Shown here piece after piece: positions 1-64,000 of a stretch of 64,000 nt of DNA (positions are counted from its first letter, which is position 1; every line of letters begins with the position of its first letter). This stretch comes from Escherichia coli (lineage in GTDB: Bacteria; Pseudomonadota; Gammaproteobacteria; Enterobacterales; Enterobacteriaceae). A program made the position numbers and the translations under genes. The DNA lies in assembly GCF_022846255.1 (NCBI RefSeq), contig NZ_AP025682.1. One strand, written 5' to 3'. The notes beneath the pieces are model-generated. The model saw nothing but the letters and a program-made list of their open reading frames with translations. It did no database searches and was not told where the DNA came from.

Positions 1-1468
1 TAATGGGGATCACCCGGAACAGCCCATGTTTTTTCGAGCGTTCATACACAATGGTCGGGTCAATCCCGCCAATATCCCAGCAGATACGGGATACCGACAT
101 TTCTGCACCATTCCGGCGGGTATAGGTTTTATTGATGGCCTCATCCACACGCAGCAGCGTCTGTTCATCATCGTGGCGGCCCATAATAATCTGCCGGTCA
201 ATCAGCCAGCTTTCCTCACCCGGCCCCCATCCCCATACGCGCATTTCGTAGCGATCCAGCTGGGAGTCGATACCGGCAGTCAGGTAAGCCACACGGTCAG
301 GAACGGGCGCTGAATAATGCTCTTTCCGCTCTGCCATCACTTCAGCATCCGGACGTTCACCGATTTTCGCTTCCCATGTCTCACCGAGCGTGGTGTTCAC
401 GAAGGTTTTACGTTTTCCCGTATCCCCTTTCGTTTTCATCCAGTCTTTGACAATCTGCACCCAGGTGGTGAACGGGCTGTACGCCGTCCAGATGTGAAAG
501 GTCACGCTGTCCGGCGGCTCAATCTCTTCACCGGATGACGAAAACCAGAGAATGCCATCACGGGTCCAGATCCCGGTCTTTTCGCAGATATAACGGGCAT
601 CAGTGAAGTCCAGCTCCTGCTGGCGGATGACGCAGGCATTATGTTCGCAGAGATAAAACACGCTGGCGGGATCATCCGGCGTCCATTTGAGGCCAAACGG
701 CGTCTCTTTATCGCCAAATTTAAGGTACTGCTCCTCCCCGCAGTGCGGGCAGGCAACATGAAAACGCATAAAATGCGGGGATTCACTGGCTGCACGCTCA
801 ATCTGACAGGTGCCTCTCACTTTGGGCGTGGAGCCACGGATGGACTTTGGCCAGACCGAGCCTTCAATACGCTTGTCACCCAAGAACGTCGGAGAGCCTT
901 CCTGTTCAATATCATCATCAAAGGCAGCAAGTTCATCATAACCCGCCACATCCACCGACTTTTCACGGTAGTTTTTTGCCGCTTTACCGCCCAGGCACCA
1001 GAAACCACGCCCATTGGTGAAACGCTTCATGGTGAGCGTGTTATCCCGGTGCTTTTTGCCATACCACGGGGCCAGCGCCAGCAGCGACGGAATATCGCGG
1101 ATGGTCGGCTCAACGTGGGTTTTCATAAAGTTCTCGGCATCACCATCCGTCGGCAACCAGATAAGGGTGTTGCGCTGCTTATGCTCTATGAAGTAGGCAT
1201 AAACACCCAACAGCATTTTGGAATAACCGACACGGGCAGACTTCACCACATTCACCTCGCGGATGTAGTCGCTGCCCATCGCATTCATGATGGCCCGCTG
1301 AAAGGGCAGTGTTTCCCAGCGCCCTTCCTGGTATGCGGATTCTTTCGGGAGATAGTAATTGGCATCCGCCCATTCAACGGCGGTCTGTGGCTCCGGCCTG
1401 AACAGTGAGCGAAGCCCGGCGCGGACAAAATGCCGCAGCCTGTTAACCTGACTGTTCGATATATTCAC
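1..1468 (-). CDS. A: Terminase large subunit gpA, C-terminal part cut by window edge
   Basis: Minus-strand reading from GTG at 1468 gives MNISNSQVNRLRHF...; frame at window start reads ...TIVYERSKKHGLFRVIPI, matching lambda gpA as recalled; start overlaps Nu1 end. Not in ORF track because it has no stop inside the window. Confidence 0.85.
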   Translation of the reverse strand, partial: MNISNSQVNRLRHFVRAGLRSLFRPEPQTAVEWADANYYLPKESAYQEGRWETLPFQRAIMNAMGSDYIREVNVVKSARVGYSKMLLGVYAYFIEHKQRNTLIWLPTDGDAENFMKTHVEPTIRDIPSLLALAPWYGKKHRDNTLTMKRFTNGRGFWCLGGKAAKNYREKSVDVAGYDELAAFDDDIEQEGSPTFLGDKRIEGSVWPKSIRGSTPKVRGTCQIERAASESPHFMRFHVACPHCGEEQYLKFGDKETPFGLKWTPDDPASVFYLCEHNACVIRQQELDFTDARYICEKTGIWTRDGILWFSSSGEEIEPPDSVTFHIWTAYSPFTTWVQIVKDWMKTKGDTGKRKTFVNTTLGETWEAKIGERPDAEVMAERKEHYSAPVPDRVAYLTAGIDSQLDRYEMRVWGWGPGEESWLIDRQIIMGRHDDEQTLLRVDEAINKTYTRRNGAEMSVSRICWDIGGIDPTIVYERSKKHGLFRVIPI

Positions 1469-1988
1469 TCAGCAACCCCGGTATCAGTTCATCCAGCGCG
1501 GCTGCTTTGTTCATGGCTTTGATGATATCCCGTTTCAGGAAATCAACATGTCGGTTTTCCAGTTCCGGAAAACGCCGCTGCACCGACAGGGGGATCCCGT
1601 CGAGAATACTGGCAATTTCACCTGCGATCCGCGACAGCACGAAAGTACAGAATGCAGTTTCCACCACTTCAGCGGAGTCTCTGGCATTTTTCAGCTCCTG
1701 TGCGTCGGCCTGCGCACGCGTAAGTCGATGGCGTTCGTACTCAATAGTCCCTGGCTGGAGATCTGTCTCGCTGGCCTGCCGCAGTTCTTCAACTTCCCGG
1801 CGCAGCTTTTCGTTCTCAATTTCAGCATCCCTTTCGGCATACCATTTTATGACGGCGGCAGAGTCATAAAGCACCTCATTACCCTTCCCACCGCCTCGCA
1901 GAACGGGCATTCCCTGCTCCTGCCAGTTCTGAATGGTACGGATACTCGCACCGAAAATGTCAGCCAGCTGCTTTTTGTTGACTTCCAT
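1443..1988 (-). CDS. nu1: Terminase small subunit Nu1
   Basis: ORF track 181 aa, MEVNKKQLADIFGASIRTIQNWQEQGMPVLRGGG... essentially identical to lambda Nu1 as recalled. Confidence 0.95.
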   Translation of the reverse strand: MEVNKKQLADIFGASIRTIQNWQEQGMPVLRGGGKGNEVLYDSAAVIKWYAERDAEIENEKLRREVEELRQASETDLQPGTIEYERHRLTRAQADAQELKNARDSAEVVETAFCTFVLSRIAGEIASILDGIPLSVQRRFPELENRHVDFLKRDIIKAMNKAAALDELIPGLLSEYIEQSG

Positions 1989-2149
1989 TGTTCATTCCAC
2001 GGACAAAAACAGAGAAAGGAAACGACAGAGGCTAAAAAGCCCGTTTTCAGCACCTGTCGTTTCCTTTCTTTTCAGGGGGTGTTTTAAATAAAAACATTAG
2101 GTTACGGCGAAGAAGAACGGAAACGCCTTAAACCGGAAAATTTTCATAA

Positions 2150-2190
2150 ATAGCGAAAACCCGCGCGCCTTCCGCCCCGTAGTCTGCCGG
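2150..2190. other. cos region (cosN-like) upstream of Nu1
   Basis: Minus strand reads ACGGGGCGGAAGGCGCGCGGGTTTTCGCTATTTATGAAAATTTTCCGG, colinear with the lambda cos flank except a 6-nt block. Confidence 0.5.
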
Positions 2191-2331
2191 ATTGCCGGAA
2201 AGGACCCGCCAGCCATTCGGGTTTACTTCACAATGGGATTTAATATCTGAACGACCAAAGTTGTGCGACCACGGTCGCACAGACCTGAATACACGTCCTG
2301 TTTCTTCCACCCTCGCACAGGACTGACGAGC

Positions 2332-2514
2332 ATGAGGGACAAACCCGCGCACCATAAACGCGGTAAAAACCCGGTGTGCATCGTTTTTGATTATTCCCGC
2401 ACACTCACGCAGAAGGAATTCCCTGTCGGGCTACGGTCATGGTTAATGCGGGAATACAGCGACGATACAGCGCATGATGTGTCAGGCTTGAATACCCTTA
2501 TCGAATCCCGGTAA
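2332..2514 (+). CDS. Hypothetical small protein between cos and Rha gene
   Basis: In-frame ATG with AGGA upstream inside ORF 2263..2514; protein-like composition; overlaps an alternative minus-strand ORF 2128..2355. Confidence 0.25.
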   Translation: MRDKPAHHKRGKNPVCIVFDYSRTLTQKEFPVGLRSWLMREYSDDTAHDVSGLNTLIESR

Positions 2515-3030
2515 TAAAAACTGTCCCTGTCTCTCCAGGCGTTTCAGCTTTGCAAGCAATTGAGGTTTTTTCGTTCTCCCCCAGCGATTGAGCAGGCGGC
2601 CAGACATACTGGCGACATCCTTCTCTTTCATATACTCCAGCATTATGGCGTTGCGTTCTGCTTCATAACTTTCGCTGTACTTACGGAGTTCTGCTGACAT
2701 CCAGTTAAAGGCATTTATATAGGCCTCTTTAACGGCGTCGGCTTTTGCGCCATTAAATCCCATAACCAGCATAACGAAGCCGCTAAAGTCCATGCGGTAG
2801 TAAGTCTGCTTCTTGTCGAAAATCCCTAAGCCATTGATTTTTTCGGCAACGCAAAAATGCGCTCTCCGGAAATCTTCTGAGCAATGACAATTTTTCAGCG
2901 CCCTCAATACGTCCGCGTGACGCTTACCAAAAGCCTTTGCGATTTGGAAGGTGTCAGTTACCGGCTCACCCTCTGCTGCGGTAACTAACTGGCGAAAGTC
3001 AAAATCAGAAGTCTCAATTAATTCACTCAT
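2482..3030 (-). CDS. Rha-family phage regulatory protein (putative)
   Basis: 182 aa; N-terminal ...TDTFQIAKAFGKRHADVLRALKN... resembles Rha-family DNA-binding region. Confidence 0.55.
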   Translation of the reverse strand: MSELIETSDFDFRQLVTAAEGEPVTDTFQIAKAFGKRHADVLRALKNCHCSEDFRRAHFCVAEKINGLGIFDKKQTYYRMDFSGFVMLVMGFNGAKADAVKEAYINAFNWMSAELRKYSESYEAERNAIMLEYMKEKDVASMSGRLLNRWGRTKKPQLLAKLKRLERQGQFLLPGFDKGIQA

Positions 3031-3181
3031 GTCGTATGCCTACTCTTTGAAATGAACCTTTGCCGCACAGGAAACCAGCCCACCGAGGCTCGCCAGCACT
3101 AACTGGTATCCTCAAAGGCCCATTCCAAAGGGTCAGGTTCGGTGTTTATTGTGCGCTGCGGTGCGCGGTGAAATACCGGTA

Positions 3182-3212
3182 CAAAAATGCCCCGCATCTG
3201 CGAGGCATTTTC
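3182..3212 (-). terminator. Putative intrinsic terminator downstream of Rz
   Basis: Minus strand hairpin ATGCCTCGCA-GA-TGCGGGGCAT followed by TTTTTG. Confidence 0.4.
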
Positions 3213-3248
3213 CTGAAAGTCACTTGTTAAATTTCAGTGAAATTAAAA

Positions 3249-3698
3249 TTATTTTAAGCACTGCGTCCTGATGTACTCCTGCAGGTAGTTAACCTGCGCG
3301 GTTATCCTGTCGATTCCACTTCGGAGACGGTAATAATTGAGTTCAGCATCTGCTGTAAGTCCTGGGCTTTCTCCATCGCCCATGCCGCTGGCTCCGGTCG
3401 TTGACTTTGCACAGGTGGCGGCGACTTGCAGGCGCTTACGCCCAGCAGAAACATCAGCACGGAGACTTTCAATAGTCGCGTTAGCATCAGCAAGCTCCTT
3501 TGTATATCTGGCATCGAGTTCTGCTACGTCACGTTGACGCTTCTGCATGTCAGCGATGATGGATGTGGCTTTGTCGCGCTGTTCTTTGTAGGTCATGGCG
3601 TTATCACGGTAATGATTAACAGCCCATGACAGGCAGACGATGATGCAGATAACCAGAGCGGAGATAATCGCGGTTACTCTGCTCATTGTTGCCCCCAC
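3249..3698 (-). CDS. Rz: Rz i-spanin
   Basis: 149 aa, N-terminal membrane anchor plus coiled-coil-like sequence, overlaps endolysin stop. Confidence 0.8.
3302..3487 (-). CDS. Rz1: Rz1 o-spanin lipoprotein embedded in Rz in another frame
   Basis: Embedded [23 protein letters not shown]..., lipobox VSAC, Pro-rich. Confidence 0.5.
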
Positions 3699-4180
3699 AA
3701 ACAGACTTCACGCTCAATCTCACGGCGAGCCATCAGCCCTTTCCATTGATTACCGCCAGCGTATGTCCAACGCCGTAGCTGATCACATGCGCCTTTGATA
3801 TCGCCCTGGTTTATTTTGCGAAGAAGCGTCGATGTTCTGAAATTGCCAGCGCCCACGTTGTAAACGAATGAGTAAAGAGCGCCGCGCGTTGTTTCCGGTA
3901 TATCGACTTTGATGTACGGGTTAATTTGTCTGGCGACAGTGGCAAGGTCTTTATTCAAGAGTGCTTTGCATTCTGCTTTGGTATACGTTTTACCGAGCAT
4001 GATGTCTTTTCCTGTATGCCCGTGACATACAGTCCATACACCAACAATATCTTTGTATGGTATGTAGCTGACACCTTCCAGACCATCGTTACCACCTGGG
4101 CCAGTGATTAACACTGATGCTATAGCAATTGCTCCGCCACCAATAGCAGCAGCAACGGCTTTTCGTAATGATGGAGGCAT
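3683..4180 (-). CDS. R: SAR endolysin (phage 21 R-type lysozyme)
   Basis: 165 aa; N-terminal Gly/Ala-rich signal-anchor-release segment [23 protein letters not shown] then lysozyme-like domain. Confidence 0.9.
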
Positions 4181-4395
4181 TATTCACCTCTCGCAGCCTT
4201 TCTTCTGTCTTCTCTGATTTTGAAGTACAGATTTGTCAGATAGGTGAGAAAGCCCAACACAAGGCTTCCAAGTACCCCAATCGCAGCCCACTGTGATGGA
4301 CTAACCTGATCCAACCACTGCAAAAACCAGTATCCCGCACTACCAGCGGATGTTCCGTAGGCAATGCCAGTTGAGATTTTGTCCATTGATTTCAT
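4180..4395 (-). CDS. S: Pinholin (phage 21 S-type)
   Basis: 71 aa, [30 protein letters not shown]... with dual-start motif MKSM and two TMDs, matches S21 as recalled. Confidence 0.9.
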
Positions 4396-4513
4396 AGCAA
4401 CGCCTCCGCCAGTAACGGATTGCGTAGTTCTTATATTGGGAAGGGGAAAAAAGAAGGCCGCGGCATAACTATCACTGATGAGTTCAGGATAGCCAGTGGC
4501 TACGGCTCAGTTA

Positions 4514-4589
4514 TGGTGCTGGTTAACGGACTTGAACCGCTACCCATTCGCTTACAAGGCGACTGCTCTACCATTGGAGCTAAACCAGC
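4514..4589 (-). tRNA. tRNA-like gene, anticodon TGT (Thr) by manual folding
   Basis: Cloverleaf: acceptor GCTGGTT/AACCAGC, D-arm GCTC/GAGC, anticodon loop CTTGTAA, T-arm AGCGG-TTCAAGT-CCGTT, encoded CCA; one mismatch atop the anticodon stem. Confidence 0.55.
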
Positions 4590-4594
4590 ATATT

Positions 4595-4669
4595 TGGCGG
4601 GACAGCGTGGACTCGAACCACGATAAGAAGGTTAACAGCCTTCCGTAATGACCTTTATACGACTGACCC
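4595..4669 (-). tRNA. tRNA-like gene, anticodon GTT (Asn) by manual folding
   Basis: Anticodon stem GAAGG/CCTTC, loop CTGTTAA, T-arm CGTGG-TTCGAGT-CCACG, encoded CCA; acceptor and D stems each have one mismatch. Confidence 0.5.
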
Positions 4670-4760
4670 AAATAAAAAAAGCCACCGTTGCAACTTAAGA
4701 GTCACTAACGGCAGCTTATGCCAATAGTGTTGCTCATTTGCTCAATGATGTCAACACGTT

Positions 4761-5249
4761 CTATGCTACATGTTTAATTTTCTCTACACATTTCCGATTT
4801 TTAAACGCACTATCCAGAACCGGGTGAATCATAAACAACGAGGCATTAAGGATTTCGTCAACTTCCCGTCGACAGGTTGCGAGCGATGGTTTTTGAATGC
4901 GCCCGCCGCCACGGCATAACATCTTGCGAGGTCTTGCGACGCGATGATAGTAAGATGCAATGGCGTGCTTGGAAGAGCCATGAGCGTAGTAGCTGAGGAG
5001 GATTCCAAAGGCTTTCTTGTCAATGTACATGACGGAATCGACGACCTGAGAAATCAACATTCCATCATCATCATTACACATTGGCCTTGTCATAACTCTT
5101 CCCGGCTCTACGCTCTCCATGAACTTCGCTATTACGCTGCTCATGCGCTTTTCCAGACGACCTGAATAAACCCATGCGCCCCACAGTTCAAGCCAGCCAT
5201 TCAGCCACTCATGCTGTTCTTTGGTGAGGTTTAGTTCTCTTATGCCCAC
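4761..5249 (-). CDS. Q: Late-gene antiterminator Q (phage 82/21 type, not lambda type)
   Basis: 162 aa; LELWGAWV... and ...[12 protein letters not shown]... resemble QuuD-like Q proteins; sits between nin genes and lysis cassette. Confidence 0.7.
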
Positions 5250-5911
5250 GCGCCTTCTCCCTGTACCTGAATCAATGTGAGATTTCCGCAGAACACTGCC
5301 CCAGTATCGATATACATCTGGTTGGCAAATTTGAGTGGTTTCACTGCTGGCGTATGACCAAAGATAAACGTGTCCGCGCCTTTAATTTCTTTAACGATCC
5401 CGTCTTGTGAGTTGCTGATTCGTTCGCGGTTCCAGATTACCTGCTGATGATCAACTGGCTTTCCAAATTCGTATTCGTCACAAGGATAATCGGCGTGGCA
5501 GATGACATATTTTTTACCTTTGCTCACCAGTTCGATGATTAACGGAAGTTCTTCTGCTTTATGGGCAAGAGCTTTAGCCAGAATTTCTTTGTCGTAATCG
5601 AGATTAAAGAACCAGCCACCGCCATTAAGCAGCCAGTGATTAACGTTTCCACGCTCTGATAAGCCATCAATCATCATTTGCTCATGGTTTCCACGTACAG
5701 CTCTGAACCAGGGGAATGTGATTAATTCCAGGCATTCAACGTTCTCTGCGCCACGATCAACCAAATCGCCCACCGAGATAAGCAGGTCTTTTTTGTTATC
5801 GAATCCAATCGTATCCAGTTTGTTCATCAGGTTCGTGTAGCATCCGTGCAGATCGCCAACTACCCAAATATTTCGGTATTTGCTGCCATCAATTCTTTCG
5901 TAGATATTCAT
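5240..5911 (-). CDS. ninI: NinI Ser/Thr protein phosphatase
   Basis: 223 aa, GDLHG and GNHE metallophosphatase motifs, matches lambda NinI as recalled. Confidence 0.9.
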
Positions 5912-6519
5912 GCAGCCTCACTTCTGCTGTTTCGCAGTTTTTTAAGTTTCTGTTGATACTCCGCCTTGATGGTCCTGCACTCTTCGACAGTCCAGCGATG
6001 GCGGTTATGGTTTGATTCGATTTCGTCTACTGCTTCCTGCCCGATGCGGTTAATCAGTTCGACGCGATACGGAACGAGATTTCCGCTTTTGTGCTGGTTG
6101 CACACCACGCATTGCTTGTGAATATTACGTTCATCAAATCGGAGTTGAGGCGCCGCAGCAGTTGTCCGGTAATGCCCGGCATCCCACTGAGCAGACGTGA
6201 GCGTTCCGCACGAGATACATGGTAAGTCGCGGTCTCTTTCTCTGATGAAGGCGTTTACGGCTTGTTGGGCTTGTTTAATCCAGTAACTGCGGGGCTTTAA
6301 GGCGAGTTTTCGAATCTTAAGTTTATCTTTCTGTTTCTGCTCCTCTCGTCGTCGTTTCTTCTCTGCTGCCTTTTCCGCTTTTTCGCGTTCTTTGCTTCGT
6401 CGTTCGAGTGCTATCTTGGTTCCACACTCTGGAGAGCACCACCACTGATTGGCGAATGCAGGGTGAAACCATTCCCGACATTCATCGTTTTTACATCGTC
6501 TTCGCGCTGGTTTAGCCAT
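5908..6519 (-). CDS. ninG: NinG (Rap) recombination protein
   Basis: 203 aa, [22 protein letters not shown]..., matches lambda NinG as recalled. Confidence 0.9.
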
Positions 6520-6682
6520 CGTCTTCTTCCTCGTGCATCGAGCTATTCGGATCGCTCATCAGTTCTGCGCAGCAGTGCTCACACACGTGAACTTCCAGCA
6601 CATGCAGCTTCTGACCGCAGTTAGCGCACGTTAAAGCTCGCTCGACACTTCCTTGTTCGTAACTTCGATTTTGGTCAATCAC
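6512..6682 (-). CDS. ninF: NinF
   Basis: Manual minus-strand translation from GTG: [56 protein letters not shown]. Confidence 0.7.
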
Positions 6683-6861
6683 CTTGTTTTCCTCGCACGT
6701 TCTCTAAGCCACCGGATATCCCACAGATGAGCCGTGTAGTTGAAGGTTTTTACGTCAGATTCTTTTGGGATTGGCTTGCGTTTATTTCTGGAGCGCTTCG
6801 TTGGAAGGTATTTGCAGTTTTCGCAGATGATGTCGGTGATACTTCGTCGCTGTCGTCTCAT
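6679..6861 (-). CDS. ninE: NinE
   Basis: Internal Met of ORF 6679..6921: [51 protein letters not shown]... Confidence 0.7.
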
Positions 6862-7298
6862 GCCGCCCTGTCTCCCCATCGCGCTTTCCATTCGAGAGCC
6901 AGTCGCGCTTCGTCTGACCACTTAACGCCACGCTCTGTACCGAATGCCTGTATAAGCTCTAATAGCTCCGCAAATTCGCTTACACGCATCCTGCTGGTTG
7001 ACTGGCCTATTACCACAAAGCCATTCCCGGCAAGGTTAGGAACAACGTCCTGCTGCTTTAATGCTGCTGTAAAAACGCACTTCCAGCTTTCTGCATCCAG
7101 CCAGCGACCATGCCATTCAACCTGACGAGAGACGTCACCAAGGCAAGCCCAAAGCTTTCGATTCTGGTCTAAGCTGCGGTTGCGTTCCTGAATGGTTACT
7201 ACGATTGGTTTGGTTGGGTCTGGAAGGATTTGCTGGATAGCTTGAATGGCGTTCTGCTGATGTACTGGAGATCGAATTTCAAAGGTTAGTTTTTTCAT
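6858..7298 (-). CDS. ninB: NinB (Orf) recombination protein
   Basis: [31 protein letters not shown]... matches lambda NinB as recalled. Confidence 0.9.
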
Positions 7299-7371
7299 GA
7301 CTTCCCTCTCCCCCAAATAAAAAGGCCTGCGATTACCAGCAGGCCTGTTATTAGCTCAGTGATGTAGATGG

Positions 7372-7662
7372 TCATCTTTTAACTCCATATACCGCCAATA
7401 CCCGTTTCATCGCGGCACTCTGGCGACACTCCTTAAAAATTAGGTTCGTGCTCATCTTTCCTTCCCGTTCTTCCTTGGTAGCAAACCGGTAATACACCGT
7501 TCGCCAGACCTTACCTTCGATAACCAGAAGACCTGCCCGTGCCATTTTAGCCGCGGCCTGATTTATGCTGGTTACTGTTGCGCCTGTTAGCGCGGCAACG
7601 TCCGGCGCACAGAAGCTATTATGCGTCCCCAGGTAATGAATAATTGCCTCTTTGCCCGTCAT
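7372..7662 (-). CDS. ren: Ren
   Basis: 96 aa, MTGKEAIIHYLGTHNSFCAPDVAALTGATVTSINQAAAKMARAGLL... Confidence 0.85.
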   Translation of the reverse strand: MTGKEAIIHYLGTHNSFCAPDVAALTGATVTSINQAAAKMARAGLLVIEGKVWRTVYYRFATKEEREGKMSTNLIFKECRQSAAMKRVLAVYGVKR

Positions 7663-8360
7663 ACACTTGCTCCTTTCAGTCCGAACTTAGCTTTGAGTTC
7701 TGCGATCTTCGCCAGAGCCTGTGCACGATTTAGAGGTCTACCGCCCATGACAGGAAGTTGTTTTACTGGTTCAGGGATCGCCTCACCACGGTTAATTCTC
7801 GCAGTCATATGGACAAGCTCATCTGCGGCCTTACGGCGTAATTCCGCATCAGTAAGCGCATTGGCCCGCATGTTCTGATACAGGTTGGTAACCAGCCAGT
7901 AGTGCGCGTTTGATTTCCACGGATAAGACTCCGCATCCGGATACAGGCCTCGCTTCCGGCAATACTCGTAAACCATATCAACCAGCTCGCTGACGTTTGG
8001 CAGTCCGGCGATAACGGATGCTTCTTCCCGGCACCATGCAACAAACTGCCCGGGTGATGGCAGAAATGGTCGATTCTGCCGACGGGCTACGCGCATTCCT
8101 GCGTTAACCTGTTCCATTGTGGTGATCCCGTTTTCCCGGAAAGCCAGAACCCACTGGCGGCGGATTTCGTTCAGTTCGTTCTGGTCACGGTTAGCCAGGC
8201 TCGCCGGGAAAGTTGCCAGTAACTGGCTGAACACACCGTTGATGATCTGCGCTACCTGCTGTACCTGAGGCTTTTCGTCGTACTGTTCCGGCATGTTGTT
8301 GGCGATCCGACGCATCTGCTCACGGTCAAAGTTAACCATCTGTGCGGCGATGTTTTTCAT
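7659..8360 (-). CDS. P: Replication protein P (DnaB loader)
   Basis: 233 aa, matches lambda P as recalled. Confidence 0.95.
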   Translation of the reverse strand: MKNIAAQMVNFDREQMRRIANNMPEQYDEKPQVQQVAQIINGVFSQLLATFPASLANRDQNELNEIRRQWVLAFRENGITTMEQVNAGMRVARRQNRPFLPSPGQFVAWCREEASVIAGLPNVSELVDMVYEYCRKRGLYPDAESYPWKSNAHYWLVTNLYQNMRANALTDAELRRKAADELVHMTARINRGEAIPEPVKQLPVMGGRPLNRAQALAKIAELKAKFGLKGASV

Positions 8361-9256
8361 AGATCCACCCCGTAAATCCAGTCAGTGTTCGTCAGGTCGA
8401 GTTTTGGTTTGCCGGCTGTCACGCCAGCCTGTTGCTTGTTTCGGTTGATTTCGAGCTGGGTCCACTTGTCGCGGAGTTTGGCCGGACTCAGCACGTTACC
8501 GGACCAGAAGTTGTCCTGGCATGCCCAGCGGAACAGTACACACATGTCGCGATGGTTGCGTCCGTCACGTTCACGCATCAGGCGGATATCGTTAGCCCAC
8601 CCAGCAAAATTCGGTTTTCTGGCTGATGGTGCGATAGTCTTCACCATGTCAAACATCCACTCTGCGGCGGTCAGGTCTTCTGCTGTCCCCCACTTGCTGC
8701 CGCTCTGAATTGCAGCATCCGGTTTAACCACAGAAAGATCGTTTTCTGGCTGGTCAGAGGATTCGCCAGAATTCTCGGACGAATAATCTTTTCTTTTTTC
8801 TTTTGTAATAGTGTCTTTTGTGTCCCCCTGTTTTGAGGGATAGCAATCCCCCAATTTGAGGGATGTTTTATCCCTCGTTTTAGGGGATTTTCCCTCGTTT
8901 TGAGGGATACACCATTCTGAGATGTTTTTATTTGGTCCAAACATGCCGCCTTGCTGCTTGATAATATTCATTCTGACGAGTTCTAACTTGGCTTCATTGC
9001 ACCGTTTGACAGGTAACTTTGTAATCTCGCTAAGTTGAGAATCGGTGATTCTGTCCATTGGTTTATTCCACCCATAGGTTTTACGCAGAATGGCAAGCAG
9101 CACTTTAAACTGTCGCTTGGTCAGATCTGCGCCTGAATAAGCCTCAAGCAGCATATTTGATAGTCTGGCGTAACCATCATCGAGATCTGCCACATTACGC
9201 TCCTGTCCGGTAAAGTTACCTCTGCCGAAGTTGAGTATTTTTGCTGTATTTGTCAT
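8357..9256 (-). CDS. O: Replication initiator O
   Basis: MTNTAKILNFGRGNFTGQERNVADLDDGYARL... matches lambda O; contains ori iterons. Confidence 0.95.
   Translation of the reverse strand: MTNTAKILNFGRGNFTGQERNVADLDDGYARLSNMLLEAYSGADLTKRQFKVLLAILRKTYGWNKPMDRITDSQLSEITKLPVKRCNEAKLELVRMNIIKQQGGMFGPNKNISEWCIPQNEGKSPKTRDKTSLKLGDCYPSKQGDTKDTITKEKRKDYSSENSGESSDQPENDLSVVKPDAAIQSGSKWGTAEDLTAAEWMFDMVKTIAPSARKPNFAGWANDIRLMRERDGRNHRDMCVLFRWACQDNFWSGNVLSPAKLRDKWTQLEINRNKQQAGVTAGKPKLDLTNTDWIYGVDL
8822..8908. repeat. ori-lambda iterons inside O
   Basis: Four tandem ~18-bp repeats of the form TCCCTCNTTTTGAGGGA followed by AT-rich DNA. Confidence 0.8.
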
Positions 9257-9290
9257 AATGACTCCTGTGGATTGATCCAGTCTTTCTACA

Positions 9291-9569
9291 TCAGGCCTCA
9301 AAACTGTTGCAGCAGTCTTGAGGCTTTTCTTTTGTCAGCACCATGGCTACTTTCTTTGCTAGCTTTGCTAATTCCTCGTCTTCAACACCCCACTCCAGCA
9401 CAGCCAGAAGCATGGCCATCTTTGGGATAAAGCTGTCTTTCCATCGCGAAATTTGCGATTCATTAATCCCTAATGCATCAGCAACCTTTCGCTGACCACG
9501 TACAGCAATTCGATTCAGGATGTTGCTTGTGATTGCATTCGCTTTCTTGCGAGTACTTGTAAGTTGCAT
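9291..9569 (-). CDS. c1: P22 C1-like (cII analogue) transcriptional activator
   Basis: Internal Met of ORF 9291..9656: MQLTSTRKKANAITSNILNRIAVRGQRKVADALGINESQISRW..., HTH. Confidence 0.75.
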   Translation of the reverse strand: MQLTSTRKKANAITSNILNRIAVRGQRKVADALGINESQISRWKDSFIPKMAMLLAVLEWGVEDEELAKLAKKVAMVLTKEKPQDCCNSFEA

Positions 9570-9631
9570 ATGTAAGTATTTCCTTAACAAATAAGAAGTT
9601 ATACGCACCAACTGATGCGCGTTGTATTCCC

Positions 9632-9672
9632 GCATTTCGGCGGGAATAAGGACCATGACTGTTAAAGAGCAA
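9632..9672 (-). promoter_or_regulatory. nutR (boxA + boxB)
   Basis: Minus strand GCTCTTTAACA (boxA) then hairpin CCCGCCGAAATGCGGG (boxB), downstream of cro. Confidence 0.6.
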
Positions 9673-9677
9673 TTTGC

Positions 9678-9863
9678 TTATGCCGCTTTGCGATAAGCAC
9701 TTTCTTGATACTTCAGGGCGCCAGCTGTAACGACTTCCAGTCGATAGGCGTCTTTCTCTGGGATGACTTCCTTCCACTGAGAGACTGCTGCATCGCTAAT
9801 GCCTAACGCTTTAGCTACCGCACGCTGGGTTCCGAAGTGGTCGATAACATCTTTCTTGTACAT
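9678..9863 (-). CDS. cro: Cro (P22 type)
   Basis: 61 aa, MYKKDVIDHFGTQRAVAKALGISDAAVSQWKEVIPEKDAYRLE... Confidence 0.9.
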   Translation of the reverse strand: MYKKDVIDHFGTQRAVAKALGISDAAVSQWKEVIPEKDAYRLEVVTAGALKYQESAYRKAA

Positions 9864-9943
9864 AGACTCGCTCCGAAATTAAAGAATACTTAAATTATCT
9901 ATCAAAGGAATCTTAAGTCAAGTTTATTTAAGATGTCTTAACT
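9864..9943. promoter_or_regulatory. OR operator region with divergent promoters
   Basis: 18-bp sites fitting the P22-type pattern ANTNAAGNNNNCTTNANT at 9878-9895 and 9926-9943, half-fit at 9901-9918. Confidence 0.65.
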
Positions 9944-10594
9944 ATGAATACACAACTGATGGGTGAGCGTATTCGCGCTCGCAGAAAAGAACTTAAGATT
10001 AGGCAGGCTGCCCTTGGCAAGATGGTTGGCGTGTCTAATGTTGCTATTTCCCAATGGGAGCGTTCTGAAACTGAGCCCAATGGCGAAAACCTATTGGCTT
10101 TAGCCAAGGCTTTACAGTGCTCCCCTGATTACTTGTTGAAAGGAGAAGATAGTCTTTCAAACATTGCCTATCACAGCAGGCATGATCCAAGAGGTTCGTA
10201 TCCTCTAATTAGTTGGGTAAGCGCAGGATGTTGGATGGAAGCTGTAGAGCCATATCATAAGCGTGCAATAGATAACTGGTACGATACAACCGTAGATTGT
10301 TCAGAAGATTCGTTTTGGCTGGACGTAAAGGGTGATTCGATGACGGCTCCAGCCGGTCTTAGCATCCCGGAAGGGATGATAATACTAGTCGATCCTGAAG
10401 TAGAACCTCGTAATGGGAAGCTGGTAGTGGCAAAGCTCGAAGGAGAAAACGAGGCAACTTTCAAGAAGTTAGTTATTGATGCTGGCAGAAGGTTTCTAAA
10501 ACCACTTAACCCACAATATCCGATGATTGAGATCAACGGGAACTGCAAAATCATCGGTGTAGTTGTCGATGCAAAAATAGCAAACCTTCCATAA
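9944..10594 (+). CDS. c2: Prophage repressor, P22 C2 type
   Basis: 216 aa, MNTQLMGERIRARRKELKIRQAALGKMVGVSNVAISQWERSE...; N-terminal HTH and C-terminal LexA/S24-like domain. Confidence 0.95.
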   Translation: MNTQLMGERIRARRKELKIRQAALGKMVGVSNVAISQWERSETEPNGENLLALAKALQCSPDYLLKGEDSLSNIAYHSRHDPRGSYPLISWVSAGCWMEAVEPYHKRAIDNWYDTTVDCSEDSFWLDVKGDSMTAPAGLSIPEGMIILVDPEVEPRNGKLVVAKLEGENEATFKKLVIDAGRRFLKPLNPQYPMIEINGNCKIIGVVVDAKIANLP

Positions 10595-10649
10595 GGGGCA
10601 TTCGCCCCTTTTTTTCTTTCCTTTAAAAATCAAAGCAAAACTTAAACTT

Positions 10650-10715
10650 CGCAATAAAATTTAAGTTTTCTTCAAAAACGCCCTTGACCAACAATTAAAG
10701 AAATCTTAAATTTAA
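10650..10715 (+). promoter_or_regulatory. pL promoter with OL operators
   Basis: TTGACC (10684-10689), 17-bp spacer, TAAATT; operator ATTAAAGAAATCTTAAAT (10694-10711) overlaps it. Confidence 0.6.
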
Positions 10716-10756
10716 GTCATCAGCAGGACGCTGGTAGCCAAACGGAACAGATTGGC

Positions 10757-10797
10757 AGGCTCTTTAACATTGATGGGATTGTCCCGCCGAAATGCGG
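10757..10797 (+). promoter_or_regulatory. nutL (boxA + boxB)
   Basis: GCTCTTTAACA then hairpin CCCGCCGAAATGCGGG, identical to the nutR elements. Confidence 0.6.
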
Positions 10798-10906
10798 GAA
10801 CCAAAGAGTAGTTGGCTTTGGGGTGACGTGAAGTGCAGCTGCACGACGGCAACCGGAAGATAAGCACCCGGCGCGTCACCGCCAAAGTCAATCATCGGAG
10901 GTCAAC

Positions 10907-11179
10907 ATGGCAGTAGTCATTACATATCTGGCTGACGATAACGCCAGAAATCGCCGCAGAGCACGCAGACAGGCTCAACGTGAGCAGGCAATGCAAGAAC
11001 AGCGACTGGCGCGAAAAATTGCGCTAAAGCTCTCTGGTTGCGTCAGAGCAGACAAAGCAGCATCACTCGGAAGCCTTCGCTGCAAGAAGGCAGATGAATG
11101 CAGTGGAAGTATTTGCCTGCCAAACGTAGCCATTTACGCGGCAGGCTACCGGAAATCAAAACAACTGACGGCGAGATGA
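10907..11179 (+). CDS. N: N-family antiterminator with arginine-rich motif
   Basis: 90 aa, ...DDNARNRRRARRQAQREQ... just downstream of nutL; segments resemble phage 21 N and P22 gp24 as recalled. Confidence 0.65.
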   Translation: MAVVITYLADDNARNRRRARRQAQREQAMQEQRLARKIALKLSGCVRADKAASLGSLRCKKADECSGSICLPNVAIYAAGYRKSKQLTAR

Positions 11180-11195
11180 TAAATTCATTTGCTAA

Positions 11196-11777
11196 TTACT
11201 TGTTTTTGCCATGCTTATCCTGAGCGATAAGTTCATCCATAAGGCTGTCTGCCTTCCCGGCAAACCTAATGTAGCACTCATGCCTATAGCTTTCAGGGAT
11301 AACGAAACGGTCGGTATCAGGATATCCAACAGCAGGAGGCCTTCGAACGAGGAGTCCTTTTTTGAGCAATGAAATTGATTCATGAGCTCCCTTTTCCGTT
11401 TGTAGCTGGTTATTAGCGGCTACAGCGAATGCCAAATACGCTCTTTCTCCAAGAGTTAATGAATCAAACAAATCTTGCACATATTTTTCTTCTTTAGATT
11501 TGCGCTTCTGAGCAGCGGATACCTCAATTCTTTCAGTCACAGCGTGATAAGCGGAATTAACAACGCCGTTAAGCACATAGCTAACGCAAAACAACAGGAT
11601 GTAATACATCCAGTAATGAGGAAGGATTTCTGGATTATGCAGGTTTATCCATTCTTTTACGCTTACCGGCATAACAATAATCAATATGATCAGGATGATT
11701 AGCATATGAATCAACTGTTTAAGTGTCATTCCTTGCAGGAAAAAATGCATTAGTTCCTGCCACCATGAGTTGTTCAT
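11196..11777 (-). CDS. sieB: Superinfection exclusion protein SieB
   Basis: 193 aa, hydrophobic N-terminal half, matches lambda SieB as recalled. Confidence 0.9.
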   Translation of the reverse strand: MNNSWWQELMHFFLQGMTLKQLIHMLIILIILIIVMPVSVKEWINLHNPEILPHYWMYYILLFCVSYVLNGVVNSAYHAVTERIEVSAAQKRKSKEEKYVQDLFDSLTLGERAYLAFAVAANNQLQTEKGAHESISLLKKGLLVRRPPAVGYPDTDRFVIPESYRHECYIRFAGKADSLMDELIAQDKHGKNK

Positions 11778-11990
11778 CGGCGTTTCTCTTTTGCTCTCTG
11801 TAGGGGTGAATAGAGTTTATCCGATTTCTCGCTGTAGGGGTACATGAGAACCACCGAGCCTGATGTGGTTAAAAGACAGGCACAATCTTTACTACCGCAA
11901 TCCACTATTTAAGGTGATATATGGAAGAAGAATTTGAAGAGTTCGAAGAGCATCCTCAGGATGTGATGGAACAATACCAGGACTATCCGT

Positions 11991-12170
11991 ATGACTACGA
12001 CTATTGATACAAATCAATGGTGTGGACAATTCAAACGATGCAATGGATGCAAGCTGCAATCGGAATGCATGGTTAAGCCTGAAGAAATGTTTCCTGTAAT
12101 GGAAGATGGGAAATATGTCGATAAATGGGCAATACGAACGACGGCAATGATTGCCAGAGAACTTGGTTAA
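11991..12170 (+). CDS. ral: Ral (restriction alleviation)
   Basis: Manual translation MTTTIDTNQWCGQFKRCNGCKLQSECMVKPEEMFPVMEDGKYVDKWAIRTTAMIARELG. Confidence 0.7.
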   Translation: MTTTIDTNQWCGQFKRCNGCKLQSECMVKPEEMFPVMEDGKYVDKWAIRTTAMIARELG

Positions 12171-12373
12171 CAGAACAACAAAGCTGCCTGATAGTGGCCT
12201 TTATTTTTGGCATAAATAACAGAATAAACACTGCACCGTGTATTCATTCCAACGAGTGAATACACGGAGCAATGTCGCTCGTAACTAAACAGGAGCCGAT
12301 TTGTTCTGATTATTGGAAATCTTCTTTGCCCTCCAGTGTGAGGGCGATTTTTTATCTATGAGGATATGAATAG

Positions 12374-12742
12374 GTGTCAAACATCAAAAAATACATCATT
12401 GATTACGACTGGAAAGCATCAATTGAAATTGAAATCGACCATGACGTAATGACAGAGGAAAAACTTCACCAGATTAATAATTTCTGGTCAGACTCTGAAT
12501 ACCGACTCAATAAACACGGCTCTGTATTAAATGCTGTATTAATCATGCTGGCGCAACATGCTCTGCTTATAGCAATTTCAAGCGACTTAAATGCATATGG
12601 TGTTGTGTGTGAGTTCGACTGGAATGATGGAAATGGTCAGGAAGGATGGCCTCCAATGGATGGTAGCGAAGGAATAAGAATTACCGATATCGATACATCA
12701 GGAATATTTGATTCAGATGATATGACTATCAAGGCCGCCTGA
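12374..12742 (+). CDS. ea10: Ea10 (ssDNA-binding protein)
   Basis: 122 aa, MSNIKKYIIDYDWKASIEIEIDHDVMTEEKLHQ... Confidence 0.85.
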   Translation: MSNIKKYIIDYDWKASIEIEIDHDVMTEEKLHQINNFWSDSEYRLNKHGSVLNAVLIMLAQHALLIAISSDLNAYGVVCEFDWNDGNGQEGWPPMDGSEGIRITDIDTSGIFDSDDMTIKAA

Positions 12743-12814
12743 GTGCGGCTTTACCGCATACCAATAACGCTTCACTCGAGGCGTTTTTCGTTATGTATAA
12801 ATAAGGAGCACACC

Positions 12815-12979
12815 ATGCAATATGCCATTGCAGGGTGGCCTGTTGCTGGCTGCCCTTCCGAATCTTTACTTGAACGAATCACCCGTAAATTACGTGACGG
12901 ATGGAAACGCCTTATCGACATACTTAATCAGCCAGGAGTCCCCAAAAATGGATCAAACACTTATGGCTATCCAGACTAA
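12815..12979 (+). CDS. cIII: CIII (FtsH inhibitor)
   Basis: Internal Met of ORF 12743..12979: MQYAIAGWPVAGCPSESLLERITRKLRDGWKRLIDILNQPGVP... Confidence 0.85.
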   Translation: MQYAIAGWPVAGCPSESLLERITRKLRDGWKRLIDILNQPGVPKNGSNTYGYPD

Positions 12980-13091
12980 ATTCACTATCGCCACTTTTAT
13001 TGGCGATGAAAAGATGTTTCGTGAGGCCGTCGACGCTTATAAAAAATGGATATTAATACTGAAACTGAGATCAAGCAAAAGCATTCACTAA
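12948..13091 (+). CDS. kil: Kil
   Basis: [47 protein letters not shown] at the end of ORF 12822..13091. Confidence 0.8.
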
Positions 13092-13462
13092 CCCCCTTTC
13101 CTGTTTTCCTAATCAGCCCGGCATTTCGCGGGCGATATTTTCACAGCTATTTCAGGAGTTCAGCCATGAACGCTTATTACATTCAGGATCGTCTTGAGGC
13201 TCAGAGCTGGACGCGTCACTACCAGCAGATCGCCCGTGAAGAGAAAGAGGCAGAACTGGCAGACGACATGGAAAAAGGCCTGCCCCAGCACCTGTTTGAA
13301 TCGCTATGCATCGATCATTTGCAACGCCACGGGGCCAGCAAAAAAGCCATTACCCGTGCGTTCGATGACGATGTTGAGTTTCAGGAGCGCATGGCAGAAC
13401 ACATCCGGTACATGGTTGAAACTATTGCCCGCCACCAGGTTGATATTGATTCAGAGGTATAA
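13046..13462 (+). CDS. gam: Gam (RecBCD inhibitor)
   Basis: 138 aa, [35 protein letters not shown]... Confidence 0.95.
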
Positions 13463-13467
13463 AACGG

Positions 13468-14253
13468 ATGAGTACAGCACTCGCAACGCTGGCAGGGAAG
13501 CTGGCTGAACGTGTCGGCATGGATTCTGTCGACCCACAGGAACTGATCACCACTCTTCGCCAGACAGCATTTAAAGGCGATGCCAGCGATGCGCAGTTCA
13601 TCGCATTGCTGATCGTCGCCAACCAGTACGGCCTTAATCCGTGGACGAAAGAAATTTACGCCTTCCCTGATAAGCAGAACGGCATCGTTCCGGTGGTGGG
13701 CGTTGATGGCTGGTCCCGTATCATCAATGAAAACCAGCAGTTTGATGGCATGGACTTTGAGCAGGACAATGAATCCTGCACATGCCGGATTTACCGCAAG
13801 GACCGTAATCATCCGATCTGCGTTACCGAGTGGATGGATGAATGCCGCCGCGAACCATTCAAAACCCGCGAAGGCAGAGAAATCACGGGGCCGTGGCAGT
13901 CGCATCCCAAACGGATGTTACGTCATAAAGCCATGATTCAGTGTGCCCGTCTGGCCTTCGGATTTGCTGGTATCTATGACAAGGATGAAGCCGAGCGCAT
14001 TGTCGAAAATACCGCATACACTGTAGAACGTCAGCCGGAACGCGACATCACTCCGGTTAACGATGAAACCATGCAGGAGATTAACACTCTGCTGATCGCC
14101 CTGGATAAAACATGGGATGACGACTTATTGCCGCTCTGTTCCCAGATATTTCGCCGCGACATTCGCGCATCGTCAGAACTGACACAGGCCGAAGCAGTGA
14201 AAGCTCTTGGATTCCTGAAACAGAAAGCCACTGAGCAGAAGGTGGCAGCATGA
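13468..14253 (+). CDS. bet: Bet (Red-beta recombinase)
   Basis: 261 aa, [32 protein letters not shown]... Confidence 0.95.
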
Positions 14254-14930
14254 CACCGGACATTATCCTGCAGCGTACCGGGATCGACGTGAGAGCTGTC
14301 GAACAGGGGGATGATGCGTGGCACAAATTACGGCTCGGCGTCATCACCGCTTCAGAAGTTCACAATGTGATAGCAAAACCCCGCACCGGAAAAAAGTGGC
14401 CTGACATGAAAATGTCCTACTTTCACACCCTGCTGGCTGAGATTTGCACCGGTGTGGCTCCGGAAGTTAACGCTAAGGCGCTGGCCTGGGGAAAACAGTA
14501 CGAGAACGACGCCAGAGCCCTGTTTGAGTTTACTTCCGGCGTGAATGTTACTGAATCCCCGATCATCTATCGCGACGAAAGTATGCGCACCGCCTGCTCT
14601 CCCGATGGTTTATGCAGTGACGGCAATGGCCTTGAGCTGAAATGCCCGTTTACCTCCCGGGATTTCATGAAGTTCCGGCTCGGTGGTTTCGAGGCCATAA
14701 AATCGGCTTACATGGCCCAGGTGCAGTACAGCATGTGGGTGACGCGAAAAGATGCCTGGTACTTTGCCAACTATGACCCGCGTATGAAGCGTGAAGGCCT
14801 GCATTATGTCGTGATTGAGCAGAATGAAAAGTACATGGCGAATTTTGACGAGATGGTGCCGGAGTTCATCGAAAAAATGGACGTGGCACTGGCTGAAATT
14901 GGTTTTGTATTTGGGGAGCAATGGCGATGA
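14250..14930 (+). CDS. exo: Exo (Red-alpha exonuclease)
   Basis: 226 aa, [43 protein letters not shown]... Confidence 0.95.
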
Positions 14931-15109
14931 AGCATCCTCACGATAATATCCGGGTAGGCGCGATCACTTTCGTCTACTCCGTTACAAAGCGAGGCTGGGT
15001 ATTTCCCGGCCTTTCTGTTATCCGAAATCCCCTGAAAGCACAGCGGCTGGCTGAGGAGATAAATAATAAACGGGGAGCTGTATGCACAAAGCATCTCCCG
15101 TTGAGTTAA
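14921..15109 (+). CDS. Lambda orf60a-like small protein
   Basis: [37 protein letters not shown]... Confidence 0.6.
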
Positions 15110-15273
15110 GAACGAGTATCGAGATGGCACATAGCCTCGCTCAAATTGGAGTCAGGTTTGTGCCAATACCAGTAGAAACAGACGAAGAATTTCATACGTT
15201 AGCCGCATCCCTTTCACAAAAGCTGGAAATGATGGTGGCGAAAGCAGAAGCAGATGAGAGAGACCAGGTATGA
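15082..15273 (+). CDS. Lambda orf63-like small protein
   Basis: [38 protein letters not shown]... Confidence 0.6.
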   Translation: MHKASPVELRTSIEMAHSLAQIGVRFVPIPVETDEEFHTLAASLSQKLEMMVAKAEADERDQV

Positions 15274-15349
15274 CAACCACTGAATGCATTTTTCTGGCAG
15301 CGGGCTTCATATTCTGTGTGCTTATGCTTGCCGACATGGGGCTTGTTCA

Positions 15350-15565
15350 GTGACACCTCAGCAAGAAAACGCCCTTCGCAGCATTGCCCGTCAGGCTAAT
15401 TCTGAAATCAAAAAAGCCAGACAGCAGTTTCCGGATAAAAACGTCGATGACATTTGCCGTAGCGTACTGAAGAAGCACCGCGAAACGGTAACGCTGATGG
15501 GATTCACACCGACTCATTTAAGCCTTGCGATCGGCATGTTGAACGGCGTCTTTAAGGAACGGTGA
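15350..15565 (+). CDS. Lambda orf61-like small protein
   Basis: GTG start inside ORF 15284..15565: VTPQQENALRSIARQANSEIKKARQQFPDKNVDDICRSVLKKH... Confidence 0.5.
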   Translation: MTPQQENALRSIARQANSEIKKARQQFPDKNVDDICRSVLKKHRETVTLMGFTPTHLSLAIGMLNGVFKER

Positions 15566-15663
15566 ACATGAAAAGCAAAATCATCAGGGAGCTACAGGCT
15601 CCTTTTTTATTATTCGCATTTACCCTCAAGCGTATTAACCAACAATTCAGGGATTAATGAAAG

Positions 15664-15885
15664 ATGGCGGACATCATTGATTCAGTATCAGAAATTGAAG
15701 AATTACAGCGCAATACAGCAATAAAAATGCGTCGTCTGAACCACCAGACTATATCTGCCACTCATTGTTGTGAGTGTGGCGATCCGATAGATGAACTAAG
15801 ACGTCTGGCCGTTCAGGGTTGTCGGACTTGTGCAAGTTGCCAGGAAGATCTGGAGCTTATCAGTAAACAGAGAGGTTCGAAGTGA
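15664..15885 (+). CDS. TraR/DksA-family C4 zinc-finger protein
   Basis: 73 aa with CCECGDPIDELRR...CRTCASC four-Cys motif. Confidence 0.6.
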   Translation: MADIIDSVSEIEELQRNTAIKMRRLNHQTISATHCCECGDPIDELRRLAVQGCRTCASCQEDLELISKQRGSK

Positions 15886-16091
15886 GCGAAATTAACTCTC
15901 AGGCACTGCGTGAAGCGGCGGAACGTGCAATTCCAGCAATGGAACGCCTGTTAATGTTGCCAGCTGATGATGATTTGTTAAGTGAACAGGAACTTAAAGA
16001 TTACGGTGTGGATATTGATGCGCTCAACGCCTTCAAATTTCTGGCCGGACCAGAAACCGTGCTGGCACTGCGCCGTCAGGAAGTTTTTTAG
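15882..16091 (+). CDS. Hypothetical acidic protein, last gene of the pL operon
   Basis: 69 aa, GTG start overlapping the TraR-like stop, so likely translationally coupled. Confidence 0.5.
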   Translation: MSEINSQALREAAERAIPAMERLLMLPADDDLLSEQELKDYGVDIDALNAFKFLAGPETVLALRRQEVF

Positions 16092-16120
16092 TACGATCAA
16101 TGGTTAACTCAACTCTCATG
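16034..16120 (-). CDS. Candidate 28-aa ORF downstream of the LexA-box promoter
   Basis: Strong SD GAGGAGGG 5 nt before ATG; MRVELTIDRTKKLPDGAVPARFLVRPEI; antisense to the 3' end of gene 15882..16091. Confidence 0.25.
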
Positions 16121-16138
16121 ATTCCCTCCTCATTGATT

Positions 16139-16189
16139 TACTGTGTGAATATACAGTTACTTTATAAACCTCTCATTTGGATTTTGCAA
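16139..16189 (-). promoter_or_regulatory. Putative LexA-repressed promoter
   Basis: Minus strand TTGCAA, 17-bp spacer, TATAAA, then TACTGTGTGAATATACAGTT on + (CTGT-N8-ACAG) covering the predicted start site. Confidence 0.5.
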
Positions 16190-16223
16190 TGTTTTAAGGG
16201 CACGAATTGCGAATAACCCTATA

Positions 16224-16256
16224 CAAAAAAACCCGCCGAAGCGGGTCTTATCTTTC
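16224..16256. terminator. Bidirectional intrinsic terminator
   Basis: AAAAAAA-CCCGC-CGAA-GCGGG-TCTTATCTTTC; strong U-tract for minus-strand transcripts, weaker for the plus-strand pL operon. Confidence 0.6.
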
Positions 16257-16257
16257 A

Positions 16258-16431
16258 TTAATGCTTAGTCCTTACAGGAAAAGACCAGCATTTATATCCG
16301 TATGCGTGTGCATCCAAAACTCGGCGCTCTGAGTCAGGCGTCCCAGCTTTAGCTCGCGCCCTGCGATAACGACATTTTACCCAGCGGAAACCATCCGGAA
16401 GTTTTTTGGTAGGAATTTCTTTCAAAGCCAT
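16258..16431 (-). CDS. Candidate 58-aa basic ORF
   Basis: ATG with GAGG 7 nt upstream; MALKEIPTKKLPDGFRWVKCRYRRARAKAG...; below the ORF-track size cutoff. Confidence 0.2.
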   Translation of the reverse strand: MALKEIPTKKLPDGFRWVKCRYRRARAKAGTPDSERRVLDAHAYGYKCWSFPVRTKH

Positions 16432-16580
16432 AAATAAACCTCGTTCCAGGCGAGCACTTCCCTGAAACTTGATAAAAATATGGGGATCCGCTAATGTACT
16501 GTTGTTGACGCAGTACTGATTGCGGGTGCTCTAACATCCCCAATCCGAGCCCTTCCCCGGCAAAGGAAGGGCTCAAATTC

Positions 16581-17111
16581 TTATGAAGGCTTCACATACG
16601 CCTTCAAAATCGACATAATACGCTCAGCTTCTTCCATCGTGATGTTGGTAGGCAACCCCTGAACTGTAATCATTGCCCCTGTTTCAGGTCGAACAACGAT
16701 CGGTAAATTGAAAGTCTGCACTTTCTCATGTCTTGCAGCTTTAGCTTTCTCCATCTTCTGCTCCACCGCATCAAACCCATCTAAATTTCCTTCGGTGTCT
16801 GCCAAGTTGACTAAAGTCCCCACTCGCGTGTACTCCTCAAACTTATTGACAGCACTTTTAAACCGGCTTCGATAATTATGAATGGTGGATTCACTGGGCT
16901 TGTTTGCCTGAGTTTCAGCATAACGAGTAATGAGGTCTTCAACGTTCAGGTCGCGCACATCATCGTTGTCACTCGTGTCGACCACAGATAACAGCAGCAA
17001 CGCAGAATTTTTTAAGTTGCGAGCTGTTGCTTCGTTGATCAGCCCCAAGTTAGGCAACTTCATAAGAAAATCGAAGAATGCTTGCGTTGAGTAATTATCG
17101 TTCATAAGCAT
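16581..17111 (-). CDS. Hypothetical protein, 176 aa, no recognisable family
   Basis: ORF track; ATG start; hairpin GAGCCCTTCC...GGAAGGGCTC just after the stop. Confidence 0.6.
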   Translation of the reverse strand: MLMNDNYSTQAFFDFLMKLPNLGLINEATARNLKNSALLLLSVVDTSDNDDVRDLNVEDLITRYAETQANKPSESTIHNYRSRFKSAVNKFEEYTRVGTLVNLADTEGNLDGFDAVEQKMEKAKAARHEKVQTFNLPIVVRPETGAMITVQGLPTNITMEEAERIMSILKAYVKPS

Positions 17112-17156
17112 CTCTCATTGTTATCCATAGGTGTAGTGTAGATTCAGAGGTTTTAC

Positions 17157-17196
17157 CGATCAATGTTTTTTTTATCGATCGATCAATCTTTTTTTA
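17157..17196 (-). promoter_or_regulatory. GATC-clustered direct repeats in the leader of the 176-aa gene
   Basis: Three GATC within 27 bp; two copies of CGATCAAT each followed by a T-run, 45-85 bp upstream of the start codon. Confidence 0.35.
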
Positions 17197-17337
17197 AATC
17201 TAACCAATCCCACCCACTTAAAAACACTCAACAACATTTCACCCCCTCAGAAACAAAATAAAATAAACTATATAAAACAACAAAATACACAGATCTATAA
17301 AACAGACAACCGCCCCCGCCTCCCCCACCCCATACTG
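17186..17337 (-). repeat. Strand-asymmetric tract: G-depleted on +, G-rich on -
   Basis: About 6 G in ~150 nt on +; minus strand has GGGGTGGGGGAGGCGGGGGCGG (17310-17331) and further G-runs. Confidence 0.45.
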
Positions 17338-17407
17338 AATTTAGATACAGCCTTAGTTAATCAACCTTCGTTCACCAGAGCAGCACATATGCCTTCGGAC
17401 TTTTTAG

Positions 17408-17995
17408 TTAAGCCACAAATGGCAGTTTGCACAGTTCTGGTAGATTTGCCCTTACCAGAGCCTCCGCGAATTGTGGAGGTACGGCATTTCCGCATCTGGC
17501 GACCTGTTTATCCTTCGCATACTTCACGCCACGATAATCTTGGTCGATGATGTACCAGTCCGGGAAGCCCTGCGCCCGGTACAGTTCACGCGGCTGTAAC
17601 ATGCGCATACCAATATCAACAATGCGATACGTCACGCCATCGATCACCACCAGCCCGGTACAATCCTCGCCACAGTATTTACGCAGGAACGACAGCGTTT
17701 GTTGCGCGCGTTCTTCGTCGTACTCATCTACGGCAAGATGGGTTTCAACGTTCCCTACATGCAGGCCACCAGCCGTGACAGTCGGCATTGGCGCGTCGGT
17801 GCGTTGTCCATCCCGGCAGGTTCCGCGCAATTTAACCAGGTGAGAAGCAACCACAGCATGGTGATCGACGGTGGTCACAGAATGCATCGGCTCATCCATC
17901 CCCACTTCGGCAATAAACCGGTAAAGGTGTTCGCGATAAAGGTGAATATCAATGACTAAATCAGCAGCAGAAAGCAAAAGAATTTTTAGGTACAA
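17408..17995 (-). pseudogene. Remnant of a DNA cytosine-C5 methyltransferase (C-terminal part only)
   Basis: Motif IX-like RMLQPRELYRAQGFPDWY and motif X-like ARCGNAVPP present; no FxGxGG or PCQ motifs; ORF opens only with TTG. Confidence 0.6.
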
Positions 17996-18065
17996 TCAAA
18001 ATCACTTTTTGTTGTTAACTATTTGATGAACTACAAGGATAAGATCATGTATCAGCAAATCATTT

Positions 18066-18356
18066 TTGAAGAAGGAAAAGAACCAAGAGTGCACACAAGC
18101 CACCAAGACATCAAGACATCAAGACATCAAGACATCAAGACATCAAGACATCAAGTCTATCGAAATAAGTGATAACAGTGGAAAAGTTCAAGAGATTTCG
18201 GTTATGGAGTTCAAGGATACCAGAGGAGATGTTTTTTATGCTTACAACTATGCTTATTCTGGTAAAAAACCATCAAATGACGAAATCTATAAGGCTATTG
18301 ATGAGCTAAAGCCAATCGGTGAAAAATTCGAAATGTCTAAGACTATAAGCGATTAG
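18066..18356 (+). CDS. Hypothetical small protein containing an octanucleotide tandem repeat
   Basis: ORF track (TTG start, no SD); upstream ATG at 18047 with AAGGA SD is out of frame by one repeat unit. Confidence 0.4.
   Translation: MKKEKNQECTQATKTSRHQDIKTSRHQDIKSIEISDNSGKVQEISVMEFKDTRGDVFYAYNYAYSGKKPSNDEIYKAIDELKPIGEKFEMSKTISD
18102..18157 (+). repeat. Octanucleotide tandem repeat ATCAAGAC
   Basis: Five perfect units at 18110-18149 flanked by ACCAAGAC and ATCAAGTC; unit length is not a multiple of 3. Confidence 0.9.
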
Positions 18357-18518
18357 ATAAATCTGTTTTCAACATTGCAGCAAAATCATAGGAAGAACGC
18401 GACAAAGTTAACATGCTATCGCGAACAGTCGTTAACATCACCTAAAGTCAGCGAATCGCGATACATGGAAATGTCTGGGAAGAACGCCAAGAAGTAAGCG
18501 CAATTTGAACAAATGCGA

Positions 18519-18545
18519 ACCCGCCGAGTGCGGGTTTTCTTTTAT
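18519..18545 (+). terminator. Intrinsic terminator
   Basis: ACCCGC-CGAGT-GCGGGT followed by TTTCTTTTAT. Confidence 0.6.
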
Positions 18546-18586
18546 CTGAACTCGCTACGGCGGGTTTTGTTTTATGGAGACAAGAA

Positions 18587-18931
18587 ATGTCAGATTTGGC
18601 TATGAAGGTTTTGAAATGGCAATCGACTGGCGATGTTGGCATCAGTAGCGCAACTCTTGCCTCAATCGCATGTGGACTGAAAAAGAATATCTATGGTCAT
18701 AGCTTCGGTGCTCCACATGACGCAGCCGATTTCCGACGATGCGTTGCGCTTGTCGAGCAGATTCCAGAAATCAGGGATTCATTCGACAAGGTTGCAAAGC
18801 GCGTTCCGGCATTCAAAGGCATCCTCAACGAATGGGATTCTCTCGTTGCTCTGTTGAAGTCTGAAATGAAGATACACGGAAACAAAGCACCAGAGACTTA
18901 CAGAAGAATTAGCGAGTTACGCAAGGACTAA
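18587..18931 (+). CDS. Hypothetical protein, 114 aa, no recognisable family
   Basis: ORF track; ATG with GGAGA SD; MSDLAMKVLKWQSTGDVGISSATLASIACGLKK... Confidence 0.55.
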   Translation: MSDLAMKVLKWQSTGDVGISSATLASIACGLKKNIYGHSFGAPHDAADFRRCVALVEQIPEIRDSFDKVAKRVPAFKGILNEWDSLVALLKSEMKIHGNKAPETYRRISELRKD

Positions 18932-18989
18932 CCACAGCCTCACACTCGATGAGGCCCGTTCATTTCTCAAGATATCCAGACCTACCATT

Positions 18990-19012
18990 GCCGCATCAAT
19001 GCGGCTTTTCTT
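18990..19012 (+). terminator. Putative terminator before xis
   Basis: GCCGCA-TCAA-TGCGGC followed by TTTTCTT. Confidence 0.45.
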
Positions 19013-19036
19013 GCGTGTAATTGCGGAGACTTTGCG

Positions 19037-19255
19037 ATGTACTTGACACTTCAGGAGTGGAACGCACGCCAGCGACGCCCAAGAAGCCTTGAAACAGTTC
19101 GTCGATGGGTGCGCGAATGCAGGATATTCCCTCCTCCGGTTAAGGATGGAAGAGAGTATCTGTTCCACGAATCAGCGGTAAAGGTTGACTTAAATCGACC
19201 AGTAACAGGTAGCCTTTTGAAGAGGATCAGAAATGGGAAGAAGGCGAAGTCATGA
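19037..19255 (+). CDS. xis: Excisionase Xis
   Basis: 72 aa, MYLTLQEWNARQRRPRSLETVRRWVRECRIFPPPVKDGREYLFHESAVKVDL... near-identical to lambda Xis as recalled. Confidence 0.9.
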   Translation: MYLTLQEWNARQRRPRSLETVRRWVRECRIFPPPVKDGREYLFHESAVKVDLNRPVTGSLLKRIRNGKKAKS

Positions 19256-20306
19256 GCGCCGGGATTTACCCCCTAACCTTTATATAAGAAACAATGGATA
19301 TTACTGCTACAGGGACCCAAGGACGGGTAAAGAGTTCGGATTAGGCAGAGACAGGAGGATAGCAATTACTGAAGCAATACAGGCCAATATTGAGTTACTC
19401 TCAGACAGCGGACGCAAATCACTAATAGACAGAATTAAAGGCGGTGACGCAATCACTCTTCATGTGTGGCTTGACCGATATGAAACAATCCTCACCGAAA
19501 GGGGGATCAGGCCGAAAACTCTACTCGACTACGCCAGCAAAATCAGGGCAATCCGAAGAAAATTGCCGGACAAACCGCTCACTGACATATCAACGAAAGA
19601 AGTGGCAGCAATGCTAAACACCTACGTAGCAGAAGGTAAAGCAGCTTCCGCAAAATTAATCAGGTCAACCCTTGTTGACGTTTTTCGTGAAGCAATAGCC
19701 GAGGGGCATGTGGCAACGAATCCGGTAACAGCAACCCGTACAGCAAAGTCAGAAGTAAGGCGCTCAAGGCTGACAGCTAATGAGTATGTCGAGATTTACC
19801 ATGCAGCCGAACCTCTCCCTATCTGGCTAAGGCTGGCGATGGATTTGGCCGTCGTTACAGGGCAGAGAGTCGGCGATTTGTGCAGAATGAAATGGTCAGA
19901 CATAAACGACAACCATCTTCACATTGAACAGAGTAAAACAGGGGCTAAACTCGCCATTCCGCTAACGCTAACGATTGACGCGCTCAATATCTCATTGGCT
20001 GATACACTACAGAAATGCAGGGAGGCCAGCAGCAGTGAAACTATAATCGCATCAAAGCATCACGATCCGCTTTCCCCGAAAACAGTATCAAAGTATTTTA
20101 CAAAGGCGAGAAATGCATCTGGACTCTCATTTGATGGAAACCCGCCAACATTCCATGAACTGCGTAGCCTGTCAGCGAGGCTATACCGGAACCAGATTGG
20201 CGATAAGTTTGCTCAACGTCTTCTCGGGCATAAATCAGACTCAATGGCGGCGCGGTATAGGGACAGCCGTGGACGGGAATGGGACAAAATTGAAATCGAC
20301 AAATGA
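19233..20306 (+). CDS. int: Tyrosine integrase, lambda family, HK022-like
   Basis: 357 aa; N-terminal arm-binding domain identical to lambda Int, central and catalytic domains diverged; RSLSARLY and HKSD motifs. Confidence 0.95.
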   Translation: MGRRRSHERRDLPPNLYIRNNGYYCYRDPRTGKEFGLGRDRRIAITEAIQANIELLSDSGRKSLIDRIKGGDAITLHVWLDRYETILTERGIRPKTLLDYASKIRAIRRKLPDKPLTDISTKEVAAMLNTYVAEGKAASAKLIRSTLVDVFREAIAEGHVATNPVTATRTAKSEVRRSRLTANEYVEIYHAAEPLPIWLRLAMDLAVVTGQRVGDLCRMKWSDINDNHLHIEQSKTGAKLAIPLTLTIDALNISLADTLQKCREASSSETIIASKHHDPLSPKTVSKYFTKARNASGLSFDGNPPTFHELRSLSARLYRNQIGDKFAQRLLGHKSDSMAARYRDSRGREWDKIEIDK

Positions 20307-20400
20307 TTTTATTTTGACTAATAATGACCTGCCTACATTAATTCATTGATAATAAAAGAGATTTTAAATATACAACTTATTCACCTAAAGTGCACCGACC
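20307..20400. other. Approximate prophage-chromosome junction (attL)
   Basis: AT-rich 94 bp between int stop and torS start; core not located at nucleotide resolution. Confidence 0.35.
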
Positions 20401-23133
20401 GTGAATTTAACCCTGACCCGAAGACTCTGGATGGGCTTTGCCCTGATGGCGCTGTTAACCCTGACCAGTACCCTGGTGGGATGGTACAACCTGCGCTTTA
20501 TCAGCCTGGTGGAAAAAGACAACACTCAGGCATTGATTCCTACCATGAATATGGCGCGCCAGTTGAGCGAAGCCAGCGCCTGGGAACTTTTCGCCGCGCA
20601 GAACCTGACCAGTGCCGATAACGAAAAGATGTGGCAGGCGCAGGGGCGAATGCTCACCGCACAAAGCCTGAAGATTAATGCGTTGCTGCAAGCGTTACGG
20701 GAACAAGGTTTTGACACCACCGCTATTGAACAACAGGAGCAGGAGATCTCCCGTTCGTTACGTCAGCAAGGGGAACTGGTGGGACAGCGTTTGCAACTGC
20801 GCCAGCAACAACAGCAACTCAGTCAGCAGATAGTCGCCGCCGCCGATGAGATCGCACGCCTGGCGCAAGGTCAGGCGAATAATGCGGCAACCTCCGCCGG
20901 AGCGACCCAGGCCGGGATTTACGATTTGATCGAACAACATCAGCGTCAGGCCGCAGAAAGTGCACTCGATCGGCTGATTGATATCGATCTTGAGTATGTT
21001 AACCAGATGAATGAACTGCGCCTTAGCGCCCTACGGGTGCAGCAAATGGTGATGAATCTGGGGCTGGAACAGATCCAGAAAAATGCGCCAACGCTGGAAA
21101 AGCAGCTCAATAATGCGGTGAAAATTCTGCAACGTCGGCAAATACGCATTGAAGATCCGGGTGTTCGTACTCAGGTAGCAACAACGTTAACTACCGTTAG
21201 CCAATATAGCGATTTGCTGGCGCTGTATCAGCAGGACAGTGAAATCAGCAATCACCTGCAAACTCTCGCCCAAAATAACATCGCCCAATTCGCGCAGTTT
21301 AGTAGCGAAGTCAGTCAGCTGGTCGACACCATTGAGCTGCGTAATCAGCACGGACTGGCGCATCTGGAAAAAGCCAGTGCACGCGGGCAATACAGCCTGT
21401 TATTGCTGGGGATGGTTTCACTTTGCGCACTGATACTGATCCTCTGGCGCGTGGTTTATCGCTCAGTCACGCGTCCACTTGCCGAACAAACGCAGGCACT
21501 GCAACGACTGCTGGACGGTGATATTGACTCCCCTTTCCCGGAAACCGCTGGCGTACGGGAACTGGACACCATCGGGCGGCTGATGGATGCGTTTCGCAGC
21601 AGTGTTCATGCACTGAATCGCCACCGTGAACAGTTGGCGGCGCAGGTCAAAGCGCGTACAGCTGAATTGCAGGAACTGGTGATAGAACACCGACAGGCAC
21701 GGGCGGAAGCAGAAAAAGCCAACCAGGCAAAATCAGCGTTTCTGGCGGCGATGAGCCATGAGATCCGCACACCGCTGTACGGTATTCTCGGTACCGCACA
21801 GCTACTGGCAGATAACCCCGCACTTAACGCTCAGCGTGATGATTTGCGGGCAATTACCGACTCTGGCGAATCGTTGCTGACCATCCTCAACGATATTCTC
21901 GATTATTCGGCTATCGAAGCAGGCGGCAAGAATGTTTCGGTCAGCGATGAACCCTTTGAACCGCGCCCGTTGCTGGAAAGTACCCTGCAATTAATGAGCG
22001 GACGGGTGAAAGGTCGCCCGATTCGCCTGGCAACGGCAATTGCCGACGATGTACCGACTGCGTTAATGGGCGATCCGCGGCGTATTCGTCAGGTCATTAC
22101 CAACCTGTTGAGCAACGCCCTGCGTTTCACCGACGAAGGGCACATTATCCTGCGTAGTCGCACTGATGGCGAACAATGGCTGGTCGAAGTGGAAGACAGC
22201 GGTTGCGGTATTGATCCCGCGAAACTGGCAGAAATCTTCCAGCCATTTGTTCAGGTAAGCAGCAAACGCGGCGGAACCGGGCTGGGGCTGACTATCAGTA
22301 GCCGTCTGGCCCAGGCGATGGGCGGCGAACTGAGCGCCACCAGCACGCCGGAGGTTGGAAGCTGTTTTTGTTTACGCTTGCCGTTACGTATTGCCACTGC
22401 ACCCGTGCCAAAAACAGTCAATCAGGCGGTACGTCTGGACGATTTGCGTTTGCTGTTAATTGAAGATAACCCGCTCACCCAGCGAATTACTGTCGAAATG
22501 CTGAACACCAGTGGTGCGCAGGTCGTTGCAGTAGGAAATGCCGCGCAGGCTTTAGAGACACTGCAAAATAGTGAACCATTTGCTGTCGCACTGGTGGATT
22601 TTGATCTGCCGGATATCGACGGCATTACGCTTGCCCGGCAACTGGCACAGCAATATCCGTCGCTGGTTTTGATTGGCTTTAGCGCTCATGTCATCGACGA
22701 AACACTGCGCCAGCGTACCAGTTCGCTATTTCGCGGGATTATCCCTAAACCGGTGCCGCGTGAAGTGCTCGCTCAATTACTGGCGCACTATCTCCAACTG
22801 CAAGTCAAAAATGATCAACCGCTGGATGTATCGCAACTCAATGAAGATGCTCATTTAATGGGGGCGGAGAAGATCCACGAATGGCTGATATTATTTAAAC
22901 AACATGCCCTGCCGCTTCTCGATGAAATCGACATTGCCCGCGCCAGTCAGGATAACGAGAAAATAAAGCGTGCCGCACATCAGCTAAAAAGCAGTTGCTC
23001 GAGTCTGGGAATGCGTAGCGCCAGCCAGCAATGCGCACAACTGGAGCAGCAGCCATTATCTGCCCCCCTTCCACACGAAGAAATTACACGCAGTGTTGCC
23101 GCTCTGGAAGCATGGTTAATAAGAAAGACCTGA
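20401..23133 (+). CDS. torS: TorS hybrid sensor kinase
   Basis: 910 aa, [33 protein letters not shown]..., HisKA/HATPase/receiver/HPt; GTG start. Confidence 0.95.
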
Positions 23134-23215
23134 ACGCGATTTGAATCAATATCAGCCAGTTAAGAACAACTAGAATAGTGGCATTTGGTATGCAACTTAA
23201 CGGACTGGCAAAATC

Positions 23216-24289
23216 ATGGCAGAGAAAAAAAGAACCCGCTGGCAGCGGCGGCCAGGCACGACGGGCGGCAAATTACCGTGGAATGACTGGCGCAATGCCA
23301 CGACCTGGCGTAAAGCGACGCAATTATTACTGTTGGCAATTAATATTTATATTGCCATCACGTTCTGGTATTGGGTGCGCTATTACGAAACGGCAGGTAG
23401 TACGACATTTGTCGCCAGACCGGGAGGTATCGAAGGCTGGCTACCGATTGCCGGTCTGATGAATCTGAAATATAGCCTTGCAACAGGTCAGTTACCGTCC
23501 GTCCACGCCGCCGCGATGCTGTTATTGGTCGCTTTTATCGTCATCAGTCTATTACTCAAAAAGGCCTTTTGTTCATGGTTATGCCCGGTTGGTACGCTTT
23601 CGGAATTAATCGGCGATCTCGGTAACAAACTGTTTGGTCGGCAATTTGTCCTTCCCCGCTGGCTGGATATTCCTCTGCGCGGCGTGAAGTATTTGCTGTT
23701 GAGTTTTTTTCTCTATATCGCGTTATTGATGCCCGCTCAGGCGATTCACTATTTTATGTTGTCGCCCTACAGCGTGGTGATGGACGTTAAAATGCTCGAT
23801 TTCTTTCGTCATATGGGGACCGCGACATTAATCAGCATGATCGTTTTGCTGATTGCCAGCCTGATTATTCGCCATGCCTGGTGTCGTTATCTTTGCCCAT
23901 ATGGCGCGCTGATGAGCGTGGTTTCGCTATTATCGCCGTTTAAGATTCGTCGCAATGCCGAAAGTTGTATCGATTGTGGCAAATGCGCAAAAAGTTGCCC
24001 ATCACGGATCCCGGTCGATAAATTAATTCAGGTACGAACAGTGGAATGTACCGGCTGTATGACTTGCGTAGAGTCATGTCCGGTAGCCTCAACATTGACC
24101 TTTTCACTGCAAAAACCTGCGGCAAATAAAAAAGCCTTTGCGTTGTCTGGCTGGTTAATGACGCTACTGGTTATGGGGATTATGTTTGCGGCGATTGGTT
24201 ACGCAATGTATGCGGGAGTATGGCAAAGCCCGGTGCCGGAGGAATTGTACCAACGCTTAATTCCGCAATCGCCAATGATTGGTCACTAA
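23216..24289 (+). CDS. yccM: YccM, 4Fe-4S membrane protein
   Basis: 357 aa, polytopic, CxxCxxCxxxCP ferredoxin motifs. Confidence 0.9.
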   Translation: MAEKKRTRWQRRPGTTGGKLPWNDWRNATTWRKATQLLLLAINIYIAITFWYWVRYYETAGSTTFVARPGGIEGWLPIAGLMNLKYSLATGQLPSVHAAAMLLLVAFIVISLLLKKAFCSWLCPVGTLSELIGDLGNKLFGRQFVLPRWLDIPLRGVKYLLLSFFLYIALLMPAQAIHYFMLSPYSVVMDVKMLDFFRHMGTATLISMIVLLIASLIIRHAWCRYLCPYGALMSVVSLLSPFKIRRNAESCIDCGKCAKSCPSRIPVDKLIQVRTVECTGCMTCVESCPVASTLTFSLQKPAANKKAFALSGWLMTLLVMGIMFAAIGYAMYAGVWQSPVPEELYQRLIPQSPMIGH

Positions 24290-24337
24290 ATTAGCAACAA
24301 GCGGAACATCACCTCGCACGGGGTGATGTTCACAAAA

Positions 24338-24511
24338 TCACATTATTTTGATTTTGACATCATAACTTTCAAGCCCGGTCATTTTTTCTCGTGCGGTGAA
24401 GCGAATTTCAGAGACTTCTTTCCCTGTATTCTTGTTCAGCTCGGCGATTTTTTGCGCGATAAAGTCGGCGATTTCCGTTTCGGCTTGTTTTTTTAACTCT
24501 TCAATATTCAC
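24338..24511 (-). CDS. gnsA: GnsA
   Basis: Manual translation from GTG: MNIEELKKQAETEIADFIAQKIAELNKNTGKEVSEIRFTAREKMTGLESYDVKIKIM. Confidence 0.75.
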   Translation of the reverse strand: MNIEELKKQAETEIADFIAQKIAELNKNTGKEVSEIRFTAREKMTGLESYDVKIKIM

Positions 24512-24731
24512 TGTTAACCTCTTCTGGTCTTAAAAGACAGCAACACGCCAGTAAGGTGTTGGTTCCCGGTACCCTGGTCAGGTAAGAAATGTTATAAGCC
24601 ATCTCCCCGAAAGATTCAATAATCAACAGGTTATCGCTTACTATACATACAGCGTTGAAGAAAAATAAGGCAGATATAAAAAAGGCTCCACGAGGGAGCC
24701 TGATATTATTTTGTGAAATCCAGCGGCGCAT
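24501..24731 (-). CDS. ymcE: YmcE
   Basis: Internal Met of ORF 24501..24764: MRRWISQNNIRLPRGAFFISALFFFNAVCIV... Confidence 0.65.
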   Translation of the reverse strand: MRRWISQNNIRLPRGAFFISALFFFNAVCIVSDNLLIIESFGEMAYNISYLTRVPGTNTLLACCCLLRPEEVNSEY

Positions 24732-24904
24732 GGTCAGTGCGTATTTGCAGCGCAACGTTATCAAAGGTGATCATCGTCGATTTACAAAAAATGCACTTTG
24801 CACCCAAAGGATTTCGCTCCGTCACATCGAATGCCGATGTGCGGTACTGTGAACCATGGCAACATGGACAGCGGAAATGGAGATGTTGAGTAATAACGGC
24901 AACC

Positions 24905-25117
24905 TTAGAGTGTAACAACGTTCGCTGCCGCGGGACCACGTTGCCCCTGCTCAATAGAAAATTCAACTTTCTGATTTTCGTTCAGCGTGCGGAATTCATT
25001 GCTCTGGATGGCAGTGAAATGGACGAAAACGTCTTTGCTGCCATCATCAGGAGTGATAAAGCCAAAACCTTTATCTGCGTTAAACCATTTTACTAAACCA
25101 GTCATTTTATTAGACAT
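24905..25117 (-). CDS. cspG: Cold-shock protein CspG
   Basis: 70 aa, [34 protein letters not shown]... Confidence 0.9.
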
Positions 25118-25402
25118 ATTTTACTTCCTTCATTTTGGGCCTTTCGGCAAACAGGGCTTTAATACAGAAACTACTTAGTGTTCAGGAGAGAGACTCAAAA
25201 GAAGGGGATAATGCCTGATAATGAGAACTGCTTTAGTAAACTACTTTGTATGCTGTCTGTCTTTCAAACCGACGCAGCTATTAACGCATGATAATTGAGA
25301 TTAAGCAAATTTTATTTTAGCCGTCCGGCGGTCTTAAATATCGCTGGCTTTATTTTATTAACCCCGTATAGTGCAGCGCAGTATTTTCAGTAAGGAATTT
25401 GT

Positions 25403-25615
25403 TTGTCCCGTAAAATGACAGGAATTGTCAAAACCTTTGATCGCAAAAGCGGCAAAGGATTCATTATCCCCTCCGACGGTCGTAAAGAAGTCCAGGTCCA
25501 TATTTCCGCATTCACTCCCCGCGACGCAGAAGTGCTTATACCAGGATTACGCGTGGAATTTTGCCGCGTAAATGGCCTGCGTGGACCAACAGCGGCAAAT
25601 GTTTATTTGTCTTGA
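25403..25615 (+). CDS. cspH: CspH-like cold-shock-domain protein
   Basis: 70 aa, [33 protein letters not shown]... Confidence 0.8.
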
Positions 25616-26913
25616 TGGAGAGCGCACGCTGGTATGCGTGCTTCATTCACGATTTGCGTAAAACCGGCCAACGAACACATGCCCTGCGCATTTCGCTCTT
25701 CACATCCTGCCAGGGTCAGTTTCACCTCTCCGGGCGGCGTATTTAATGATAGCGGCGTTTTATCACGCATCTGCTGTAAAGTCTGGAAGACCAGCGAAAC
25801 CTGAATCCACTGGCTGTTATCGCTGAGCCGACGCCAGCGTTCAAACACCAGTTCACCACCTGGCGGCGTGTTATCCGGCTGACCTGGAAGTGTCCAGTTG
25901 AGCTCCAGTGCGCCGCCGAGATTTGCCAGATTAGTATCGTGTCCGGCAATAAACAGCACTGAAGTGGGTAATGTCACACCATACGCCTGTTTTTGCGATG
26001 GATGGGGCGTCAACGCTGCCATGATCAAATCCAATAACGGGGTGGCGCGACTGCGGGCAACCTCTGGCGTGCGTTGTAGTAAATAAAATTGCGCGTTATG
26101 TAGACTTAGCAAGGTGTTCCACTGGTGTGAATCGGTGATCCTTCCCCACCCCGGCTCCGGCATTCCCTGTGCTTGTTGCAGGAGAAATATCTCCGTCAGC
26201 ATTGATGCGAGGCTTACCGCACCGGTTAATGAGACATTGTCGGCGCTCACCTTGAGTTCCGATGGTAATGCCTGCGTTAATGAACAGCTTTCGTCCTGTT
26301 TCTTACGGTTAAGGCACAAGTTTGATTGCGGGAAATTAAGCACCCGTTCCAGTTCGCGAAACGCCGTTTGCCGATGCCCGGCAAAGTCAGCAATTGCCCC
26401 TCCTGCCCTACTGAGGATCGCGTCAGTCACGTTCGCGTTATCCAGTTGGCAAACGCCAGTTTTTAGAGGATTAAATAACGGATCGGGACTGGACGTATCT
26501 GCCTGGGTATGTACGGTTATTGCACAGTCAGGTTCCAGCCCGGCGGCGAAGGCTTCGCCTGTTTTACGGGTACGTTCGTCGACATCAGCAATAACCGCGA
26601 CCTGACCTGGCTGCGGGCAGCCCTTTTTTGCCAGCAATCCGTCGGCCACCAGACGCTGGCGTTGGTAATGTCCGAGATAAGCGATTAACTCACCACCGCG
26701 CGGTGTCAGCCAACCCAGTTTTACCGGCCAGGTTGGCCATGCGTCAGGGGTGACATCCTGCATCAGTTGCGTGGCCTTGGTTGGTGCACGCACACCGTGA
26801 CGACTGACAATCACCACACTTTCCAGCTTCAGCTCCGGCTCACTCTGAGCGAATGCAGATTTCGGTGTTAACGGAATCAGAAGAGATAAGAATGGGATCA
26901 AGATCGCTTTCAT
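25603..26913 (-). CDS. appA: AppA periplasmic acid phosphatase/phytase
   Basis: [46 protein letters not shown]..., RHGxRxP motif. Confidence 0.95.
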
Positions 26914-26992
26914 CGATATGTTTCCGCTTTTCATATCCGACATTATTGATTGCCTGATGCGACGCTAATGCGCCTCATCAGGCTTACCTTCG

Positions 26993-27085
26993 TTAACTTT
27001 TCAATCGCGGGTCCAGCCATACCAACACAAGGGTGGAGAGCGAACACATCAACAAAATGCCGACGAACCAAAGTAAATACCACAT
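26993..27085 (-). CDS. appX: AppX (cytochrome bd-II small subunit)
   Basis: Manual translation MWYLLWFVGILLMCSLSTLVLVWLDPRLKS, 30 aa, between appB and appA. Confidence 0.7.
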   Translation of the reverse strand: MWYLLWFVGILLMCSLSTLVLVWLDPRLKS

Positions 27086-27097
27086 TGTTCCTGCTCC

Positions 27098-28234
27098 TTA
27101 GTACAGCTCGTTTTCGTTACGGCGGAGAGTTTCTGTCGTCATGCGCCCCCACATTTTGTAGTAGCTCCAGAGAGTGTAGAGCAACACAATGGGCAAAAAT
27201 ATCAGCACGATTACCAACATAATGCTCAGCGTCAGCTGACTGGAAGTGCTGTCCCACAACGTCAGGCTGGAGATCGGACTCACGCTTGACGGCATGACAA
27301 AGGGGAACAGCGTGATGCCTGCCGTGAAAATCACGCCAAATTGCATCAATGACGCCATCAAAAATCCCCAACCCGGGCGACCACGATAAATCGCCATCAC
27401 CGTCAGCAATGGGCAGAAGAACCCCAGCAGCGGGAAGATCCACAAAACGGGCGATTCGACGAAATTATTCATCCAGACACCAGGTAGCACTGCCACCAGT
27501 TTCATTAACGGATTGGAAGGACCGTTAGCATCCTGGGCGAGCAGTACAAAGCCATCAATACCAACCCACAGCCAGTAACCCGCCAGCAAAAAGCACAGCA
27601 TCACCAGTAGTGCGGCGCGTTTGGTCGCCAGCTGTGAACGCAGATGAATCACACCAACAGTTTTCAGTTGTAACCAGACGCCACCTTGCAAAATCACCAT
27701 CCCAAGACTGAGCAATCCACACAATAAAGGGAATGGCGTCAGCAGTTGCCAGAAGCTGCCGAGATATTCCACGCGTAATTGCGGTGTGAAAGCAAACGGC
27801 ACGCCGAGCAGCAAGTTGCCGAATGCAATACCGAAGACTACCGGCGGCACCAGACTGCCGATGACCAGTCCGGCATCCCACATTTTACGCCAGCGTGCAT
27901 CGGCGATTTTTCCGCGATAATCAAAGGCCAGCGGGCGGAAGAACAGCGAGCACAGCACCAGAATCATCGCCACATAAAAGCCGGAAAACGCCGCTGCATA
28001 CACTCTGGGCCAGGCGGCAAATAATGCCCCACCTGCGAGGATCAACCAGACCTGATTACCTTCCCAGTGCGCGCCAACGCTGTTTATCACTATCCGACGT
28101 TCATCATCATTACGCGCCACCAGCGGCAGCAGACAGCCGATCCCCATGTCAAATCCGTCGGAGATCATAAAGACCACCAGGATCACGCCAATAAGCAGCC
28201 ACCAGATGAAGCGCAATGTTTCATAATCAAACAT
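27098..28234 (-). CDS. appB: Cytochrome bd-II oxidase subunit II
   Basis: 378 aa polytopic membrane protein. Confidence 0.95.
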
Positions 28235-28245
28235 GATTTTCTCCT

Positions 28246-29790
28246 TTACCCCTGTTGCTGCGTCGGTTGTTCACTCTGCATCGCGCTCGGACCCAGACGG
28301 GCATATTTCTGCATCAGGTAGACTTCGGCGATTAAGAACAGGGTGTAAAGCCCTACGATCATGATCAGTGAGAAAGCCAGTTGTCCTGTGGTTAAGGCGG
28401 AGTGCGCGGAGTATGTCGGTAAGATGTCTTGTATCGCCCACGGCTGACGACCAAACTCGGTCATAAACCATCCGGCTTCAATCGCAATCCACGGCAGCGG
28501 CAAACTCCAGAGCGCCATTTTCAGCACCCAGCGATGCTGGTCGATTTTGCCACGCAGCGTCTGGACAAGCGCAATCAGCATCACCAGTAGCAGCAGGGAA
28601 CCACAGCCCACCATGATGCGGAAACTCCAGAATACCGGCGCAACCTGAGGTATCGCGCCACGCATCGCCGCCTGGTACTGTGCGGCTGTGACATGATTCA
28701 TATCCGGCGCATAGCGGGAGAGCAACATGCCGTAACCCAGGTCACCTTCCAGCTCCCGGAATGCCTGCAACACATGCGGCTCACGATTGCCTTGCGATAT
28801 TTCCTGCATTAACAGCCACGCCATACGTCCGCGTTGCAAGCGTGGGTAGGTTTCAGCCATCAAATTCTTCAGACCCGGCACGGGTTTATCTAATGAATGA
28901 GTGGCGAGGATCCCTAGCAGCGCGGGAATTTTGATGGCAAAGGCGTTACGCTCTTGATCCTGTTCCGGCCAGGCAACCACATGGAACGGTGCAGGTGCAG
29001 GTTCCGTTTGCCACTCCCCTTCCATCGCCGCCAGTTTTACCGGTTGTACTTGCGCGACTTCATACGCAGAACTGTCTCCGAGTTGCAGCGTACCGATAAT
29101 CGCCAGAGTACCGAAGACGGAACCGATGGCAAACGAGCGTAATGCGACATCGCGCTCCCGTCCGCGCAGTAAATACCAGGCGCTGATCGCCATAATAAAC
29201 ATAGCCCCGGTCACGTATCCCGCCATTACGGTGTGCACAAATTTCACCTGGCTGACCGGGTTAAAGACCAACTCGCTGAAACTGGTCATCTCCATACGCA
29301 GGGTGTCGATATCAAAATGCGCACCGGTCGGGTATTGCATCCAACCGTTGGCATTCAATATCCACAACGCAGAGAGATTTGAACCGAACGCCACCAGCCA
29401 CGTCACCAGCAGGTGCTGGTATTTATTCAGCCGCTGCCAGCCGAAGAAGAACAGCCCGACAAAGGTGGATTCGAGGAAGAAGGCCATTAATGCTTCCATC
29501 GCCAGCGGTGCGCCAAAAATATCGCCCACATAGTTGGAATAGAATGACCAGTTAGTACCAAACTGAAACTCCATGGTCAGGCCGGTAGCCACGCCAAGAG
29601 CAAAGTTGATACCGAAGAGCTTACCCCAGAAGCGCGTCATATCGCGGTAGATTGTTTTGCCGGTGACCACGTAAATGGTTTCCATGATAGCCAGCAAAAA
29701 AATCAGCCCCAGGGTAAGGGGTACAAATAAAAAGTGATACAGCGCGGTCAGAGCAAACTGCCAGCGCGATAAATCAATGACATCCCACAT
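28246..29790 (-). CDS. appC: Cytochrome bd-II oxidase subunit I
   Basis: [29 protein letters not shown]... Confidence 0.95.
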
Positions 29791-29923
29791 GCGCACTCCT
29801 GTAGGCGAAGAGAGAAAAATAACCCGTTAATGGTAGATCTCCCTCTTTATCCTGAAACTCTACGACCAGAGGTATTCGCCGATTGCGATATTCATAAGCC
29901 TGAAAGCGATACTTACCGTCTTT

Positions 29924-30781
29924 TTACGTCGGTGCACCTTCCGCCAGCCACTGGCATACCTCGCTAAGCCGCTGCGCAGAGTCGACCAAATCTTCTGGCG
30001 CTGCCAGCACCACTTCCGGTATTGGGCAGATTTCATAACTTTCCAGTAACGGGCCTTTTAAGGTGTCCGTACAGCGTAAATGCCAGACATGGCGTAACCC
30101 CGTGGCGTTGATATAGCTCTCGCCATAGCCAATGGTACGAATCTGAATATTTCCCGGCCCACAGAGACGTGAGAGAAAAAGCCGGTCAGCTTCGCTGATG
30201 GGTAATTGCGTCAGATTAATGCTGTGCGGCTGCGCGTCGGGGTTACGTACATGTGCCAGTAATTCATGGGCCAACGGTAGGCCATTCATCAGGCCATCAA
30301 TGGGCGGCGGTAGCAACGAGTCTGTTGGCAAGACGTTTTGCGTTGCCGCCTGCCACAACGCCAGCGGTGCGCAGCCAGCCTCCAGTTTGTCTTCCAGCAA
30401 CTGTTCGCCGTGACGTCTGCGCACCCGCCATAATCCGCAGAAGATCGCCTCCTGAATTTCACTTTCACTGTCGTCAGCCTGCTGAATGCGCACTGACACT
30501 TCCCCTTCCCCGAGAAGCGTATTGATAAAGTGACGATCGTCGGCGTTGAGATTTAACAGATCGACTGCCAGCACCTCGCCCAACGGCGGTTGGCGTTCGC
30601 TTAGTTGATGTTGTAACTCGTTTAACAGCGCAATCACCTGCGGGCTGTGAGCACATTGCTCCAGGGCCGCCATACTCGGTTCACCATTCACCCGACAGGT
30701 GATCGGCAGTGGATTCATGCTGAAACTGTCATCGTTCGGTTGCGTTCCTGGCCCCAGCAGATGGAAAAAAGTTTCGCTCAT
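29924..30781 (-). CDS. hyaF: Hydrogenase-1 operon protein HyaF
   Basis: Internal Met [20 protein letters not shown]... Confidence 0.9.
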
Positions 30782-31176
30782 GAAGCACGCTCCTGTTGCG
30801 GTTCGACAAGCCCGCGCATCAGGTTTATCAGTTCCGCCCACGGGTGAATACCATTCAGCACGCCGCGATAGTTTCCGCCGGTAAACACTAATGTGGCGGG
30901 AAAGCGAAAGACGCCAAAGCGATCGCCGATGGCTTCGCTCTGCTCAAGATCAGCAATCGCTACCTGCCATGTATAGTCGGGAAATTCGCGCAGTAATTCG
31001 CCAATCATTACCGGGTTATCGCTGACTTCTGGCGTGCGTTTCGGGTCACTGCTTAATAACACCACGCCGTCTGGCGCTTGCGTAAGCCAGTCGTCAAGAC
31101 GGCATTCACTGACCGGCGTCCAGCCACGTGCCAGCATTCGTTGCCACAACGCATTAAATGGTGTGCCGTTGCTCAT
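30778..31176 (-). CDS. hyaE: Hydrogenase-1 chaperone HyaE
   Basis: 132 aa, hya operon position. Confidence 0.9.
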
Positions 31177-31760
31177 CCCTGTTCCTCCAGCCTCATCCTG
31201 TACTGACGCAAGCGAACGCCTTCGTAATTTTCCATCGACAGACAGTCATAATTGAGACAGCGCGATTCATTAGCCGGTTGCGGCACAATTCCCCACGCAG
31301 CCAGCTGCGCCAGCGCCGCCTGTTCCGCAGCGGGCAGTTGCTCCCGCGCCAGTTCGCTCAGGCTGCCGCCGTAGTCGTCGAGCATCGCGGGTTGCAGACC
31401 GACGAGGGCAATATGTGCTGGCAGATGTCCGCGGATATCTGCCAGCGCCAGCACTTCGGAGAAACTGTTCTGGTGCAGGCTCATTTTCTTCGCGCTGAGA
31501 TAAGCCGGAATGCGTTCTCCGGCATACGTTCGTAGCGTTCCGGGTTCCAGCCCGTAATCAATGGCATCGAGAATCAACAGATGACCGGCGCTTTCGACAT
31601 ACCCCAGCAAGTTCAGTCCTTGGGTGCCGCCATCGACAATCTCCACATCCTCGGGCCAGTGGTAATGGGCATACAGCCGTTCCGCCACCCGCACGCCGAA
31701 GCCTTCATCGGCCCACAGCAGGTTGCCCAGCCCCATTACCACCACGCGTTGCTCGCTCAT
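31173..31760 (-). CDS. hyaD: Hydrogenase-1 maturation protease HyaD
   Basis: 195 aa, [22 protein letters not shown]... Confidence 0.9.
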
Positions 31761-32464
31761 GAACGCTCCTTGTTACTTATTTTGCCAAATTTGTGGCTAC
31801 GGTAGCCGTTGACCATAGTGGAGATCACCGTGTCGTCGGACATGATGTCTTCACGCAGCGCCATGTAGACATGACCGATCACAAACGCGCCAATCAGCCA
31901 CATCCCCAGCCGATGCCAGCTGTGAATGTCCATTGAGTTGCCGCCCGTCCAGTAGAAAAATTCCACCACATAACGGAACGGCGCAAAAATAGCGTACTGG
32001 CTGTGTTCGCTGTACAGCGCAAAGCCGGTGATGATCATAAAAACTGACATCAGGAAATAGCCGAACATCGCCGCCTGGGCGATGGGGTTATGGCCTATAT
32101 CGGCACTCGGACGTTTTGCCAGAAACAGATACCAGCGGATTTCATACCACACGCCCTGCCACCAGCTTTTACGCCATACCGGCACGATAAACAGCTCGCG
32201 GGAGTAATGATTGCCAACAAAAGCCCAGTAGATCCGCATCAGCAAGACCACGGTAAAAATCATCCCGGCGCTGAAGTGAATTAACCTGATGTAGCCCATA
32301 TAGAACAGATACGTCGCCTCGCCGCTGACGGAAGGTAGCGGCTTGCCGATAAAGTAACCGGTGACCATCAACACCGCCATGCATAACACTGTCAGCCAGT
32401 GCCATATCCGCACGGGTGCTTCAAAGACATAGTGACTGACAACGTTGTCGCTTTTCTGTTGCAT
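31757..32464 (-). CDS. hyaC: Hydrogenase-1 cytochrome b subunit HyaC
   Basis: 235 aa polytopic. Confidence 0.95.
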
Positions 32465-32482
32465 GATGATTCTCCTTCGCTG

Positions 32483-34276
32483 TTAACGCACCTGCACGGA
32501 GATAAGCTCGCTACCGTCATCGCCCAGCACGTGTGTTGAACAGGCGAGGCACGGATCAAAGCTGTGCAGAGTACGCAGGATCTCCAGCGGTTGCTCGGGG
32601 ATCGCCATTTTGGTGTTCATCAGCGCCGCTTCATAAGCGCCAATCTGCCCTTTGGGATCGCGCGGGCTGGCGTTCCAGGTGGTCGGCACCACGCACTGGT
32701 AGAGATCAATCTTGCCATCGCGAATGGCAGCCCAGTGGCCTAACGCCCCGCGCGGCGCTTCGGTAAAACCGACACCACGGCACTCTGTCGGCCAGGTTGC
32801 TGGTTCCCATTTTTCCGTGGAAGCGGTGGCAAGATTGCCGTTTTTCAGGTTGGTCATCAGTTTATCGAAGAAATACTGCAACTTACCTGCGGCCCACTGC
32901 GCTTCGTGCGCGCGACACAAAATGCGGCCCAACGTTGACTGGATGCCGGAAAGCGGCAGTTTCAACGCCGACATCATGCGATCGACCGACTCAACGGTCG
33001 CAGCATCGCCTTTGTGATAAGCGATTAACGTGCGTGCCAGCGGCCCCACTTCCATCGCATTACCGCGCCAACGTGGCGCTTTGATCCACGAGTAGCGTTC
33101 CTGTTCATTCAGCTGCTGAATGTTGGTATCGCTGCCTTTGACATCGCCGGGGTTGTACCACGGGTCGGTAATGCCATCGAACGGATGACGCCCAACCTGA
33201 TCGTTGGGATAACGATACCAGGCATGGTCAACAAACTCCTGCACCTGCTGCGGATCAACTAAATCCACTGGCAGCACATTTTTGAAGTCGCCGTTAATCA
33301 CCGCGCCGCCAGGCATCAGCAGACTTTTCTCGCCAAAGTCGTTGGCAATATCCGGGAATGCGCCGTAGCTGAGAACGCATTTATCCGAAAGGCCAGTGCC
33401 GATTTCGCTCCACGGCTTGTTGAACTGACCGATGGCTAAGGCGTCGGGGATCATCACGTTGTTAATGAAATCCGCCGTACGGGTAATGATTGACTGCACC
33501 AGGTTCAGGCGTTCCATATTGACCGCCCCGACCGCGCCGCTTTCGTCAATGTTAATGGCACAAGGCATCCCGCCGACAATCCAGTTTGGATGCGGGTTTT
33601 TACCGCCAAAGACCGCGTGGATTTTGACAATTTCACGTTGGAAATCGAGAGCTTCAAGATAGTGGGCAAAGCCCATCAGGTTGGCTTCTGGCGGCAGTTT
33701 GTACTGCGGGTGCCCCCAGTAGCCATTGCGGAAGATCCCCAACTGCCCACCTTCAACGAATTTCTTCAGGCGGTTTTGTACGTCGAAGAAATAGCCAGGG
33801 GATGATTTCGGCCAAGAGGAGAGACTTTGCGCCAGTTCGGAGGTTTTCCGCGGATCGGCTTTCAGCGCATCTAACACATCGATCCAGTCCATCCCGGCAA
33901 GCTGATAGAAGTGCACCAGATGATCGTGGCACCAGAGCGTTGCCAGCATAATGTTGCGGATGATATTAGCGTTGTCCGGCACTTTAATACCGATGGCATC
34001 TTCGATGGCGTAAACCGAAGCCAGAGCGTGTACGCCAGTACAGACGCCGCAGATACGTTCAACGAACGCCCACGCATCGCGCGGGTCGCGCCCTTGCAGG
34101 ATGATCTCCAGCCCGCGAAACATGGTGCCGCAGGAGACGGCATTGGTGATCACATTCTGATCGTTAATATTCACTTCGCAGCGCATGTGGCCTTCAATGC
34201 GCGTAATCGGGTCGACCACCAGGCGGCGTCCGGCATTATTGATGGTGTATCCCTGAGTTTCGTACTGAGTGCTCAT
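32483..34276 (-). CDS. hyaB: Hydrogenase-1 large subunit HyaB
   Basis: 597 aa, RIEGH and C-terminal DPCxxC NiFe motifs. Confidence 0.95.
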
Positions 34277-35391
34277 GCCTGTTTATCCTCATTGCCTGGC
34301 TGATGTTCGGTTTCTGTAGGTTGCTGGTTATGGCGTCTGCGCTGGTCAACGGCGCTGGCGACTGCGTGCACACCAACAGCCGCTGCCACCACGCCAAGTG
34401 CGGTTAAACCGACGGTATCGGCGGTGGAATGGGTACCCATTTGCGGAATATCGACCACGCGGCTGTAGAACGAACCGCGATCCCAGAAACCATTTTCCGC
34501 ACAACCCAGGCAGCCGTGACCTGACTGGATCGGGAAGGAAACGCCATCGTTCCAGCGTGTGGAGGAACAGGCGTTATAGGTGGTAGGCCCTTTGCAGCCC
34601 ATTTTGTACAGGCAGTAACCTTTGCGAGCAGCGTCATCATCCCAACTCTGGACGAACTCTCCGGCGTCGAAGTGAGCGCGGCGATAGCATTTATCGTGGA
34701 TACGCTGACCATAGAACATCAACGGACGGCCCATTCTGTCGACATCTGGCAAGCGATCAAAGGTCACCATGTAAGTAATGATGGCGCTCATCACATCCGG
34801 GATCGGCGGGCAGCCAGGTACTTTGATAATAGGTTTGTCGGTGATGACTTTGTCGATAGGCGTTGCCTGCGTCGGATTGGGTCGCGCGGCCTGCACGCAG
34901 CCCCAGGACGCGCAGGTTCCCCAGGCGATAATCGCACTGGCTCCGGCAGCGGCACGTTTGAGTTTCTCAATAAACGGTCGTCCGCTGCTGATACAGAACA
35001 TCCCCTGCTCGCCCAGCGGCGGATTACCTTCTACTGCGAGGATATATTTGCCATTGTATTGCGTGATGATGTCTTCAAAGACTTCTTCCGCCTGGGTTCC
35101 GGCGGCAGCCATCAAAGTATCGTCATAATCGAGGGAAATCAGGGAAAGGATGACGTCCTTCGCCAGTGGGTGAGCGGAGCGGATAAAAGATTCGGTACAG
35201 CAGGTGCATTCCAGACCGTGGATCCATACCACCGGAATGCGCGGTTTGTTCTCCAGCGCCCAGGCAATCTTTGGTGCCATTCCCGCGCCTAATCCCAGCG
35301 ACGTGGCAGCCAGACTACAATATTTGAGAAAGCTGCGCCGGGTAACGCCCTGACGCCGCATGGCCTGGTAAAATGTTTCCTCGTTATTCAT
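34273..35391 (-). CDS. hyaA: Hydrogenase-1 small subunit HyaA
   Basis: Tat signal RRSFLK; internal Met [24 protein letters not shown]... Confidence 0.95.
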
Positions 35392-35807
35392 ATCGCACGT
35401 CTCTTCTCCTTGCGACACCGGCAGGACACCGGGCGCTTATGGTCGGCAAGCGACGTCCCTGTAGCAAGGCAAACCATCGCTTCACGTGAGATGCTGAAAA
35501 CGAAAGCTCATCCTTCTGCACTGGCGCACGTCGCCAGAAAGTAATGTTAATAAAGCGTAGTGAAACTTTTGCACAAAACAATACAAACTGTGTGGATTTA
35601 TCTTTTAGCGATAAAAATGGACCTATTTTTCTTTTTGCCGGGCAGTGGGGATGTTTAGCCGGTTGCTAAACGAGTAAAAGAGAAGGAATTCATGGTGATG
35701 AAATGATCAATCTGCTGTTATTTCACGCTATCAATGCACTTTTGACTGTTTTTCAGGCAAACAAACAAATTAGGGGTTTACACGCCGCATCGGGATGTTT
35801 ATAGTGC

Positions 35808-35895
35808 GCGTCATTCCGGAAGTGTGGCCGAGCGGTTGAAGGCACCGGTCTTGAAAACCGGCGACCCGAAAGGGTTCCAGAGTTCGAATCTCTGC
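35808..35895 (+). tRNA. serT: tRNA-Ser (anticodon TGA)
   Basis: GGAAGTGTGGCCGAGCGGTTGAAGGCACCGGTCTTGAAAACCGGCGACCCGAAAGGGTTCCAGAGTTCGAATCTCTGCGCTTCCGCCA, long variable arm. Confidence 0.95.
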
Positions 35896-36113
35896 GCTTC
35901 CGCCAAATAAGATAAGGGGTTAGCTAAATGCTAACCCCTTTTTCTTTTGCCTGTCGAAATTCTCAGGGCGTTATATCACTGCCTAATGACCTGAGACTCC
36001 GCTGTGAAACTTGTTTCAGATCAAATGCGTAAAGATGGGTAAAACTTCTGTGTACCTTCCCACATTATCATTATGCTGCTTCATTAATAACATCTGTCAT
36101 AGAGAGTGACTCA

Positions 36114-36773
36114 ATGGATCGTATAGTTAGTTCTTCACATGACCGTACATCGTTGCTTAGCACCCATAAGGTGCTGCGTAATACCTATTTTCTGCTGAGC
36201 CTGACGCTGGCCTTTTCGGCGATTACCGCAACTGCCAGTACGGTGCTGATGCTGCCATCTCCGGGTCTGATTCTGACGCTGGTGGGTATGTATGGTTTGA
36301 TGTTCCTGACCTATAAAACGGCGAATAAGCCGACCGGGATTATCTCCGCATTCGCCTTTACCGGTTTTCTGGGTTATATCCTCGGACCAATTCTGAATAC
36401 CTATCTGTCTGCCGGAATGGGTGACGTAATCGCTATGGCACTGGGCGGAACGGCGTTAGTGTTCTTCTGCTGCTCCGCATATGTGCTGACCACCCGCAAA
36501 GATATGTCGTTCCTCGGCGGTATGCTGATGGCGGGTATTGTGGTGGTGCTGATTGGTATGGTTGCTAATATCTTCCTGCAACTGCCTGCTCTGCATCTGG
36601 CGATCAGCGCGGTCTTCATTCTGATCTCCTCTGGCGCTATTTTGTTTGAAACCAGCAACATCATTCATGGCGGTGAAACGAACTATATTCGTGCCACGGT
36701 TAGCCTGTATGTTTCGCTGTACAACATCTTCGTCAGCCTGCTGAGCATTCTGGGCTTCGCCAGCCGCGATTAA
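36114..36773 (+). CDS. yccA: YccA (Bax-inhibitor family, FtsH modulator)
   Basis: 219 aa polytopic. Confidence 0.95.
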
Positions 36774-36864
36774 TCTCGCCCAGGGTTACTTACCGAGCCT
36801 CGCTTTATGCGGGGCTTTGTTTTTTGTTACACTGCCGCCAGTCTGATTAAGGTAGTAAAGAATT

Positions 36865-37194
36865 ATGCTGATCTTCGAAGGTAAAGAGATAGAAACGGAT
36901 ACCGAAGGCTATCTCAAAGAAAGCAGCCAGTGGAGTGAACCACTGGCGGTGGTGATTGCAGAGAACGAAGGGATTGCGCTGTCGCCAGAACACTGGGAAG
37001 TGGTGCGTTTTGTGCGTGATTTCTATCTGGAATTCAATACTTCTCCGGCGATTCGTATGCTGGTAAAAGCGATGGCGAATAAATTTGGCGAAGAAAAAGG
37101 TAACAGCCGCTATCTGTACCGACTGTTCCCGAAAGGTCCGGCAAAGCAAGCCACCAAAATTGCTGGCCTGCCTAAACCGGTAAAATGCATTTAA
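36865..37194 (+). CDS. tusE: Sulfurtransferase TusE
   Basis: 109 aa, [23 protein letters not shown]... Confidence 0.9.
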
Positions 37195-37469
37195 CGGATA
37201 CGAAAATCCGTTAACTCCCCGGAGGGATGATGCGGCTCGCTAAGCACCCGTTCCACACGCGCTGAACGCGGGCCGCCACTTTTTAACCACTGTATTAATT
37301 TTTCCACCTGCCCTTCGTCACCGCAGGCAACCACTTCCACGCTGCCATCGTCAAGATTTTTGGCGTACCCGGTTAGTCCCAGTTTTTTCGCTTCGTACTG
37401 CGTGGTGTAGCGGAATCCTACGCCCTGAACTCGCCCGTAAACCCAGGCAATTATGCAGACTTTCGACAT
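37191..37469 (-). CDS. yccX: Acylphosphatase
   Basis: Internal Met [38 protein letters not shown]... Confidence 0.85.
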
Positions 37470-37563
37470 TGCTGCTCTCCTTATCCTTAATGGACGCGTT
37501 GCAAATCCATGGAAAACTCCGGACAATGACGCCCATTTCTTTGCATCGACAGAAAAGTAAATT

Positions 37564-38754
37564 ATGAGTGTACGTTTAGTGTTAGCCAAAGGGCGCGAAA
37601 AATCATTACTTCGTCGCCATCCGTGGGTCTTTTCCGGGGCCGTTGCCCGCATGGAAGGTAAAGCCAGCCTCGGTGAAACCATCGATATTGTTGATCATCA
37701 GGGAAAATGGTTAGCACGCGGCGCTTATTCGCCAGCTTCGCAAATCCGGGCGCGAGTCTGGACGTTTGACCCGTCTGAGTCTATCGACATTGCTTTTTTT
37801 ACCCGCCGTTTGCAGCAAGCACAAAAATGGCGTGACTGGCTGGCGCAAAAAGATGGCCTCGACAGCTATCGTTTAATCGCCGGAGAATCTGATGGCCTGC
37901 CGGGTATTACTATCGATCGTTTCGGTAATTTTCTGGTGCTGCAACTGCTGAGTGCTGGCGCAGAGTATCAGCGCGCGGCATTAATTAGCGCCCTGCAAAC
38001 GCTGTACCCGGAATGTGCCATTTACGATCGCAGCGACGTCGCGGTACGTAAAAAAGAAGGGATGGAGCTGACTCAGGGCCCCATCACCGGCGAGTTGCCG
38101 CCTGCCCTGCTGCCGATTGAAGAACACGGCATGAAACTGCTGGTGGATATTCAGCACGGACACAAAACGGGCTACTACCTGGACCAGCGTGACAGCCGCC
38201 TGGCTACCCGCCGCTACGTCGAAAATAAACGCGTACTTAACTGTTTCTCCTATACCGGTGGTTTCGCCGTATCGGCATTGATGGGCGGTTGCAGCCAGGT
38301 TGTCAGCGTTGATACCTCCCACGAAGCGCTGGATATTGCACGGCAGAACGTTGAGCTGAACAAACTGGATCTGAGCAAGGCAGAGTTTGTCCGTGATGAT
38401 GTCTTTAAATTGCTGCGTACTTATCGCGATCGCGGTGAAAAATTTGATGTTATCGTGATGGACCCGCCGAAGTTTGTTGAGAATAAAAGCCAGTTGATGG
38501 GCGCGTGTCGTGGTTATAAAGACATCAACATGCTGGCGATTCAGTTGCTGAATGAAGGCGGTATTCTCCTGACTTTCTCCTGTTCCGGTCTGATGACCAG
38601 CGATTTATTTCAGAAAATCATCGCGGATGCCGCAATTGATGCCGGTCGTGATGTACAATTTATAGAGCAGTTCCGTCAGGCAGCCGATCATCCGGTGATC
38701 GCTACCTACCCGGAAGGGCTATATCTGAAAGGGTTTGCCTGTCGCGTCATGTAA
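37564..38754 (+). CDS. rlmI: 23S rRNA m5C1962 methyltransferase RlmI
   Basis: 396 aa. Confidence 0.9.
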
Positions 38755-39129
<375 letters not shown>

Positions 39130-39173
39130 TCCCTGAACAAATCCCCGGAAGGTTTTTGCCTTCCGGGGATTTT

Positions 39174-39587
39174 TTATTTGGCCAGGCCCAGGCGAGGGAT
39201 CTCAATAGCCGGGCAGCGATCCATCACTACATTTAATCCGGCATCCCGAGCCAGTACTGCCGCTTGCTCATTAATCACCCCCAGTTGCATCCAGAGGGTT
39301 TTCGCGCCGATGGCGATCGCTTCCTGCGCTACGCCCCACGCCGCTTCTGAATTCCGGAAAACATCGACCATATCGACTTTTTCAGGAACTTCTGCCAGCG
39401 TGCCATACCCCTGCTGGCCCAGCAGTGTTTTGCCAGCAACTTTTGGCGAAACCGGAATGACGTGATACCCCTGGTCGAGTAGATATTTCATCACGCGATA
39501 GCTGGGACGATCGGGTTTGTCGCTTGCCCCCACCAGCGCAATGGTGTGAGTGGACGTTAAAATGCCTGCAATATCGGTTTCTTTCAT
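39174..39587 (-). CDS. yccU: CoA-binding protein YccU
   Basis: Internal Met [30 protein letters not shown]... Confidence 0.85.
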
Positions 39588-39759
39588 TATTTCCTCCAGA
39601 CTGTTTAACAAAGTGTACGACAAAGCCGACATGCCAACCATGCAGCTAATACGAATGAATGAGAGCAAAAGCGGGAAATATGTCTATATGTTAGTAAGTA
39701 TGATTAAAGAAAAATTTTGACACATTATTATTCGGGCGGTCTTTTGACAGGAGCTACCT

Positions 39760-40422
39760 ATGAAAACCGGCATCGTGACCACCTTGATTGCATTATGTTT
39801 GCCGGTATCCGTTTTTGCCACCACGCTGCGGCTTTCAACCGATGTCGATCTTCTGGTACTCGACGGCAAGAAGGTTTCCAGCTCTCTGCTGCGCGGTGCG
39901 GACAGCATTGAACTGGATAACGGACCGCATCAGTTAGTGTTTCGCGTTGAGAAGACGATTCATCTTTCCAATAGTGAAGAACGGCTGTATATCTCCCCAC
40001 CGCTGGTGGTCAGTTTTAATACCCAGCTCATCAACCAGGTCAATTTTCGCCTGCCTCGTCTGGAGAATGAGCGGGAAGCTAACCATTTTGATGCCGCGCC
40101 GCGCCTTGAATTGTTGGATGGCGATGCGACGCCGATTCCGGTAAAGCTGGATATTCTCTCCATTACCTCAACGGCAAAAACGATTGATTATGAGGTCGAG
40201 GTTGAACGCTATAACAAATCCGCGAAACGCGCTTCACTACCGCAATTTGCCACGATGATGGCAGATGACAGTACGCTGCTTTCGGGTGTTTCCGAGCTGG
40301 ATGCTATTCCACCGCAGTCTCAGGTGCTCACAGAACAACGGCTGAAGTATTGGTTTAAACTGGCTGACCCACAAACGCGAAATACTTTTCTGCAATGGGC
40401 GGAAAAACAACCATCTTCCTGA
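39760..40422 (+). CDS. yccT: YccT (DUF2057, secreted)
   Basis: 220 aa with signal peptide. Confidence 0.85.
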
Positions 40423-40517
40423 GATTTTTGTGCCTGTGCGCAGGCTTTTTCGGTCTTTCTCTTGCAGCGATAAGTGCTTACAGTAATCTGTAGGAAAGTT
40501 AACTACGGATGTACATT

Positions 40518-40976
40518 ATGGAACTGACGACACGCACTTTACCTGCGCGGAAACATATTGCGCTGGTGGCACACGATCACTGCAAACAAATGCTGATGAG
40601 CTGGGTGGAACGACATCAACCGTTACTGGAACAACACGTACTGTATGCAACAGGCACTACCGGTAACTTGATTTCTCGTGCAACCGGCATGAACGTCAAC
40701 GCGATGTTGAGTGGCCCAATGGGGGGTGACCAGCAGGTTGGCGCATTGATCTCAGAAGGGAAAATTGATGTATTGATTTTCTTCTGGGACCCACTAAACG
40801 CCGTGCCGCACGACCCTGACGTGAAAGCCTTGCTGCGTCTGGCGACGGTATGGAACATTCCGGTTGCCACCAACGTGGCAACGGCAGACTTCATTATCCA
40901 GTCGCCGCATTTCAACGACGCGGTCGATATTCTGATCCCCGATTATCAGCGTTATCTCGCGGACCGTCTGAAGTAA
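40518..40976 (+). CDS. mgsA: Methylglyoxal synthase
   Basis: [34 protein letters not shown]... Confidence 0.95.
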
Positions 40977-41007
40977 TATTGCACAGGTGGCAAACGCCAC
41001 CTGTTTC

Positions 41008-43062
41008 TTACGGTTTTCTCGCCACCGGCACATCCAGATTTTTCAGTATTTCGACAAATGGAGAGGGATTCTCTTTGTTAAACAGTGCCCATACCCGATG
41101 GCGTGCCCGGGTCAGCGCCACGTACATTAACCGCCGTTCTTCAGCGTCCGGGAAATCCTCAACCGGTGGCAGTAGCGCCTCTTCCATAATCGACTCCCGC
41201 GCCGCAGCCGGAAAACCATCACTCCCCTCCTGCAAGCCAACGATGATGACGTAATCCGCCTGTTGCCCTTTGCTGGCATGAATGGTCATAAAGTCGATTT
41301 GCAACTTCGGCCAGCGTGTTGCCGCTTTTTCCAGGCTGGCAGGCCTCATGTGATGGTAACGCGCCAGGATCAGAATGCGCTCTTCCGGTTTGGCATAACC
41401 AGAGAGCTTATCCAGCAAAGCGTCAAGATGGCTCTCATCCAATAACGTGACGGCTTTTTTGTCTCCATTGGTTAAGCTGTTTAGCGGCTTTTTCAGCTGG
41501 CCTGGGTTCTGCTGAATAAACCGGTTTGCCACCTCACCGATACGACTGTTAAAACGGTAAGTCGTGTCTAAATCGCAGCGATCACCTTCACCAAAGTTTT
41601 CATGGAAAGCGGTGGTGAGCGACATTTGCGCACCGCTGAAGCGATAAATCGCCTGCCAGTCATCACCAACGGCGAACAACGTCGTCTGACTGTTTTGCTT
41701 GCGTAATGCCACTAACAACGCTGCGCGCTGCGGCGAGATATCCTGAAATTCATCAACCAGAATATGCTTCCACGGGCTGATAAAGCGACCTTTCTCTAGA
41801 ATCACAATCGCCTGGTGAATAAGGCCCGAAAAATCGACAGCGTTTTCTGCCTTCAGCGCACCTTTCCAGGCTTTTAATAACGGGGCCATCAACTTGATAC
41901 GTTTACTGAACAGATCGCGAATCACTTCGGGTGCACTGGCAATCATTTCTGCCTGTGCACCACCGTGCATCCGCATCAGACTTACCCAGCGATCGAGGCG
42001 AGAGGCAAGACGACGCTGTAATTTTTCATCATCCCAGAAATTACCTTCTGGCACTGACCACTGCATTTCTTCCGTCAGCCATTGCCGCCAGCCCTTCGCC
42101 TGCGCTTTCTTTTCGCTGCATTGCTTGCACCACTCAGCAATAAAAAGTTCATGACGGGCAGCGGTATCATTTTCCAGTTTGCTGACTATCGGAACTTTTT
42201 TGCTACCCTGCTGAATAATATGCAGCGCCAGCGCATGAAATGTGCGTGCGGTAATGTCTTCGGTATGTAGTCGTTCTCGAATACGCTCGTCCATCTCTTC
42301 AGCGGCTTTGCGACCAAACGCCAGCAATAAAATTTGCTCAGGGGACGCTTCACCACGCGCCAGCAACCAGCCTGCACGGGCCACCAGCACCGACGTTTTT
42401 CCGCTTCCTGCACCAGCCAGCACTAACAAAGAATGCTCGCCATTAACGACTGCCCGGGCCTGCGCCGGATTCAGCGGTGAAGACTCGACCTGGCGGAAAA
42501 AATCCGCATACTCGGTAAGCATGGCTTCGGTATACGCCTGATTATGCTGCAACCGAGCGCCTTCAATGTCTTTCAACCAGGCCTGACATTTACGCCACGC
42601 CTCACGGCAGTTATCGAATTCTTCCAGTCGGTTAACCGGCAATGGTAACGCCGACAAAGCCTGGCGGATTTGTTGCTGCATACCAGAGGTTTGCTCACGC
42701 GTCAGCCATTTATTTTCTCCGGTGCGCGTGGCAATCAAATCCAGTTGCTGACGTAAAACGCCAGACGCAATTTCGCTCATCTCGCCACTCCACCGCCGCC
42801 AGTGAGCATCAAGATGATGGTAAAAACGCTGCGTCTCGCCCCATTCGGTACCGTGCAGACGCACCACTTTTTCGTCCGGCAGTACAAACTCCAGTTCGCC
42901 CCATACCAGACCGCGCTTACAGTGAATCGCCAGTAATTGATTGAAAGGAATAAGGTATTCGTGGCGATCGCCGGAGACTTTAATCCCGGCATTGAGGATC
43001 ACCGCCCGATCGTAAGGGTGCTGTGCCAGACGTTTTCCAAGCGTTGTCGCTTTCAGTTCCAT
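41008..43062 (-). CDS. helD: DNA helicase IV
   Basis: Internal Met MELKATTLGKRLAQHPYDRAVILNAG...; UvrD-like helicase motifs. Confidence 0.95.
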   Translation of the reverse strand: MELKATTLGKRLAQHPYDRAVILNAGIKVSGDRHEYLIPFNQLLAIHCKRGLVWGELEFVLPDEKVVRLHGTEWGETQRFYHHLDAHWRRWSGEMSEIASGVLRQQLDLIATRTGENKWLTREQTSGMQQQIRQALSALPLPVNRLEEFDNCREAWRKCQAWLKDIEGARLQHNQAYTEAMLTEYADFFRQVESSPLNPAQARAVVNGEHSLLVLAGAGSGKTSVLVARAGWLLARGEASPEQILLLAFGRKAAEEMDERIRERLHTEDITARTFHALALHIIQQGSKKVPIVSKLENDTAARHELFIAEWCKQCSEKKAQAKGWRQWLTEEMQWSVPEGNFWDDEKLQRRLASRLDRWVSLMRMHGGAQAEMIASAPEVIRDLFSKRIKLMAPLLKAWKGALKAENAVDFSGLIHQAIVILEKGRFISPWKHILVDEFQDISPQRAALLVALRKQNSQTTLFAVGDDWQAIYRFSGAQMSLTTAFHENFGEGDRCDLDTTYRFNSRIGEVANRFIQQNPGQLKKPLNSLTNGDKKAVTLLDESHLDALLDKLSGYAKPEERILILARYHHMRPASLEKAATRWPKLQIDFMTIHASKGQQADYVIIVGLQEGSDGFPAAARESIMEEALLPPVEDFPDAEERRLMYVALTRARHRVWALFNKENPSPFVEILKNLDVPVARKP

Positions 43063-43184
43063 GACTCTGTAGATCCACACGAAATTATTTCTTATCAGTG
43101 TAACCGTCAGAGAAAACGTGCTCCAGCCCAAAAAAACGTTACAATTGCCGCCCATTACTGAAAACCACAGTAAAGCGAGGTTTT

Positions 43185-43631
43185 ATGCGTACCGTTTTGA
43201 ACATTCTGAACTTTGTGCTTGGCGGATTTGCCACCACTCTGGGCTGGCTGTTGGCGACTCTGGTCAGTATTGTGCTGATTTTTACCTTACCGCTGACACG
43301 ATCCTGCTGGGAGATCACTAAACTGTCTCTGGTGCCTTATGGCAATGAAGCTATTCATGTCGATGAACTGAACCCGGCTGGCAAAAATGTGCTGCTGAAT
43401 ACTGGCGGTACGGTATTGAATATTTTCTGGCTGATTTTCTTTGGCTGGTGGTTATGCCTGATGCACATTGCAACGGGCATCGCACAATGTATTTCCATCA
43501 TTGGCATTCCTGTCGGTATTGCGAACTTTAAAATTGCCGCTATTGCACTATGGCCGGTCGGTCGTCGCGTGGTATCGGTAGAAACAGCGCAAGCTGCGCG
43601 CGAAGCCAATGCACGTCGTCGTTTTGAATAA
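43185..43631 (+). CDS. yccF: Inner membrane protein YccF
   Basis: 148 aa. Confidence 0.9.
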   Translation: MRTVLNILNFVLGGFATTLGWLLATLVSIVLIFTLPLTRSCWEITKLSLVPYGNEAIHVDELNPAGKNVLLNTGGTVLNIFWLIFFGWWLCLMHIATGIAQCISIIGIPVGIANFKIAAIALWPVGRRVVSVETAQAAREANARRRFE

Positions 43632-43640
43632 TCCACTAAT

Positions 43641-45803
43641 ATGGCCTTTATGCTAAATCCTTTGCTCAAACGCTATACCTGGAACAGCGCCTGGCTGTAT
43701 TACGCGCGTATTTTTATTGCGCTTTGTGGAACCACAGCGTTTCCGTGGTGGCTGGGTGATGTAAAACTGACGATTCCGCTGACGCTTGGGATGGTGGCAG
43801 CGGCGCTGACCGATCTCGATGACCGACTGGCGGGACGTTTGCGTAACCTCATCATTACGCTGTTCTGCTTTTTTATCGCCTCAGCCTCAGTAGAATTGCT
43901 GTTTCCCTGGCCCTGGCTATTTGCGATTGGCTTAACGCTCTCTACCAGCGGCTTCATTTTGCTCGGTGGTCTGGGTCAACGCTATGCAACAATTGCCTTC
44001 GGTGCATTGCTGATCGCCATTTACACTATGTTGGGAACATCACTGTATGAGCACTGGTATCAGCAGCCGATGTATCTTCTGGCCGGTGCCGTCTGGTACA
44101 ACGTCCTGACACTTATTGGTCATCTGCTGTTCCCGGTCCGCCCGCTGCAGGACAACCTGGCGCGTTGCTATGAACAACTGGCGCGTTATCTTGAGCTCAA
44201 GTCGCGCATGTTTGATCCTGATATTGAAGATGAAAGCCAGGCACCGCTGTACGATTTGGCTCTCGCCAACGGTCAGCTGATGGCGACATTGAATCAGACG
44301 AAACTCTCGCTGCTAACCCGCTTACGTGGCGATCGTGGTCAACGGGGAACGCGTCGCACACTGCATTATTACTTTGTCGCGCAGGATATTCACGAGCGTG
44401 CCAGCTCTTCTCATATTCAATATCAAACATTGCGTGAACATTTTCGCCACAGCGACGTGCTGTTCCGTTTTCAGCGGCTGATGTCGATGCAGGGCCAGGC
44501 GTGCCAGCAACTGTCACGCTGTATTTTGCTGCGTCAGCCTTATCAACATGATCCGCATTTTGAGCGCGCTTTTACGCATATTGATGCTGCGCTGGAGCGG
44601 ATGCGCGATAACGGCGCTCCTGCTGATTTACTCAAAACACTGGGATTTTTACTGAACAATTTACGTGCCATTGATGCCCAACTGGCAACAATTGAATCAG
44701 AACAGGCCCAGGCACTGCCCCATAATAATGACGAAAATGAGCTCGCTGATGACAGCCCGCACGGATTGAGTGATATCTGGCTGCGTCTTAGCCGTCACTT
44801 CACGCCGGAATCCGCCCTCTTCCGTCATGCGGTAAGAATGTCGCTGGTGTTGTGCTTCGGCTACGCCATCATTCAGATAACCGGAATGCATCACGGGTAT
44901 TGGATCTTGCTGACAAGTTTGTTTGTCTGCCAGCCAAACTATAACGCCACGCGCCACCGGCTGAAGTTAAGGATTATTGGTACGCTGGTAGGTATCGCAA
45001 TTGGTATTCCTGTGCTGTGGTTTGTGCCATCACTGGAAGGGCAGCTGGTGCTGCTGGTTATTACCGGCGTGCTCTTTTTTGCCTTCCGTAACGTGCAATA
45101 CGCCCATGCAACGATGTTCATCACACTTTTGGTGCTACTGTGTTTCAACTTGCTGGGTGAAGGTTTTGAAGTGGCGTTACCTCGCGTAATCGATACGCTG
45201 ATTGGTTGTGCCATTGCGTGGGCGGCAGTGAGCTATATCTGGCCTGACTGGAAGTTTCGCAATCTGCCGCGAATGCTCGAACGCGCCACAGAGGCCAACT
45301 GCCGGTATCTCGATGCCATACTGGAACAATACCATCAGGGGCGTGATAACCGTCTGGCGTATCGTATTGCCCGCCGCGATGCACACAACCGTGATGCTGA
45401 ACTGGCGTCGGTGGTATCAAATATGTCCAGCGAACCGAACGTTACCCCGCAAATTCGCGAAGCCGCGTTTCGGTTGCTGTGCCTTAACCATACGTTTACC
45501 AGCTATATCTCAGCCCTCGGTGCTCACCGGGAGCAGTTAACTAATCCTGAAATTCTGGCGTTTCTTGATGACGCCGTTTGCTATGTTGATGACGCGCTAC
45601 ATCATCAACCTGCTGATGAAGAACGCGTCAATCAGGCATTAGCTGGCCTGAAACAGCGGATGCAGCAACTTGAACCACGGGCAGACAGCAAAGAACCTCT
45701 GGTCGTACAACAAGTTGGGTTATTGATTGCATTACTGCCAGAGATTGGTCGTCTGCAACGCCAGATTACTCAAGTTCCGCAGGAAACTCCTGTTTCGGCG
45801 TAA
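43641..45803 (+). CDS. yccS: Inner membrane protein YccS (start codon uncertain)
   Basis: 720-aa ORF. Confidence 0.9.
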   Translation: MAFMLNPLLKRYTWNSAWLYYARIFIALCGTTAFPWWLGDVKLTIPLTLGMVAAALTDLDDRLAGRLRNLIITLFCFFIASASVELLFPWPWLFAIGLTLSTSGFILLGGLGQRYATIAFGALLIAIYTMLGTSLYEHWYQQPMYLLAGAVWYNVLTLIGHLLFPVRPLQDNLARCYEQLARYLELKSRMFDPDIEDESQAPLYDLALANGQLMATLNQTKLSLLTRLRGDRGQRGTRRTLHYYFVAQDIHERASSSHIQYQTLREHFRHSDVLFRFQRLMSMQGQACQQLSRCILLRQPYQHDPHFERAFTHIDAALERMRDNGAPADLLKTLGFLLNNLRAIDAQLATIESEQAQALPHNNDENELADDSPHGLSDIWLRLSRHFTPESALFRHAVRMSLVLCFGYAIIQITGMHHGYWILLTSLFVCQPNYNATRHRLKLRIIGTLVGIAIGIPVLWFVPSLEGQLVLLVITGVLFFAFRNVQYAHATMFITLLVLLCFNLLGEGFEVALPRVIDTLIGCAIAWAAVSYIWPDWKFRNLPRMLERATEANCRYLDAILEQYHQGRDNRLAYRIARRDAHNRDAELASVVSNMSSEPNVTPQIREAAFRLLCLNHTFTSYISALGAHREQLTNPEILAFLDDAVCYVDDALHHQPADEERVNQALAGLKQRMQQLEPRADSKEPLVVQQVGLLIALLPEIGRLQRQITQVPQETPVSA

Positions 45804-46395
45804 GAGAGTCAGCCCATTCTGCAAGCTCCTGGCGGCGTGCCACCGGGAGCGCAGCTTCATGAATGCCGATAATGGCCCCTTCAAGCATAAACAGAATCTT
45901 TTCTGTCACCAGACTGTTTTGCTGCCGCAGTCGCAACCAACACATTTTTGCCCCAAGTATACGTAACGCCCGTACATCCTTAATCCCCACCTCCCCGAGA
46001 ATCGCTTCCAGATGAAAAGACATATTGGGCAAATCTTTCAGTCTTTCCCGAATATTGCGCGTGCTTTTCTCTTTCAGCGCTGCATCGAGAGAATATTTCG
46101 ACAGACGCACCAGCTTCAGTTGATTTCGCCATAGACTTTCATCAACCCGATAGTAATTGAGGGTAACGGATCGGCCACACTTTTTATATGTCAGCCAGAC
46201 AGGCGGATGTTTTACACAGTACGGTGCACTTTGCTCACAAGCCCGAAGATACAACTCACCATCAGAAACCATCGCAAACACCGTGTCGTCAACGGTTAGG
46301 CTGTAACTACCAAACAATGATCGGTATTCAATTGTGCCCAACGTTGCCAGGTATTCTTGTGATTTATAGATCCGCTTATAGGAGAGGCTTTTCAT
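45766..46395 (-). CDS. sxy: Competence regulator Sxy/TfoX
   Basis: 209 aa, MKSLSYKRIYKSQEYLATLGTIEYRSLFGSY... Confidence 0.9.
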   Translation of the reverse strand: MKSLSYKRIYKSQEYLATLGTIEYRSLFGSYSLTVDDTVFAMVSDGELYLRACEQSAPYCVKHPPVWLTYKKCGRSVTLNYYRVDESLWRNQLKLVRLSKYSLDAALKEKSTRNIRERLKDLPNMSFHLEAILGEVGIKDVRALRILGAKMCWLRLRQQNSLVTEKILFMLEGAIIGIHEAALPVARRQELAEWADSLTPKQEFPAELE

Positions 46396-46571
46396 AAAAT
46401 TCCTTTTAAAATCATAACATAAAAGAATGATTCACATTAACGGATCCGTTAACTACGAAAATAGGCAACTTATTCTTAAGGGGCAAGATTAATTTATGTT
46501 TTCCCGTCACCAACGACAAAATTTGCGAGGCTCTTTCCGAAAATAGAGTTGATCTTTGTCGTCACTGGATG

Positions 46572-46591
46572 TACTGTACATCCATACAGTA
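46572..46591 (+). promoter_or_regulatory. LexA box of sulA
   Basis: TACTGTACATCCATACAGTA just upstream of sulA. Confidence 0.85.
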
Positions 46592-46613
46592 ACTCACAGG
46601 GGCTGGATTGATT

Positions 46614-47123
46614 ATGTACACTTCAGGCTATGCACATCGTTCTTCGTCGTTCTCATCCACAGCAAGTAAAATTGCGCGTGTCTCTACGGAAAACACTACA
46701 GCCGGGCTTATCAGTGAAGTTGTCTATCGCGAAGATCAGCCCATGATGACGCAACTTCTACTGTTGCCATTGTTACAGCAACTCGGTCAGCAATCGCGCT
46801 GGCAACTCTGGTTAACACCGCAACAAAAACTGAGTCGCGAATGGGTTCAGGCATCTGGGCTACCCTTAACGAAAGTAATGCAGATTAGCCAGCTCTCCCC
46901 TTGCCACACCGTGGAGTCAATGGTTCGCGCTTTACGCACGGGCAATTACAGTGTGGTGATCGGTTGGTTGGCAGATGATTTGACTGAAGAAGAGCATGCT
47001 GAACTTGTTGATGCGGCAAATGAAGGTAACGCTATGGGGTTTATTATGCGTCCGGTAAGCGCTTCCTCTCACGCAACGAGACAACTTTCCGGGCTAAAAA
47101 TTCACTCTAATTTGTATCATTAA
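46614..47123 (+). CDS. sulA: SOS cell-division inhibitor SulA
   Basis: Internal Met [31 protein letters not shown]... Confidence 0.95.
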
Positions 47124-47479
47124 GTAAATTTAGGATTAATCCTGGAACTTTTTTTGTCGCCCAGCCAATGCTTTCAGTCGTGACTAATTTTCCTTGCGGA
47201 GGCTTGTCTGAAGCGGTTTCCGCGATTTTTTTCTGTAAATTGTCGCTGACAAAAAAGATTAAACGTACCTTATACAAGACTTTTTTTTCATATGCCTGAC
47301 GGAGTTCACACTTGTAAGTTTTCAACTACGTTGTAGACTTTACATCGCCAGGGGTGCTCGGCATAAGCCGAAGATATCGGTAGAGTTAATATTGAGCAGA
47401 TCCCCCGGTGAAGGATTTAACCGTGTTATCTCGTTGGAGATATTCATGGCGTATTTTGGATGATAACGAGGCGCAAAAA

Positions 47480-48532
47480 ATGAAAAAGACAGCTATCGCG
47501 ATTGCAGTGGCACTGGCTGGTTTCGCTACCGTAGCGCAGGCCGCTCCGAAAGATAACACCTGGTACACTGGTGCTAAACTGGGCTGGTCCCAGTACCATG
47601 ACACTGGTTTTATTCCTAACAATGGTCCGACCCACGAAAACCAACTGGGTGCAGGTGCTTTTGGTGGTTACCAGGTTAACCCGTATGTTGGCTTTGAAAT
47701 GGGTTACGACTGGTTAGGTCGTATGCCGTACAAAGGCGACAACATCAACGGCGCATACAAAGCTCAGGGCGTTCAGCTGACCGCTAAACTGGGTTACCCA
47801 ATCACTGACGATCTGGACGTTTACACTCGTCTGGGTGGTATGGTATGGCGTGCAGACACCAAGTCTAACGTACCTGGTGGCGCATCCACTAAAGACCACG
47901 ACACCGGCGTTTCTCCGGTCTTCGCTGGCGGTGTTGAGTACGCGATCACTCCTGAAATCGCTACCCGTCTGGAATACCAGTGGACCAACAACATCGGTGA
48001 CGCACACACCATCGGTACTCGTCCGGACAACGGCATGCTGAGCCTGGGTGTTTCCTACCGTTTCGGTCAGGGCGAAGCAGCTCCAGTAGTTGCTCCGGCT
48101 CCAGCTCCGGCACCGGAAGTACAGACCAAGCACTTCACTCTGAAGTCTGACGTTCTGTTCAACTTCAACAAAGCAACCCTGAAACCGGAAGGTCAGGCTG
48201 CTCTGGATCAGCTGTACAGCCAGCTGAGCAACCTGGATCCGAAAGACGGTTCCGTAGTTGTTCTGGGTTACACCGACCGCATCGGTTCTGACGCTTACAA
48301 CCAGGCTCTGTCCGAGCGTCGTGCTCAGTCCGTTGTTGATTACCTGATCTCTAAAGGTATCCCGGCAGACAAAATCTCCGCACGTGGTATGGGCGAATCC
48401 AACCCGGTTACTGGCAACACCTGTGACAACGTGAAACAGCGTGCTGCACTGATCGACTGCCTGGCTCCGGATCGTCGCGTAGAGATCGAAGTTAAAGGTA
48501 TCAAAGACGTTGTAACTCAGCCGCAGGCTTAA
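47480..48532 (+). CDS. ompA: Outer membrane protein A
   Basis: [36 protein letters not shown]...; APAPAPAP hinge; OmpA-C domain. Confidence 0.95.
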
Positions 48533-48545
48533 GTTCTCGTCTGGT

Positions 48546-48576
48546 AAAAAACCCCGCAGCTGCGGGGTTTTTTTTC
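48546..48576 (+). terminator. ompA intrinsic terminator
   Basis: CCCCGCAGCTGCGGGG followed by TTTTTTTTT. Confidence 0.8.
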
Positions 48577-48607
48577 GCCTTTAGTAAATTGAAGTGACTT
48601 TTGACAG

Positions 48608-49060
48608 TTATTCCTTACCCAGCAATGCCTGCAGATCCTGCTTCAGAGAAGACATTTTATTCGCGTATTTCTCTTTGTTTTCCGCATCTTCAATCAGCTG
48701 AACAATCGTTTCAGAAAGCGTTTTACCGCGACGCTGCGCAAGACCAGCCAGACGTTGCCAGACAATAAATTCCAGATCGATCGATTTTTTGCGCGTATGC
48801 TGGTGTTCCGCATTAAAATGGCGCTTCCGTCTGGCCCGAATGGTCTGCTTCATGCGATTGACCAGTTCCGGATTCATATGCTTATCAATCCAGTTATTTA
48901 CCAGCACGGGTTCATTTTCCAGCGAGAGCAACACATCGACGGCTTCCTGGGCGGCACTGGCTTCTATGTAACGGGTGATTAACTCCCCTTCGCGATGCTT
49001 CTTCACCAGATACTTCCATTTCCAACCGCTTTCAAGATTTTCAAGTTGTTGATATTTCAT
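48608..49060 (-). CDS. matP: Ter macrodomain organiser MatP
   Basis: 150 aa, [31 protein letters not shown]... Confidence 0.9.
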
Positions 49061-49245
49061 AGCGATCTCAATGTTACCGTGTAACTCTTTACAGAATATC
49101 AGCTTTTTGGGCCAGTGAAGAAAAGAATCTCCATCCTGTGAGCTTTAACGCCCATGCCAGGAGTATTGTCGGTGCTTTCTACGTGTGCTGTAGTGCCGGT
49201 TACGGTATAATCGCGGCTTTGACAACAGACTAAAAAACATCAACT

Positions 49246-51006
49246 TTGACCATTACGAAACTTGCATGGCGTGACCTGGTTCCTGATACCGATAGCTATC
49301 AGGAAATATTTGCTCAGCCACATTTAATTGACGAAAACGATCCTTTATTCAGTGATACTCAACCGCGACTGCAATTTGCGCTGGAGCAGTTGCTGCATAC
49401 GCGAGCATCCTCCTCTTTTATGCTGGCGAAGGCCCCGGAAGAGTCTGAGTATCTGAATCTTATTGCCGATGCCGCGCGTGCGCTACAAAGCGATGCAGGC
49501 CAACTGGTGGGCGGTCACTATGAGGTTTCCGGGCACACCATCCGTTTACGTAACGCAGTGAGTGCAGATGATAATTTTGCGACTTTAACGCAAGTTGTCG
49601 CTGCCGACTGGGTAGAAGCGGAACAACTCTTTGGCTGCCTGCGCCAGTTTAATGGCGACATTACCCTGCAGCCAGGTCTGGTGCATCAGGCAAATGGCGG
49701 TATTCTCATCATCTCTTTGCGTACACTGCTGGCGCAACCTCTGCTGTGGATGCGGCTGAAAAATATCGTTAACCGCGAGCGTTTTGACTGGGTTGCGTTT
49801 GATGAGTCGCGCCCTCTCCCCGTCTCTGTGCCTTCGATGCCATTGAAGCTGAAAGTCATTCTGGTAGGCGAACGTGAATCATTGGCTGATTTCCAGGAGA
49901 TGGAACCAGAGCTTTCAGAGCAGGCTATTTATAGCGAATTTGAAGATACTCTGCAGATTGTCGATGCGGAGTCAGTAAGCCAGTGGTGTCGCTGGGTAAC
50001 ATTGACCGCAAGACATAATCACTTACCTGCACCGGGAGCGGATGCCTGGCCGGTACTTATCCGCGAAGCAGCCCGCTACACCGGTGAACAAGAAACACTT
50101 CCGCTTAGCCCGCAGTGGATCCTCCGCCAGTGTAAAGAGGTCGCCTCCCTGTGCGATGGCGACACCTTCTCCGACGAGCAGCTAAACTTAATGCTGCAGC
50201 AGCGTGAATGGCGTGAAGGTTTCCTCGCTGAACGCATGCAGGATGAGATCCTTCAGGAGCAAATCCTGATTGAAACCGAAGGCGAACGCATCGGGCAAAT
50301 TAACGCCCTTTCGGTCATTGAATTTCCGGGTCATCCACGCGCTTTTGGCGAACCTTCTCGCATTAGCTGCGTTGTGCATATTGGCGATGGTGAATTCACC
50401 GACATCGAACGCAAAGCGGAGCTTGGCGGCAATATCCATGCGAAAGGGATGATGATCATGCAAGCGTTCCTGATGTCGGAACTACAGCTTGAGCAACAGA
50501 TCCCCTTCTCAGCATCGCTGACATTTGAGCAGTCATACAGTGAAGTGGATGGCGATAGTGCCTCGATGGCTGAACTCTGCGCCCTGATCAGCGCCCTCGC
50601 CGATGTGCCGGTGAATCAGAGTATCGCTATCACAGGTTCAGTCGATCAGTTCGGTCGCGCCCAGCCAGTCGGTGGTTTAAATGAGAAAATCGAAGGCTTC
50701 TTTGCTATTTGCCAGCAACGTGAGTTAACGGGGAAACAAGGTGTCATTATCCCCACTGCTAACGTTCGCCATTTAAGTCTTCACAGTGAACTGGTGAAAG
50801 CGGTAGAAGAAGGCAAATTCACCATCTGGGCAGTAGACGATGTGACTGACGCACTGCCGTTATTATTAAATCTGGTGTGGGATGGCGAAGGCCAAACGAC
50901 GCTGATGCAAACCATCCAGGAACGTATCGCACAAGCATCGCAACAGGAAGGACGTCACCGTTTTCCATGGCCATTACGTTGGCTGAACTGGTTTATTCCG
51001 AACTGA
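49246..51006 (+). CDS. ycbZ: Lon-like protease homologue YcbZ
   Basis: 586 aa, Lon protease S16 C-terminal domain. Confidence 0.9.
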
Positions 51007-51074
51007 TCGGACTTGTTCAGCGTACACGTGTTAGCTATCCTGCGTGCTTCAATAAAATAAGGCTTACAGAGAAC

Positions 51075-51593
51075 ATGGTAGATAAACGCGAATCCTATAC
51101 AAAAGAAGACCTTCTTGCCTCTGGTCGCGGTGAACTGTTTGGCGCTAAAGGCCCGCAATTGCCAGCACCGAACATGCTGATGATGGACCGTGTGGTCAAA
51201 ATGACCGAAACGGGTGGTAACTTCGACAAAGGGTATGTTGAAGCAGAGCTGGATATCAATCCGGATCTGTGGTTCTTCGGATGCCACTTTATCGGCGATC
51301 CGGTTATGCCGGGATGCCTGGGCCTGGACGCAATGTGGCAGCTGGTAGGGTTCTACCTCGGCTGGCTGGGCGGCGAAGGTAAAGGCCGCGCGCTGGGCGT
51401 TGGCGAAGTGAAATTCACTGGTCAGGTACTGCCGACAGCGAAAAAAGTGACCTACCGTATTCACTTTAAACGCATTGTTAATCGTCGTCTGATTATGGGT
51501 CTGGCAGATGGCGAAGTGCTGGTTGATGGTCGTCTGATCTATACCGCCAGCGACCTGAAAGTCGGTCTGTTCCAGGATACGTCTGCCTTCTGA
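51075..51593 (+). CDS. fabA: 3-hydroxydecanoyl-ACP dehydratase/isomerase FabA
   Basis: Internal Met [40 protein letters not shown]... Confidence 0.95.
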
Positions 51594-51619
51594 TAATAAT
51601 CAGACAGAGTATAAAAAGG

Positions 51620-51650
51620 CGAAACCTCCGCAATGCGGAGGTTTCTTTTT
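51620..51650. terminator. Bidirectional terminator between fabA and rmf
   Basis: CCTCCGCAATGCGGAGG flanked by A-run and T-run. Confidence 0.6.
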
Positions 51651-51662
51651 AAAGAGACAGAA

Positions 51663-51830
51663 TCAGGCCATTACTACCCTGTCCGCCATGGCTTCTCGCC
51701 AGCCTCCCAGCCATTGTGACCTTTGATTCAGCGTCTGATAGGGACACATTTCTTTTGAGCGTCCGGCGATGCCGGCCTGATAACCACGTTGATGTGCCCG
51801 TTCCAGGCGATCTCGTTTTTGTCTCTTCAT
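51663..51830 (-). CDS. rmf: Ribosome modulation factor
   Basis: Manual translation MKRQKRDRLERAHQRGYQAG..., 55 aa; below ORF-track size cutoff. Confidence 0.9.
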   Translation of the reverse strand: MKRQKRDRLERAHQRGYQAGIAGRSKEMCPYQTLNQRSQWLGGWREAMADRVVMA

Positions 51831-52085
51831 GCCTCGTTTCCCTCATACTGGTTTCTGGTGGAAAAGAAAACAGTGATTACTAAATGTGCAATCACAGTTA
51901 AGCAATACCGCGAATCATAACTGCCGTCAATGCGCAAAATTCACGCCACTGTCATATTTGTGAGCTACACGGGCATGTCAGTTGTACAAAAAATGTGAAG
52001 AGGAACAACTTTTTCCGCACGTTAGAGACAAAAAAACCGCCTCAGGCAACATACCGGAGGCGGTTATATTTACAAATCTTTATAA

Positions 52086-52649
52086 TTAAGGTAGACGCTT
52101 TATCTCTTGCGCAATAGAAGCGGCTTCCTGACTCCAGACACTGGCCAGTACTTTAACCATCTCATCGTAACCATCCTGAGTTTGCACCCCTTCCAGACGG
52201 AACGGACGTTTGATCAGTTGTCCCTGGTGGTTCAACAGCCATTCACCACTGACAATGACCTTGCCATCATAGCGGCCGTTAAACTCCGTTACGGTAACAT
52301 TGAGCGTGTCCTGGGCGCTTCCCAGAGGCTGGGAGGCAACCACCCAGCCGGGCAGTTGCGTGCTCAGGTTGGCAACCAGGGTGTTGCGTAACTGTTGATC
52401 CAATGGGCTGGCCCACAAGTTGTTGTTGGCAATCACATACTTCACATCACTGGTTTGATAAACCACACCATTTCCCGCCAGATAGTCAGGAACAGTGACC
52501 TGCTCTACCCATAACAGGCGATTACCCTGGCTGGCGGTACTTTGTGTACCGCTCTGCACCACAGGTAACTGGTAATAGTTTTTATTAATTTCGCCGGAGC
52601 TGCATCCGGCCAGCCACAGTGCTGCAATCGTCACTAGCCACTTTTTCAT
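52086..52649 (-). CDS. pqiC: Lipoprotein PqiC
   Basis: 187 aa, lipobox LAGC. Confidence 0.85.
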   Translation of the reverse strand: MKKWLVTIAALWLAGCSSGEINKNYYQLPVVQSGTQSTASQGNRLLWVEQVTVPDYLAGNGVVYQTSDVKYVIANNNLWASPLDQQLRNTLVANLSTQLPGWVVASQPLGSAQDTLNVTVTEFNGRYDGKVIVSGEWLLNHQGQLIKRPFRLEGVQTQDGYDEMVKVLASVWSQEAASIAQEIKRLP

Positions 52650-54286
52650 TGTTTCGCCCTCTTCGGCTCTGGATCTTTTTTGTCCTTCGCTTCAAATACC
52701 AGCGCGTTACTCTTCTCGTTGAGCGTTTTCAGCACCGGTTGCAGTTCTCGCAACACCTGATCAAGTCGCTGCATATCCGCCACCATCTTGTTGTAGGCTG
52801 CGGAGCCAGGCTGGAAGCCCTGCATACTGCGATTCAATTCACGCAACGTTGACTGCATATCCGTCGGTAACTGCTGCATCGACTGGCTGGCAAGGATCTT
52901 GTTCATGCTATCCAGCGTCGTTTGCAGGTTTTTCATTGTGCGCTGACTTTCAGAAAGCGTACTGGTTGCCAGTTCAATCATCGGATTCAGTGGCAGTTTG
53001 TTGATCTTATCCAACGCTTCCATCAGTCGTTGCTGGATTTGCGCCAGGCCGCCGCTGACGGTCGGGATAATCTGATAACCATTAAATTCACGAATACCGG
53101 TTATTGCAGGCGTATTTGGATAGAAATCGAGATCAACATACAGTGCGCCAGTGACCAGGTTTCCGGTTTTCAGCGATCCGCGTAAACCACGTTTCAACAA
53201 TTCGCCAAGGTGCTCAACAACATCCGCATTTTCGCCAAGCTGCATTTTCAGCCGCTCTGGCTCGATACGAATCAGTACCGGAATACGGTAATCATCGTTA
53301 AATGTCTGACGCATATTCGGCGCAAAGAATGGCACTTTGCTTACGGTACCCAGGCGAATACCCCGGAATTCTACCGGAGCTCCCGGTTGCAGACCGCGTA
53401 CCGAATCTTTAAAGAACATCAGATAATCAATGTGATCGGTGTACAACGAATCCTGAATGCTCTTCTGATCATCATACAAAACGAAAGCTGTTTTCGGTGC
53501 CACTGGCTGCCCTAAATCCAGACCTTCCGGCACATCAAAGCTGACACCGCCACTAAGCAGCGTTGTCAATGAGCCCATCTCCACACGCATTCCCGCTGAC
53601 GTCAGATCAACCGCAATGCCACTATCTTTCCAGAAACGAACATTGCTGGTCACCAGTCGGTCATAAGGTGCATTGATGAACAGTTGATAGCTGATATTGC
53701 GTTTTTGCGTATCGAAAGTGCTGGTTTCAACCGAACCTACCCGATAGCCACGGAACAGCACCGGATCTCCTGGCGAGAGCTGCCCGGCTTTTTTGCTATC
53801 GAGAAGCACACGGATACCTTTCGCATCAGGCGGGGCCAACGGTGGCGAGTCCAGCAAATCGTATTTATCCATTTTGCTGCCTTTCGCGCCTGGCTGCAGT
53901 TCGATATAAACCCCAGACAGCAGCGTTCCCAGGCCGCTAATCCCTTCTCGACCAATCTGCGGTTTCACCACCCAAAAGACGGTATCTTTATGCAGCAATT
54001 TTTCCATACCGGAATTCAGCCGCGCTTTGATTTCAACGTGTGTCAAATCATCAGCCAGTGTGGCGCTTTCAACCACGCCGACGTCAACGCTACGGCTTTT
54101 AATGGTGGTTTTGCCACCTTCAATTCCTTCCGCATTCGCGGTGATCAGGGTCACTTCCGGTCCCTGATGGCTGTAATGATAAAAAAGAACCCAGGCCCCA
54201 ATGAGCGCCGTGACGATAGGAAATATCCACACGGGAGACCAGTTCTTCACTTTCTGGATTTTGGCTTCCCCATTATTAGATTCCAT
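52646..54286 (-). CDS. pqiB: Paraquat-inducible protein B (MCE domains)
   Basis: Internal Met MESNNGEAKIQKVKNWSPVWIFPIV... Confidence 0.9.
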   Translation of the reverse strand: MESNNGEAKIQKVKNWSPVWIFPIVTALIGAWVLFYHYSHQGPEVTLITANAEGIEGGKTTIKSRSVDVGVVESATLADDLTHVEIKARLNSGMEKLLHKDTVFWVVKPQIGREGISGLGTLLSGVYIELQPGAKGSKMDKYDLLDSPPLAPPDAKGIRVLLDSKKAGQLSPGDPVLFRGYRVGSVETSTFDTQKRNISYQLFINAPYDRLVTSNVRFWKDSGIAVDLTSAGMRVEMGSLTTLLSGGVSFDVPEGLDLGQPVAPKTAFVLYDDQKSIQDSLYTDHIDYLMFFKDSVRGLQPGAPVEFRGIRLGTVSKVPFFAPNMRQTFNDDYRIPVLIRIEPERLKMQLGENADVVEHLGELLKRGLRGSLKTGNLVTGALYVDLDFYPNTPAITGIREFNGYQIIPTVSGGLAQIQQRLMEALDKINKLPLNPMIELATSTLSESQRTMKNLQTTLDSMNKILASQSMQQLPTDMQSTLRELNRSMQGFQPGSAAYNKMVADMQRLDQVLRELQPVLKTLNEKSNALVFEAKDKKDPEPKRAKQ

Positions 54287-54290
54287 ACTG

Positions 54291-55544
54291 TCAGGACTCC
54301 TCATGCTCTGATTCAGGTTGACGATCCCACGACAAACGCGGGTCAAACGTCATAGCAGAAAACATTGTCATTATGACGACTAAAGCAAACATTAATGCAC
54401 CCATTGCCGGATAAATACTCATTAAACCTCCCATACGCACCAGCGCCGAGAGCACCGCGATAACGAAAACGTCAATCATCGACCAGCGGCCTACAAACTC
54501 AACAACTTCATAAATCAAATGCATTCTTTCACTGTCGCGCTTGCCGTGTCCTTTGGCATCCCAACACAGCCACGCAATGGCGATCATCTTTAACGTTGGC
54601 ACCATAATACTGGCCAGAAAAATCACCGCAGCGACGGGATAAGAGCCTTCGCTCCATAACAGAATGACCCCAGCGAGAATCGTCGACGGCATCTTCGAGC
54701 CTAATAAATCCGTCACCATGATGGGCAAAATATTAGCCGGAAGATACAGCATGATGGACGTTACAAGCAGCGCGAGTGTCCACTGCAGGCTGTTTCTACG
54801 CCGAACGTACCCTTTGGTACTACAACGCGGGCACACGGGTTCATCAGCAGGAAGGATTGCCGTACAACAGGAGCACGAACGCAGCCCCTGACGTATCCCC
54901 GTGACACCTGGTTTTAGCGGCTGGCGCAGTTCTGGCATCGGGGCGATGTCGTCCCATAACCAGCGACGATCAACGCACTGAAAAGCGCGCAGTTGCAGGA
55001 CACAAAATAAACACCAGGGGAGAAAGCTGCTGCCTACCCCAATGCTGCCGTAAGCCATCAGTTTAACGAAACTGACCAGCACACCCGCGAGGAAAATCTC
55101 CGCCATTCCCCAGGTTTTGAGTTGAAAAAGCACCCGTGCCAGTTGCTCTTTTAAACGGACCGGTAATTCCGCGCGATTCACCAGTAACAGAATGGTTATC
55201 AGACAAAACGCGGGAACCAGTTGCACAAACAACAGGAAAAAGGTGCCGAGGCTGGCGTAGTCCTCAGAAAAAAGCACGCCGGGAATTTCCAGTAATGTAA
55301 TTTCACTGGTAACTCCTGCAACGTTCATATTCACAAAAGGAAACAAGTTGGACAGCAACAGCATGAACAGTGCAGCCAACGCATAGGCGGTGGGACGCTG
55401 CCGAGGGGCATCCCACGCCACGGTTAACGTTGTGCCACACCGGGGACATGCCGCTTTCTGACCATGCTCAAGGCGCGGTAACGCCACCAGCATGTCACAC
55501 TGCGAGCACAGGATGTGCTTCGCGGCATGATGATGTTCGCACAT
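54291..55544 (-). CDS. pqiA: Paraquat-inducible protein A
   Basis: 417 aa polytopic with Cys clusters. Confidence 0.9.
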   Translation of the reverse strand: MCEHHHAAKHILCSQCDMLVALPRLEHGQKAACPRCGTTLTVAWDAPRQRPTAYALAALFMLLLSNLFPFVNMNVAGVTSEITLLEIPGVLFSEDYASLGTFFLLFVQLVPAFCLITILLLVNRAELPVRLKEQLARVLFQLKTWGMAEIFLAGVLVSFVKLMAYGSIGVGSSFLPWCLFCVLQLRAFQCVDRRWLWDDIAPMPELRQPLKPGVTGIRQGLRSCSCCTAILPADEPVCPRCSTKGYVRRRNSLQWTLALLVTSIMLYLPANILPIMVTDLLGSKMPSTILAGVILLWSEGSYPVAAVIFLASIMVPTLKMIAIAWLCWDAKGHGKRDSERMHLIYEVVEFVGRWSMIDVFVIAVLSALVRMGGLMSIYPAMGALMFALVVIMTMFSAMTFDPRLSWDRQPESEHEES

Positions 55545-55673
55545 TGGTACTCCTTAATGATGCGCTATTTTGCAGATGACTAACAAAGTGTTGGTTTTCA
55601 TGCCTGATAAACCCAGTACATCAGGCACTTTTACCGTTGTCAGCAGTCTCTGTTTAAATCGACTATTTTGCGA

Positions 55674-57581
55674 TCAGCCACCATTTTTTAACGCTTCAAG
55701 ATACTCCCAGCGTTCAAAGGCTTGCTCCAGCTCCTGCTCTGCAGCAGCCATATCAGCGAGCACTTTTTGCGTCTGCTCATGCGGCTGACTGAAGAAGGAA
55801 GCATCCGCCACTTGCGTCTGTAAAGCTTCCAGCTTCGCCTCCAGATCTTCAAGCAATTGCGGTAGCTGCTCCAGTTCGCGCTGCAATTTATAGCTTAGTT
55901 TGCTACTGCTGCGTTTTACAGTTTCTGCTTTTGGCGCAGCGGCTTCTTCGATTTTTTTCACCGCAGGCTGTTTGAGCGCCACATACTGTTCTTGCTGACC
56001 ACGGGCATCATGATAACCGCCGACATAACGACCAATTTTACCGCCGCCTTCGAAGATCCAGCATTCTGTAACGGTGTTATCGACAAACTGACGATCGTGG
56101 CTAACCAGCAATACCGTGCCCTGATAGCTGTCGATCAGTTCTTCCAGCAGTTCCAGCGTTTCGACATCAAGATCGTTGGTCGGTTCGTCAAGAATCAATA
56201 AGTTGCTTGGTTTGAGGAACAAACGCGCCAACAACAAGCGGTTACGCTCACCGCCAGAAAGCGCACGTACCGGCGTCATCGCCCGTTTTGGATGGAACAG
56301 GAAGTCCTGCAAATAGCCCAATACGTGGCGTGGCTTGCCGTTAACCATCACCTCTTGCTTACCTTCGGCAAGGTTATCCATCACCGTTTTATCGGGATCC
56401 AGTTCCGCGCGGTGCTGATCGAAATAAGCCACTTCCAGTTTGGTGCCAACATGAATACGCCCGCTGTCTGCTTGAAGCTGACCGAGCATTAGTTTCAGCA
56501 GCGTGGTTTTGCCGCACCCATTCGGACCAATCAGGGCAATTTTGTCGCCGCGTAGAACCTGGGCAGAAAAATCTTTCACCAGTTGCTTACCGTCAACCTG
56601 GTAGCAAACGTCCTCCATTTCGAAAACGATCTTACCGGAGCGGCTGGCTTCTTCCACCTGCATCTTTGCGGTACCCATCACTTCGCGACGTTCACCACGC
56701 TCGCGACGCATTGCTTTCAGGGCGCGTACGCGGCCTTCATTACGGGTACGACGTGCTTTGATCCCCTGGCGGATCCACACCTCTTCCTGCGCCAGTTTGC
56801 GATCGAACTCGGCATTTTGTAATTCTTCCACGCGCAGGGCTTCTTCTTTTTCCAGCAGGTACTGGTCGTAATTCCCTGGATAGGTCACCAGCTTGCCGCG
56901 ATCGAGATCAACAATGCGCGTCGCCATATTGCGGATAAACGAACGGTCGTGGGAAATGAAAATAATTGTCCCATTGAAGGTTTTGAGGAACCCTTCCAGC
57001 CAGTCGATGGTTTCAATATCCAGGTGGTTAGTCGGTTCGTCGAGCAGCAATACGCGCGGATTGCTCACCAGCGCGCGTCCTAATGCCGCTTTACGCAACC
57101 AGCCGCCGGAAAGCGACGACAGCGCAACATTAGGATCTAATCCCAGTTGCGCCAGCACTTCGTTGATGCGGTTTTCCAGCTGCCACAGGTTGTGGTGATC
57201 CAGCTGTTCCTGAACCTTCGCCAGTTCGTTGAGATTTTTCTCGCTCGGGTCGTTCATCACCAGGCGCGAAATATCGTGATAGCGTTTCAGGTATTCCGCT
57301 TGTTCTTCAATGCCTTCGGCAACGAAATCATAAACGCTACCCTCAACGTTACGCGGCGGATCCTGTTGCAGACGAGCTACAATCAAATCTTGCTCGTAAA
57401 TAATGCGACCGTCATCCAGCCCCTGTTCACGGTTGAGGATCTTCATTAACGTCGATTTGCCTGCGCCGTTACGACCTACCAGACAAACACGTTCGTTATC
57501 TTCGATATGCAGTTCTGCGTTATCGAGAAGCGGCGCGTCGCTGAACGACAGCCATGCGCCATGCATACTGATTAATGACAT
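55674..57581 (-). CDS. uup: ABC-F ATPase Uup
   Basis: 635 aa, two ABC cassettes. Confidence 0.95.
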   Translation of the reverse strand: MSLISMHGAWLSFSDAPLLDNAELHIEDNERVCLVGRNGAGKSTLMKILNREQGLDDGRIIYEQDLIVARLQQDPPRNVEGSVYDFVAEGIEEQAEYLKRYHDISRLVMNDPSEKNLNELAKVQEQLDHHNLWQLENRINEVLAQLGLDPNVALSSLSGGWLRKAALGRALVSNPRVLLLDEPTNHLDIETIDWLEGFLKTFNGTIIFISHDRSFIRNMATRIVDLDRGKLVTYPGNYDQYLLEKEEALRVEELQNAEFDRKLAQEEVWIRQGIKARRTRNEGRVRALKAMRRERGERREVMGTAKMQVEEASRSGKIVFEMEDVCYQVDGKQLVKDFSAQVLRGDKIALIGPNGCGKTTLLKLMLGQLQADSGRIHVGTKLEVAYFDQHRAELDPDKTVMDNLAEGKQEVMVNGKPRHVLGYLQDFLFHPKRAMTPVRALSGGERNRLLLARLFLKPSNLLILDEPTNDLDVETLELLEELIDSYQGTVLLVSHDRQFVDNTVTECWIFEGGGKIGRYVGGYHDARGQQEQYVALKQPAVKKIEEAAAPKAETVKRSSSKLSYKLQRELEQLPQLLEDLEAKLEALQTQVADASFFSQPHEQTQKVLADMAAAEQELEQAFERWEYLEALKNGG

Positions 57582-57592
57582 TACTATTCCTT

Positions 57593-59701
57593 TCAGGCTG
57601 CGGTAATCAGCCAGCAGTTGTGGATCTGGCGGTTACGGGCGAAATCCTGGGAGAGCGTTTTTTGCGTAATTTCTTGTGCTTTCAGTCCCAGTTTCGCCAG
57701 GCCGTCGAGATCCATACGGAAGCCGCGTTTGTTGTTCGAGAACATGATCGTCCCACCTGCACGCAGCAGACGTTTCAAATCTTTCATCAGCGCCAGATGA
57801 TCGCGCTGAACATCAAACGCATCTTCCATTCGTTTTGAGTTAGAAAAGGTTGGCGGATCGATAAAGATCAGATCGAACTGTTCATTTGCCTCACGCAGCC
57901 ACGCCAGGCAATCGGCCTGAATCAGGCGATGCGCACGCCCGGTTAAGCCATTCAGACGCAGGTTGCGTTCTGCCCACTCCAGATAAGTACGCGACATATC
58001 CACGGTGGTGGTGCTGCGCGCGCCGCCTAATCCCGCATGCACGGTGGCGCTACCGGTATAGGAGAACAGGTTGAGGAAATCTTTGCCTTTGCTCATCTGA
58101 CCGAGCATACGACGGGCGATACGGTGATCGAGGAACAGACCGGTATCGAGGTAATCCGTCAGGTTCACCCACAAGTGAGCGTTATATTCGGTGACTTCGA
58201 GAAACTCGCCCTTCTCGCCCAGTTTCTGGTACTGATTTTTGCCCTTCTGGCGTTCACGGGTTTTCAGCACCAGTTTGTTTGGCGCAATCCCCAGTACCGA
58301 AATGGTTGCAGCGATAATATCGACCAGACGCTGACGCGCTTTGTGCGCATCAATAGTTTTTGGCGGCGCATACTCCTGCACCACCACCCAGTCGGCATAA
58401 CGATCAACGGCAACGTTATATTCCGGCAGATCGGCGTCATACAGGCGGTAACATTCAATTCCTTCCTGGCGAGCCCACTTCTCGAATTTTTTGAGATTCT
58501 TACGCAGACGGTTGGCGTAGTCTTCCGCTGCCATTACCGGTTTGCTGTCTGGTGTGCTTTCGGCAACATGGTAGTTTTTCTGTACGCAGTCCAGCGGGCC
58601 GTTTTTCGCCTTGTACTGTTTGTCTGCACGCAGCTGCAGGCAGCTTAGCAGATCCGGCGAGGCACTAAACAAAGAGAGATTCCAGCCACCGAACTGGTTT
58701 TTCATGATTCGGCCCAGCAGACTATGCAGCGCAATCAGCGCCGGTTCGCTGTCCAGACGTTCACCGTATGGCGGGTTGCTCAACACTGTACCGTACGGCC
58801 CTTTCGGCAGCGGATTGGCCAGTTGCGCGACATCGTTCACCTCAAAGGTGATCAGTTCACCAATCCCCGCAAGACGGGCGTTAGTGCGCGCACGTTGAAT
58901 CACCCGTGCGTCACTGTCCGAACCGTAGAAATGGGAGCTATACTCCGCTAGGCCTTTACGGGCACGAGTTTGCGCTTCCGCTTTCACTTCCTGCCAGATA
59001 GCTTCATCATGCTGCGTCCAGCCGCTAAAGCCCCAACGCCCACGGTGCAAGCCCGGTGCGCGGTCGGTCGCCAGCATCGCTGCTTCAATCAGCAACGTAC
59101 CGGAACCACACATTGGATCGAGCAGTGGTGTTCCTGGCTGCCAGCCGGATCGCATCACAATAGCGGCTGCCAGGGTTTCTTTGATCGGCGCAATGCCAGC
59201 ACGATCGCGATAGCCACGCAGATGTAAACCATCACCACTGAGATCAAGGGCGATACTGGCGGTTTCTTTATGCAGCCAGACGTTAACGCGGATATCCGGC
59301 GCATCGCGATCAACATTTGGACGCGGCAGATTTTTCCGCGTGAAAGCATCGACGATCGCGTCTTTCACTTTCATCGCACCGTACTGACTGTTGCGTATGG
59401 TGTCATTCAAACCACTGAAGTGGACAGCGAAGGTCGCGCCAGGATTAAACATCTCTGTCCAGTTGATCGCCTGAACACCGAGATAGAGGTCTAAATCGCT
59501 GTAAACCTTACACTCGCCCAGCGGCAACATAATACGCGAGGCCAGGCGGCTCCACATCAGGCTCTGGTAAACAAGCCGTGTGTCGCCCTTGAAATGGACC
59601 CCACCCTGAACCACCTGGCATTCAACGGCCCCCAGGTTTTCCAGTTCAGTTTTTAACAGCTCTTCCAGCCCACGGGCCGTACTGGCAAACAGAGAATTCA
59701 T
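57593..59701 (-). CDS. rlmL: Bifunctional 23S rRNA methyltransferase RlmKL
   Basis: 702 aa. Confidence 0.95.
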
Positions 59702-59798
59702 ATTGTCACTTTTACTCTAAGAAAATTGTTGCGCATTATAGCTAATAAGCGCGTCATGTCATAAAGTTGAGGGCTTATTTTCATTTGAGGACCGCACC

Positions 59799-60908
59799 GT
59801 GGCGACATTAACCCGGCTTTTTATTCATCCTGTTAAATCGATGCGCGGCATTGGTCTTACACATACCCTGGCAGATGTCAGTGGTCTGGCCTTCGATCGC
59901 ATCTTTATGATCACGGAACCTGACGGTACGTTTATTACCGCTCGCCAGTTTCCGCTAATGGTACGGTTTACTCCTTCACCCGTGCATGATGGCTTGCATC
60001 TCACCGCACCAGATGGCAGTAGTGCATATGTTCGTTTTGCTGATTTCGCCACACAAGACGCACCAACCGAAGTTTGGGGCACACATTTTACCGCGCGAAT
60101 TGCGCCAGACGCGATCAACAAATGGCTAAGTGGATTTTTCTCCCGCGAAGTGCAATTACGCTGGGTGGGGCCACAAATGACCCGGCGCGTGAAACGCCAC
60201 AACACTGTACCCCTGTCATTTGCTGATGGCTATCCTTACCTTCTTGCTAACGAGGCCTCGTTACGTGATCTCCAACAACGTTGTCCGGCCAGTGTAAAAA
60301 TGGAGCAATTCCGCCCCAATCTGGTGGTTTCCGGTGCTTCGGCCTGGGAAGAAGATAGCTGGAAAGTGATTCGCATTGGTGATGTCGTGTTTGATGTGGT
60401 TAAGCCTTGTAGCCGCTGTATTTTCACCACCGTCAGCCCAGAAAAAGGGCAAAAACATCCGGCAGGCGAACCATTAAAAACACTGCAATCTTTCCGTACT
60501 GCCCAGGATAACGGCGATGTCGATTTTGGTCAGAATTTAATTGCCCGTAATAGCGGCGTGATTCGCGTTGGCGATGAGGTGGAAATTCTGGCAACGGCTC
60601 CAGCTAAAATTTACGGCGCAGGTGCCGCTGATGATACTGCCAACATCACGCAACAACCGGACGCAAACGTAGATATTGACTGGCAGGGACAGGCATTTCG
60701 TGGAAATAACCAACAGGTGCTGCTGGAGCAATTAGAAAATCAGGGAATTCGTATCCCTTATTCTTGCCGCGCAGGCATTTGTGGAAGTTGCCGTGTTCAG
60801 CTTTTAGAAGGCGAAGTCACGCCGCTAAAAAAATCAGCAATAGGCGATGATGGCACTATTCTTTGCTGTAGTTGTGTACCGAAGACTGCGCTTAAGCTGG
60901 CGCGTTAG
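59799..60908 (+). CDS. ycbX: MOSC-domain 2Fe-2S protein YcbX
   Basis: 369 aa, C-terminal ferredoxin-like Cys motif. Confidence 0.9.
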
Positions 60909-61447
60909 ACTGCCTGTTCGAGGCTGAAGCTGTCAACATTAACCTGCGGTTTCAGCCTGTCGTTCATGATTTTAATGGCGTCGCCCAACTGCATCGCGCG
61001 ACCCGCAATAACAACGCAGGGTTGTGCCAGTAGACATAGCGCGGCATTCTCGCCAGATTCAACGACCAGTAAATTCACTTGCTCATGAGTGTCGCTCAAC
61101 CAAACGTAGGCCGCATCGCCCGGCATGGGCATCCACATTTCACCATGAGATACAAAATGCCAGCTTTTCGGCATTTGCGGTTTGAGATAACGAATTGCTA
61201 CCAGTGCATTCAGCACCAGTTCGGCTTTTTGTTCTTTAGATAAATTAAAATCGCGGCACTTTTCTTCAAAAGAGAAATAGAGCGCGGCGTCATCAACGCA
61301 AAAACCTGCGGGAGAAAAGGCATCTGGAGTCAACATTTTGCGCGCAAAACGTGAGCGAAATAGCATACCATTGGCTAAATCGAGCATCATTCGATCGTGC
61401 TCTTCATCGTAATACCAACGCCAGTTATCGTCTGGTTTAATTCGCAT
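60905..61447 (-). CDS. zapC: Cell division protein ZapC
   Basis: Internal Met [24 protein letters not shown]... Confidence 0.85.
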
Positions 61448-61620
61448 CTGCCACTCCCCAACCTTATAAAACCGCAGCGACACAATCCATTGTCGCTTCG
61501 CTTAATAACCTCAACAATAAAAGTACAAAATGTCTAAATAAGCAACAGCGATGAATATAAAACAACCAGGGCTGAAAATAAAGCCCTGATTATCTTATAA
61601 AGAGGAATTTGAAGAAATAA

Positions 61621-62631
61621 TTAGATATGGGTAACGATTTCTTTAATCAGCGGCGGACCTTTAAAAATAAAACCAGAATAAATTTGCACCAGTGAGGCAC
61701 CCGCAGCAATCTTTTCACGCGCAGCGATAACCGAGTCAATGCCGCCAACACCAATAATCGGCAAGCGTCCGTTTAATTCCTGTGACAAGCGGCGAATAAT
61801 TTCGGTGCTTTTTAACTGAAGCGGACGACCACTTAAGCCACCGGTTTGATCGCAATTTTTCATTCCCTGAACCAGAGAACGATCGAGTGTGGTATTGGTT
61901 GCAATAACGCCATCAATATTATGGCGAACTAAACTATCGGCAACCTGGATCAATTCTTCTTCAGAAAGATCCGGCGCGATCTTCACTGCGATCGGCACAT
62001 ATTTATGGTGCATCACTTGCAAATCATTTTGTTTATTTTTAATCGCAGTTAAGAGATCATCCAGCGCTTCACCATATTGCAGTGTGCGTAATCCTGGGGT
62101 ATTTGGCGATGAAATATTGATGGCGATATATCCCGCATAGGCATAGATTTTTTCCATACAAATCAGATAGTCATCTTTACCCTGCTCCACCGGCGTATCT
62201 TTATTTTTGCCGATGTTAATACCCAGAACGCCGTCATAATGGGCTTTTTTTACGTTCTCTACGAGGTTATCAACGCCAAGATTATTAAAGCCCATACGGT
62301 TGATCAAACCTTCGGCATCTACCAAACGAAAGAGACGCGGCTTGTCATTACCTGGCTGGGGACGTGGCGTGACGGTACCGATCTCGATCGATCCAAATCC
62401 CATCGCGCCTAACGCGTCAATGCACTCCCCGTCTTTATCAAGACCGGCTGCCAGACCAAGCGGATTTTTAAACGTCAGGCCCATGCAGTTAACAGGTTTC
62501 GCAGGCACTTTCTGCCGCACCAGTGCTTCAAACGGCGTTCCTGTAATACGGCGTAATTGCTGAAAAGTAAACTCATGAGCGCGCTCTGGATCGAGCTGGA
62601 AAAGGGCTTTACGAACGAAGGGGTAGTACAT
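61621..62631 (-). CDS. pyrD: Dihydroorotate dehydrogenase (quinone)
   Basis: Internal Met [26 protein letters not shown]... Confidence 0.95.
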
Positions 62632-62867
62632 GAACTCTCCTGGATTCCCGGTGTGCAAACCGGGGGCGTATTATGTGCGAGTTCGGACCAAAAGGGAATT
62701 GACCTGCGGCAATAAATAGCAAACGTTTTCTTATTGCGCTTTTTTTATGCTTTTTTTGGCTTTTCTTCCTCAGATAAATCATTTCGACTCGCGGACGCCC
62801 TCTGTCAGACTGACCGAATTGTTATCAATGTTAACAAAACAAGAACAATTGGTTATAAGGAGAGAGT

Positions 62868-63443
62868 ATGCGTGTCATCACCCTGGCGGGTAGTCCTCGC
62901 TTTCCTTCTCGCTCCAGCTCCTTGCTGGAATATGCGCGGGAAAAACTAAATGGCCTGGATGTAGAGGTTTATCACTGGAATTTGCAAAACTTCGTCCCGG
63001 AAGATCTGCTTTATGCTCGTTTCGATAGTCCGGCACTCAAGACCTTCACCGAACAACTGCAACAGGCCGATGGGCTGATTGTCGCCACGCCTGTGTATAA
63101 AGCCGCCTATTCCGGTGCACTGAAAACCCTGCTCGACCTGCTGCCAGAACGTGCGTTGCAAGGCAAAGTGGTGCTGCCGCTGGCGACAGGCGGCACCGTG
63201 GCCCATCTGCTGGCGGTCGATTATGCCCTTAAGCCAGTTTTAAGTACGCTGAAAGCCCAGGAGATCCTGCACGGCGTGTTTGCCGATGACTCGCAAGTAA
63301 TTGATTACCAACACAAACCCCAGTTTACGCCAAATCTGCAAACTCGTCTTGATACCGCGCTAGAAACTTTCTGGCAGGCGTTGCACCGCCGCGATGTTCA
63401 GGTTCCTGACCTTCTGTCTCTGCGAGGTAATGCCCATGCGTAA
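62868..63443 (+). CDS. ssuE: NADPH-dependent FMN reductase SsuE
   Basis: 191 aa. Confidence 0.9.
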   Translation: MRVITLAGSPRFPSRSSSLLEYAREKLNGLDVEVYHWNLQNFVPEDLLYARFDSPALKTFTEQLQQADGLIVATPVYKAAYSGALKTLLDLLPERALQGKVVLPLATGGTVAHLLAVDYALKPVLSTLKAQEILHGVFADDSQVIDYQHKPQFTPNLQTRLDTALETFWQALHRRDVQVPDLLSLRGNAHA

Positions 63444-64000
63444 GATCATTAAACTGGCGCTGGCGGGTTTACTTAGCGTCTCTACACTTGCTGTTGCCGC
63501 GGAGTCTTCGCCAGAGGCGTTACGTATAGGCTATCAAAAAGGCAGTATTGGTATGGTGCTGGCAAAAAGCCACCAGTTACTGGAAAAACGCTATCCGCAA
63601 ACAAAAATCTCCTGGGTGGAGTTCCCCGCTGGCCCACAGATGCTGGAGGCGTTAAACGTTGGCAGTATCGATCTCGGCAGTACCGGGGATATTCCGCCAA
63701 TCTTTGCCCAGGCTGCCGGGGCTGATTTGGTATACGTGGGCGTCGAGCCACCGAAGCCCAAAGCCGAAGTGATTCTGGTGGCAGAAAACAGCCCGATCAA
63801 AACCGTAGCCGATCTTAAAGGTCACAAAGTTGCCTTTCAGAAAGGTTCCAGTTCGCACAATCTTTTACTGCGAGCCCTTCGCCAGGCCGGGCTTAAATTC
63901 ACGGATATTCAGCCCACTTACCTGACGCCTGCCGATGCCCGCGCCGCGTTCCAGCAAGGTAACGTTGACGCCTGGGCTATCTGGGATCCCTACTACTCCG
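63436..64000 (+). CDS. ssuA: Sulfonate-binding protein SsuA, N-terminal part (runs off window end)
   Basis: MRKIIKLALAGLLSVSTLAVAAESSPEALRIGYQKGS..., signal peptide. Confidence 0.9.
   Translation, partial: MRKIIKLALAGLLSVSTLAVAAESSPEALRIGYQKGSIGMVLAKSHQLLEKRYPQTKISWVEFPAGPQMLEALNVGSIDLGSTGDIPPIFAQAAGADLVYVGVEPPKPKAEVILVAENSPIKTVADLKGHKVAFQKGSSSHNLLLRALRQAGLKFTDIQPTYLTPADARAAFQQGNVDAWAIWDPYYS

Follow-up and report, generated by a model that had tools for sequence, protein, structure and literature searches.

Gene content next to xis-int

We analyzed about 3 kb (16030-19036) adjoining xis-int in a heavily rearranged prophage carried on the window, the whole 64,000-nt stretch of Escherichia coli DNA under study. 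The int-adjacent position is a variable cargo slot that in phage 434 holds two membrane-protein genes on the opposite strand. Here it contained an intact two-gene cassette with a structured RNA between its genes, flanked by gene fragments and by ORF114 (Table 1). The sequence features listed in a preliminary description of this DNA (LexA box, ORFs, repeat, GATC sites, hairpins) were all present where it had placed them. Its "orphan genes" matched PHROG families over their full length, the 176-aa, 57-aa, and ORF114 proteins included: the family of the 176-aa protein comprises 879 representatives, almost all 160-200 aa long, and the 114-aa protein is ORF114 of phages 434 and HK022. Among its candidate small ORFs, the 57-aa ORF was real, but a 75-aa ORF (16349-16576, minus strand) that overlaps the structured RNA and a 38-aa ORF (16100-16216, plus strand) had no homolog.

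Table 1 Features in and around the stretch between the Ead/Ea22-like gene and xis, in window coordinates.
Feature	Position	Strand	Details
Truncated Ead/Ea22-like gene	15882..16069	+	Left flank of inserted block; PHROG 250/368 match
dinI remnant	16036..16119	-	ATG-MRVELTIDRTKKLPDGAVPA, then homology lost; stop after 28 codons
Near-consensus LexA box TACTGTGTGAATATACAGTT	16139-16158		In dinI promoter
dinI promoter	16139..16176	-	Hexamers ATGAGA-17-TATATT spanning 16176-16148; called by promoter scan
Intrinsic terminator ACCCGCTTCGGCGGGTTTTTTT	16228..16249	-	Closes cassette; found by scan
57-aa basic microprotein, cassette gene 2	16258..16431	-	PHROG 33859 full-length, E 3.8e-35
Structured RNA	16432..16580	-	~150 nt between the 176-aa and 57-aa genes
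176-aa protein, cassette gene 1	16581..17111	-	Intact, full-length against family
Candidate cassette promoter/operator	17135..17187	-	-10 TACACT 17140-17135; -35 TTGATC 17163-17158; 17-nt spacer
ATTGATCG repeats (n = 2)	17164-17157; 17187-17180		Within cassette promoter/operator
Palindrome ATCGATCGAT	17174-17183		Preceded by A-tract; within cassette promoter/operator
Second, weaker LexA-like box GGCTGTATCTAAATTCAGTA	17333..17352	-	~170 nt upstream of cassette promoter
C5-cytosine DNA methyltransferase, 3' half	17408..17896	-	PHROG 23072 positions 214-393 of 400
ASCH-domain gene, last 21 codons	17897..17959	+	Right flank of inserted block
STM1019.1n homolog (Gifsy-1/2)	18047..18356	+	PHROG 7123 match; split in two frames
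8-bp tandem repeat CAAGACAT x 7.5	18096-18155		Inside STM1019.1n homolog; frameshifts the gene
holE-like (DNA polymerase III theta) 3' end	18413..18540	+	Remnant; terminator 18517-18537
ORF114 (114 aa)	18587..18931	+	PHROG 1229; pL operon of lambdoid phages
Terminator-like hairpins	16228-16249 (-); 18517-18537; 18548-18567; 18990-19005		Found by scan

Mosaic origin of the stretch

The "3-kb accessory island" of the preliminary description held up as non-lambda accessory DNA in the variable xis-int slot, but not as a single island. Comparison with phages and genomes showed a recombinational patchwork around one intact 1-kb cassette, made of at least five unrelated pieces with separate origins and sharp junctions. 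The nin regions of lambdoid phages of the Salmonella/Citrobacter type supplied about 2.5 kb (16070-18540). This block sits int-proximal in an E. coli prophage at torS, where it replaces most of the Ea22-to-ASCH segment, and it truncates both the Ea22-like and the ASCH gene. Identity to the torS-site prophage of E. coli NRG 857C broke off at 16069 and returned at 17897. Of a gene with 200 codons in NRG 857C, the Ead/Ea22-like piece retained the first 63, and it was 97% identical to positions 2352-2540 of another locus (L024), ending at 16069; the ASCH piece was 89% identical to the ASCH 3' end in the NRG 857C prophage.

Positions 16092-17400 had no match among 5,426 complete E. coli genomes. 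The segment 17960-18540 was likewise without an E. coli genome match except for the theta-like 3' end (18413-18540), whose matches were confined to the ends of genes annotated as the theta subunit of DNA polymerase III. A check of gene-set conservation, as had been suggested earlier, found that the set is not kept together: none of the complete E. coli genomes held 80% or more of it. The same mosaic was seen on a metagenome contig at 99.8% identity.

Neighbors of the cassette

The dinI, methyltransferase, and holE-like fragments are dead remnants, and one further gene is frameshifted. dinI was cut after ~20 codons and aligned with the intact dinI of Citrobacter phage Chris1 and E. coli phage PHB10, with the LexA box in register with the dinI promoters of both. 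This promoter points leftward, away from the remaining genes. The LexA-box promoter of the preliminary description belongs to the truncated dinI, and the SOS box does not regulate the island. The second LexA-like box had a CTG-N10-CAG core and 15 of 20 consensus positions; such boxes occurred in 14 of 63 distinct upstream regions (~5 expected), and their offset was kept in close relatives.

The methyltransferase remnant, correctly recognized as such before, is a C-terminal fragment with only the target-recognition region and motifs IX-X, and its NCBIfam dcm match (profile positions 277-326 of 329) was far below cut-off. No gene here matched a known defense-system model, save methyltransferase models on this dead fragment. 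The repeat-bearing small gene does contain the 8-bp repeat, but it is a frameshifted homolog of STM1019.1n, which in Gifsy-2 encodes 89 aa, lacks the repeat, and lies just upstream of dinI. Positions 18135-18415 were 93% identical to Gifsy-1/2, and by frame analysis a 96-aa TTG-start ORF was a frameshift artifact. Citrobacter prophages carry a theta gene between the cassette and dinI. ORF114 is an ordinary, very common lambdoid cargo gene, 94.6-98% identical to its counterparts in phages 434, HK022, Gally, and Huey, and without a relative in Pfam or PDB. It corresponds to CPT_434_33, upstream of a terminator, pI, and xis in phage 434; here it is followed by a tI-like terminator (18990-19005) and xis at 19037. 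Shuffled sequence gave an expectation of 3.5 terminator-like sites; the terminator scan returned 9.

A two-gene cassette with its own promoter-like region and terminator

The intact cassette runs on the minus strand from ~17190 to 16228, in the order candidate TTGATC-repeat promoter, 176-aa CB-domain protein, ~150-nt RNA, 57-aa basic microprotein, and terminator. We treat it as a unit because BLAST identity across 10 Salmonella, Citrobacter, and Klebsiella loci began 85-190 bp upstream of the gene and stopped at the terminator. The terminator stem and the first four T of its tail (CCCGCTTCGGCGGGTTTT) were identical in all six aligned cassettes, and similarity stopped just beyond. The candidate promoter matched 8 of 12 consensus positions, and the promoter scan made no call there; it was kept in register among relatives with coding sequence just 62-78% identical. 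Three GATC sites fell within 31 bp (17157-17187), and 40 of 53 distinct upstream regions had at least two GATC in 160 nt, with TTGAT/ATCAAG repeats common there. The GATC cluster, previously proposed as a regulatory signal, does lie in the candidate promoter, but the upstream motif common to distant relatives is TTGAT, not GATC, and the cluster probably belongs to an operator/promoter of TTGAT(C) repeats that serves the cassette.

The 176-aa protein, for which the preliminary description recommended profile and structure searches, has an N-terminal integrase-type core-binding (CB) domain. Behind it come a linker of variable sequence and, at the C terminus, a conserved beta-beta-alpha domain with the motif RPETG..I.I.GLP.DLT.EEAERI. 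Neither the protein nor its family matched Pfam, NCBIfam, or PADLOC. Fold and repeats together suggest that the CB protein may bind DNA at the repeats. It is not the prophage repressor; a cI-like repressor is encoded at 9944-10594. The 57-aa ORF is under strong purifying selection (dN/dS 0.05-0.10 against relatives), and its product was 69-91% identical among relatives, compared with 37-90% for the upstream protein. In Proteus the downstream protein was 80% identical and the upstream one 39%; at another locus (L119) the values were 82% and 27%. An AlphaFold model of the microprotein (pLDDT 82.7) formed a small beta-sheet with no structural neighbor in PDB. Neither cassette protein matched a toxin, antitoxin, or defense model.

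The cassette layout recurred across bacterial phyla (Enterobacterales, Vibrio, metagenomes, and Sorangium), and the gene-spacer-microprotein order extended to distant metagenome and chromosomal loci. Modules were found in prophages and at chromosomal sites outside recognizable prophages, among housekeeping genes. The usual position was on the pR strand, with replication genes on one side and dinI, ninG, or Q on the other, and related prophages carried a 173-aa gene, a 57-aa gene, and DinI in the nin region on that strand; in Serratia the cassette and the late-region genes lay on opposite strands. Modules combined RNA types and microprotein families in different ways, with second proteins of 39-57 aa, and some relatives had a membrane protein in place of RNA and microprotein. 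HicA neighbored the cassette at one locus, where it seemingly has its own HicB-like partner, so the adjacency may be coincidence.

The cassette had no match in Pfam, NCBIfam, PADLOC, Rfam, PDB sequences, or the paper library, and the trio of CB protein, conserved RNA, and 57-residue protein has no description in any library searched. The earlier choice of this region as a candidate for an undescribed function was sound for the 176-aa gene in its self-contained cassette. Only the 176-aa and 57-aa genes appear to act together, with the RNA between them.

The RNA between the genes

The RNA begins with a long hairpin directly after the stop codon of the CB gene and continues with a P1-P2-P3 stem, which has an asymmetric internal loop of conserved nucleotides and a variable apical hairpin, and an invariant UCAAG. 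The consensus fold predicted that a further hairpin pairs with the Shine-Dalgarno of the 57-aa ORF, with UC of the UCAAG opposite GG of the Shine-Dalgarno. The fold has strong support from covariation statistics: across 30 sequences and 39 pairs, 94.7% of cells were paired compared with 37-46.5% with slid partners, and 20 pairs had changes on both sides, which was reached by 0 of 500 shuffles. The folding z-score was -4.67, and G-U pairs were present on the sense strand. The RNA was more conserved in nucleotide sequence than the upstream CB gene in 9/9 comparisons and than the 57-aa ORF in 6/9.

A covariance model scored 171 bits at 16429-16586, the sole copy within the window and as good as its relatives. 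The model was built on type-1 RNAs and barely detects types 2 and 3, whose homology to type 1 rests on a short shared core read by eye. There was no Rfam match. In IMG/VR all 13 RNA-core matches lay on contigs that also bear the CB gene, which was directly upstream of the RNA in the two contigs checked further. The long hairpin is a true terminator in some variants; in type-2 variants the two cassette genes have a true terminator between them and so could be expressed independently, for instance only when phage N antiterminates.

Proposed function and alternatives

The best explanation, which we put forward tentatively, is a patchwork that carries an autonomous addiction cassette of toxin-antitoxin or abortive-infection type, at home on prophages and chromosomes, with a mechanism that we infer. 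A concrete form of it, possible if doubtful, is an autoregulated toxin-antitoxin-like operon in which RNA gates translation of a small protein. The CB protein would bind the ATTGATCG/ATCGATCGAT repeats overlapping its own -35, which would make the operon autoregulated. The long hairpin after the CB stop codon would lower or process read-through, and the downstream RNA would hold the microprotein ribosome-binding site in a helix, so that the microprotein would be made only on RNA remodeling, triggered for example by a protein, a ligand, processing, or temperature. The microprotein would be the effector and probably binds nucleic acid.

The same parts might instead form a regulated operon with a non-toxic microprotein, in which the RNA is a sensor (riboswitch, thermometer, or protein-binding leader) that switches on a small nucleic-acid-binding regulator, with no role in addiction or defense. 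The layout does resemble an aptamer followed by an expression platform (P1-P2-P3, then the Shine-Dalgarno-pairing helix), modules sit among chromosomal housekeeping genes, and neither protein matches toxin models. We nevertheless regard this as rather unlikely: there is no ligand or trigger to name, the RNA always accompanied the CB gene in the sample examined although an independent riboswitch would need no such linkage, and a fast-evolving upstream partner with module shuffling fits conflict-type systems better. Less probable still is a role in the lytic cycle, with both proteins as DNA-architecture or recombination accessories, like split integrase domains, expressed from the nin region by N-antiterminated pR transcription; the cassette in the window would then be a displaced passenger. 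Its usual site on the pR strand, the type-2 terminator that N-modified polymerase could read through, the CB fold, and the small basic beta-sheet protein would suit such a role. Against it, the cassette brings a conserved promoter-like region and a terminator of its own, occurs outside prophages where N protein is absent, runs opposite to the late-region genes in Serratia, and has no linked catalytic recombinase partner.

That the cassette does nothing in this host and is decaying like its neighbors we consider very unlikely. Remnants do lie all round it in a heavily rearranged prophage, and its DNA is missing from the 5,426 complete E. coli genomes. Both ORFs are nevertheless intact and full-length against their families, the RNA helices, promoter-like region, and terminator are intact, the RNA scores level with its relatives, and an almost identical copy exists in an independent metagenome. 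A single accessory island of defense or exclusion genes that the lysogen expresses under the control of SOS, Dam, and repeats is scarcely credible. The variable slot, with its phage 434 precedent, and the regulatory-looking signals speak for it, but the junction analysis already contradicts it: origins are separate, three genes are truncated and one frameshifted, the LexA box drives a 28-codon stub facing away from the rest, the gene set is not conserved as a group, and the PADLOC matches are the methyltransferase fragment and one weak match outside the island.

Comparison with known systems

Like lambdoid morons, the cassette is inserted among phage operon genes and bracketed by a candidate promoter and a terminator. 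Most relatives carry it just upstream of LexA-controlled dinI, the slot of STM1019.1n beside the Gifsy-2 dinI (STM1019); unlike in morons and prophage dinI loci, dinI here is cut and the block lies in the pL/int region, opposite to pL. Compared with tyrosine recombinases, whose CB (SAM-like) domain it shares (lambda Int CB, 2oxo; integrase N-terminal domain, 3nrw) at ~10% sequence identity, the 176-aa protein lacks a catalytic domain; its CB domain is followed instead by a linker and then a beta-beta-alpha domain of 40 residues. The prophage repressors derived from recombinases (SPbeta MrpR, 8a0a; phi3T SroF, 9rd5) are master repressors that keep a full-length, catalytic-like domain, whereas the 176-aa protein has the CB domain only and is coupled to an RNA and a microprotein.

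Like riboswitch and RNA-thermometer leaders, the cassette RNA immediately precedes a small ORF and places a helix over the ribosome-binding site of that ORF; unlike them, it has no Rfam match or known ligand and is always linked to the upstream CB gene. With type II toxin-antitoxin operons (hicAB, relBE) the cassette shares its small autonomous two-gene form, a repeat/palindrome operator, an upstream protein whose N-terminal domain is of DNA-binding type and distinct from its C-terminal domain, much faster evolution of this upstream protein than of the small, more conserved downstream one, partner swapping, and occurrence in both prophages and chromosomes. It departs from them in its 150-nt covarying RNA spacer, where toxin-antitoxin genes overlap or leave a short gap, in a second protein as short as 39-57 aa, and in the lack of toxin, antitoxin, or PADLOC matches. 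The cassette RNA lacks the tandem repeats of ToxI, but as in type III systems (ToxIN, with a hairpin/terminator between RNA and protein gene), its hairpin/terminator could set the ratio of the products.

Prophage setting and mosaic structure

The window contains a lambdoid prophage integrated next to torS, which in the portion aligned was 98% identical to that of E. coli NRG 857C. The pL direction is the plus strand, with gam, bet, exo, small ORFs, a TraR-type zinc-finger gene, and an Ead/Ea22-like gene, and the pR operon on the minus strand comprises O, P, NinG, NinI, Q, and lysis genes. The preliminary description treated the 3 kb at 16030–19036 as an island of orphan genes with their own regulatory signals. 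The sequence features it named were all found: the LexA box, the 176-aa ORF, the methyltransferase fragment, the 8-bp repeat, the 114-aa ORF, three GATC sites within 31 bp, and several terminator-like hairpins. The term orphan was wrong, as every ORF was a full-length PHROG match (176-aa, phrog_2602; 57-aa, phrog_33859; 96-aa, phrog_7123; 114-aa, phrog_1229). A gene set conserved among prophages was likewise not recovered, since 2,421 genomes matched some part of the 3 kb and none covered >19% of it.

Identity to the torS-site prophage of NRG 857C ended within the Ea22-like gene after 16069, returned for the end of an ASCH gene, and was found again from 18532 on through ORF114, xis, int, and torS. 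Megablast searches of 16092–17400 against 5,426 complete E. coli genomes gave no match, and 17960–18540 matched E. coli genomes only at its extreme 3' end. The DNA in between is foreign to E. coli. An origin of the block by internal duplication was rejected, as there was no second copy within the window. A 4,640 bp ENA metagenome scaffold (L006) was 99.8% identical across 15800–18100, with the same junctions between the Ea22 remnant, the dinI remnant, the cassette, and the methyltransferase fragment. With this independent contig at hand, misassembly does not account for the mosaic, which is genuine; as the junctions are shared, it is also circulating and not unique to the window's genome.

Most of the region is ordinary mosaic debris: the dinI, methyltransferase, theta, ASCH, and Ea22 remnants and ORF114 are known things. 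It is an example of lambdoid prophage reshuffling in which nin-region pieces landed next to int. We hold this anatomy, both the patchwork and the parts of the cassette within it, with high confidence.

In the equivalent slot of phage 434, between the zinc-finger gene and ORF55/ORF114 (L123, 707–1483), two putative membrane-protein genes lie on the opposite strand, so reverse-oriented cargo at this slot is not unusual. In the immunity region, outside 16030–19036, a gene at 11196–11777 (minus strand) matched PHROG 1301 at full length (description "superinfection exclusion; inhibits SieB"), a known exclusion-gene type.

Features of the region between the zinc-finger gene and torS
Feature	Coordinates	Strand	Remarks
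TraR-type zinc-finger gene	15664–15885	+
Ea22 remnant	15881–16069	+	first 63 of 200 codons, matching NRG 857C prophage
LexA box of dinI remnant	16139–16158		TACTGTGTGAATATACAGTT
Cassette	~17190 to 16228	-
Cassette element 1		-	A-tract, two ATTGATCG repeats 23 bp apart, palindrome ATCGATCGAT, candidate promoter
GATC cluster	17157–17187		three sites
Cassette element 2		-	176-aa gene
Cassette element 3	16432–16580	-	149-nt spacer, structured RNA
Cassette element 4		-	57-aa ORF
Cassette element 5		-	terminator
Second LexA-like box	17333–17352	-	GGCTGTATCTAAATTCAGTA
ASCH remnant	17897–17959		last 21 codons, matching NRG 857C prophage
STM1019.1n homologue	18047–18356	+	ATG 18047 (MYQQIIFEEGKEPRV...)
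8-bp array	18096–18155		CAAGACAT x 7.5
Theta-like fragment	18413–18540
xis	19037–19255	+	right of region of interest
int	from 19233	+	right of region of interest
torS	20401–23133

Remnant genes and cargo

Methyltransferase. The methyltransferase ORF covered only positions 214–393 of 400 of PHROG 23072 and only the last 50 positions (277–326 of 329) of the dcm profile. The N-terminal motifs I–VIII of C5-cytosine methyltransferases (AdoMet binding, PCQ) were missing, and the ASCH homology starts right at the edge of the fragment. The fragment is dead, with the catalytic half gone. It was also the only part of the island to match PADLOC-DB 2.0, to methyltransferase models; the 176-, 57-, 96-, and 114-aa proteins had no defence-model match there. 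Just outside the island, the TraR-like protein matched weakly and xis matched mad1 (1.5e-6).

Repeat gene. The segment 18135–18415 was 93% identical to STM1019.1n of Gifsy-1/2, which has 89 aa and lacks the repeat; in the nin region of Gifsy-2 its next gene downstream is dinI. The 8-bp array splits the homologue into two frames, and one additional copy of the unit, or two fewer, would give a single frame again, as happens in phase-variable genes. A 96-aa ORF with a TTG start was rejected as a gene because it is a by-product of this frame shift. A slipped-strand switch would call for a unit length not divisible by three within the coding frame together with copy-number variants that change the frame. 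No other alleles or copy numbers of the array were found, and of two IMG/VR loci the one examined was unrelated. The split is either a phase switch or simple decay.

Theta-like fragment and ORF114. The theta-like fragment matched only the ends of prophage DNA polymerase III theta-like genes; in Citrobacter prophages a theta-like gene lies between the cassette and dinI. ORF114 was 94.6–98% identical to its namesake in phages 434 and HK022, where it is followed by the tI terminator, pI, and xis, and is ordinary cargo.

dinI remnant. The LexA box aligned with the boxes of intact dinI in the Citrobacter phage Chris1 and the E. coli phage PHB10, and the promoter that it overlaps was in register with theirs. 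The minus strand after the box reads ATG-MRVELTIDRTKKLPDGAVPA, with the counterparts MIVELTIDSTKDLPKGAVPA and MKIELTIDRMKKLPDGALPA in Chris1 and PHB10, respectively. About 20 homologous codons remain up to the junction, where homology ends, and a stop follows at codon 29, so that the LexA-box promoter is present and the full-length coding sequence (75–81 aa) is absent. As the box belongs to the dead dinI, the SOS promoter fires leftward, into the 3' end of the truncated Ea22 gene and antisense to pL, and has no control over the genes to its right. A LexA-controlled promoter stub left behind in this way could mislead annotation. A second LexA-like box lies ~170 nt upstream of the cassette promoter. 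Close relatives have it at an unchanged distance, and boxes resembling it were found upstream of more distant cassettes (L008, L017, and L032); the cassette may therefore be SOS-influenced.

Cassette layout and promoter

Comparison with Salmonella, Citrobacter, and Klebsiella aerogenes loci by BLAST and alignment gave a single similarity block, running from ~17200–17300 down to 16223 and ending exactly past the terminator. In Salmonella, Citrobacter, and Klebsiella phages this block is part of the nin region and is encoded on the pR strand, with dinI as a rule the next gene downstream, which explains how a dinI stub came to travel with it. The candidate promoter (TTGATC, 17 nt, TACACT) matched 8 of 12 consensus positions and both hexamers were position-conserved across relatives, making it plausible. 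We considered whether the GATC cluster serves Dam methylation and decided against it: the motif shared among relatives was TTGAT(C/T)/ATCAAG, and 13 of 53 upstream regions contained at most one GATC. The cluster is therefore better read as an operator than as a Dam switch, although a Dam role may still apply in the window's own cassette subtype. The two adjacent co-oriented genes form one unit that is conserved between the candidate promoter and the terminator, with putative repeat operators upstream, and their pairing holds across phyla.

The 176-aa core-binding protein

The 176-aa protein, encoded at 16581–17111 on the minus strand, had no match in Pfam, NCBIfam, PADLOC, or PDB sequences. 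An AlphaFold model built with 19 homologues was confident at residues 8–100 (four helices) and 133–171 (two strands and a helix), with a disordered linker between the two. Foldseek returned ~180-aa entries from many phyla named "Core-binding (CB) domain-containing protein", and a profile search of 1.84 billion representatives found 879 relatives, 347 of them below 1e-10. The profile and structure searches that the preliminary description put forward for this protein led to a CB fold, and its orphan status did not survive them. Nearly all members were 160–200 aa long, so the family stands alone and does not consist of integrase fragments. The best-conserved part was a C-terminal motif, RP..G..I.I.GLP.DLT.EEAERI. 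The CB fold is shared with tyrosine recombinase integrases, and the core-binding (SAM-like) helical domain was present. The R-H-R-Y catalytic domain was absent: a 40-residue beta-beta-alpha domain completes the chain of 176 residues, and Pfam Phage_integrase did not match it. Without the catalytic domain, the protein lacks what defines a recombinase.

DUF5343, the label of two AlphaFold database neighbours, was rejected, as it had no Pfam match in the 176-aa protein or 47 distant relatives; the same scans gave only weak Phage_int_SAM hits, and DUF5343 was not found in the literature searched. N-terminal fusions in longer members (P0165 and P0113) look like miscalled start codons. Literature searches found nothing relevant on CB-domain proteins that stand alone, on the contexts of HicA, or on structured prophage RNA.

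A conserved structured RNA between the two genes

The spacer was more conserved at the nucleotide level than the CB gene in 9/9 comparisons and than the 57-aa ORF in 6/9, with 80–89% identity where the CB gene had 65–85%. Its fold had a z-score of -4.67 against shuffled controls. In a 39-pair structure across 30 distinct sequences, 94.7% of cells were paired, compared with 37–46.5% when the partners were slid; 20 pairs had changes on both sides, and none of 500 shuffles reached the observed values. The structure opens with a hairpin of 14 pairs that begins just past the stop codon (long hairpin, 16543–16578), followed by the stems P1 (GGGGAU/AUCCCC), P2 (CCGC/GCGG), and P3 (GUACUG/CAGUAC) with a conserved asymmetric internal loop, an invariant UCAAG, and a final hairpin. 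G-U pairs on the sense strand show that it is read from this strand. The consensus fold predicts that the Shine-Dalgarno region of the 57-aa ORF (CGAGG) is paired with the UC of UCAAG and the U-run after it.

A covariance model hit the window a single time (171 bits). Rfam release 15 had nothing over the RNA at E ≤ 1 and nothing in eight related loci. Weak Rfam hits at 16226–16375 (minus strand) to RsmY (22 bits, gathering 57) and isrK (21 bits, gathering 50) overlie the 57-aa ORF and terminator; the hairpin of the latter is probably all that they detect. Two further RNA types (2 and 3) had the same layout and a common core of CCGCUA-hairpin-UAGCGG(A/U)UC, and type 3 had covariation of its own. 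The type-1 model barely detects types 2 and 3, so their homology to type 1 is only probable. The type-3 post-stop hairpin was kept with its central 15 nt flipped between loci: its tip reads GGACTGGGGAGTTGG in L050 and L069 and the exact reverse complement, CCAACTCCCCAGTCC, in L013, L045, L070, L094, L096, and L100.

The 57-aa microprotein

Comparison of the 57-aa ORF with its relatives gave non-synonymous divergence of 5–9% and synonymous divergence of 38–85% (dN/dS 0.05–0.10), which marks it as a real gene. The microprotein was far more conserved than the CB protein encoded upstream, with identities of 80% vs 39% in Proteus, 71% vs 38% in Erwinia, and 82% vs 27% in comparison locus L119. It was modelled as a small beta-sheet (pLDDT 82.7) and had no PDB neighbour by structure or sequence. 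A profile search recovered 134 clusters, mostly of 43–57 aa and none annotated; for the longer ones, which reach 99 aa, the start codon seems to have been called wrongly. As the small ORF is often unannotated, gene callers mostly miss the module.

Distribution and linkage of the trio

Among ~100 surveyed loci with a CB gene, nearly all of those in Enterobacterales and Vibrio had a small basic ORF 150–177 nt past the CB stop codon. The ORFs fell into four families: the 57-aa type (A), a 47-aa four-cysteine type (B), a 40–45-aa type ending in HYRSYP (C), and a 39-aa type (D), found in varied combinations with the RNA types. A 22-nt core of the RNA had 13 hits in IMG/VR, all on contigs that also carried a CB gene; in the two of these contigs that were not among the surveyed loci, the CB gene was directly upstream. 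Distant metagenomic and chromosomal loci (L124, L126, and L127) had a CB gene, a hairpin, a structured spacer with UCAAG, and a 42–47-aa protein, and a Sorangium chromosome reached via the microprotein had the same order; the small proteins of all four aligned with families A and B. The trio recurs in hosts as far apart as Vibrio, Sorangium, and, in prophages, E. coli. None of its parts, the CB family (at least 879 clusters), the microprotein (at least 134 clusters), or the RNA, had an entry in Pfam, NCBIfam, PADLOC, or Rfam, a sequence-detectable relative of solved structure, or a paper in the literature searched.

Two non-enteric, Gammaproteobacteria-like loci, L020 (3995–5136) and L022, had no RNA or microprotein after the CB gene; what overlaps its end instead is the gene of a 196-aa protein whose N-terminus has membrane helices, which suggests that the downstream partners of the CB gene are interchangeable. 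In another locus (L106, 4001–5038), a distant CB-family gene overlapped a HicA toxin gene by 4 nt (Pfam E 3.3e-6). The value of this adjacency as proof of a toxin-antitoxin role is weakened by the 74-aa gene after hicA, which had weak HicB-like and UPF0150 matches.

Proposed working and comparison with known systems

The analysis shows the cassette to be a unit and establishes its elements: how the first protein and the RNA fold, that the small ORF is coding, and that the three are linked. How it works is proposed as follows. The CB protein would bind the TTGAT(C) repeats that overlie the promoter of its gene. The post-stop hairpin, which in some variants is a true terminator, may limit or process read-through, and the RNA would block the microprotein's ribosome-binding site as long as no trigger unfolds it. 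The effector would be the microprotein. As a putatively autoregulated two-gene module the cassette would be of a known sort, with a real chance of being a new class. We put forward as possible, and on balance doubtful, that it is an undescribed, phyla-spanning module of three parts (a stand-alone CB protein, a conserved RNA, and an interchangeable ~45-aa microprotein) in which the RNA is a true third partner, as sensor or bound regulator. If so, it could be, for example, a new toxin-antitoxin or anti-phage type with effector translation gated by RNA. A cassette whose RNA gates an effector microprotein would be a widespread regulatory or conflict module.

Our preferred reading, held only tentatively, is a mechanism like that of toxin-antitoxin or abortive-infection systems. 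Such cassettes likewise combine a fast-evolving upstream partner with a conserved downstream one, shuffle their modules, have an operator upstream, and occur in prophages and chromosomes. The long RNA spacer and the absence of toxin or antitoxin homology weaken a toxin-antitoxin mechanism, and two main rivals stand beside it. In one, the RNA is a true sensor that regulates a microprotein which is not toxic; in the other, the cassette serves the phage lytic cycle and its expression depends on N antitermination. Compared with type II toxin-antitoxin systems, neither protein of the cassette matched a toxin or antitoxin family in PADLOC, Pfam, or NCBIfam. The adjacent, co-oriented gene pair with an upstream operator is common to both; the genes of type II systems overlap or are separated by a short spacer, whereas here a structured RNA of 149–245 nt lies between them at every microprotein locus.

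Follow-up and report, generated by a model that had tools for sequence, protein, structure and literature searches.

Within the window analyzed here, the whole 64,000-nucleotide stretch of Escherichia coli DNA, the ORF at 16258..16431 on the minus strand (57 codons plus stop; translation MALKEIPTKKLPDGFRWVKCRYRRARAKAGTPDSERRVLDAHAYGYKCWSFPVRTKH) is, all evidence considered, probably best explained as a genuine gene of the family phrog_33859, located distally in a mobile cassette beside the stump of a dinI gene, with a match between the two that goes no deeper than a short amino-acid motif. Comparison of homologous sequences showed that this ORF is a protein-coding gene for a small basic phage protein under strong purifying selection. 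An identical protein is deposited as BDH33979.1 ('hypothetical protein [Escherichia coli]') and occurs on 86 contigs.

The protein is a fresh member of a known, uncharacterised PHROG family: its whole length aligns with the phrog_33859 profile HMM (residues 1-57 on positions 1-57 of 57, E = 3.8e-35), and three of its homologues likewise match this profile. Family alignments place in it the phrog_33859 core, ..G[FYW][RK]W..CR[YF]R[RK]...LDAH.YGY..W.F.V., and residues A41, Y44, G45 and W49 are invariant across 56 sequences of the small-protein family; the aromatic residues W17, Y44, Y46, W49 and F51 of the 57-aa protein were also reported as invariant. Ten close homologues were found, and a profile search of 1.84 billion representatives returned 43 distant ones, nearly all of 42-97 aa. 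The loci fetched for the small ORF (51 on viral contigs and 27 genomic; ~90 related loci overall) include, among the genomic ones, loci from Atlantibacter, Proteus, Erwinia, Morganella, Vibrio, Photobacterium and Xenorhabdus as well as from Acinetobacter, Psychrobacter, Idiomarina, Pseudomonas, Accumulibacter and Neisseria.

Conservation of the reading frame, which the preliminary description had proposed as a check, turned out clearly positive. In all ~90 fetched loci, from Gamma- and Betaproteobacteria, the small ORF is intact, without frame-breaking indels. With the window allele as reference, synonymous sites are saturated and dN is 0.06-0.27; the median dN/dS is 0.06 (0.03-0.10), with values of 0.04 for codons 15-54 and 0.27 for codons 2-14, and the substitutions are conservative (F/Y, R/K, V/I). 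Each of these features argues against the alternative that the ORF is untranslated and the region is kept solely as RNA (a leader/terminator transcript) or as DNA, and so does a confident AlphaFold model of the protein. This alternative could appeal to the structured RNA in the leader upstream of the ORF and to Rfam small RNA and leader models that match 16225-16375, although these matches are sub-threshold and driven by the terminator; overall, we consider it very improbable.

The Shine-Dalgarno sequence GAGG, 7 nt 5' of the ATG, is located where the preliminary description had seen it (16439..16442, minus strand), and a purine-rich block is kept at this position among relatives. Directly 3' of the ORF, at 16228..16249 (minus strand), lies an intrinsic terminator, GACCCGCUUCGGCGGGU followed by U7, and a terminator is present after the stop of the small ORF in every relative, with compensatory changes in the stem. 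No sigma-70-like promoter for the small ORF was found. We share the doubts expressed earlier about the overlapping 75-aa ORF at 16349-16576: relatives do not conserve it, their open stretch in this frame ranging from 6 to 88 codons. A 33-aa ORF at 16157-16258 (minus strand), which overlaps the terminator hairpin and is annotated in public assemblies (L097-L103), is most likely a gene-calling artefact.

By composition, the 57-aa protein is basic and hydrophilic, without a hydrophobic stretch, and it is predicted to be mostly beta in the AlphaFold model, for which pLDDT was 85.5 with 56 sequences vs 61 with 9 sequences. Searches of Pfam, NCBIfam, PADLOC and PDB sequences with this protein gave zero matches, a fold search of the model against PDB and BFVD yielded no match, and for Pfam Arm-DNA-bind_1 to _5, the integrase arm-type DNA-binding domains, there was neither a profile nor a fold match. 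A tblastn search against phage GenBank records produced a single match, in an unannotated record, and a literature search on the sequence motifs of the family found no papers. Two other identities were considered and rejected. A frameshifted dinI pseudogene does not fit, the other two frames being without convincing DinI-like sequence and the ORF itself being conserved, and neither does an SOS-induced type I toxin (TisB, DinQ, HokE), the protein being no short hydrophobic transmembrane peptide.

The upstream partner of the small gene is a 176-aa gene at 16581..17111 (minus strand) that belongs to phrog_2602 (E = 5e-66). At their N-terminus, proteins of this family have an integrase SAM-like domain, PF02899 being hit by 3 of the 19 members (best E = 1.5e-4); a conserved domain of ~40 aa, LPI.LRP..G..TI.G.P.DLT.EEAERI..ILK.Y, follows at the C-terminus. 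The cassette runs from the 176-aa phrog_2602 gene through a hairpin and a ~150-nt leader to the Shine-Dalgarno sequence with the small ORF and on to the intrinsic terminator. When 93 loci were compared, the gene immediately 5' of the small ORF was a phrog_2602 gene in 46, an M78 peptidase gene in 36 and another gene in 11. In the M78-type loci, the peptidase, of ~173 aa, is preceded by an HTH gene, and the pair matches the capP and capH models. Derivation of phrog_2602 from a degenerate M78 peptidase was rejected (hhalign probability 0.1%).

Seventeen of the fetched loci have a dinI gene downstream of the small gene, either immediately next to it or separated by a single gene, and in lambdoid prophages the cassette is usually located just 5' of the SOS-regulated dinI. 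The closest relative found is that of Atlantibacter subterranea (L069), with 91% identity in the small protein and 90% in the partner. Among 5,426 RefSeq complete E. coli genomes searched with window positions 15880-17120, none contained the cassette of the 176-aa and 57-aa genes, and the host flank of the window is ordinary E. coli (the appA-appB region is 99.9% identical). The module consisting of a Dcm fragment, the 176-aa gene, the 57-aa gene, the dinI stump and an Ea22 fragment occurs unchanged in at least two phage backbones. The 195-aa ORF at 17408-17995 (minus strand), at the upstream edge of this mobile module, is a DNA cytosine methyltransferase fragment (PF00145 is found in the equivalent genes of L097 and L098) and appears to be truncated. 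Elsewhere in the window, tRNA-Thr(TGT) and tRNA-Asn(GTT) were located at 4514-4669 (minus strand), in the prophage part, and tRNA-Ser(TGA) at 35818-35905, in the host part.

The second ORF of interest, of 28 codons, had been placed at 16034-16120; the ORF exists, with coordinates that are one off, its true position being 16033..16119 on the minus strand (28 aa, MRVELTIDRTKKLPDGAVPARFLVRPEI). As judged from its homology, it is a stump of a truncated dinI pseudogene, not a small gene. DinI (PF06183) is an SOS-induced modulator of RecA encoded by E. coli and by many lambdoid prophages. The stump, at 16060..16119 (minus strand), comprises the first 17-20 codons of prophage DinI, MRVELTIDRTKKLPDGAVPA, to be compared with the DinI N-terminus MK[IV]ELTIDR[TM]KKLPDGA[LVI]PAL, as established by blastn and by alignment to the dinI gene of L069 and to E. 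coli Ea22; the DinI homology ends after codon 17-20. A Pfam search with the 28-codon ORF gave no match, the complete DinI domain of ~75-80 aa with its acidic C-terminal helix being absent. With blastn, 16090-16600 matched only annotated DinI genes, and these in their promoters and 5' ends; their products start MKIELTIDRMKKLPDGALPALESELL... The promoter retains a canonical LexA box, TACTGTGTGAATATACAGTT (CTG-N10-CAG, 16139..16158), located 20 nt before the dinI ATG and also kept 5' of intact dinI in L013 and L069. The window and the A. subterranea locus are colinear from the small ORF through the terminator and the LexA box to the start of dinI, up to ..GGCGCA.

On the opposite strand, positions 15882..16071 hold the 5' fragment of an Ea22-like gene (plus strand; positions 1-72 of the 139 in profile PF13935). 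Plus-strand megablast homology to Ea22 genes stops at 16069-16071, i.e. at the junction with the dinI stump, and for its final 8 codons the 28-codon ORF reads Ea22 sequence in antisense. Because the homologies of both genes end at one junction, the convergent Ea22 and dinI genes have each lost their 3' part. The junction of dinI (minus) and Ea22 (plus), at 16060-16072, shows ~12 nt of partial microhomology, TGCTGGCACTGC. An identical junction was observed in a different phage backbone (L098-L103), indicating that the composite module moves as a unit.

The stretch shared by the two ORFs, which the preliminary description had located at codons 8-14 of the longer one, is real, with 17 of 20 nucleotides identical over the 20-mer given there. 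Copy A consists of codons 6-14 of the 57-aa ORF (16391..16414, minus strand; TCCTACCAAAAAACTTCCGGATGG, encoding ..PTKKLPDG) and copy B of codons 8-16 of the dinI stump (16073..16096, minus strand; TCGTACTAAAAAACTTCCTGACGG, encoding ..RTKKLPDG). In the best local alignment, the copies are identical at 20 of 24 nucleotides and at all seven amino acids of TKKLPDG; they repeat in direct orientation at a distance of 318 nt, and each lies in the reading frame of its ORF (codons 8-14 vs codons 10-16). The alignment score of 28 compares with 17.5 ± 2.2 in shuffled sequences, a score of 28 being reached by 1 of 300 shuffles. The match is thus modestly above chance for this pair of regions, though it was found post hoc.

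The evidence has for the most part shown that this match reflects a short amino-acid motif, T-K-x-L-P-x-G, and, as far as sequence comparison goes, it appears not to stem from a duplication of DNA and does not point to a single family. Neither interpretation of the match offered earlier is supported. Membership in a shared small-protein family is disfavoured by the identity of the 28-codon ORF as truncated dinI and by hhalign probabilities of 3.6% for DinI vs the family of the 57-aa protein, where a 9-column 'tk.lp.g' match was aligned (P = 0.012), and of 0.3% when the broad family alignment was used; no Pfam hit to the DinI domain (PF06183) was obtained in the 57-aa ORF at E <= 1. A short duplicated segment is not needed, since third codon positions of the shared stretch agree in only 3 of 7 cases, so that the nucleotide identity follows from the identity of the encoded amino acids. 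There is also a parallel: between the unrelated allele GTKELPKG (L005-L008, loci without dinI in the DNA fetched) and RTKELPKG, the DinI allele of L021, 19 of 24 nucleotides and 7 of 7 amino acids are identical. Near residue 10, T-K-x-L-P-x-G occurs both in the N-termini of prophage DinI proteins and in the long branch of the small-protein family, and the window allele happens to share K and D at the two variable positions of the motif with DinI.

Two explanations that involve dinI more directly were weighed against this motif-level reading. Under micro gene conversion, ~20 nt from the 5' end of a dinI (the neighbouring copy, in the same orientation and 318 nt downstream, or a different allele) would have been copied into codons 7-13 of the small ORF, creating TKKLPDG. 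Such an event would account for the uniqueness of the window allele, given that relatives have TKPLPAG, TKPLPPG, TPELPAG, TKELPKG, TKEAPPG and similar sequences and that K10 and D13 occur in the window allele alone among all fetched relatives; for the change P10K, which requires 2-3 nucleotide changes within one codon; and for the uneven divergence from the closest orthologue, that of L069, at 13 of 39 nucleotides (33%) in codons 1-13 vs 9 of 132 (7%) in the remainder. A dinI with RTKKLPDG is, moreover, found directly downstream in both the window and L069. However, the tract differs from the adjacent dinI at 5 of 24 nucleotides, including 4 of 7 third positions, and none of the 16 dinI alleles examined is closer to it; residues 4-13 are hypervariable family-wide, in keeping with the contrast in dN/dS given above; and the 7 of 7 match of TKELPKG arose in L005, without dinI in the DNA fetched. 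We therefore regard conversion as rather unlikely.

Less probable still, in our assessment, is an ancient shared origin, whereby the first ~15 codons of the small-protein family would have been captured from the 5' end of dinI by module shuffling. The motif is indeed located at a like distance from the start in both proteins (residues 8-14 vs 10-16), is preceded in both by an alternating hydrophobic pattern (aLKeI and rVELTI) and coincides exactly with the columns aligned by hhalign, and the two genes are frequent neighbours. Nevertheless, the hhalign probabilities are low with either alignment, AP-x-G stands in place of LP-x-G in the short branch of the small-protein family, and the upstream regions are unrelated, with a LexA box 20 nt before the ATG of dinI vs a 150-nt structured leader.

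This leader carries a covariation-supported RNA element that is absent from Rfam. The element, at 16478..16544 (minus strand), is conserved, spans ~66 nt and folds into three nested helices according to RNAalifold, pair counts and a covariance model. In P1 (UGGGGAU/AUCCCCA), 99% of the alignment cells are paired and three pairs covary (UA to CG in 8 sequences, GC to AU in 4 and in 2); in P2 (CCGC/GCGG), 99% of the cells are likewise paired, with one covarying pair (GC to AU in 8 sequences); P3, the apical helix predicted by RNAalifold (GUACUG-N9-CAGUAC), corresponds to the palindrome TACTG-N9-CAGTA at 16497-16515. The RNAalifold consensus was built on 19 diverse leaders. For the whole leader structure, none of 500 shuffles reached the observed covariation score; sliding the partner columns of the leader alignment reduced pairing from 90% to 34-46%; and the window leader has a folding z of -4.5. 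A candidate pseudoknot between the internal loop GAGCAC and the hairpin loop GUGCUC is 91% paired, without two-sided covariation. Alternatively, the functional form of the leader could be single-stranded DNA or a protein operator instead of RNA.

The covariance model R1, a core of 65 positions, scored 81.9 bits at 16478-16544 on the minus strand and found one copy per locus in all enterobacterial loci of the phrog_2602 type. On loci outside its training set, R1 scored 22 bits (E about 1e-3) in Aliidiomarina, Idiomarina and Ningiella and gave a marginal match in Endozoicomonas (15.3 bits, E 0.1-0.9). Each of these copies lies 50-130 nt 5' of the small ORF; the P1 helix is retained, reading AGGAAU/AUUCCU in Aliidiomarina and taking similarly A-U-rich forms in the others. 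There was no match of R1 in M78-type loci. When Rfam 15 was searched with 16432-16580 at E <= 10, nothing credible emerged, the sole hit being a miRNA model with E = 6 that we took as noise.

The element is flanked by two further hairpins. The one right after the stop of the 176-aa gene (16543..16578, minus strand) is 98.7% paired and has two covarying pairs and an invariant U-G pair, which fits the minus strand alone; since it is without a U-tract, it is probably not a terminator. Given the lack of a U-tract in this hairpin, and with no promoter found for the small ORF, co-transcription with the 176-aa gene is the simplest reading. The other hairpin abuts the Shine-Dalgarno sequence (GUUUCAGG...CCUGGAAC, 16443..16468, minus strand; centroid fold), with 73% of cells paired, the pairs being partly kept and some of them covarying.

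The M78-type loci (L005, L009, L050-L059, L066, L072-L075) have a different conserved leader between the M78 gene and the small ORF. It contains a hairpin, GGUGAUG...CAUCACC, with covarying arms and a loop, CCAAGAGG, that is complementary to CUCUUGG, a sequence just 5' of the Shine-Dalgarno sequence in these loci; two-sided compensation was observed for this pairing (CUAAGAG/CUCUUAG in L052 and UCAAGAG/CUCUUGA in L075), and a local alternative partner, CAAGGGA, is available. From these complementarities, this hairpin could be a translational switch.

With respect to SOS control, a LexA box with the spacing CTG-N10-CAG was not encountered in the promoter region of the 57-aa ORF itself. The palindrome TACTGCGTCAACAACAGTA (16497-16515) was considered as a second LexA box and rejected: its spacing is CTG-N9-CAG, not N10, and its arms behave as an RNA helix. 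Most close enterobacterial relatives retain N9 even though the spacer itself varies in sequence, and in more distant loci the palindrome at this position is spaced differently. Farther upstream, a LexA-like box, TACTGAATTTAGATACAGCC, is found at 17333-17352, ~240 nt 5' of the 176-aa gene (CTG-N10-CAG, 15 of 20 positions matching the consensus), with a like box at -227 to -253 in L069, L013, L018, L019, L021 and L024; owing to its canonical spacing, this box may place the whole cassette under SOS control. Just downstream of it, an ORF of 29 codons that starts with GTG (17239-17328, minus strand) would yield a highly hydrophobic peptide, MGEAGAVVCFIDLCILLFYIVYFILFLRG; its likeness to the toxins TisB and DinQ is superficial, and this ORF, not being conserved in related loci, is probably spurious. 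At ~17150-17205, an operator-like inverted repeat, GATTGATCGATCGAT-A8-CATTGATCGG, overlaps a plausible promoter of the 176-aa gene (-35 TTGATC, 17 nt, -10 TACACT). The arms of the repeat covary among relatives (CATCGATC/GATCGATG, GCCGATC/GATCGGC), which suggests a site for a dimeric regulator, possibly the SAM-like protein itself.

Comparison with known systems reveals partial likenesses. Like DinI, the 57-aa protein bears an N-terminal T-K-x-L-P-x-G, and its gene is often next to dinI; unlike DinI, it has no DinI domain (the Pfam and hhalign results are given above), no LexA box of its own and no acidic C-terminal helix (..QETWESADEWFY), and it is strongly basic and, by model, mostly beta. 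The cassette resembles lambdoid morons in that it is compact, ends in a strong intrinsic terminator and occurs in different phage backbones at varied sites, namely by cI, after the Ea22 region and upstream of dinI, the last of these being next to genes that in other phages neighbour dinI within the rusA (nin) region; it differs in having two genes and a long, conserved, structured spacer. Small basic phage regulators that bind structured leader RNA include lambda N, which acts on nut boxB, and Mu Com, which acts on the mom leader. By analogy, the 57-aa protein may be compared with these in its small size, its arginine-rich segment and the adjacent conserved hairpin RNA, although it shares no sequence or fold similarity with them and has no Com-type zinc finger.

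The arrangement is also reminiscent of the DNA-damage switches made up of an HTH repressor and an M78 metallopeptidase (CapH/CapP of CBASS, ImmR/ImmA of ICEBs1 and DdrO/IrrE), inasmuch as such a pair is found directly 5' of the small gene in the M78-type loci; in the window, the partner is instead phrog_2602, unrelated to M78. HTH and M78 modules of the CapH/CapP type are described as derepressing genes after DNA damage in passages of bioRxiv 10.1101/2022.04.27.489752, and in these passages no mention of a third small protein in CapH/CapP systems was found. The M78 proteins of the small-gene loci, of 173 aa, match only positions 9-148 of the 242-position capP profile and, accordingly, appear to be without the C-terminal part, the site of the GAF domain in CapP.

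The basic, aromatic-rich composition of the 57-aa protein, together with the structured leader and the fixed place of its gene by DNA-binding or damage-sensing regulators and dinI, suggests a nucleic-acid-binding role linked to DNA-damage-responsive regulators. The protein may bind nucleic acid through its Arg-rich strand, RWVKCRYRRARAKAG, and its aromatic residues, and would be an accessory of DNA-damage-responsive regulatory modules, with the structured intercistronic leader presumably controlling translation of the small ORF or mRNA processing. On a more speculative note, to which we attach low confidence, the small protein and the 66-nt leader could form an undescribed regulatory or effector module of mobile elements that was recruited by two unrelated partners, the SAM-like-domain protein and the CapP/ImmA-type M78 peptidase, and that would be induced by damage, the protein binding nucleic acid and possibly its own leader; the motif shared with DinI might then reflect a common interaction, e.g. 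with the RecA filament or a protease adaptor.

The similarity that drew attention to this locus thus marks neither a repeat nor a new small-protein family, one of the two ORFs being a pseudogene stump. The other belongs to a family of small proteins from prophages and islands of Gamma- and Betaproteobacteria that is without a Pfam model or a detectable structural relative. In 82 of the 93 loci, the small gene immediately follows a regulator-type gene of one of two kinds, the DNA-damage-sensing M78 peptidase type being one of them. The leader RNA and this wiring to two partners offer leads on how mobile elements couple DNA damage to gene expression.

What the first reader, a model, noticed from the sequence alone, without database searches (positions are those of the whole stretch)
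16581..17400. 176-aa orphan gene with an unusual leader: GATC-clustered direct repeats and a G-depleted tract with G-quadruplex-like runs on the sense strand
Upstream of the 176-aa gene lies a 296-bp spacer. It contains three GATC sites within 27 bp arranged as two CGATCAAT repeats each followed by a T-run (17157-17196), and about 150 nt almost devoid of G on the plus strand (17186-17337). On the coding strand that gives runs such as GGGGTGGGGGAGGCGGGGGCGG. Clustered Dam sites in promoters are the hallmark of methylation-dependent epigenetic switches (pap, agn43), and G-runs on the non-template strand can form G-quadruplexes or R-loops. Together with the nearby tandem repeat, this suggests heterogeneous expression.
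Basis: partly seen in the sequence, partly recalled or inferred. Interest (0 to 1): 0.55.

Follow-up and report, generated by a model that had tools for sequence, protein, structure and literature searches.

The report
GATC-rich promoter of a prophage regulator gene
The "unusual leader" is the conserved control region of a mobile prophage gene cassette: a LexA-like box, an AT-rich spacer, and a promoter built around GATC boxes that drives a small, uncharacterised integrase-like DNA-binding protein. The G-runs are a lineage-specific accident.

Summary
The sequence features are real, but the gene is not an orphan. It is phrog_2602, part of a family with 879 clusters at 50% identity, and it includes VT2-Sakai orf22. 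Its N-terminal half folds like the core-binding (CB) domain of tyrosine recombinases, and it has no catalytic domain.

Comparison with about 100 related loci resolves the 296-bp spacer into four parts:
- A LexA-like CTG-N10-CAG box (17335-17350) where homology between prophage contexts begins.
- A C-poor, T-rich spacer. The skew is a family trait, but the G-run block (17310-17331) is lineage-specific and is not a canonical G4 motif.
- A conserved GATCTGTGTA island.
- A promoter with an A8 UP-like tract, -35 TTGATC (17163-17158), a 17-bp spacer and an extended -10 TCTACACT (17142-17135).

Two GATC boxes are invariant in close relatives. GATC is 5.6-fold enriched upstream of the whole family (z=17). 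In many relatives the boxes form a covarying inverted repeat.

Best model: the boxes are an operator, probably for the gene's own CB-domain product, overlapping the promoter. Dam methylation would then be an unavoidable modulator in this E. coli host. I found no OxyR or Lrp site and no evidence of a pap/agn43-type switch. The nearby 8-nt tandem repeat belongs to a different ORF.

The parts
16581..17105 (-). CDS of 174 aa (176 aa if started at ATG 17111). It has an N-terminal tyrosine-recombinase core-binding (CB/SAM-like) domain, a disordered linker, and a C-terminal beta-hairpin plus helix. There is no catalytic domain.
17112..17116 (-). Shine-Dalgarno sequence GAGAG, 6 nt before ATG 17105.
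   Evidence: Read from the sequence. Purine-rich block conserved in position in alignment A2.
17135..17142 (-). Extended -10 element TCTACACT (hexamer TACACT at 17140-17135). TCTAnACT is invariant in close relatives. It resembles the sigma-S consensus TCTATACTTAA, with C at -13.
   Evidence: Alignment A2 invariant columns. Consensus quoted from PMC3367168. Promoter function is inferred; there are no transcript data.
17158..17163 (-). -35 hexamer TTGATC, 17 bp from the -10. It contains GATC 17158-17161.
   Evidence: Invariant in 20/20 distinct relatives. The simple scanner did not list it because the two hexamers together match 8/12, below its 9/12 threshold.
17149..17164 (-). Box R, ATTGATCGGTAAAACC. 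This is the right arm of the family's inverted repeat and overlaps the -35 and the spacer.
17166..17173 (-). A8 tract directly upstream of the -35 (about -45 to -38). It resembles a proximal UP-element subsite.
   Evidence: Sequence. Conserved as A7 in most close relatives but absent in the Klebsiella/Raoultella subgroup. The UP-element consensus AAAAAARNR is recalled from the literature, not tested.
17174..17189 (-). Box L, AGATTGATCGATCGAT. This is the left arm of the inverted repeat and holds two overlapping GATC sites (17177, 17181). The CGATCGAT core is nearly invariant.
17190..17196 (-).
17197..17334 (-). C-poor, T-rich spacer on the sense strand. It is poorly conserved in sequence but the skew is shared by relatives.
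   Evidence: Window -240..-85: C 4.5%, GC skew +0.75. Nineteen relatives: C 6-15%, mean skew +0.34. The whole leader is not unusually structured (z=-0.8).
17278..17297 (-). Conserved island TAGATCTGTGTATTTTGTTG, containing GATC 17292-17295.
   Evidence: Alignment A3: GAT invariant, C and T >=90%, TA and TG conserved. GATC is present at the homologous place in nearly all distinct close relatives (L017 has GATT there).
17310..17331 (-). G-run block GGGGTGGGGGAGGCGGGGGCGG. It is lineage-specific filler.
   Evidence: Present only in the window and the identical metagenome contig L002. Absent from L011 (90% protein identity, same methyltransferase context) and from all others. No exact match in viral contigs. 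No canonical G4 motif.
17333..17352 (-). LexA-like box GGCTGTATCTAAATTCAGTA (core CTG-N10-CAG at 17335-17350). Sequence similarity between different prophage contexts begins here.
   Evidence: The pattern occurs 4 times in the window against 0.29 expected. PWM score 14.5 bits against 12.9-27.1 for the training boxes, though the best hit in shuffled windows averaged 12.9. (C/T)TG-N10-CAG is kept in 16/16 aligned relatives while the interior varies.
16547..16574 (-). Hairpin immediately after the stop codon.
   Evidence: Three pairs with compensatory changes in 15 sequences. Also listed as terminator-like on the + strand.
16471..16541 (-). Nearly invariant nested stem-loop (GGGGAU...AUCCCC) followed by AUAUUUUUAUC, lying between the two genes of the cassette.
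16258..16431 (-). Second cassette gene, a 57-aa basic protein (phrog_33859).
   Evidence: The ORF is intact in all 20 relatives, with third-position variation. phrog_33859 at E=3.8e-35.
16225..16245 (-). Intrinsic terminator CCCGCTTCGGCGGGTTTTTTT, which ends the conserved cassette.

Best explanation
The 296-bp spacer is the composite regulatory region of a mobile two-gene prophage cassette.

Proposed mechanism:
1. Transcription of the 174-aa gene starts near 17128. The promoter consists of an A8 UP-like tract, -35 TTGATC, a 17-bp spacer and the extended -10 TCTACACT. This is inferred from conservation.
2. Two GATC-cored boxes bracket and include the -35: CGATCGAT about 18 bp upstream, and ATTGATCG. 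In many relatives they extend into a 13-16-bp inverted repeat. I take them to be an operator.
3. The most likely binder is the cassette's own product, a stand-alone integrase core-binding-domain protein. Binding would occlude the -35 and the UP tract, giving autorepression. This step is inferred.
4. Every box contains a Dam site and the host is E. coli. Methylation state (full, hemi or none) should therefore change the affinity of RNA polymerase, the binder, or both. That would tie expression to replication or to newly entered DNA. This is inferred and is a consequence rather than a demonstrated purpose.
5. A LexA-like box about 245 nt upstream adds a probable SOS input. Its promoter is not resolved.
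6. The C-poor, T-rich stretch between the box and the promoter is a family-wide compositional trait of unknown role. The extreme G-runs in this window are lineage-specific and non-functional.
For: - Promoter hexamers, the 17-bp spacing and TCTAnACT are invariant in 20 distinct upstream regions whose proteins are only 62-99% identical.
- The two GATC boxes are kept in 19/20 and 20/20 of these sequences.
- GATC is enriched 5.6-fold across 33 cluster representatives, down to 35% protein identity. Distant members keep two CGATC motifs about 31 bp apart flanking a TTGATT -35.
- The inverted repeat covaries at 4 of 13 pairs. None of 500 shuffles reached the observed score, and slid controls were far lower. 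It scores 11-12/12 in six of 30 cluster representatives, against a maximum of 10-11 in shuffles.
- The protein is a CB-domain fold. Its most conserved segment, EATARNLKN, falls in the model's second helix. The FliZ paper names helix 2 of integrase CB domains as DNA-contacting. It also reports that CB domains bind inverted repeats and that FliZ, which has only a CB-like DNA-binding region, represses at promoters (PMC3367168).
- A LexA-like box is kept at the same distance in all four subgroups while its interior diverges. One subgroup has two overlapping boxes scoring 19.7 and 15.2.
- In most other loci the cassette is followed by dinI. In this window a LexA box scoring 24.4 sits at the remnant of the dinI promoter.
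- The host is E. coli.
Against: - No transcript, binding or methylation data exist for this locus. No paper on the family was found.
- In the window itself the inverted repeat has decayed: 9/13 complementary, and 9/12 in the scan, which is no better than shuffles. Here only the two direct GATC boxes remain.
- G-T pairs in the repeat would fit an RNA hairpin as well as an operator.
- The LexA-like box scores low and lies too far upstream to occlude the mapped promoter. No consistent -35/-10 pair was found next to it.
- All family members with known hosts are Dam+ Enterobacterales. A protein recognition motif and selection for Dam sites therefore cannot be separated.
- A recent E. coli study found that dense Dam-site clusters generally do not alter local transcript levels when dam is deleted (PMC11741368).
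Confidence: 0.5

Rival explanations
1. A Dam-dependent heritable ON/OFF switch of the pap/agn43/gtr type. A methylation-sensitive host regulator competes with Dam at the clustered GATC sites and produces bistable expression.
For: Three GATC sites within 27 bp of a promoter in a Dam+ host. The GATC sites are conserved and enriched across the family.
Against: The best OxyR, Lrp, IHF, H-NS, Fis and DnaA consensus matches in the spacer are no better than in shuffled sequence. GATC spacing differs between subgroups, 18-19 bp in one and about 31 bp in another. No methylation or single-cell data exist.
Confidence: 0.12
2. The inverted repeat acts as an RNA hairpin in transcripts arriving from upstream, either from a LexA-controlled promoter or by read-through. 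It would be an attenuator, terminator or processing site that insulates the cassette, like the terminators of the lambda nin region.
For: The sense-strand hairpin folds at -11.2 kcal/mol (z=-3.2), while the antisense strand does not fold notably (z=-0.4). C-G, U-G and U-A alternate at one pair and there is an invariant G-U pair. In the Klebsiella subgroup the stem is followed by UUUUU.
Against: A terminator does not need GATC, yet GATC is the invariant core. GATC is also enriched in relatives that have no repeat. The window has no U-tract after the stem and the scanner lists no terminator there. The 3' arm contains the invariant -35.
Confidence: 0.12
3. A plain constitutive promoter. The GATC motifs follow from a TTGATC-type -35 hexamer and its duplications, with no dedicated binder and no role for methylation.
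For: Three distant non-enteric relatives show repeated TTGAC/TTGAT motifs near their promoters rather than GATC specifically. The direct repeats in the window look like a duplicated A-tract plus -35.
Against: Box L (CGATCGAT) is not a -35 and is as conserved as the real hexamers. The outer arms covary. Distant enteric relatives place CGATC inside the spacer, where no hexamer constraint applies.
Confidence: 0.12
4. G-quadruplex or R-loop formation by the G-rich sense strand modulates transcription.
For: The window has three G4-5 runs within 22 nt and a strong GC skew.
Against: No canonical G4 motif is present. The block is absent in every relative outside this lineage. If the mapped promoter is used, the block lies upstream of the transcription start and is not transcribed.
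Confidence: 0.03
5. On the opposite (+) strand the C-rich, G-poor tract serves as a Rho-loading (rut) site. It would stop antisense transcripts entering the cassette. Alternatively, the C-poor sense leader avoids Rho loading on a long untranslated leader.
For: The + strand at 17182-17336 has 51 C and 5-6 G in about 155 nt. The skew is shared by 17 of 19 relatives. That rut sites are C-rich and G-poor is established knowledge.
Against: In most relatives the cassette is co-directional with its neighbours, so no antisense transcript is expected. No experimental data exist. The skew is weak in two subgroups (L007, L020).
Confidence: 0.08

Closest known systems
FliZ of E. coli, a repressor whose only DNA-binding region resembles the integrase core-binding domain
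   Same: Both are small proteins (183 aa against 174 aa) with a CB-like DNA-binding domain and no recombinase catalytic domain. FliZ acts at promoter elements by binding extended -10 regions of the sigma-S type (PMC3367168). The promoter here carries an invariant TCTAnACT of that type.
   Different: The CB-like region is C-terminal in FliZ and N-terminal here. I did not test sequence relatedness to FliZ. FliZ sites are not GATC-based. FliZ is chromosomal and belongs to the flagellar regulon, whereas this gene sits in a prophage cassette. DNA binding by this protein is only predicted.
agn43 (flu), pap and gtr: Dam-dependent phase variation
   Same: Several GATC sites clustered in a regulatory region of a Dam+ enterobacterium. 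Antagonism between methylation and a bound protein would be possible in principle (flu is summarised in PMC11741368).
   Different: No OxyR or Lrp consensus is present. One GATC lies in the -35 hexamer itself. The candidate binder is phage-encoded, not a global host regulator. No evidence of bistability exists.
Promoters with GATC in a core element (IS10 transposase pIN, dnaA P2, glnS)
   Same: A Dam site inside the promoter, so promoter strength can depend on methylation or hemimethylation. These cases are listed in PMC11741368 and its references.
   Different: Here there are additional conserved GATC boxes outside the hexamers, an inverted repeat in relatives, and enrichment across the whole family. 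This suggests a dedicated binding protein, not only an effect on RNA polymerase.
Recombinase-derived phage repressors (SPbeta MrpR 8a0a, phi3T SroF 9rd5)
   Different: Those proteins are about 320 aa, roughly twice the length of this one. They come from Bacillus phages. This protein stops after the CB domain and adds an unrelated beta-hairpin plus helix.
LexA-controlled prophage accessory genes (dinI-like genes in lambdoid nin regions)
   Same: A CTG-N10-CAG box, and adjacency to dinI in most relatives.
   Different: The box lies about 215 nt upstream of the mapped promoter and no promoter next to it was resolved. Its score is at the low end of real boxes.

Membership tests
pap/agn43-type Dam phase-variation switch | Two or more GATC sites in the regulatory region of a gene in a Dam+ host | tested here: met
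   GATC at 17158, 17177, 17181 and 17292. Host is E. coli.
pap/agn43-type Dam phase-variation switch | GATC sites lie inside binding sites of a methylation-sensitive regulator (OxyR or Lrp) | tested here: not met
   Best OxyR match 10/20 and best Lrp match 12/15, both no better than shuffles. This is a consensus-level test only. An unknown binder is not excluded.
pap/agn43-type Dam phase-variation switch | Alternative heritable methylation patterns and ON/OFF subpopulations | not testable with these tools
   Needs methylation calls and single-cell reporters.
Sigma-70/sigma-S promoter | -35 and -10 hexamers at 16-18 bp spacing, conserved in relatives, correctly placed before the Shine-Dalgarno sequence and start codon | tested here: met
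   TTGATC-17-TACACT, invariant TTGATC and TAnACT in 20/20 relatives, about 23-nt 5' UTR. The transcription start itself is not testable here.
LexA (SOS) box | CTG-N10-CAG palindrome with a score in the range of known boxes | tested here: inconclusive
   14.5 bits against 12.9-27.1 for 21 recalled E. coli boxes. The best hit in shuffled 64-kb sequence averaged 12.9 with a maximum of 16.6.
LexA (SOS) box | Motif kept at the same position in relatives while surrounding sequence diverges | tested here: met
   (C/T)TG-N10-CAG in 16/16 aligned sequences. Scores reach 19.7 and tandem boxes occur in the L023 group.
LexA (SOS) box | Box overlaps or adjoins the promoter it controls | tested here: inconclusive
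   No consistent -35/-10 pair was found at the box. The mapped promoter is about 215 bp downstream.
G-quadruplex | Four runs of G>=3 with loops of 1-7 (or 1-12) nt | tested here: not met
   No hits on either strand of the whole window. Only a G2 pattern at 17310-17331.
G-quadruplex | Conservation of the G-runs in relatives | tested here: not met
   Absent in L011, L004-L034 and L096-L102.
Tyrosine recombinase | Core-binding (SAM-like) four-helix domain | tested here: met
Tyrosine recombinase | Catalytic domain with the R-K-H-R-H/W-Y residues | tested here: not met
PHROG 2602 | Full-length profile match | tested here: met
   E=5.1e-66, residues 3-175 on profile positions 2-172 of 173.
Intrinsic terminator at the inverted repeat | GC-rich stem followed by a U-tract | tested here: not met
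   Not listed by the scanner. In the window the stem is followed by CUCUGAAUCU.
Known anti-phage defence proteins (PADLOC) | Profile match | tested here: not met
   No families match at E<=1 for this protein or for VT2-Sakai orf22.

The most novel reading that the evidence does not exclude
The cassette could be a self-contained methylation-reading switch. In this reading a phage-encoded CB-domain protein has an operator made of Dam sites. It binds only unmethylated or hemimethylated GATC boxes, so its own expression and any other targets would respond to replication, prophage induction or the entry of unmethylated foreign DNA. An SOS box would add a second input. This would be a Dam-coupled regulator of a new protein class, found in many enterobacterial prophages, including the rex position of the Stx2 phage VT2-Sakai.
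Probability: 0.15. Interest if true: 0.7.

Novelty: new variant of a known kind. Interest (0 to 1): 0.42.

Why it matters
The gene belongs to a large family of about 180-aa proteins that has no Pfam family and, as far as my searches went, no literature: 879 clusters at 50% identity. The family reuses the integrase core-binding domain without the catalytic domain. It travels as a self-promoted cassette in accessory positions of lambdoid prophages. One homologue sits between cI and N of the Shiga-toxin phage VT2-Sakai.

If the conserved GATC boxes are its operator, this gives a directly testable case of a phage regulator whose binding sites are all Dam sites, next to an SOS box. That would bear on how prophages sense replication and DNA damage. 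If not, it is an ordinary promoter of an accessory gene. The G-quadruplex idea can be dropped either way.

Tried and rejected
- Rfam scan at permissive thresholds over 15000-20500. There was nothing in the leader, only weak RsmY, isrK and snoRNA hits elsewhere, all far below gathering scores.
- Nucleotide searches found no copy of the cassette in 50,697 phage records. None was found in 5,426 complete E. coli genomes, near or distant mode. Only the methyltransferase remnant and short flanks matched.
- An exact search for the G-run in viral contigs gave no hits.
- Pfam, NCBIfam, PADLOC and PDB sequence searches of the protein or its profile gave no significant family.
- Consensus scans for OxyR, Lrp, IHF, H-NS, Fis and DnaA were at chance level.
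- The whole leader folded as RNA is not unusually stable (z=-0.8).
- A small ORF in the leader (12 aa from ATGGGG...) is not conserved in relatives.
- I tried to place a promoter at the LexA-like box or at the GATCTGTGTA island. Several candidates exist, for example TTGTCT-16-TATTTT at 17309-17282, but none is consistent across relatives.
- The scan of reference genomes returned only 5 loci.
- Three distant non-enteric homologues sat on short contigs with little context.
- Literature searches for the family, VT2-Sakai orf22 and DUF5343 returned nothing relevant.
Full report
**Setting**

The window holds a lambdoid prophage in an E. coli chromosome. On the + strand lie bet (13468-14253), exo (14250-14930), xis (19037-19255) and int (19233-20306). 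Beyond int lies host DNA: yccS-sxy is 99.7% identical to E. coli, and the sulA LexA box sits at 46572-46591.

The finding lies between exo and xis, on the minus strand, which is antisense to the early-left operon.

**Checking the observation**

All the literal features are present:
- The ORF is at 16581-17111(-), followed upstream by a 296-bp gap to the next ORF.
- GATC sites are at 17158, 17177, 17181 and 17292.
- There are two 16-nt direct repeats, CGATCAAT plus a T-run, 23 bp apart.
- The + strand has a G-free run of 68 nt, the longest in the window, and only 5 G in 155 nt.
- GGGGTGGGGGAGGCGGGGGCGG is on the sense strand at 17310-17331.

Four corrections are needed.
1. The likely start codon is ATG 17105. 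GAGAG lies 6 nt upstream of it, and the 99%-identical P0001 is called from the equivalent start and is 174 aa long.
2. The GATC triple is only the fourth tightest in the window, so on its own it is not beyond chance.
3. No canonical G-quadruplex motif occurs anywhere in the window. Only a two-tetrad pattern is present.
4. The upstream ORF (17408-17995) is the C-terminal half of a C5 DNA methyltransferase, matching profile positions 214-393 of 400. It is a remnant.

**The gene is not an orphan**

- It matches phrog_2602 at E=5e-66.
- It has 35 homologous 90%-identity clusters in Salmonella, Citrobacter, Enterobacter, Kosakonia, Cronobacter, Raoultella, Klebsiella, Rahnella, Erwinia and Serratia.
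- 83 viral-contig loci encode a relative.
- A profile search finds 879 clusters at 50% identity with E<=1e-3. Nearly all of the 150 listed are full-length proteins of 160-200 aa.
- It is 44% identical to orf22 of the Stx2 phage VT2-Sakai. That gene lies between cI and N, the position where lambda carries rex.
- No Pfam, NCBIfam or PADLOC family matches.

**The gene is part of a mobile cassette**

BLAST against 24 related loci shows conservation at 70-83% nucleotide identity from about 17196 (17298 in the closest relatives) down to 16225. The conserved block contains, in order:
- the promoter region;
- the gene;
- a hairpin after the stop codon with compensatory changes;
- a nearly invariant stem-loop with a U-rich tail;
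- a 57-aa basic protein gene (phrog_33859), intact in every relative and varying mainly at third codon positions;
- a strong terminator.

In most other prophages the cassette sits in the nin region, co-directional with its neighbours, and is usually followed by dinI. In this window only the dinI promoter and about 90 nt of dinI remain. That promoter carries a LexA box scoring 24.4 bits at 16139-16158. No copy of the cassette was found in 5,426 complete E. coli genomes.

**Anatomy of the spacer, from comparison**

Twenty distinct 110-nt upstream regions were aligned as A2. The following are invariant:
- TTGATC (window 17163-17158);
- a 17-bp spacer with conserved CC..A.TC;
- TCTAnACT (17142-17135).

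I read these as the -35 and an extended -10. The extended -10 resembles the sigma-S consensus TCTATACTTAA quoted in PMC3367168. The A8 tract directly upstream of the -35 resembles a proximal UP-element subsite. That consensus is recalled from the literature and was not tested here.

Two GATC-cored boxes are kept in 19/20 and 20/20 sequences. Box L is CGATCGAT, and box R is ATTGATCG, which contains the -35. In many relatives the boxes extend outward into an inverted repeat with 13-bp arms, 16 bp if one G-T pair is allowed. The repeat covaries at 4 of 13 pairs. None of 500 shuffles reached its covariation score, and slid controls were far lower. It is perfect (12/12) in the Klebsiella/Raoultella group, in L027 and in a 35%-identical relative, L080. 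In the window itself it is 9/13 and no better than shuffles in the scan.

**GATC across the whole family**

In 33 representatives of upstream regions that are less than 80% identical, GATC occurs 76 times against 13.5 expected (z=17). TCGA comes second. No other palindromic 4-mer is enriched. The shared context is YGATCGAT.

Relatives at 35-45% protein identity keep two CGATC motifs about 31 bp apart. One lies upstream of a TTGATT -35 and one lies in the spacer just before the -10. The Stx-phage subgroup has a different promoter, TTGCAT-17-TAAACT, with its own palindrome and one or two GATC sites.

**Further upstream**

Alignment A3 shows two conserved islands in otherwise unalignable sequence.

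The first is (C/T)TG-N10-CAG, kept in 16/16 sequences while its interior varies. This is the expected conservation pattern for a LexA box.
- The window's box scores 14.5 bits with a matrix built from 21 E. coli boxes that I recalled from memory. The training range is 12.9-27.1 bits. The best hit in shuffled windows averaged 12.9 bits.
- Relatives reach 19.7 bits, and one group has two overlapping boxes.
- Similarity between different prophage contexts begins exactly at this box.

The second island is GATCTGTGTA..TTG, containing the fourth GATC. I could not place a promoter consistently at either island.

Between these islands and the promoter, the sense strand is C-poor in 17 of 19 relatives. 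C is 6-15% and the mean GC skew is +0.34. The window is the extreme case, with C at 4.5% and a skew of +0.75. The G-run block is missing in the 90%-identical Atlantibacter homologue, which shares the same methyltransferase junction, and in all other relatives.

**Interpretation**

The best-supported reading is a promoter embedded in an operator made of GATC-cored boxes.

The cassette's own product is the most economical candidate binder, for three reasons:
- It has a CB fold.
- Its most conserved segment, EATARNLKN, falls in the model's second helix. The FliZ paper identifies helix 2 of integrase CB domains as DNA-contacting.
- The same paper states that CB domains bind inverted repeats, and that FliZ, a protein with only a CB-like DNA-binding region, represses at promoter elements.

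Because every box is a Dam site in a Dam+ host, methylation state should influence binding or promoter strength. IS10, dnaA, glnS and flu are precedents, and they are listed in PMC11741368. That paper also cautions that dense Dam clusters usually do not change local transcription.

None of these steps has been shown experimentally. Binding, the transcription start, methylation dependence and SOS control are all inferences.

**Rivals**

- A pap/agn43-type switch lacks its defining regulator sites.
- An RNA hairpin reading fits the G-U pairs and the asymmetry between strands. It does not explain why GATC is the invariant core, or why GATC is enriched where no repeat exists.
- A plain promoter with duplicated -35-like motifs remains possible. 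Three distant non-enteric relatives show TTGAC/TTGAT repeats rather than GATC.
- The G4/R-loop idea fails on both the motif and conservation.
- A Rho-related role for the compositional skew is possible but untested.

**Verdict**

This is a real and conserved regulatory region of an uncharacterised but widespread prophage cassette. The GATC cluster is meaningful and the G-runs are not. The proposed epigenetic switch is neither shown nor excluded. The nearby 8-nt tandem repeat is unrelated to this gene, but it is itself a plausible frameshift switch for another ORF.

Noticed in passing
window 18096-18155 (ORFs from ATG 18026/18047 and 18066-18356, + strand): An octanucleotide tandem repeat, CAAGACAT x7.5 (96% matches), lies inside a small ORF. 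At the present copy number the ATG-initiated frame stops after 48 aa. Simulating a gain of one unit or a loss of two fuses it to the downstream frame and gives a protein of 104-112 aa. This is a classic slipped-strand frameshift arrangement. It is independent of the 174-aa cassette, and this stretch (17990-18413) has no match in complete E. coli genomes.
   Followed up: partly
window 16225-16580 (- strand): Downstream of the 174-aa gene the cassette carries four conserved features. There is a hairpin (16547-16574) with three compensatory pairs, whose loop appears in either orientation among relatives (TTTGGCGA or TCGCCAAA). There is a nearly invariant nested stem-loop plus U-rich tail (16471-16541). 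There is a conserved 57-aa basic protein gene (16258-16431, phrog_33859, function unknown). The block ends with a strong terminator (16225-16245). The 150-nt intergenic RNA is more conserved than the coding regions.
   Followed up: partly
window 16059-16158 (- strand): A very strong LexA box, AACTGTATATTCACACAGTA (24.4 bits), is followed by about 90 nt matching the promoter and 5' end of prophage dinI genes. The rest of dinI is missing, so this is a dinI remnant left by recombination.
   Followed up: partly
window 17408-17995 (- strand): The ORF upstream of the spacer is only the C-terminal half of a C5 cytosine DNA methyltransferase (profile positions 214-393 of 400). Its first ~30 codons do not match the methyltransferase profile, and 17897-17978 matches DNA near ASCH-domain genes in E. 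coli. It is probably a pseudogene or recombination joint.
   Followed up: partly
window 16591-16619 (+ strand): The only promoter-like site passing the scanner in 16300-18200 is TTCACA-17-CATAAT (10/12). It lies antisense inside the 3' end of the 174-aa gene and could give an antisense transcript across the gene. Its conservation may simply reflect the conserved protein C-terminus.
   Followed up: no
window 6326-6406: An 81-nt A-free run on the + strand, the longest single-base-free run in the window. It lies inside the minus-strand ORF 5908-6519 and, from my reading of the reverse complement, encodes a Lys/Glu/Arg-rich stretch. It is therefore a coding-composition effect.
   Followed up: partly
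window 62380, 57856, 61948-61990: Three GATC triples tighter than the one in the finding (spans of 10, 15 and 22 bp) lie in the host part of the window.
   Followed up: no
L001 (VT2-Sakai) 3499-4001 and loci L036-L059: The Stx-phage homologue (orf22, between cI and N) has its own promoter-like TTGCAT-17-TAAACT, preceded by the palindrome CTCAAGACTTGAG and a terminator-like GC-rich hairpin with a T-run. It lacks the 57-aa partner gene (only one phage record matches that protein). The CB-domain gene therefore also occurs alone, in an immunity-region accessory position.
   Followed up: partly

Follow-up and report, generated by a model that had tools for sequence, protein, structure and literature searches.

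How did only the last part of a DNA methyltransferase gene come to lie backwards in a prophage operon, and does what is left of it still have a role there? The question arises from a 64-kb stretch of Escherichia coli DNA (hereafter, the window), whose + strand encodes the early-left arm of a lambda-like prophage (Table 1). The end of this prophage adjoins torS (20401-23133), and E. coli E2348/69 shares 98.8% identity with the window over torS-yccM. The strand opposite to the prophage operon carries, between exo and xis, a methyltransferase remnant that forms part of an ORF of 195 aa (17408..17995, - strand), which starts with TTG and includes the strings RMLQPRELYRAQGFPDWY and ARCGNAVPP. A first-pass annotation, made from the letters alone, considered this locus as a C5-cytosine methyltransferase gene interrupted by a later insertion of AT-rich DNA, whose remnant could still be translated. 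The explanation favored here, with a probability of roughly 0.87, is instead that the stub is a non-functional methyltransferase remnant representing the cut end of an inverted nin-region fragment, which would have been founded by illegitimate recombination and spread later by homologous recombination.

Table 1. Positions in the window of the features discussed, followed by the other copies of the scarred block and by intact relatives of the methyltransferase
Feature	Position or size	Strand	Remarks
bet	13468-14253	+	early-left arm of prophage
exo	14250-14930	+	early-left arm of prophage
ead/Ea22-like gene, 5' 190 bp	15882..16071	+	93-97% identity to E. coli prophage ea22-like genes; phrog_250
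left joint	16059..16071		13-nt microhomology GTGCTGGCACTGC between ea22-like gene and dinI antisense strand
dinI promoter and first 20 codons	16059..16177	-	ATG 16119; truncated at left joint
self-contained gene module	16223..17298	-	1.08 kb; C-poor leader, 176/174-aa ORF, 57-aa ORF, terminator
intrinsic terminator, strong	16249-16228	-	closes 176-aa module
57-aa ORF	16431-16258	-	part of 16223..17298 module
176/174-aa ORF	17111/17105-16581	-	phrog_2602 and phrog_33859 for module
spacer, methyltransferase stop to 176-aa module	17299..17407	-	109 bp; donor-specific; G-rich run GGGGTGGGGGAGGCGGGGGCGG
methyltransferase remnant	17408..17911	-	3' 504 bp, 167 codons and stop; H6 residues 495-662
right joint	17897..17911		15-nt microhomology CATCCCCACTTCGGC between methyltransferase antisense strand and ASCH gene
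ASCH-domain gene, 3' tail	17897..17959	+	about 63 bp, about 20 codons and stop; 5' part lost
non-homologous 5' extension of TTG ORF	17912..17995	-	28 codons; antisense ASCH tail and AT-rich DNA
AT-rich insert	17979..18531	+	GC 0.37; repeat-bearing 96-aa gene and terminator; phrog_7123
xis	19037-19255	+	early-left arm of prophage
int	19233-20306	+	early-left arm of prophage
A-type, leftward operon, prophage at torS			L007, L032, L033
A-type, leftward operon, prophage at ybhC			L013, L028, L034
A-type, leftward operon, adjoining RND efflux-pump genes			L010
B-type, different phage, between nin-like genes and terminase			L006, L008, L009, L011, L012, L029-L031, L035
intact methyltransferase, E. 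coli H6 prophage WP_073464677	662 aa		stub 97% identical, protein
intact methyltransferase, Klebsiella phage 5 LV-2017 ARB15725	715 aa		stub 78% identical, protein
intact methyltransferase, Escherichia phage Flotzy XNS38015	645 aa		stub 71% identical, protein

The two strings correspond to motifs IX and X of C5-methyltransferases and, as the first-pass annotation had noticed, both are found in the minus-strand ORF, inside its match to PF00145. This match comprises only ORF residues 97-182 and profile positions 239-320 of 324 (E 1.5e-07; 31.6 bits, with a cut-off of 22) and is a domain fragment. With NCBIfam TIGR00675, whose cut-off is 100.65 bits, the ORF scores 21.5 bits and the intact enzyme of the E. 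coli H6 prophage 54.7 bits, and the PHROG profiles named 'DNA methyltransferase' match the ORF at their C-terminal ends only (positions 214-393 of 400 in phrog_23072). Related prophages with an intact gene, as presumed in that annotation, do exist: searches of phage genomes (tblastn) and of E. coli genomes (blastn) gave full-length relatives of 645-715 aa, and all of them are located in nin regions and run in the same direction as the rightward operon. A protein-database search with the ORF, in which the matches listed do not exceed 342 aa and the H6 enzyme is missing, allows no count of such full-length relatives, and no account of this methyltransferase family or of its remnant was found in the literature.

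The intact homologues carry FAGGGGAS, an SPDC cysteine region, and ENV towards the N-terminus (in the H6 enzyme, Pfam aligns residues 6-122 with profile positions 4-115, from motif I to the end of motif IV), followed by a long middle with repeated TVTAGG-like units and by motifs IX and X at the extreme end. When three of them (662, 715, and 645 aa) were compared with the whole 64 kb by tblastn, only their last 157-162 residues matched, at 17426/17429-17899/17911; further matches above noise were weak and placed the internal repeats of the homologues onto the same 17426-17911 stretch, and no second methyltransferase piece was detected in the 64 kb. Thus, motifs I-VIII are missing from the ORF, from the DNA upstream, where their presence in frame would have pointed to a misread start, and from the window as a whole. 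No counterpart of H6 FAGGGGAS (residues 9-16, motif I) was found in the ORF or the window, and the motif IV catalytic cysteine (PC), motif VI (ENV), and motif VIII had no tblastn match in the 64 kb. The absence of AdoMet-binding and catalytic motifs, proposed from the letters alone, is therefore borne out both by the portion of the Pfam profile covered and by tblastn. Devoid of these motifs, the stub would be unable to methylate DNA and, since it is homologous to C5-methyltransferases and fails their catalytic features, it is not classed as an enzyme.

The breakpoint can be located by alignment to the intact prophage genes. DNA homology to the H6 gene (92.4% identity from 17911 to 17426) breaks off sharply at 17911, which corresponds to residue 495 of the 662 of the H6 enzyme, at the protein level the identity is 97% over H6 residues 495-656 (tblastn, E 1e-100), well outside the range of chance, and homology to every intact homologue stops within 17899-17911. 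It follows that three quarters of the gene are gone: the view of a C-terminal portion was correct, but what remains is a quarter of the gene and not half of it, comprising the last TVTAGG repeat, motif IX, and motif X. Since methyltransferase homology stops at 17911, codons 1-28 of the TTG-started ORF are not methyltransferase sequence. The adjoining DNA belongs to an unrelated module on the other strand, the tail of an ASCH-domain gene, which begins at 17897 and shows 89-91% identity to the annotated ASCH-gene ends at 4001-4066 of reference loci L004 and L005, the E. coli HB37 and H19 prophages. In these prophages, the ASCH gene is immediately upstream of ORF114-xis-int. Thus, a methyltransferase gene and an ASCH gene, both without their 5' parts, abut head to head at the right joint. 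In an ungapped three-way comparison of the 15-nt overlap, each surrogate parent agrees with the window at 14 of 15 positions, and the parents agree with each other at 13 of 15; H6 differs at 17907 only and HB37/H19 at 17902 only, so that the crossover can be placed at about 17903-17906.

The remnant constitutes the right edge of a foreign fragment of 1,825 bp (16072-17896), inverted between the truncated ea22-like and ASCH genes, which on the minus strand reads methyltransferase 3' end, spacer, 176-aa module, and dinI promoter with a 5' stub. In comparison with the HB37 prophage, this fragment takes the place of 1,837 bp (L004 2164-4000), made up of the remaining part of ea22, two more genes, and most of ASCH. 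At the left joint, the + strand operon (TraR/DksA, DUF1382, ead/Ea22-like) is homologous to E. coli prophages up to 16069-16071, where ea22 homology to HB37, H19, and N25 stops, while dinI homology stops at 16059. The resulting ORF (15882-16091) encodes a chimera of 69 aa with a tail derived from antisense dinI, and PF13935 is recognized on the called 69-aa product. The dinI stub, translated as MRVELTIDRTKKLPDGAVPA, is 73-80% identical to the dinI starts of mEp237 and of prophage loci L016-L025 and preserves a near-consensus LexA box (CTGTATATTCACACAG, 16156-16141). As both the LexA box and the start codon are retained, an SOS-inducible promoter may now drive transcription, in antisense direction, through the ea22 stub and the leftward operon's TraR-like genes.

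The central part of the fragment, the 176-aa module, shows 74-83% identity over about 1 kb to the nin regions of Salmonella, Citrobacter, and Enterobacter prophages, in which dinI downstream of a module of this type is a recurrent arrangement; moreover, a methyltransferase followed by dinI is found in Klebsiella phage 5 LV-2017 and in mEp237. From these gene orders, the fragment resembles part of a nin region. The module could be transcribed from a promoter-like site, TTGATC-17-TACACT (17163-17135, 8 of 12 matches), and is probably the selected cargo of the fragment. The N-terminal domain of the 176-aa protein resembles the core-binding domain of integrases. Its 176-aa and 57-aa ORFs, as well as the 96-aa and 114-aa ORFs beyond the methyltransferase break, have no match in Pfam, NCBIfam, or PADLOC. 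The spacer that separates the module from the methyltransferase stop is outside the homology to any nin-region relative and has no match in IMG/VR viral contigs. Two side observations concern this part of the fragment. The leader (17112-17340, - strand) has a nearly C-free, G/T-rich coding strand, with a GC skew of -0.43 on the + strand; it includes the G-rich run, at about 17310-17331, and holds most of the sequence variation among copies. In addition, Rfam gave only sub-threshold matches over 15800-18700, among them RsmY (22 bits, E 0.014) and IsrK (21 bits, E 0.16) at 16226-16375 (- strand); these overlap the 57-aa ORF and the terminator and are probably due to chance.

The same scarred block, including both joints, is present in 17 other assemblies with 99.3-99.9% identity to the window, and these loci include two complete genomes and metagenome scaffolds. 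An assembly chimera is ruled out by the identical joints in these other assemblies. The block occurs in at least three prophage contexts besides that of the window, which are of two types (Table 1): A-type copies are in the leftward operon, and B-type copies belong to another phage, where they are flanked by nin-like genes and the terminase; one further scaffold (L026) shows the A-type leftward-operon context, with the integration site outside the visible DNA. Some 290 contigs that bear the name E. coli or Escherichia encode the identical 176-aa protein or its 174-aa start variant. Among 5,426 complete RefSeq E. coli genomes, none carries the scarred block, and the highest coverage of 17112-18070 is 51%, contributed by the intact H6 gene. 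A- and B-type copies differ mostly in the distal ASCH tail (17950-17973), which fits homologous crossovers in the flanks, and a single founding event followed by spread would be the simplest reading of the shared scar.

The AT-rich DNA, to which the first-pass annotation had attributed the interruption, is real, with a GC content of 0.34-0.40 across 17850-18450 against 0.55 for the remnant and with a repeat at 18096-18155, but the element begins at 17979 and does not touch the break. Its bounds are given by the homology to B-type phages, which stops at 17978, and by the homology to HB37, which restarts at 18532; it sits between the ASCH tail and ORF114, 68 bp past the methyltransferase break. 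The B-type prophages share the identical break and are devoid of the AT-rich element, whose insertion is an event separate from the break. Directly after the ASCH stop there is a stub of 24 codons (MTKSAAESK..., 17952-18026, + strand), whose start agrees with that of a 112-aa gene (MAKSAAERK...) found intact in B-type phages (L006 4822-5160). Only eight or nine codons of this gene (MTKSAAE...) precede the insert, which thus truncated another gene. As a separate observation, the 8-nt unit CAAGACAT that makes up the repeat is present in about 7.5 copies in the window (+40 nt), within a gene span of 18026-18356 (+ strand), and in about 1.5 copies in L007, L010, and L013, which have an intact 96-aa ORF (MNYKDKIMYQQ..., phrog_7123). 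In the window, the expansion shifts the frame of the ATG-started ORF, which reaches a stop at 18172, and the C-terminal part of the 96-aa gene is kept only by a TTG ORF (18066-18356). The metagenome scaffold L026 aligns gap-free over the expansion, which is therefore not an artefact of one assembly. Since any change in copy number of an 8-nt unit shifts the frame, phase variation of the 96-aa gene through this repeat is possible.

The arrangement of the donor and the order of events can be inferred as follows. The source would have been the nin region of another lambdoid phage with the order methyltransferase, 176-aa/57-aa module, dinI, and its intact methyltransferase gene would have encoded an orphan phage C5-cytosine enzyme of about 660 aa, of which the stub would represent the last 167 codons. 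Two illegitimate crossovers, at overlaps of 13 and 15 nt, would have inserted the fragment backwards into the ea22-to-ASCH stretch, with the loss of about 1.8 kb of resident genes; as the fragment was cut within a gene at either end, four stubs would have been left, namely methyltransferase 3', dinI 5', ea22 5', and ASCH 3'. Illegitimate versus homologous recombination in lambdoid mosaics has been treated previously (PMC3945230, PMC2327257), and about 30 bp has been given as the minimum for Red-beta recombination (PMC3945230). Both overlaps are shorter than this minimum, which points to illegitimate short-homology joining. The block would later have moved to other backbones through relaxed homologous recombination (PMC3945230, PMC2327257) in the flanking ea22 and ASCH sequence, and the stub would owe its persistence to the recent date of the event and to its physical linkage with the 176-aa module. 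Two preserved microhomology joints and a shared scar fit this combination of illegitimate founding and homologous spread. The founding backbone may have been either the leftward operon (A-type) or the nin region (B-type). A simple in-place inversion is ruled out, as the joints carry methyltransferase and dinI sequence and not the other halves of ea22 and ASCH. A donor with an intact methyltransferase directly upstream of the 176-aa module did not appear when 16072-17430 was compared by blastn with 50,697 phage records, where only dinI starts matched. Exact-pattern scans of IMG/VR for the junction, the G-rich spacer, and the methyltransferase 3' tail, and of JGI metagenomes and GTDB representative genomes for the latter, gave no match either, although such scans detect near-identical DNA only and their blanks are weak evidence.

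Three other explanations deserve consideration. That the AT-rich repeat DNA split, in place, an intact methyltransferase gene resident at this position, as initially proposed, would agree with the presence of AT-rich DNA carrying a separate gene upstream of the truncated end. Nevertheless, this scenario is barely credible, as the break adjoins the ASCH tail with the AT-rich DNA 68 bp beyond, the same break exists in B-type phages devoid of that element, and no N-terminal part is found past the insert or elsewhere in the window. Moreover, the stub is antisense in an operon where intact members of the family are not found; these are intact in nin regions, which argues that the remnant arrived already cut. 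A different possibility is that the stub is translated from an ATG at the joint into a separate polypeptide, comprising motifs IX and X and part of the target-recognition region, and acts in trans, either as the small subunit of a split methyltransferase or as a dead DNA-binding decoy. The TTG described as the only possible opening indeed begins the longest ORF, but in-frame ATGs are present at 17899 and 17887, directly beside the right joint. In addition, some gene callers report the ORF, databases hold many short C-terminal homologues, and the frame is open in 18 of 18 copies, which carries little information at a divergence of at most 0.6%. However, neither ATG has a Shine-Dalgarno sequence at a useful spacing, the sequence scan revealed no promoter-like site upstream of the remnant on the minus strand, and no partner ORF with motifs I-VIII is present within 64 kb. 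The TTG start lies beyond the conserved block, and the ORF has 195 or 189 aa depending on the context (in B-type phages, the 5' extension is different and the ORF begins MRSAADLAIN); gene callers report a product of 189 aa or 159 aa, sometimes with the label 'DNA_methylase', or leave the ORF uncalled. The short C-terminal homologues could have indicated a naturally short stand-alone protein, but the residue at which they begin varies, many are chimeras or partial sequences from contig ends, and they share no single conserved start that would make them a family. Motif X is structurally part of the large catalytic domain of C5-methyltransferases, and the fragment is thus unlikely to fold alone. 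Only five substitutions exist among the copies, three non-synonymous and two synonymous, with no indels, too few to decide on selection; two of the three non-synonymous ones affect residues that every homologue read conserves, M in DIGMRML and L in GLV, a pattern that hints at relaxed constraint. Thus, a role in trans is very unlikely, and translation of the remnant as a target-recognition-only protein, as suggested at first, is unlikely.

A more specific form of this idea, in which a product of about 159-163 aa from the joint ATG (17899/17887) is a catalytically dead DNA-binding fragment of the target-recognition region that benefits the prophage, is less probable still. If true, such a fragment might shield sites against a nuclease of the host or of a rival phage, or interfere with a related methyltransferase, and this benefit would help to account for the spread over several phage backbones. 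Alternatively, the stub could be kept as a cis element (upstream element, leader, or insulator) for the antisense 176-aa gene, since it always accompanies the 176-aa module in the scarred block. This option has a similarly slight chance to that of a role in trans. The related modules in nin regions have unrelated upstream neighbors, with homology from 17193-17298 only, which indicates that the module needs no methyltransferase DNA, and linkage inside a recent 2-kb block suffices to explain the co-occurrence. As far as can be judged from the letters, with no conserved start or expression signals recognizable, the stub is presumably not expressed, and at the sequence level it bears all the marks of a gene remnant at a lambdoid mosaic joint.

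Several known systems help to frame this interpretation as a non-functional remnant. With the orphan nin-region methyltransferases (H6, LV-2017, Flotzy; PF00145), the stub shares motifs IX and X and the last PMPTVTAGG repeat, but it lacks residues 1-494, including FAGGGG, SPDC, ENV, and most of the repeat insert, and is found on the opposite strand and in a different operon. The closest parallel is mEp237 gp46 ('DNA methyltransferase', 134 aa; annotated as similar to a Klebsiella methylase C-terminus), likewise a C-terminal-only remnant, with 81% identity over the common part. However, its breakpoint is about 40 residues further in, after a junk N-terminus (MDYGKQRRRRRK), and represents an independent event; gp46 is still in the nin region, co-directional, and looks like an in-place deletion, unlike the transplanted stub. 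Together with two other truncated or chimeric C-termini of the family (P0106 and P0015), it indicates that such methyltransferase debris is common. In the split C5-methyltransferases M.AquI (alpha/beta) and M.EcoHK31I, the C-terminal motifs are on a separate polypeptide, but in these systems motifs I-VIII are encoded by a partner gene next to it and the translation signals are proper, whereas the 64-kb window has no such partner and the stub no such signals. Morons and mosaic joints in lambdoid phages are a concept of Hendrix and Juhala. As with morons, a phage operon here harbors, in opposite orientation, a self-contained gene that has its own terminator and promoter-like site and, as with mosaic joints, the homology boundaries are sharp, fall inside genes, and would have been followed by spread via flanking homology. 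In contrast to such cases, both joints survive here, with microhomologies of 13-15 nt and four gene stubs.

For annotation, the 159-, 189-, and 195-aa 'DNA methylase' ORFs, which PADLOC-type scans do match, should be considered as a pseudogene fragment and not as methyltransferase, restriction-modification, or defence genes, and attention moves from the stub to the 176-aa module as the part likely to be selected. Although the locus is a fresh instance of a well-known type of feature and unsurprising in phage genomics, it provides a clean example for the debate on phage mosaicism, with one probable founding event, both joints kept, and the same scar in several backbones. Finally, some minor features of the methyltransferase family can be mentioned. 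Over 17426-17911 (- strand), the stub is itself mosaic with respect to the H6 gene (L003): the first 350 nt diverge by 2% (7 differences), the last 136 nt by 22% (30 differences). In the intact family (L003 4980-6968; L001 1348-3495; proteins P0001-P0120), the middle insert contains three or four repeated units of the types ..H.VTT..HHA.. and ..TVTAGG.., and derivatives exist in which the family sequence is fused to another N-terminus (P0106) or to PF26211 (P0015). These middle repeats may be recombination hot spots.

Follow-up and report, generated by a model that had tools for sequence, protein, structure and literature searches.

A small gene in a lambdoid prophage of Escherichia coli carries, in its 5′ part, an octanucleotide array whose copy number differs among close relatives of the prophage, so that the gene is in frame (ON) in some copies and frameshifted (OFF) in others. 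The 64-kb stretch of DNA analysed here, which we refer to as the window, holds one of the OFF alleles. Judged by sequence comparison, the array is probably a recent, hypermutable variable number tandem repeat (VNTR) that works as a frameshift switch, but not one that has been under selection for long, where “hypermutable” refers to a comparison with SNP divergence and denotes a lower bound that lies far below classical phase-variation rates.

Tandem Repeats Finder describes the array (Table 1) with a period of 8, 7.5 copies, 96% matches and a score of 106, and reports it as the only strong tandem repeat in the window. A probe of three units gave 5 matches against 0.00 expected from 100 shuffles. 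The tract is preceded by …GAACCAAGAGTGCACA and followed by CAAGTCTATCGAAATAAG…, and its 8-bp units occupy codons 17-36 in the 5′ part of the ORF, within a region (17950-18400) having a GC content of 0.35 vs. ~0.50 around it. This agrees with an earlier note on the window, which had noted that a small gene of an AT-rich insert has an octanucleotide repeat in its 5′ part; the register used there, five copies of ATCAAGAC at 18110-18149 plus degenerate flanks, denotes the same tract as our register of six copies of CAAGACAT. Since its repeats are arranged head to tail and their copy number differs between isolates, the array belongs among VNTRs. Folded as single-strand DNA, the tract has no hairpin potential (z = -0.47) and therefore fits simple misalignment, and hairpin-driven instability was rejected for the same lack of structure. 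Two further candidates were discarded: an RNA element, as Rfam gives nothing in the small-gene module and the tract has no fold, and an iteron or protein-binding array, as most alleles carry a single unit.

From its ATG to its stop codon the small gene measures 310 nt and is out of frame in the window allele. The ATG at 18047 stands 7 nt behind its Shine-Dalgarno (SD) sequence, and its assignment as the start codon, made earlier on the basis of this SD, is borne out by the Gifsy homologues and by ~150 E. coli-type alleles, all of which start at the equivalent ATG and read through. The frame opened by this ATG indeed ends at the TGA 18170-18172 after 41 codons, and the long frame ending at 18356 opens only at the SD-less TTG 18066, with no purine-rich stretch upstream, both as previously proposed. 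Translation from this TTG gives a 96-aa ORF identical to a GenBank entry, BDH33982.1 (E. coli locus tag TRECRb50_27980). The annotated ORF is an artefact of the frameshift, a by-product, and in view of the alignment and of the predicted fold described below a function for it is unlikely, strand 1 and the conserved N-terminal residues being missing: the invariant F7 and the nearly invariant E8, G10, P13 and R14.

Since 8 is not divisible by 3, ATG 18047 stays in frame only at CAAGACAT counts of 1, 4, 7 etc. Indeed, in a series of synthetic alleles the ATG was joined to the C-terminal domain only at n = 1, 4, 7 and 10, whereas at n = 3, 6 and 9 the sole long ORF started at TTG 18066, and at n = 2, 5 and 8 only a 50-aa C-terminal piece was left. 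Adding one unit to the window allele yields a protein of 105 aa and removing two units one of 97 aa; the earlier proposal that these steps restore the frame is hence correct, and the product size of about 110 aa given with it was slightly high. Compared with the common 89-aa allele, the window copy has an extra 40 bp (5 units), and is therefore frameshifted and OFF. On this alignment, the window allele is a repeat-induced frameshift. A programmed ribosomal frameshift would have to be a +1 shift, and no slippery motif is visible and the tract is unfolded; moreover, most alleles of the small gene need no frameshift.

Table 1. Coordinates, in the window, of the repeat tract, the small gene with its reading frames, and the surrounding prophage segments.
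Feature	Position	Strand	Details
Octanucleotide VNTR	18096-18155	+	CAAGCCAC x1 (18096-18103), CAAGACAT x6 perfect (18104-18151), CAAG (18152-18155)
Small phage gene, phrog_7123 family, OFF allele	18047..18356	+	In-frame alleles are 89, 97 or 105 aa
Stub from authentic start	18047..18172	+	41 codons (MYQQIIFEEGKEPRVHTSHQDIKTSRHQDIKTSRHQVYRNK), then TGA
96-aa TTG-initiated ORF	18066..18356	+	Without SD and without the invariant N-terminal strand
2.6-kb variable cassette, prophage early-left region	15920..18558		Alignment with L003 and L004 breaks at 15919/18559
5′-truncated C5 DNA methyltransferase remnant	17408..17955	-	Matches 214-393 of the 400-position phrog_23072 profile
Conserved 5′ flank of small-gene module	17957..18046	+	SD AAGGA at 18035-18039; aligned with Gifsy-1 and Gifsy-2
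3′ untranslated part of module	18357..18570	+	Hairpins 18517-18537 and 18548-18567; 42-bp insertion 18416-18457 relative to Gifsy

The small gene is a real, conserved phage gene. Its n=1 allele matches phrog_7123 over residues 1-89 (E = 9.1e-50), a Citrobacter homologue matches the same family (E = 1.4e-31), and 89-aa homologues annotated as hypothetical proteins are present in the Salmonella prophages Gifsy-1 (STM2623.1n) and Gifsy-2 (STM1019.1n). The protein had been described as belonging to no recognisable family, which is true of Pfam, but does not survive the phrog_7123 match and the Gifsy homologues; sequence searches of Pfam, PADLOC, NCBIfam and PDB gave no match for it. A search of 5.8 billion protein clusters returned 32 related ones. 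Proteins of the E. coli type have 89 aa, or 96-97 aa when counted from an upstream ATG in the same frame, and read MYQQIIFEEGKEPR[V/L]HTSHQDIKSIEISD…, which corresponds to a single CAAGACAT unit. More distant relatives of 76-84 aa, with identity down to 36%, were recovered by an exhaustive profile search, and these too are found among early accessory genes near an integrase. Across an alignment of 17 homologues, reaching down to 36% identity, 12 columns are invariant (M1, F7, D44, R46, P62, A70, I71, D72, L74, K75, P76, and G78) and 7 nearly so (E8, G10, P13, R14, G32, Y53, and G59).

The AlphaFold (AF2) model of the small protein (pLDDT 89, pTM 0.78) consists of seven β-strands and one helix, and resembles, with a TM of ~0.7, the models of enterobacterial prophage proteins of ~75 aa that AFDB lists as YnfN or Qin prophage protein. 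In this model the repeat insertion point falls in the loop between strand 2 (14-18) and strand 3 (24-28). When the 105-aa allele was modelled, residues 21-34 appeared as a disordered loop (pLDDT <50) and the remaining fold was kept, and in-frame expansions are thus plausibly tolerated by the predicted fold. Residues 15-43, which surround the tract, evolve fast: between an E. coli-type (L018) and a Gifsy-type (L001) allele, codons 1-44 carry 18 nonsynonymous and 3 synonymous differences (pN/pS ~1.3), and codons 45-89 carry no differences. Mosaicism through recombination could account for this N-terminal divergence, as could diversifying or relaxed selection acting on strands 2-4.

The flanks of the locus match E. 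coli chromosomes and carry bet, exo, ea22, xis and int, followed by torS and yccM; by this gene content, the host replicon is a lambdoid prophage integrated next to torS in E. coli. The small gene is part of the 2.6-kb cassette, together with an Ead/Ea22 fragment, a 176-aa phrog_2602 gene (minus strand) and the truncated methyltransferase (minus strand), the repeat gene itself lying on the plus strand. The cassette is missing from otherwise collinear torS prophages of other E. coli, and it recurs in the loci that we designate L005, L006, L008, and L017-L026. The methyltransferase remnant also matches the PADLOC/TIGR00675 dcm models at their C-terminal ends; it contains QGFPDWY and GNAVPP and lacks a PCQ motif, the small-gene module stands in the place of its missing N-terminal half, and the listed 195-aa ORF extends beyond it into sequence that is unrelated. 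Downstream of the 176-aa minus-strand gene, the minus strand of 16226-16375 gave sub-threshold Rfam matches to RsmY (22 bits vs. a gathering threshold of 57) and isrK (21 bits vs. 50), both of them probably due to chance. As for the neighbouring torS, the copies of L006 (6385-8294) and of the window (20500-22355) differ by ~10%, although the prophage cassettes are nearly identical, meaning either that the prophage lineage resides in different host backgrounds or that torS is recombinant; the torS of strain Rb-23 (L003) carries a frameshift according to its annotation.

Homology to the Gifsy prophages begins at ~17957, and a module of ~0.6 kb (17957-18570), comprising the 5′ flank, the gene, the 3′ UTR and the hairpins, is common to the E. 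coli prophage, Gifsy-1, and Gifsy-2. In Gifsy-1 and Gifsy-2 the module is located in the nin region (L001, L002 2860-3400), vs. the early-left region in the torS and ybhC prophages of E. coli. In the alignment, the window agrees with Gifsy in ATG and SD and has, relative to it, a clean insertion of five units (40 bp); identity is 100% from ~18205 into the 3′ UTR and ~85% in the 5′ half. With regard to the properties of a moron, the two hairpins are intrinsic-terminator-like and the insertion places differ, and a promoter scan detected no consensus sigma-70 promoter in the module.

Copy number was compared across related prophages by taking the members of the 90% cluster that contains the TTG ORF of the window, retrieving their DNA and counting the units. 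Expressed as CAAGCCAC+CAAGACAT units, the window is 1+6 and OFF. An ENA metagenome (L005) has 1+7, which is ON with 105 aa and is exactly the predicted n+1 allele, and a 4.67-Mb ENA contig with the same torS prophage (L006) has 1+4, which is ON with 97 aa and is the predicted n-2 allele; both of the alleles forecast from the window thus exist as intact ORFs. L006 additionally shows an E>K exchange at the position equivalent to 18330. A contig present in three samples (L008) has 4+4 and is in frame, but carries GAA>TAA at the equivalent of 18321, removing the last 13 residues. Finally, a different prophage (L007) has 1+3 and is OFF; it belongs to the Leu-15 lineage, a second allele lineage with Leu instead of Val at residue 15. 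At least 23 contigs carry the one-unit cassette, with torS or ybhC as the attachment site (L017-L026).

No two of the five expanded observations have the same configuration, and the four that share the cassette differ from each other and from the n=1 cassettes (L017-L026) by only 0-3 SNPs per ~2.3 kb; outside the tract, no SNP within the ~2.3 kb compared is restricted to the expanded alleles. Copy number, whose invariance across isolates would have spoken against the earlier note, is therefore variable, with 1, 4, 6, 7, and 4+4 units on one cassette and 3 units elsewhere. As far as these alleles represent it, the tract turns over much more quickly than point substitutions build up, and expansion can affect either type of unit. 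One expansion event could be the common origin of the expanded cassette alleles, with only a few steps after it.

Tract-length polymorphism with both ON and OFF alleles is thus seen among close relatives, but it is not a property of the gene carriers at large. Among E. coli-type alleles, ~150 contigs have one unit vs. five with more (~3%), each of the five coming from one contig (one of these in three samples), and alleles with n = 2, 5 or 8 are invisible to the protein look-up, as they give the same 50-aa call as the Salmonella frameshift allele described below. The tract is not conserved, with ~97% of the E. coli-type alleles single-unit, and no repeat is present in the homologues of Salmonella and Citrobacter or in the more distant ones. 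This rarity suggests sporadic, lineage-specific expansion in a weakly constrained prophage gene. None of 5,426 complete RefSeq E. coli genomes was matched by 17950-18450 in a megablast search, hence the small gene is rare there. GTDB species representatives gave 0 matches to the expanded tract plus flank and to the conserved 5′ coding 26-mer, and in a scan of JGI metagenomes a single locus matched the right flank, and it has n=1. Exact look-up of ten hypothetical alleles (n = 3, 9, and 10 and an n=4 variant; stubs of n = 2, 3, 5, and 8; Leu-15 lineage n = 3 and 4) found none of them in the protein collection. An IMG/VR scan for CAAGACATCAAGTCTATC returned 7 matches, which were dismissed as unrelated chance matches.

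The gene is also inactivated by other routes. In a Salmonella lineage (Newport and others; L027 1455-1470, L028), a 1-bp insertion of T converts CCAATAAGT to CCAATTAAGT and truncates the Gifsy-type gene after 28 codons, leaving an annotated call that covers the last 50 codons only. This insertion is fixed in a widely sampled lineage, its protein P0038 being present in 294 index blocks (also P0040). Frameshifts were also seen at the T6 (18232-18237) and A6 (18264-18269) runs, giving P0026, P0028, P0029, P0043-P0047 and P0050, and in P0046 a second shift at the A run restores the frame. These frameshifted proteins could reflect real homopolymer slippage or sequencing errors in automated assemblies.

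Taken together, we propose the following scenario. The ancestral one-unit sequence already comprises three imperfect 8-bp units, CAAGCCAC CAAGACAT CAAGTCTA, all of which begin with CAAG, and slipped-strand misalignment within this proto-repeat would have duplicated a unit. The perfect tract thus formed would then expand and contract quickly, with each gain or loss toggling the frame: the n=6 state of the window is OFF, producing the 41-residue stub, and gain of one unit or loss of two would bring back the full protein, with extra TSRHQDIK octapeptides in the predicted surface loop between strands 2 and 3. All of this would happen in a gene which, carried on the ~0.6-kb module, travels among E. 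coli and Salmonella lambdoid prophages. We infer both slippage as the mechanism and its reversibility on laboratory time scales. Loops of 8 nt should escape MutS-dependent repair, and slippage becomes more frequent as copies are added. An estimate for VNTRs of enterobacteria puts the ratio at one VNTR change per ~6.9 genome SNPs (PMC5183578).

It can be asked whether the array goes beyond such a recent VNTR and is an evolved contingency locus, with the repeat kept by selection because high-frequency ON/OFF variation of an early phage protein is advantageous. The switch would then serve bet-hedging by the prophage or its host, the protein for example helping against a competitor or defence and being costly or detectable in other hosts. 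The earlier note had called the repeat a candidate phase-variation switch, which is a fair description, but a contingency locus of the Haemophilus or Neisseria kind is not established and the repeat is not conserved. Several observations do point in this direction: the non-triplet unit falls within the 5′ part of the ORF, one background harbours alleles of both states, the predicted ON versions among them, the tract has expanded independently in a second prophage lineage (L007), and 3/5 expanded alleles keep the frame where chance would give 1/3, though here detection is biased. Furthermore, the fast evolution of residues 15-43 (18 nonsynonymous vs. 3 synonymous) is as seen in host-interaction proteins, the homologues belong to the early-left accessory region, a place where genes of phage-host conflict gather, and homopolymer contingency loci have recently been reported in virulent coliphages (bioRxiv 10.1101/2025.10.21.683753). 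On the contrary, one unit is the state of ~97% of the E. coli-type alleles and the Salmonella- and Citrobacter-type homologues have no repeat, the in-frame expanded L008 bears a nonsense codon, the fixed 1-bp insertion in a widespread Salmonella lineage indicates that the gene is often simply lost, and the protein has no match in PADLOC, Pfam or PDB. On balance we regard long-standing selection for switching as unlikely. The same doubt attaches to the specific form of the proposal, namely a prophage-borne contingency locus which at ~4 or more units would switch ON/OFF at ~1e-4 to 1e-3 per generation. Were it true, it would be the first simple sequence repeat (SSR) phase switch, other than a homopolymer, to be described for a temperate lambdoid phage, and would show a contingency locus in the act of arising out of a three-unit proto-repeat; in-frame steps would, in addition, make a surface loop longer or shorter, and mixed populations of lysogens and virions would hedge against host defence or a competing phage.

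The losses of the gene raise the opposite question, whether it is dispensable in the lysogen and plainly decaying into a pseudogene, repeat expansion being just one of several inactivating accidents. The Salmonella T insertion (P0038), the GAA>TAA of L008 and the T6/A6 frameshifted products would all fit, as would the truncated methyltransferase remnant next door and the pN/pS of ~1.3 in the N-terminal half. Against such decay, the family is kept down to 36% identity, with a confidently predicted fold and with 12 columns invariant and 7 nearly so, and most alleles are intact, including in-frame versions of 97 and 105 aa on the same background; the latter imply that frame restoration or in-frame stepping has happened, or that ON states have been retained. 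Plain pseudogenisation is accordingly improbable. It is far harder still to credit that the differences in copy number are artefacts of sequencing or assembly, or that the frameshift is bypassed by way of the TTG or by ribosomal frameshifting. Several loci do come from metagenome or automated (Logan) assemblies, and GenBank does annotate the TTG ORF. However, the tract spans 28-68 bp in the alleles compared and is thus shorter than a sequencing read, and five independent assemblies, one of them represented by a contig in three samples, show clean whole-unit differences between perfect flanks; likewise TTG 18066 lacks an SD and its product lacks strand 1 and the conserved N-terminal residues, and the +1 shift that is needed has no evident slippery motif. 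A recent VNTR acting as a frameshift switch, but without a long history of selection, hence remains the probable reading.

The value of the locus lies in its being a naturally polymorphic octanucleotide array in a lambdoid prophage gene, with ON and OFF alleles on an almost identical background. It is a tractable case for the birth of a switch from a proto-repeat, for the use of such switches by temperate phages and for the role of phrog_7123 proteins, and the tract could be used as a VNTR marker for the prophage lineage. Should switching turn out to be slow and the protein to be without phenotype, we would be dealing with an ordinary VNTR in a decaying accessory gene.

The best known SSR contingency loci are those of Haemophilus influenzae, Neisseria, and Campylobacter, with tetra- and pentanucleotide tracts in lic, mod, and opa. 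The present array is similar to these in having a non-triplet unit in the 5′ part of an ORF, where gain or loss shifts the gene between ON and OFF, and in having natural alleles in both states. It differs in that the repeat is not conserved across strains, expansion being rare (~3% of alleles), and in that the gene is a prophage accessory gene rather than a surface or restriction-modification gene. Closer to home, VNTR loci are typed by MLVA in E. coli O157 and Salmonella Typhimurium, and one of them, STTR6, lies in Gifsy-1. These share with the present array a short unit, an enterobacterial and partly prophage-borne location and a copy number that changes faster than SNPs, but they mostly have 6- or 9-bp units or are intergenic and do not toggle a frame, whereas here an 8-bp unit lies in coding sequence. 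In general, E. coli, which is commonly seen as having few SSR switches, is reported to avoid SSRs in coding regions (PMC3315296).

Phage contingency loci have been proposed only recently, and so far for homopolymers in virulent coliphages, namely T2 and T4 (Gomez, Barrick and Waters, bioRxiv 10.1101/2025.10.21.683753); lambdoid phages are not mentioned among the top matches of a literature search on contingency loci and lambdoid phages. The T2/T4 loci resemble the present one in that reversible slippage would shift the frame of phage genes, for which bet-hedging against host defences has been proposed. They are mononucleotide runs of at least 6 in lytic phages and were measured experimentally, whereas ours is an octanucleotide in a temperate lambdoid prophage and is known from sequence alone. 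The nearest relatives of all are the Gifsy genes STM2623.1n and STM1019.1n of the phrog_7123 family, for whose locus tags a literature search found nothing. Gene and module are orthologous, with 100% identity in the final 45 codons and at the beginning of the 3′ UTR, and the Gifsy copies have the same start codon, SD and terminators as the window. However, they have no repeat, and their place is the nin region, with rightward transcription from the replication genes, as opposed to the early-left position next to xis-int that the repeat-bearing gene occupies in E. coli.
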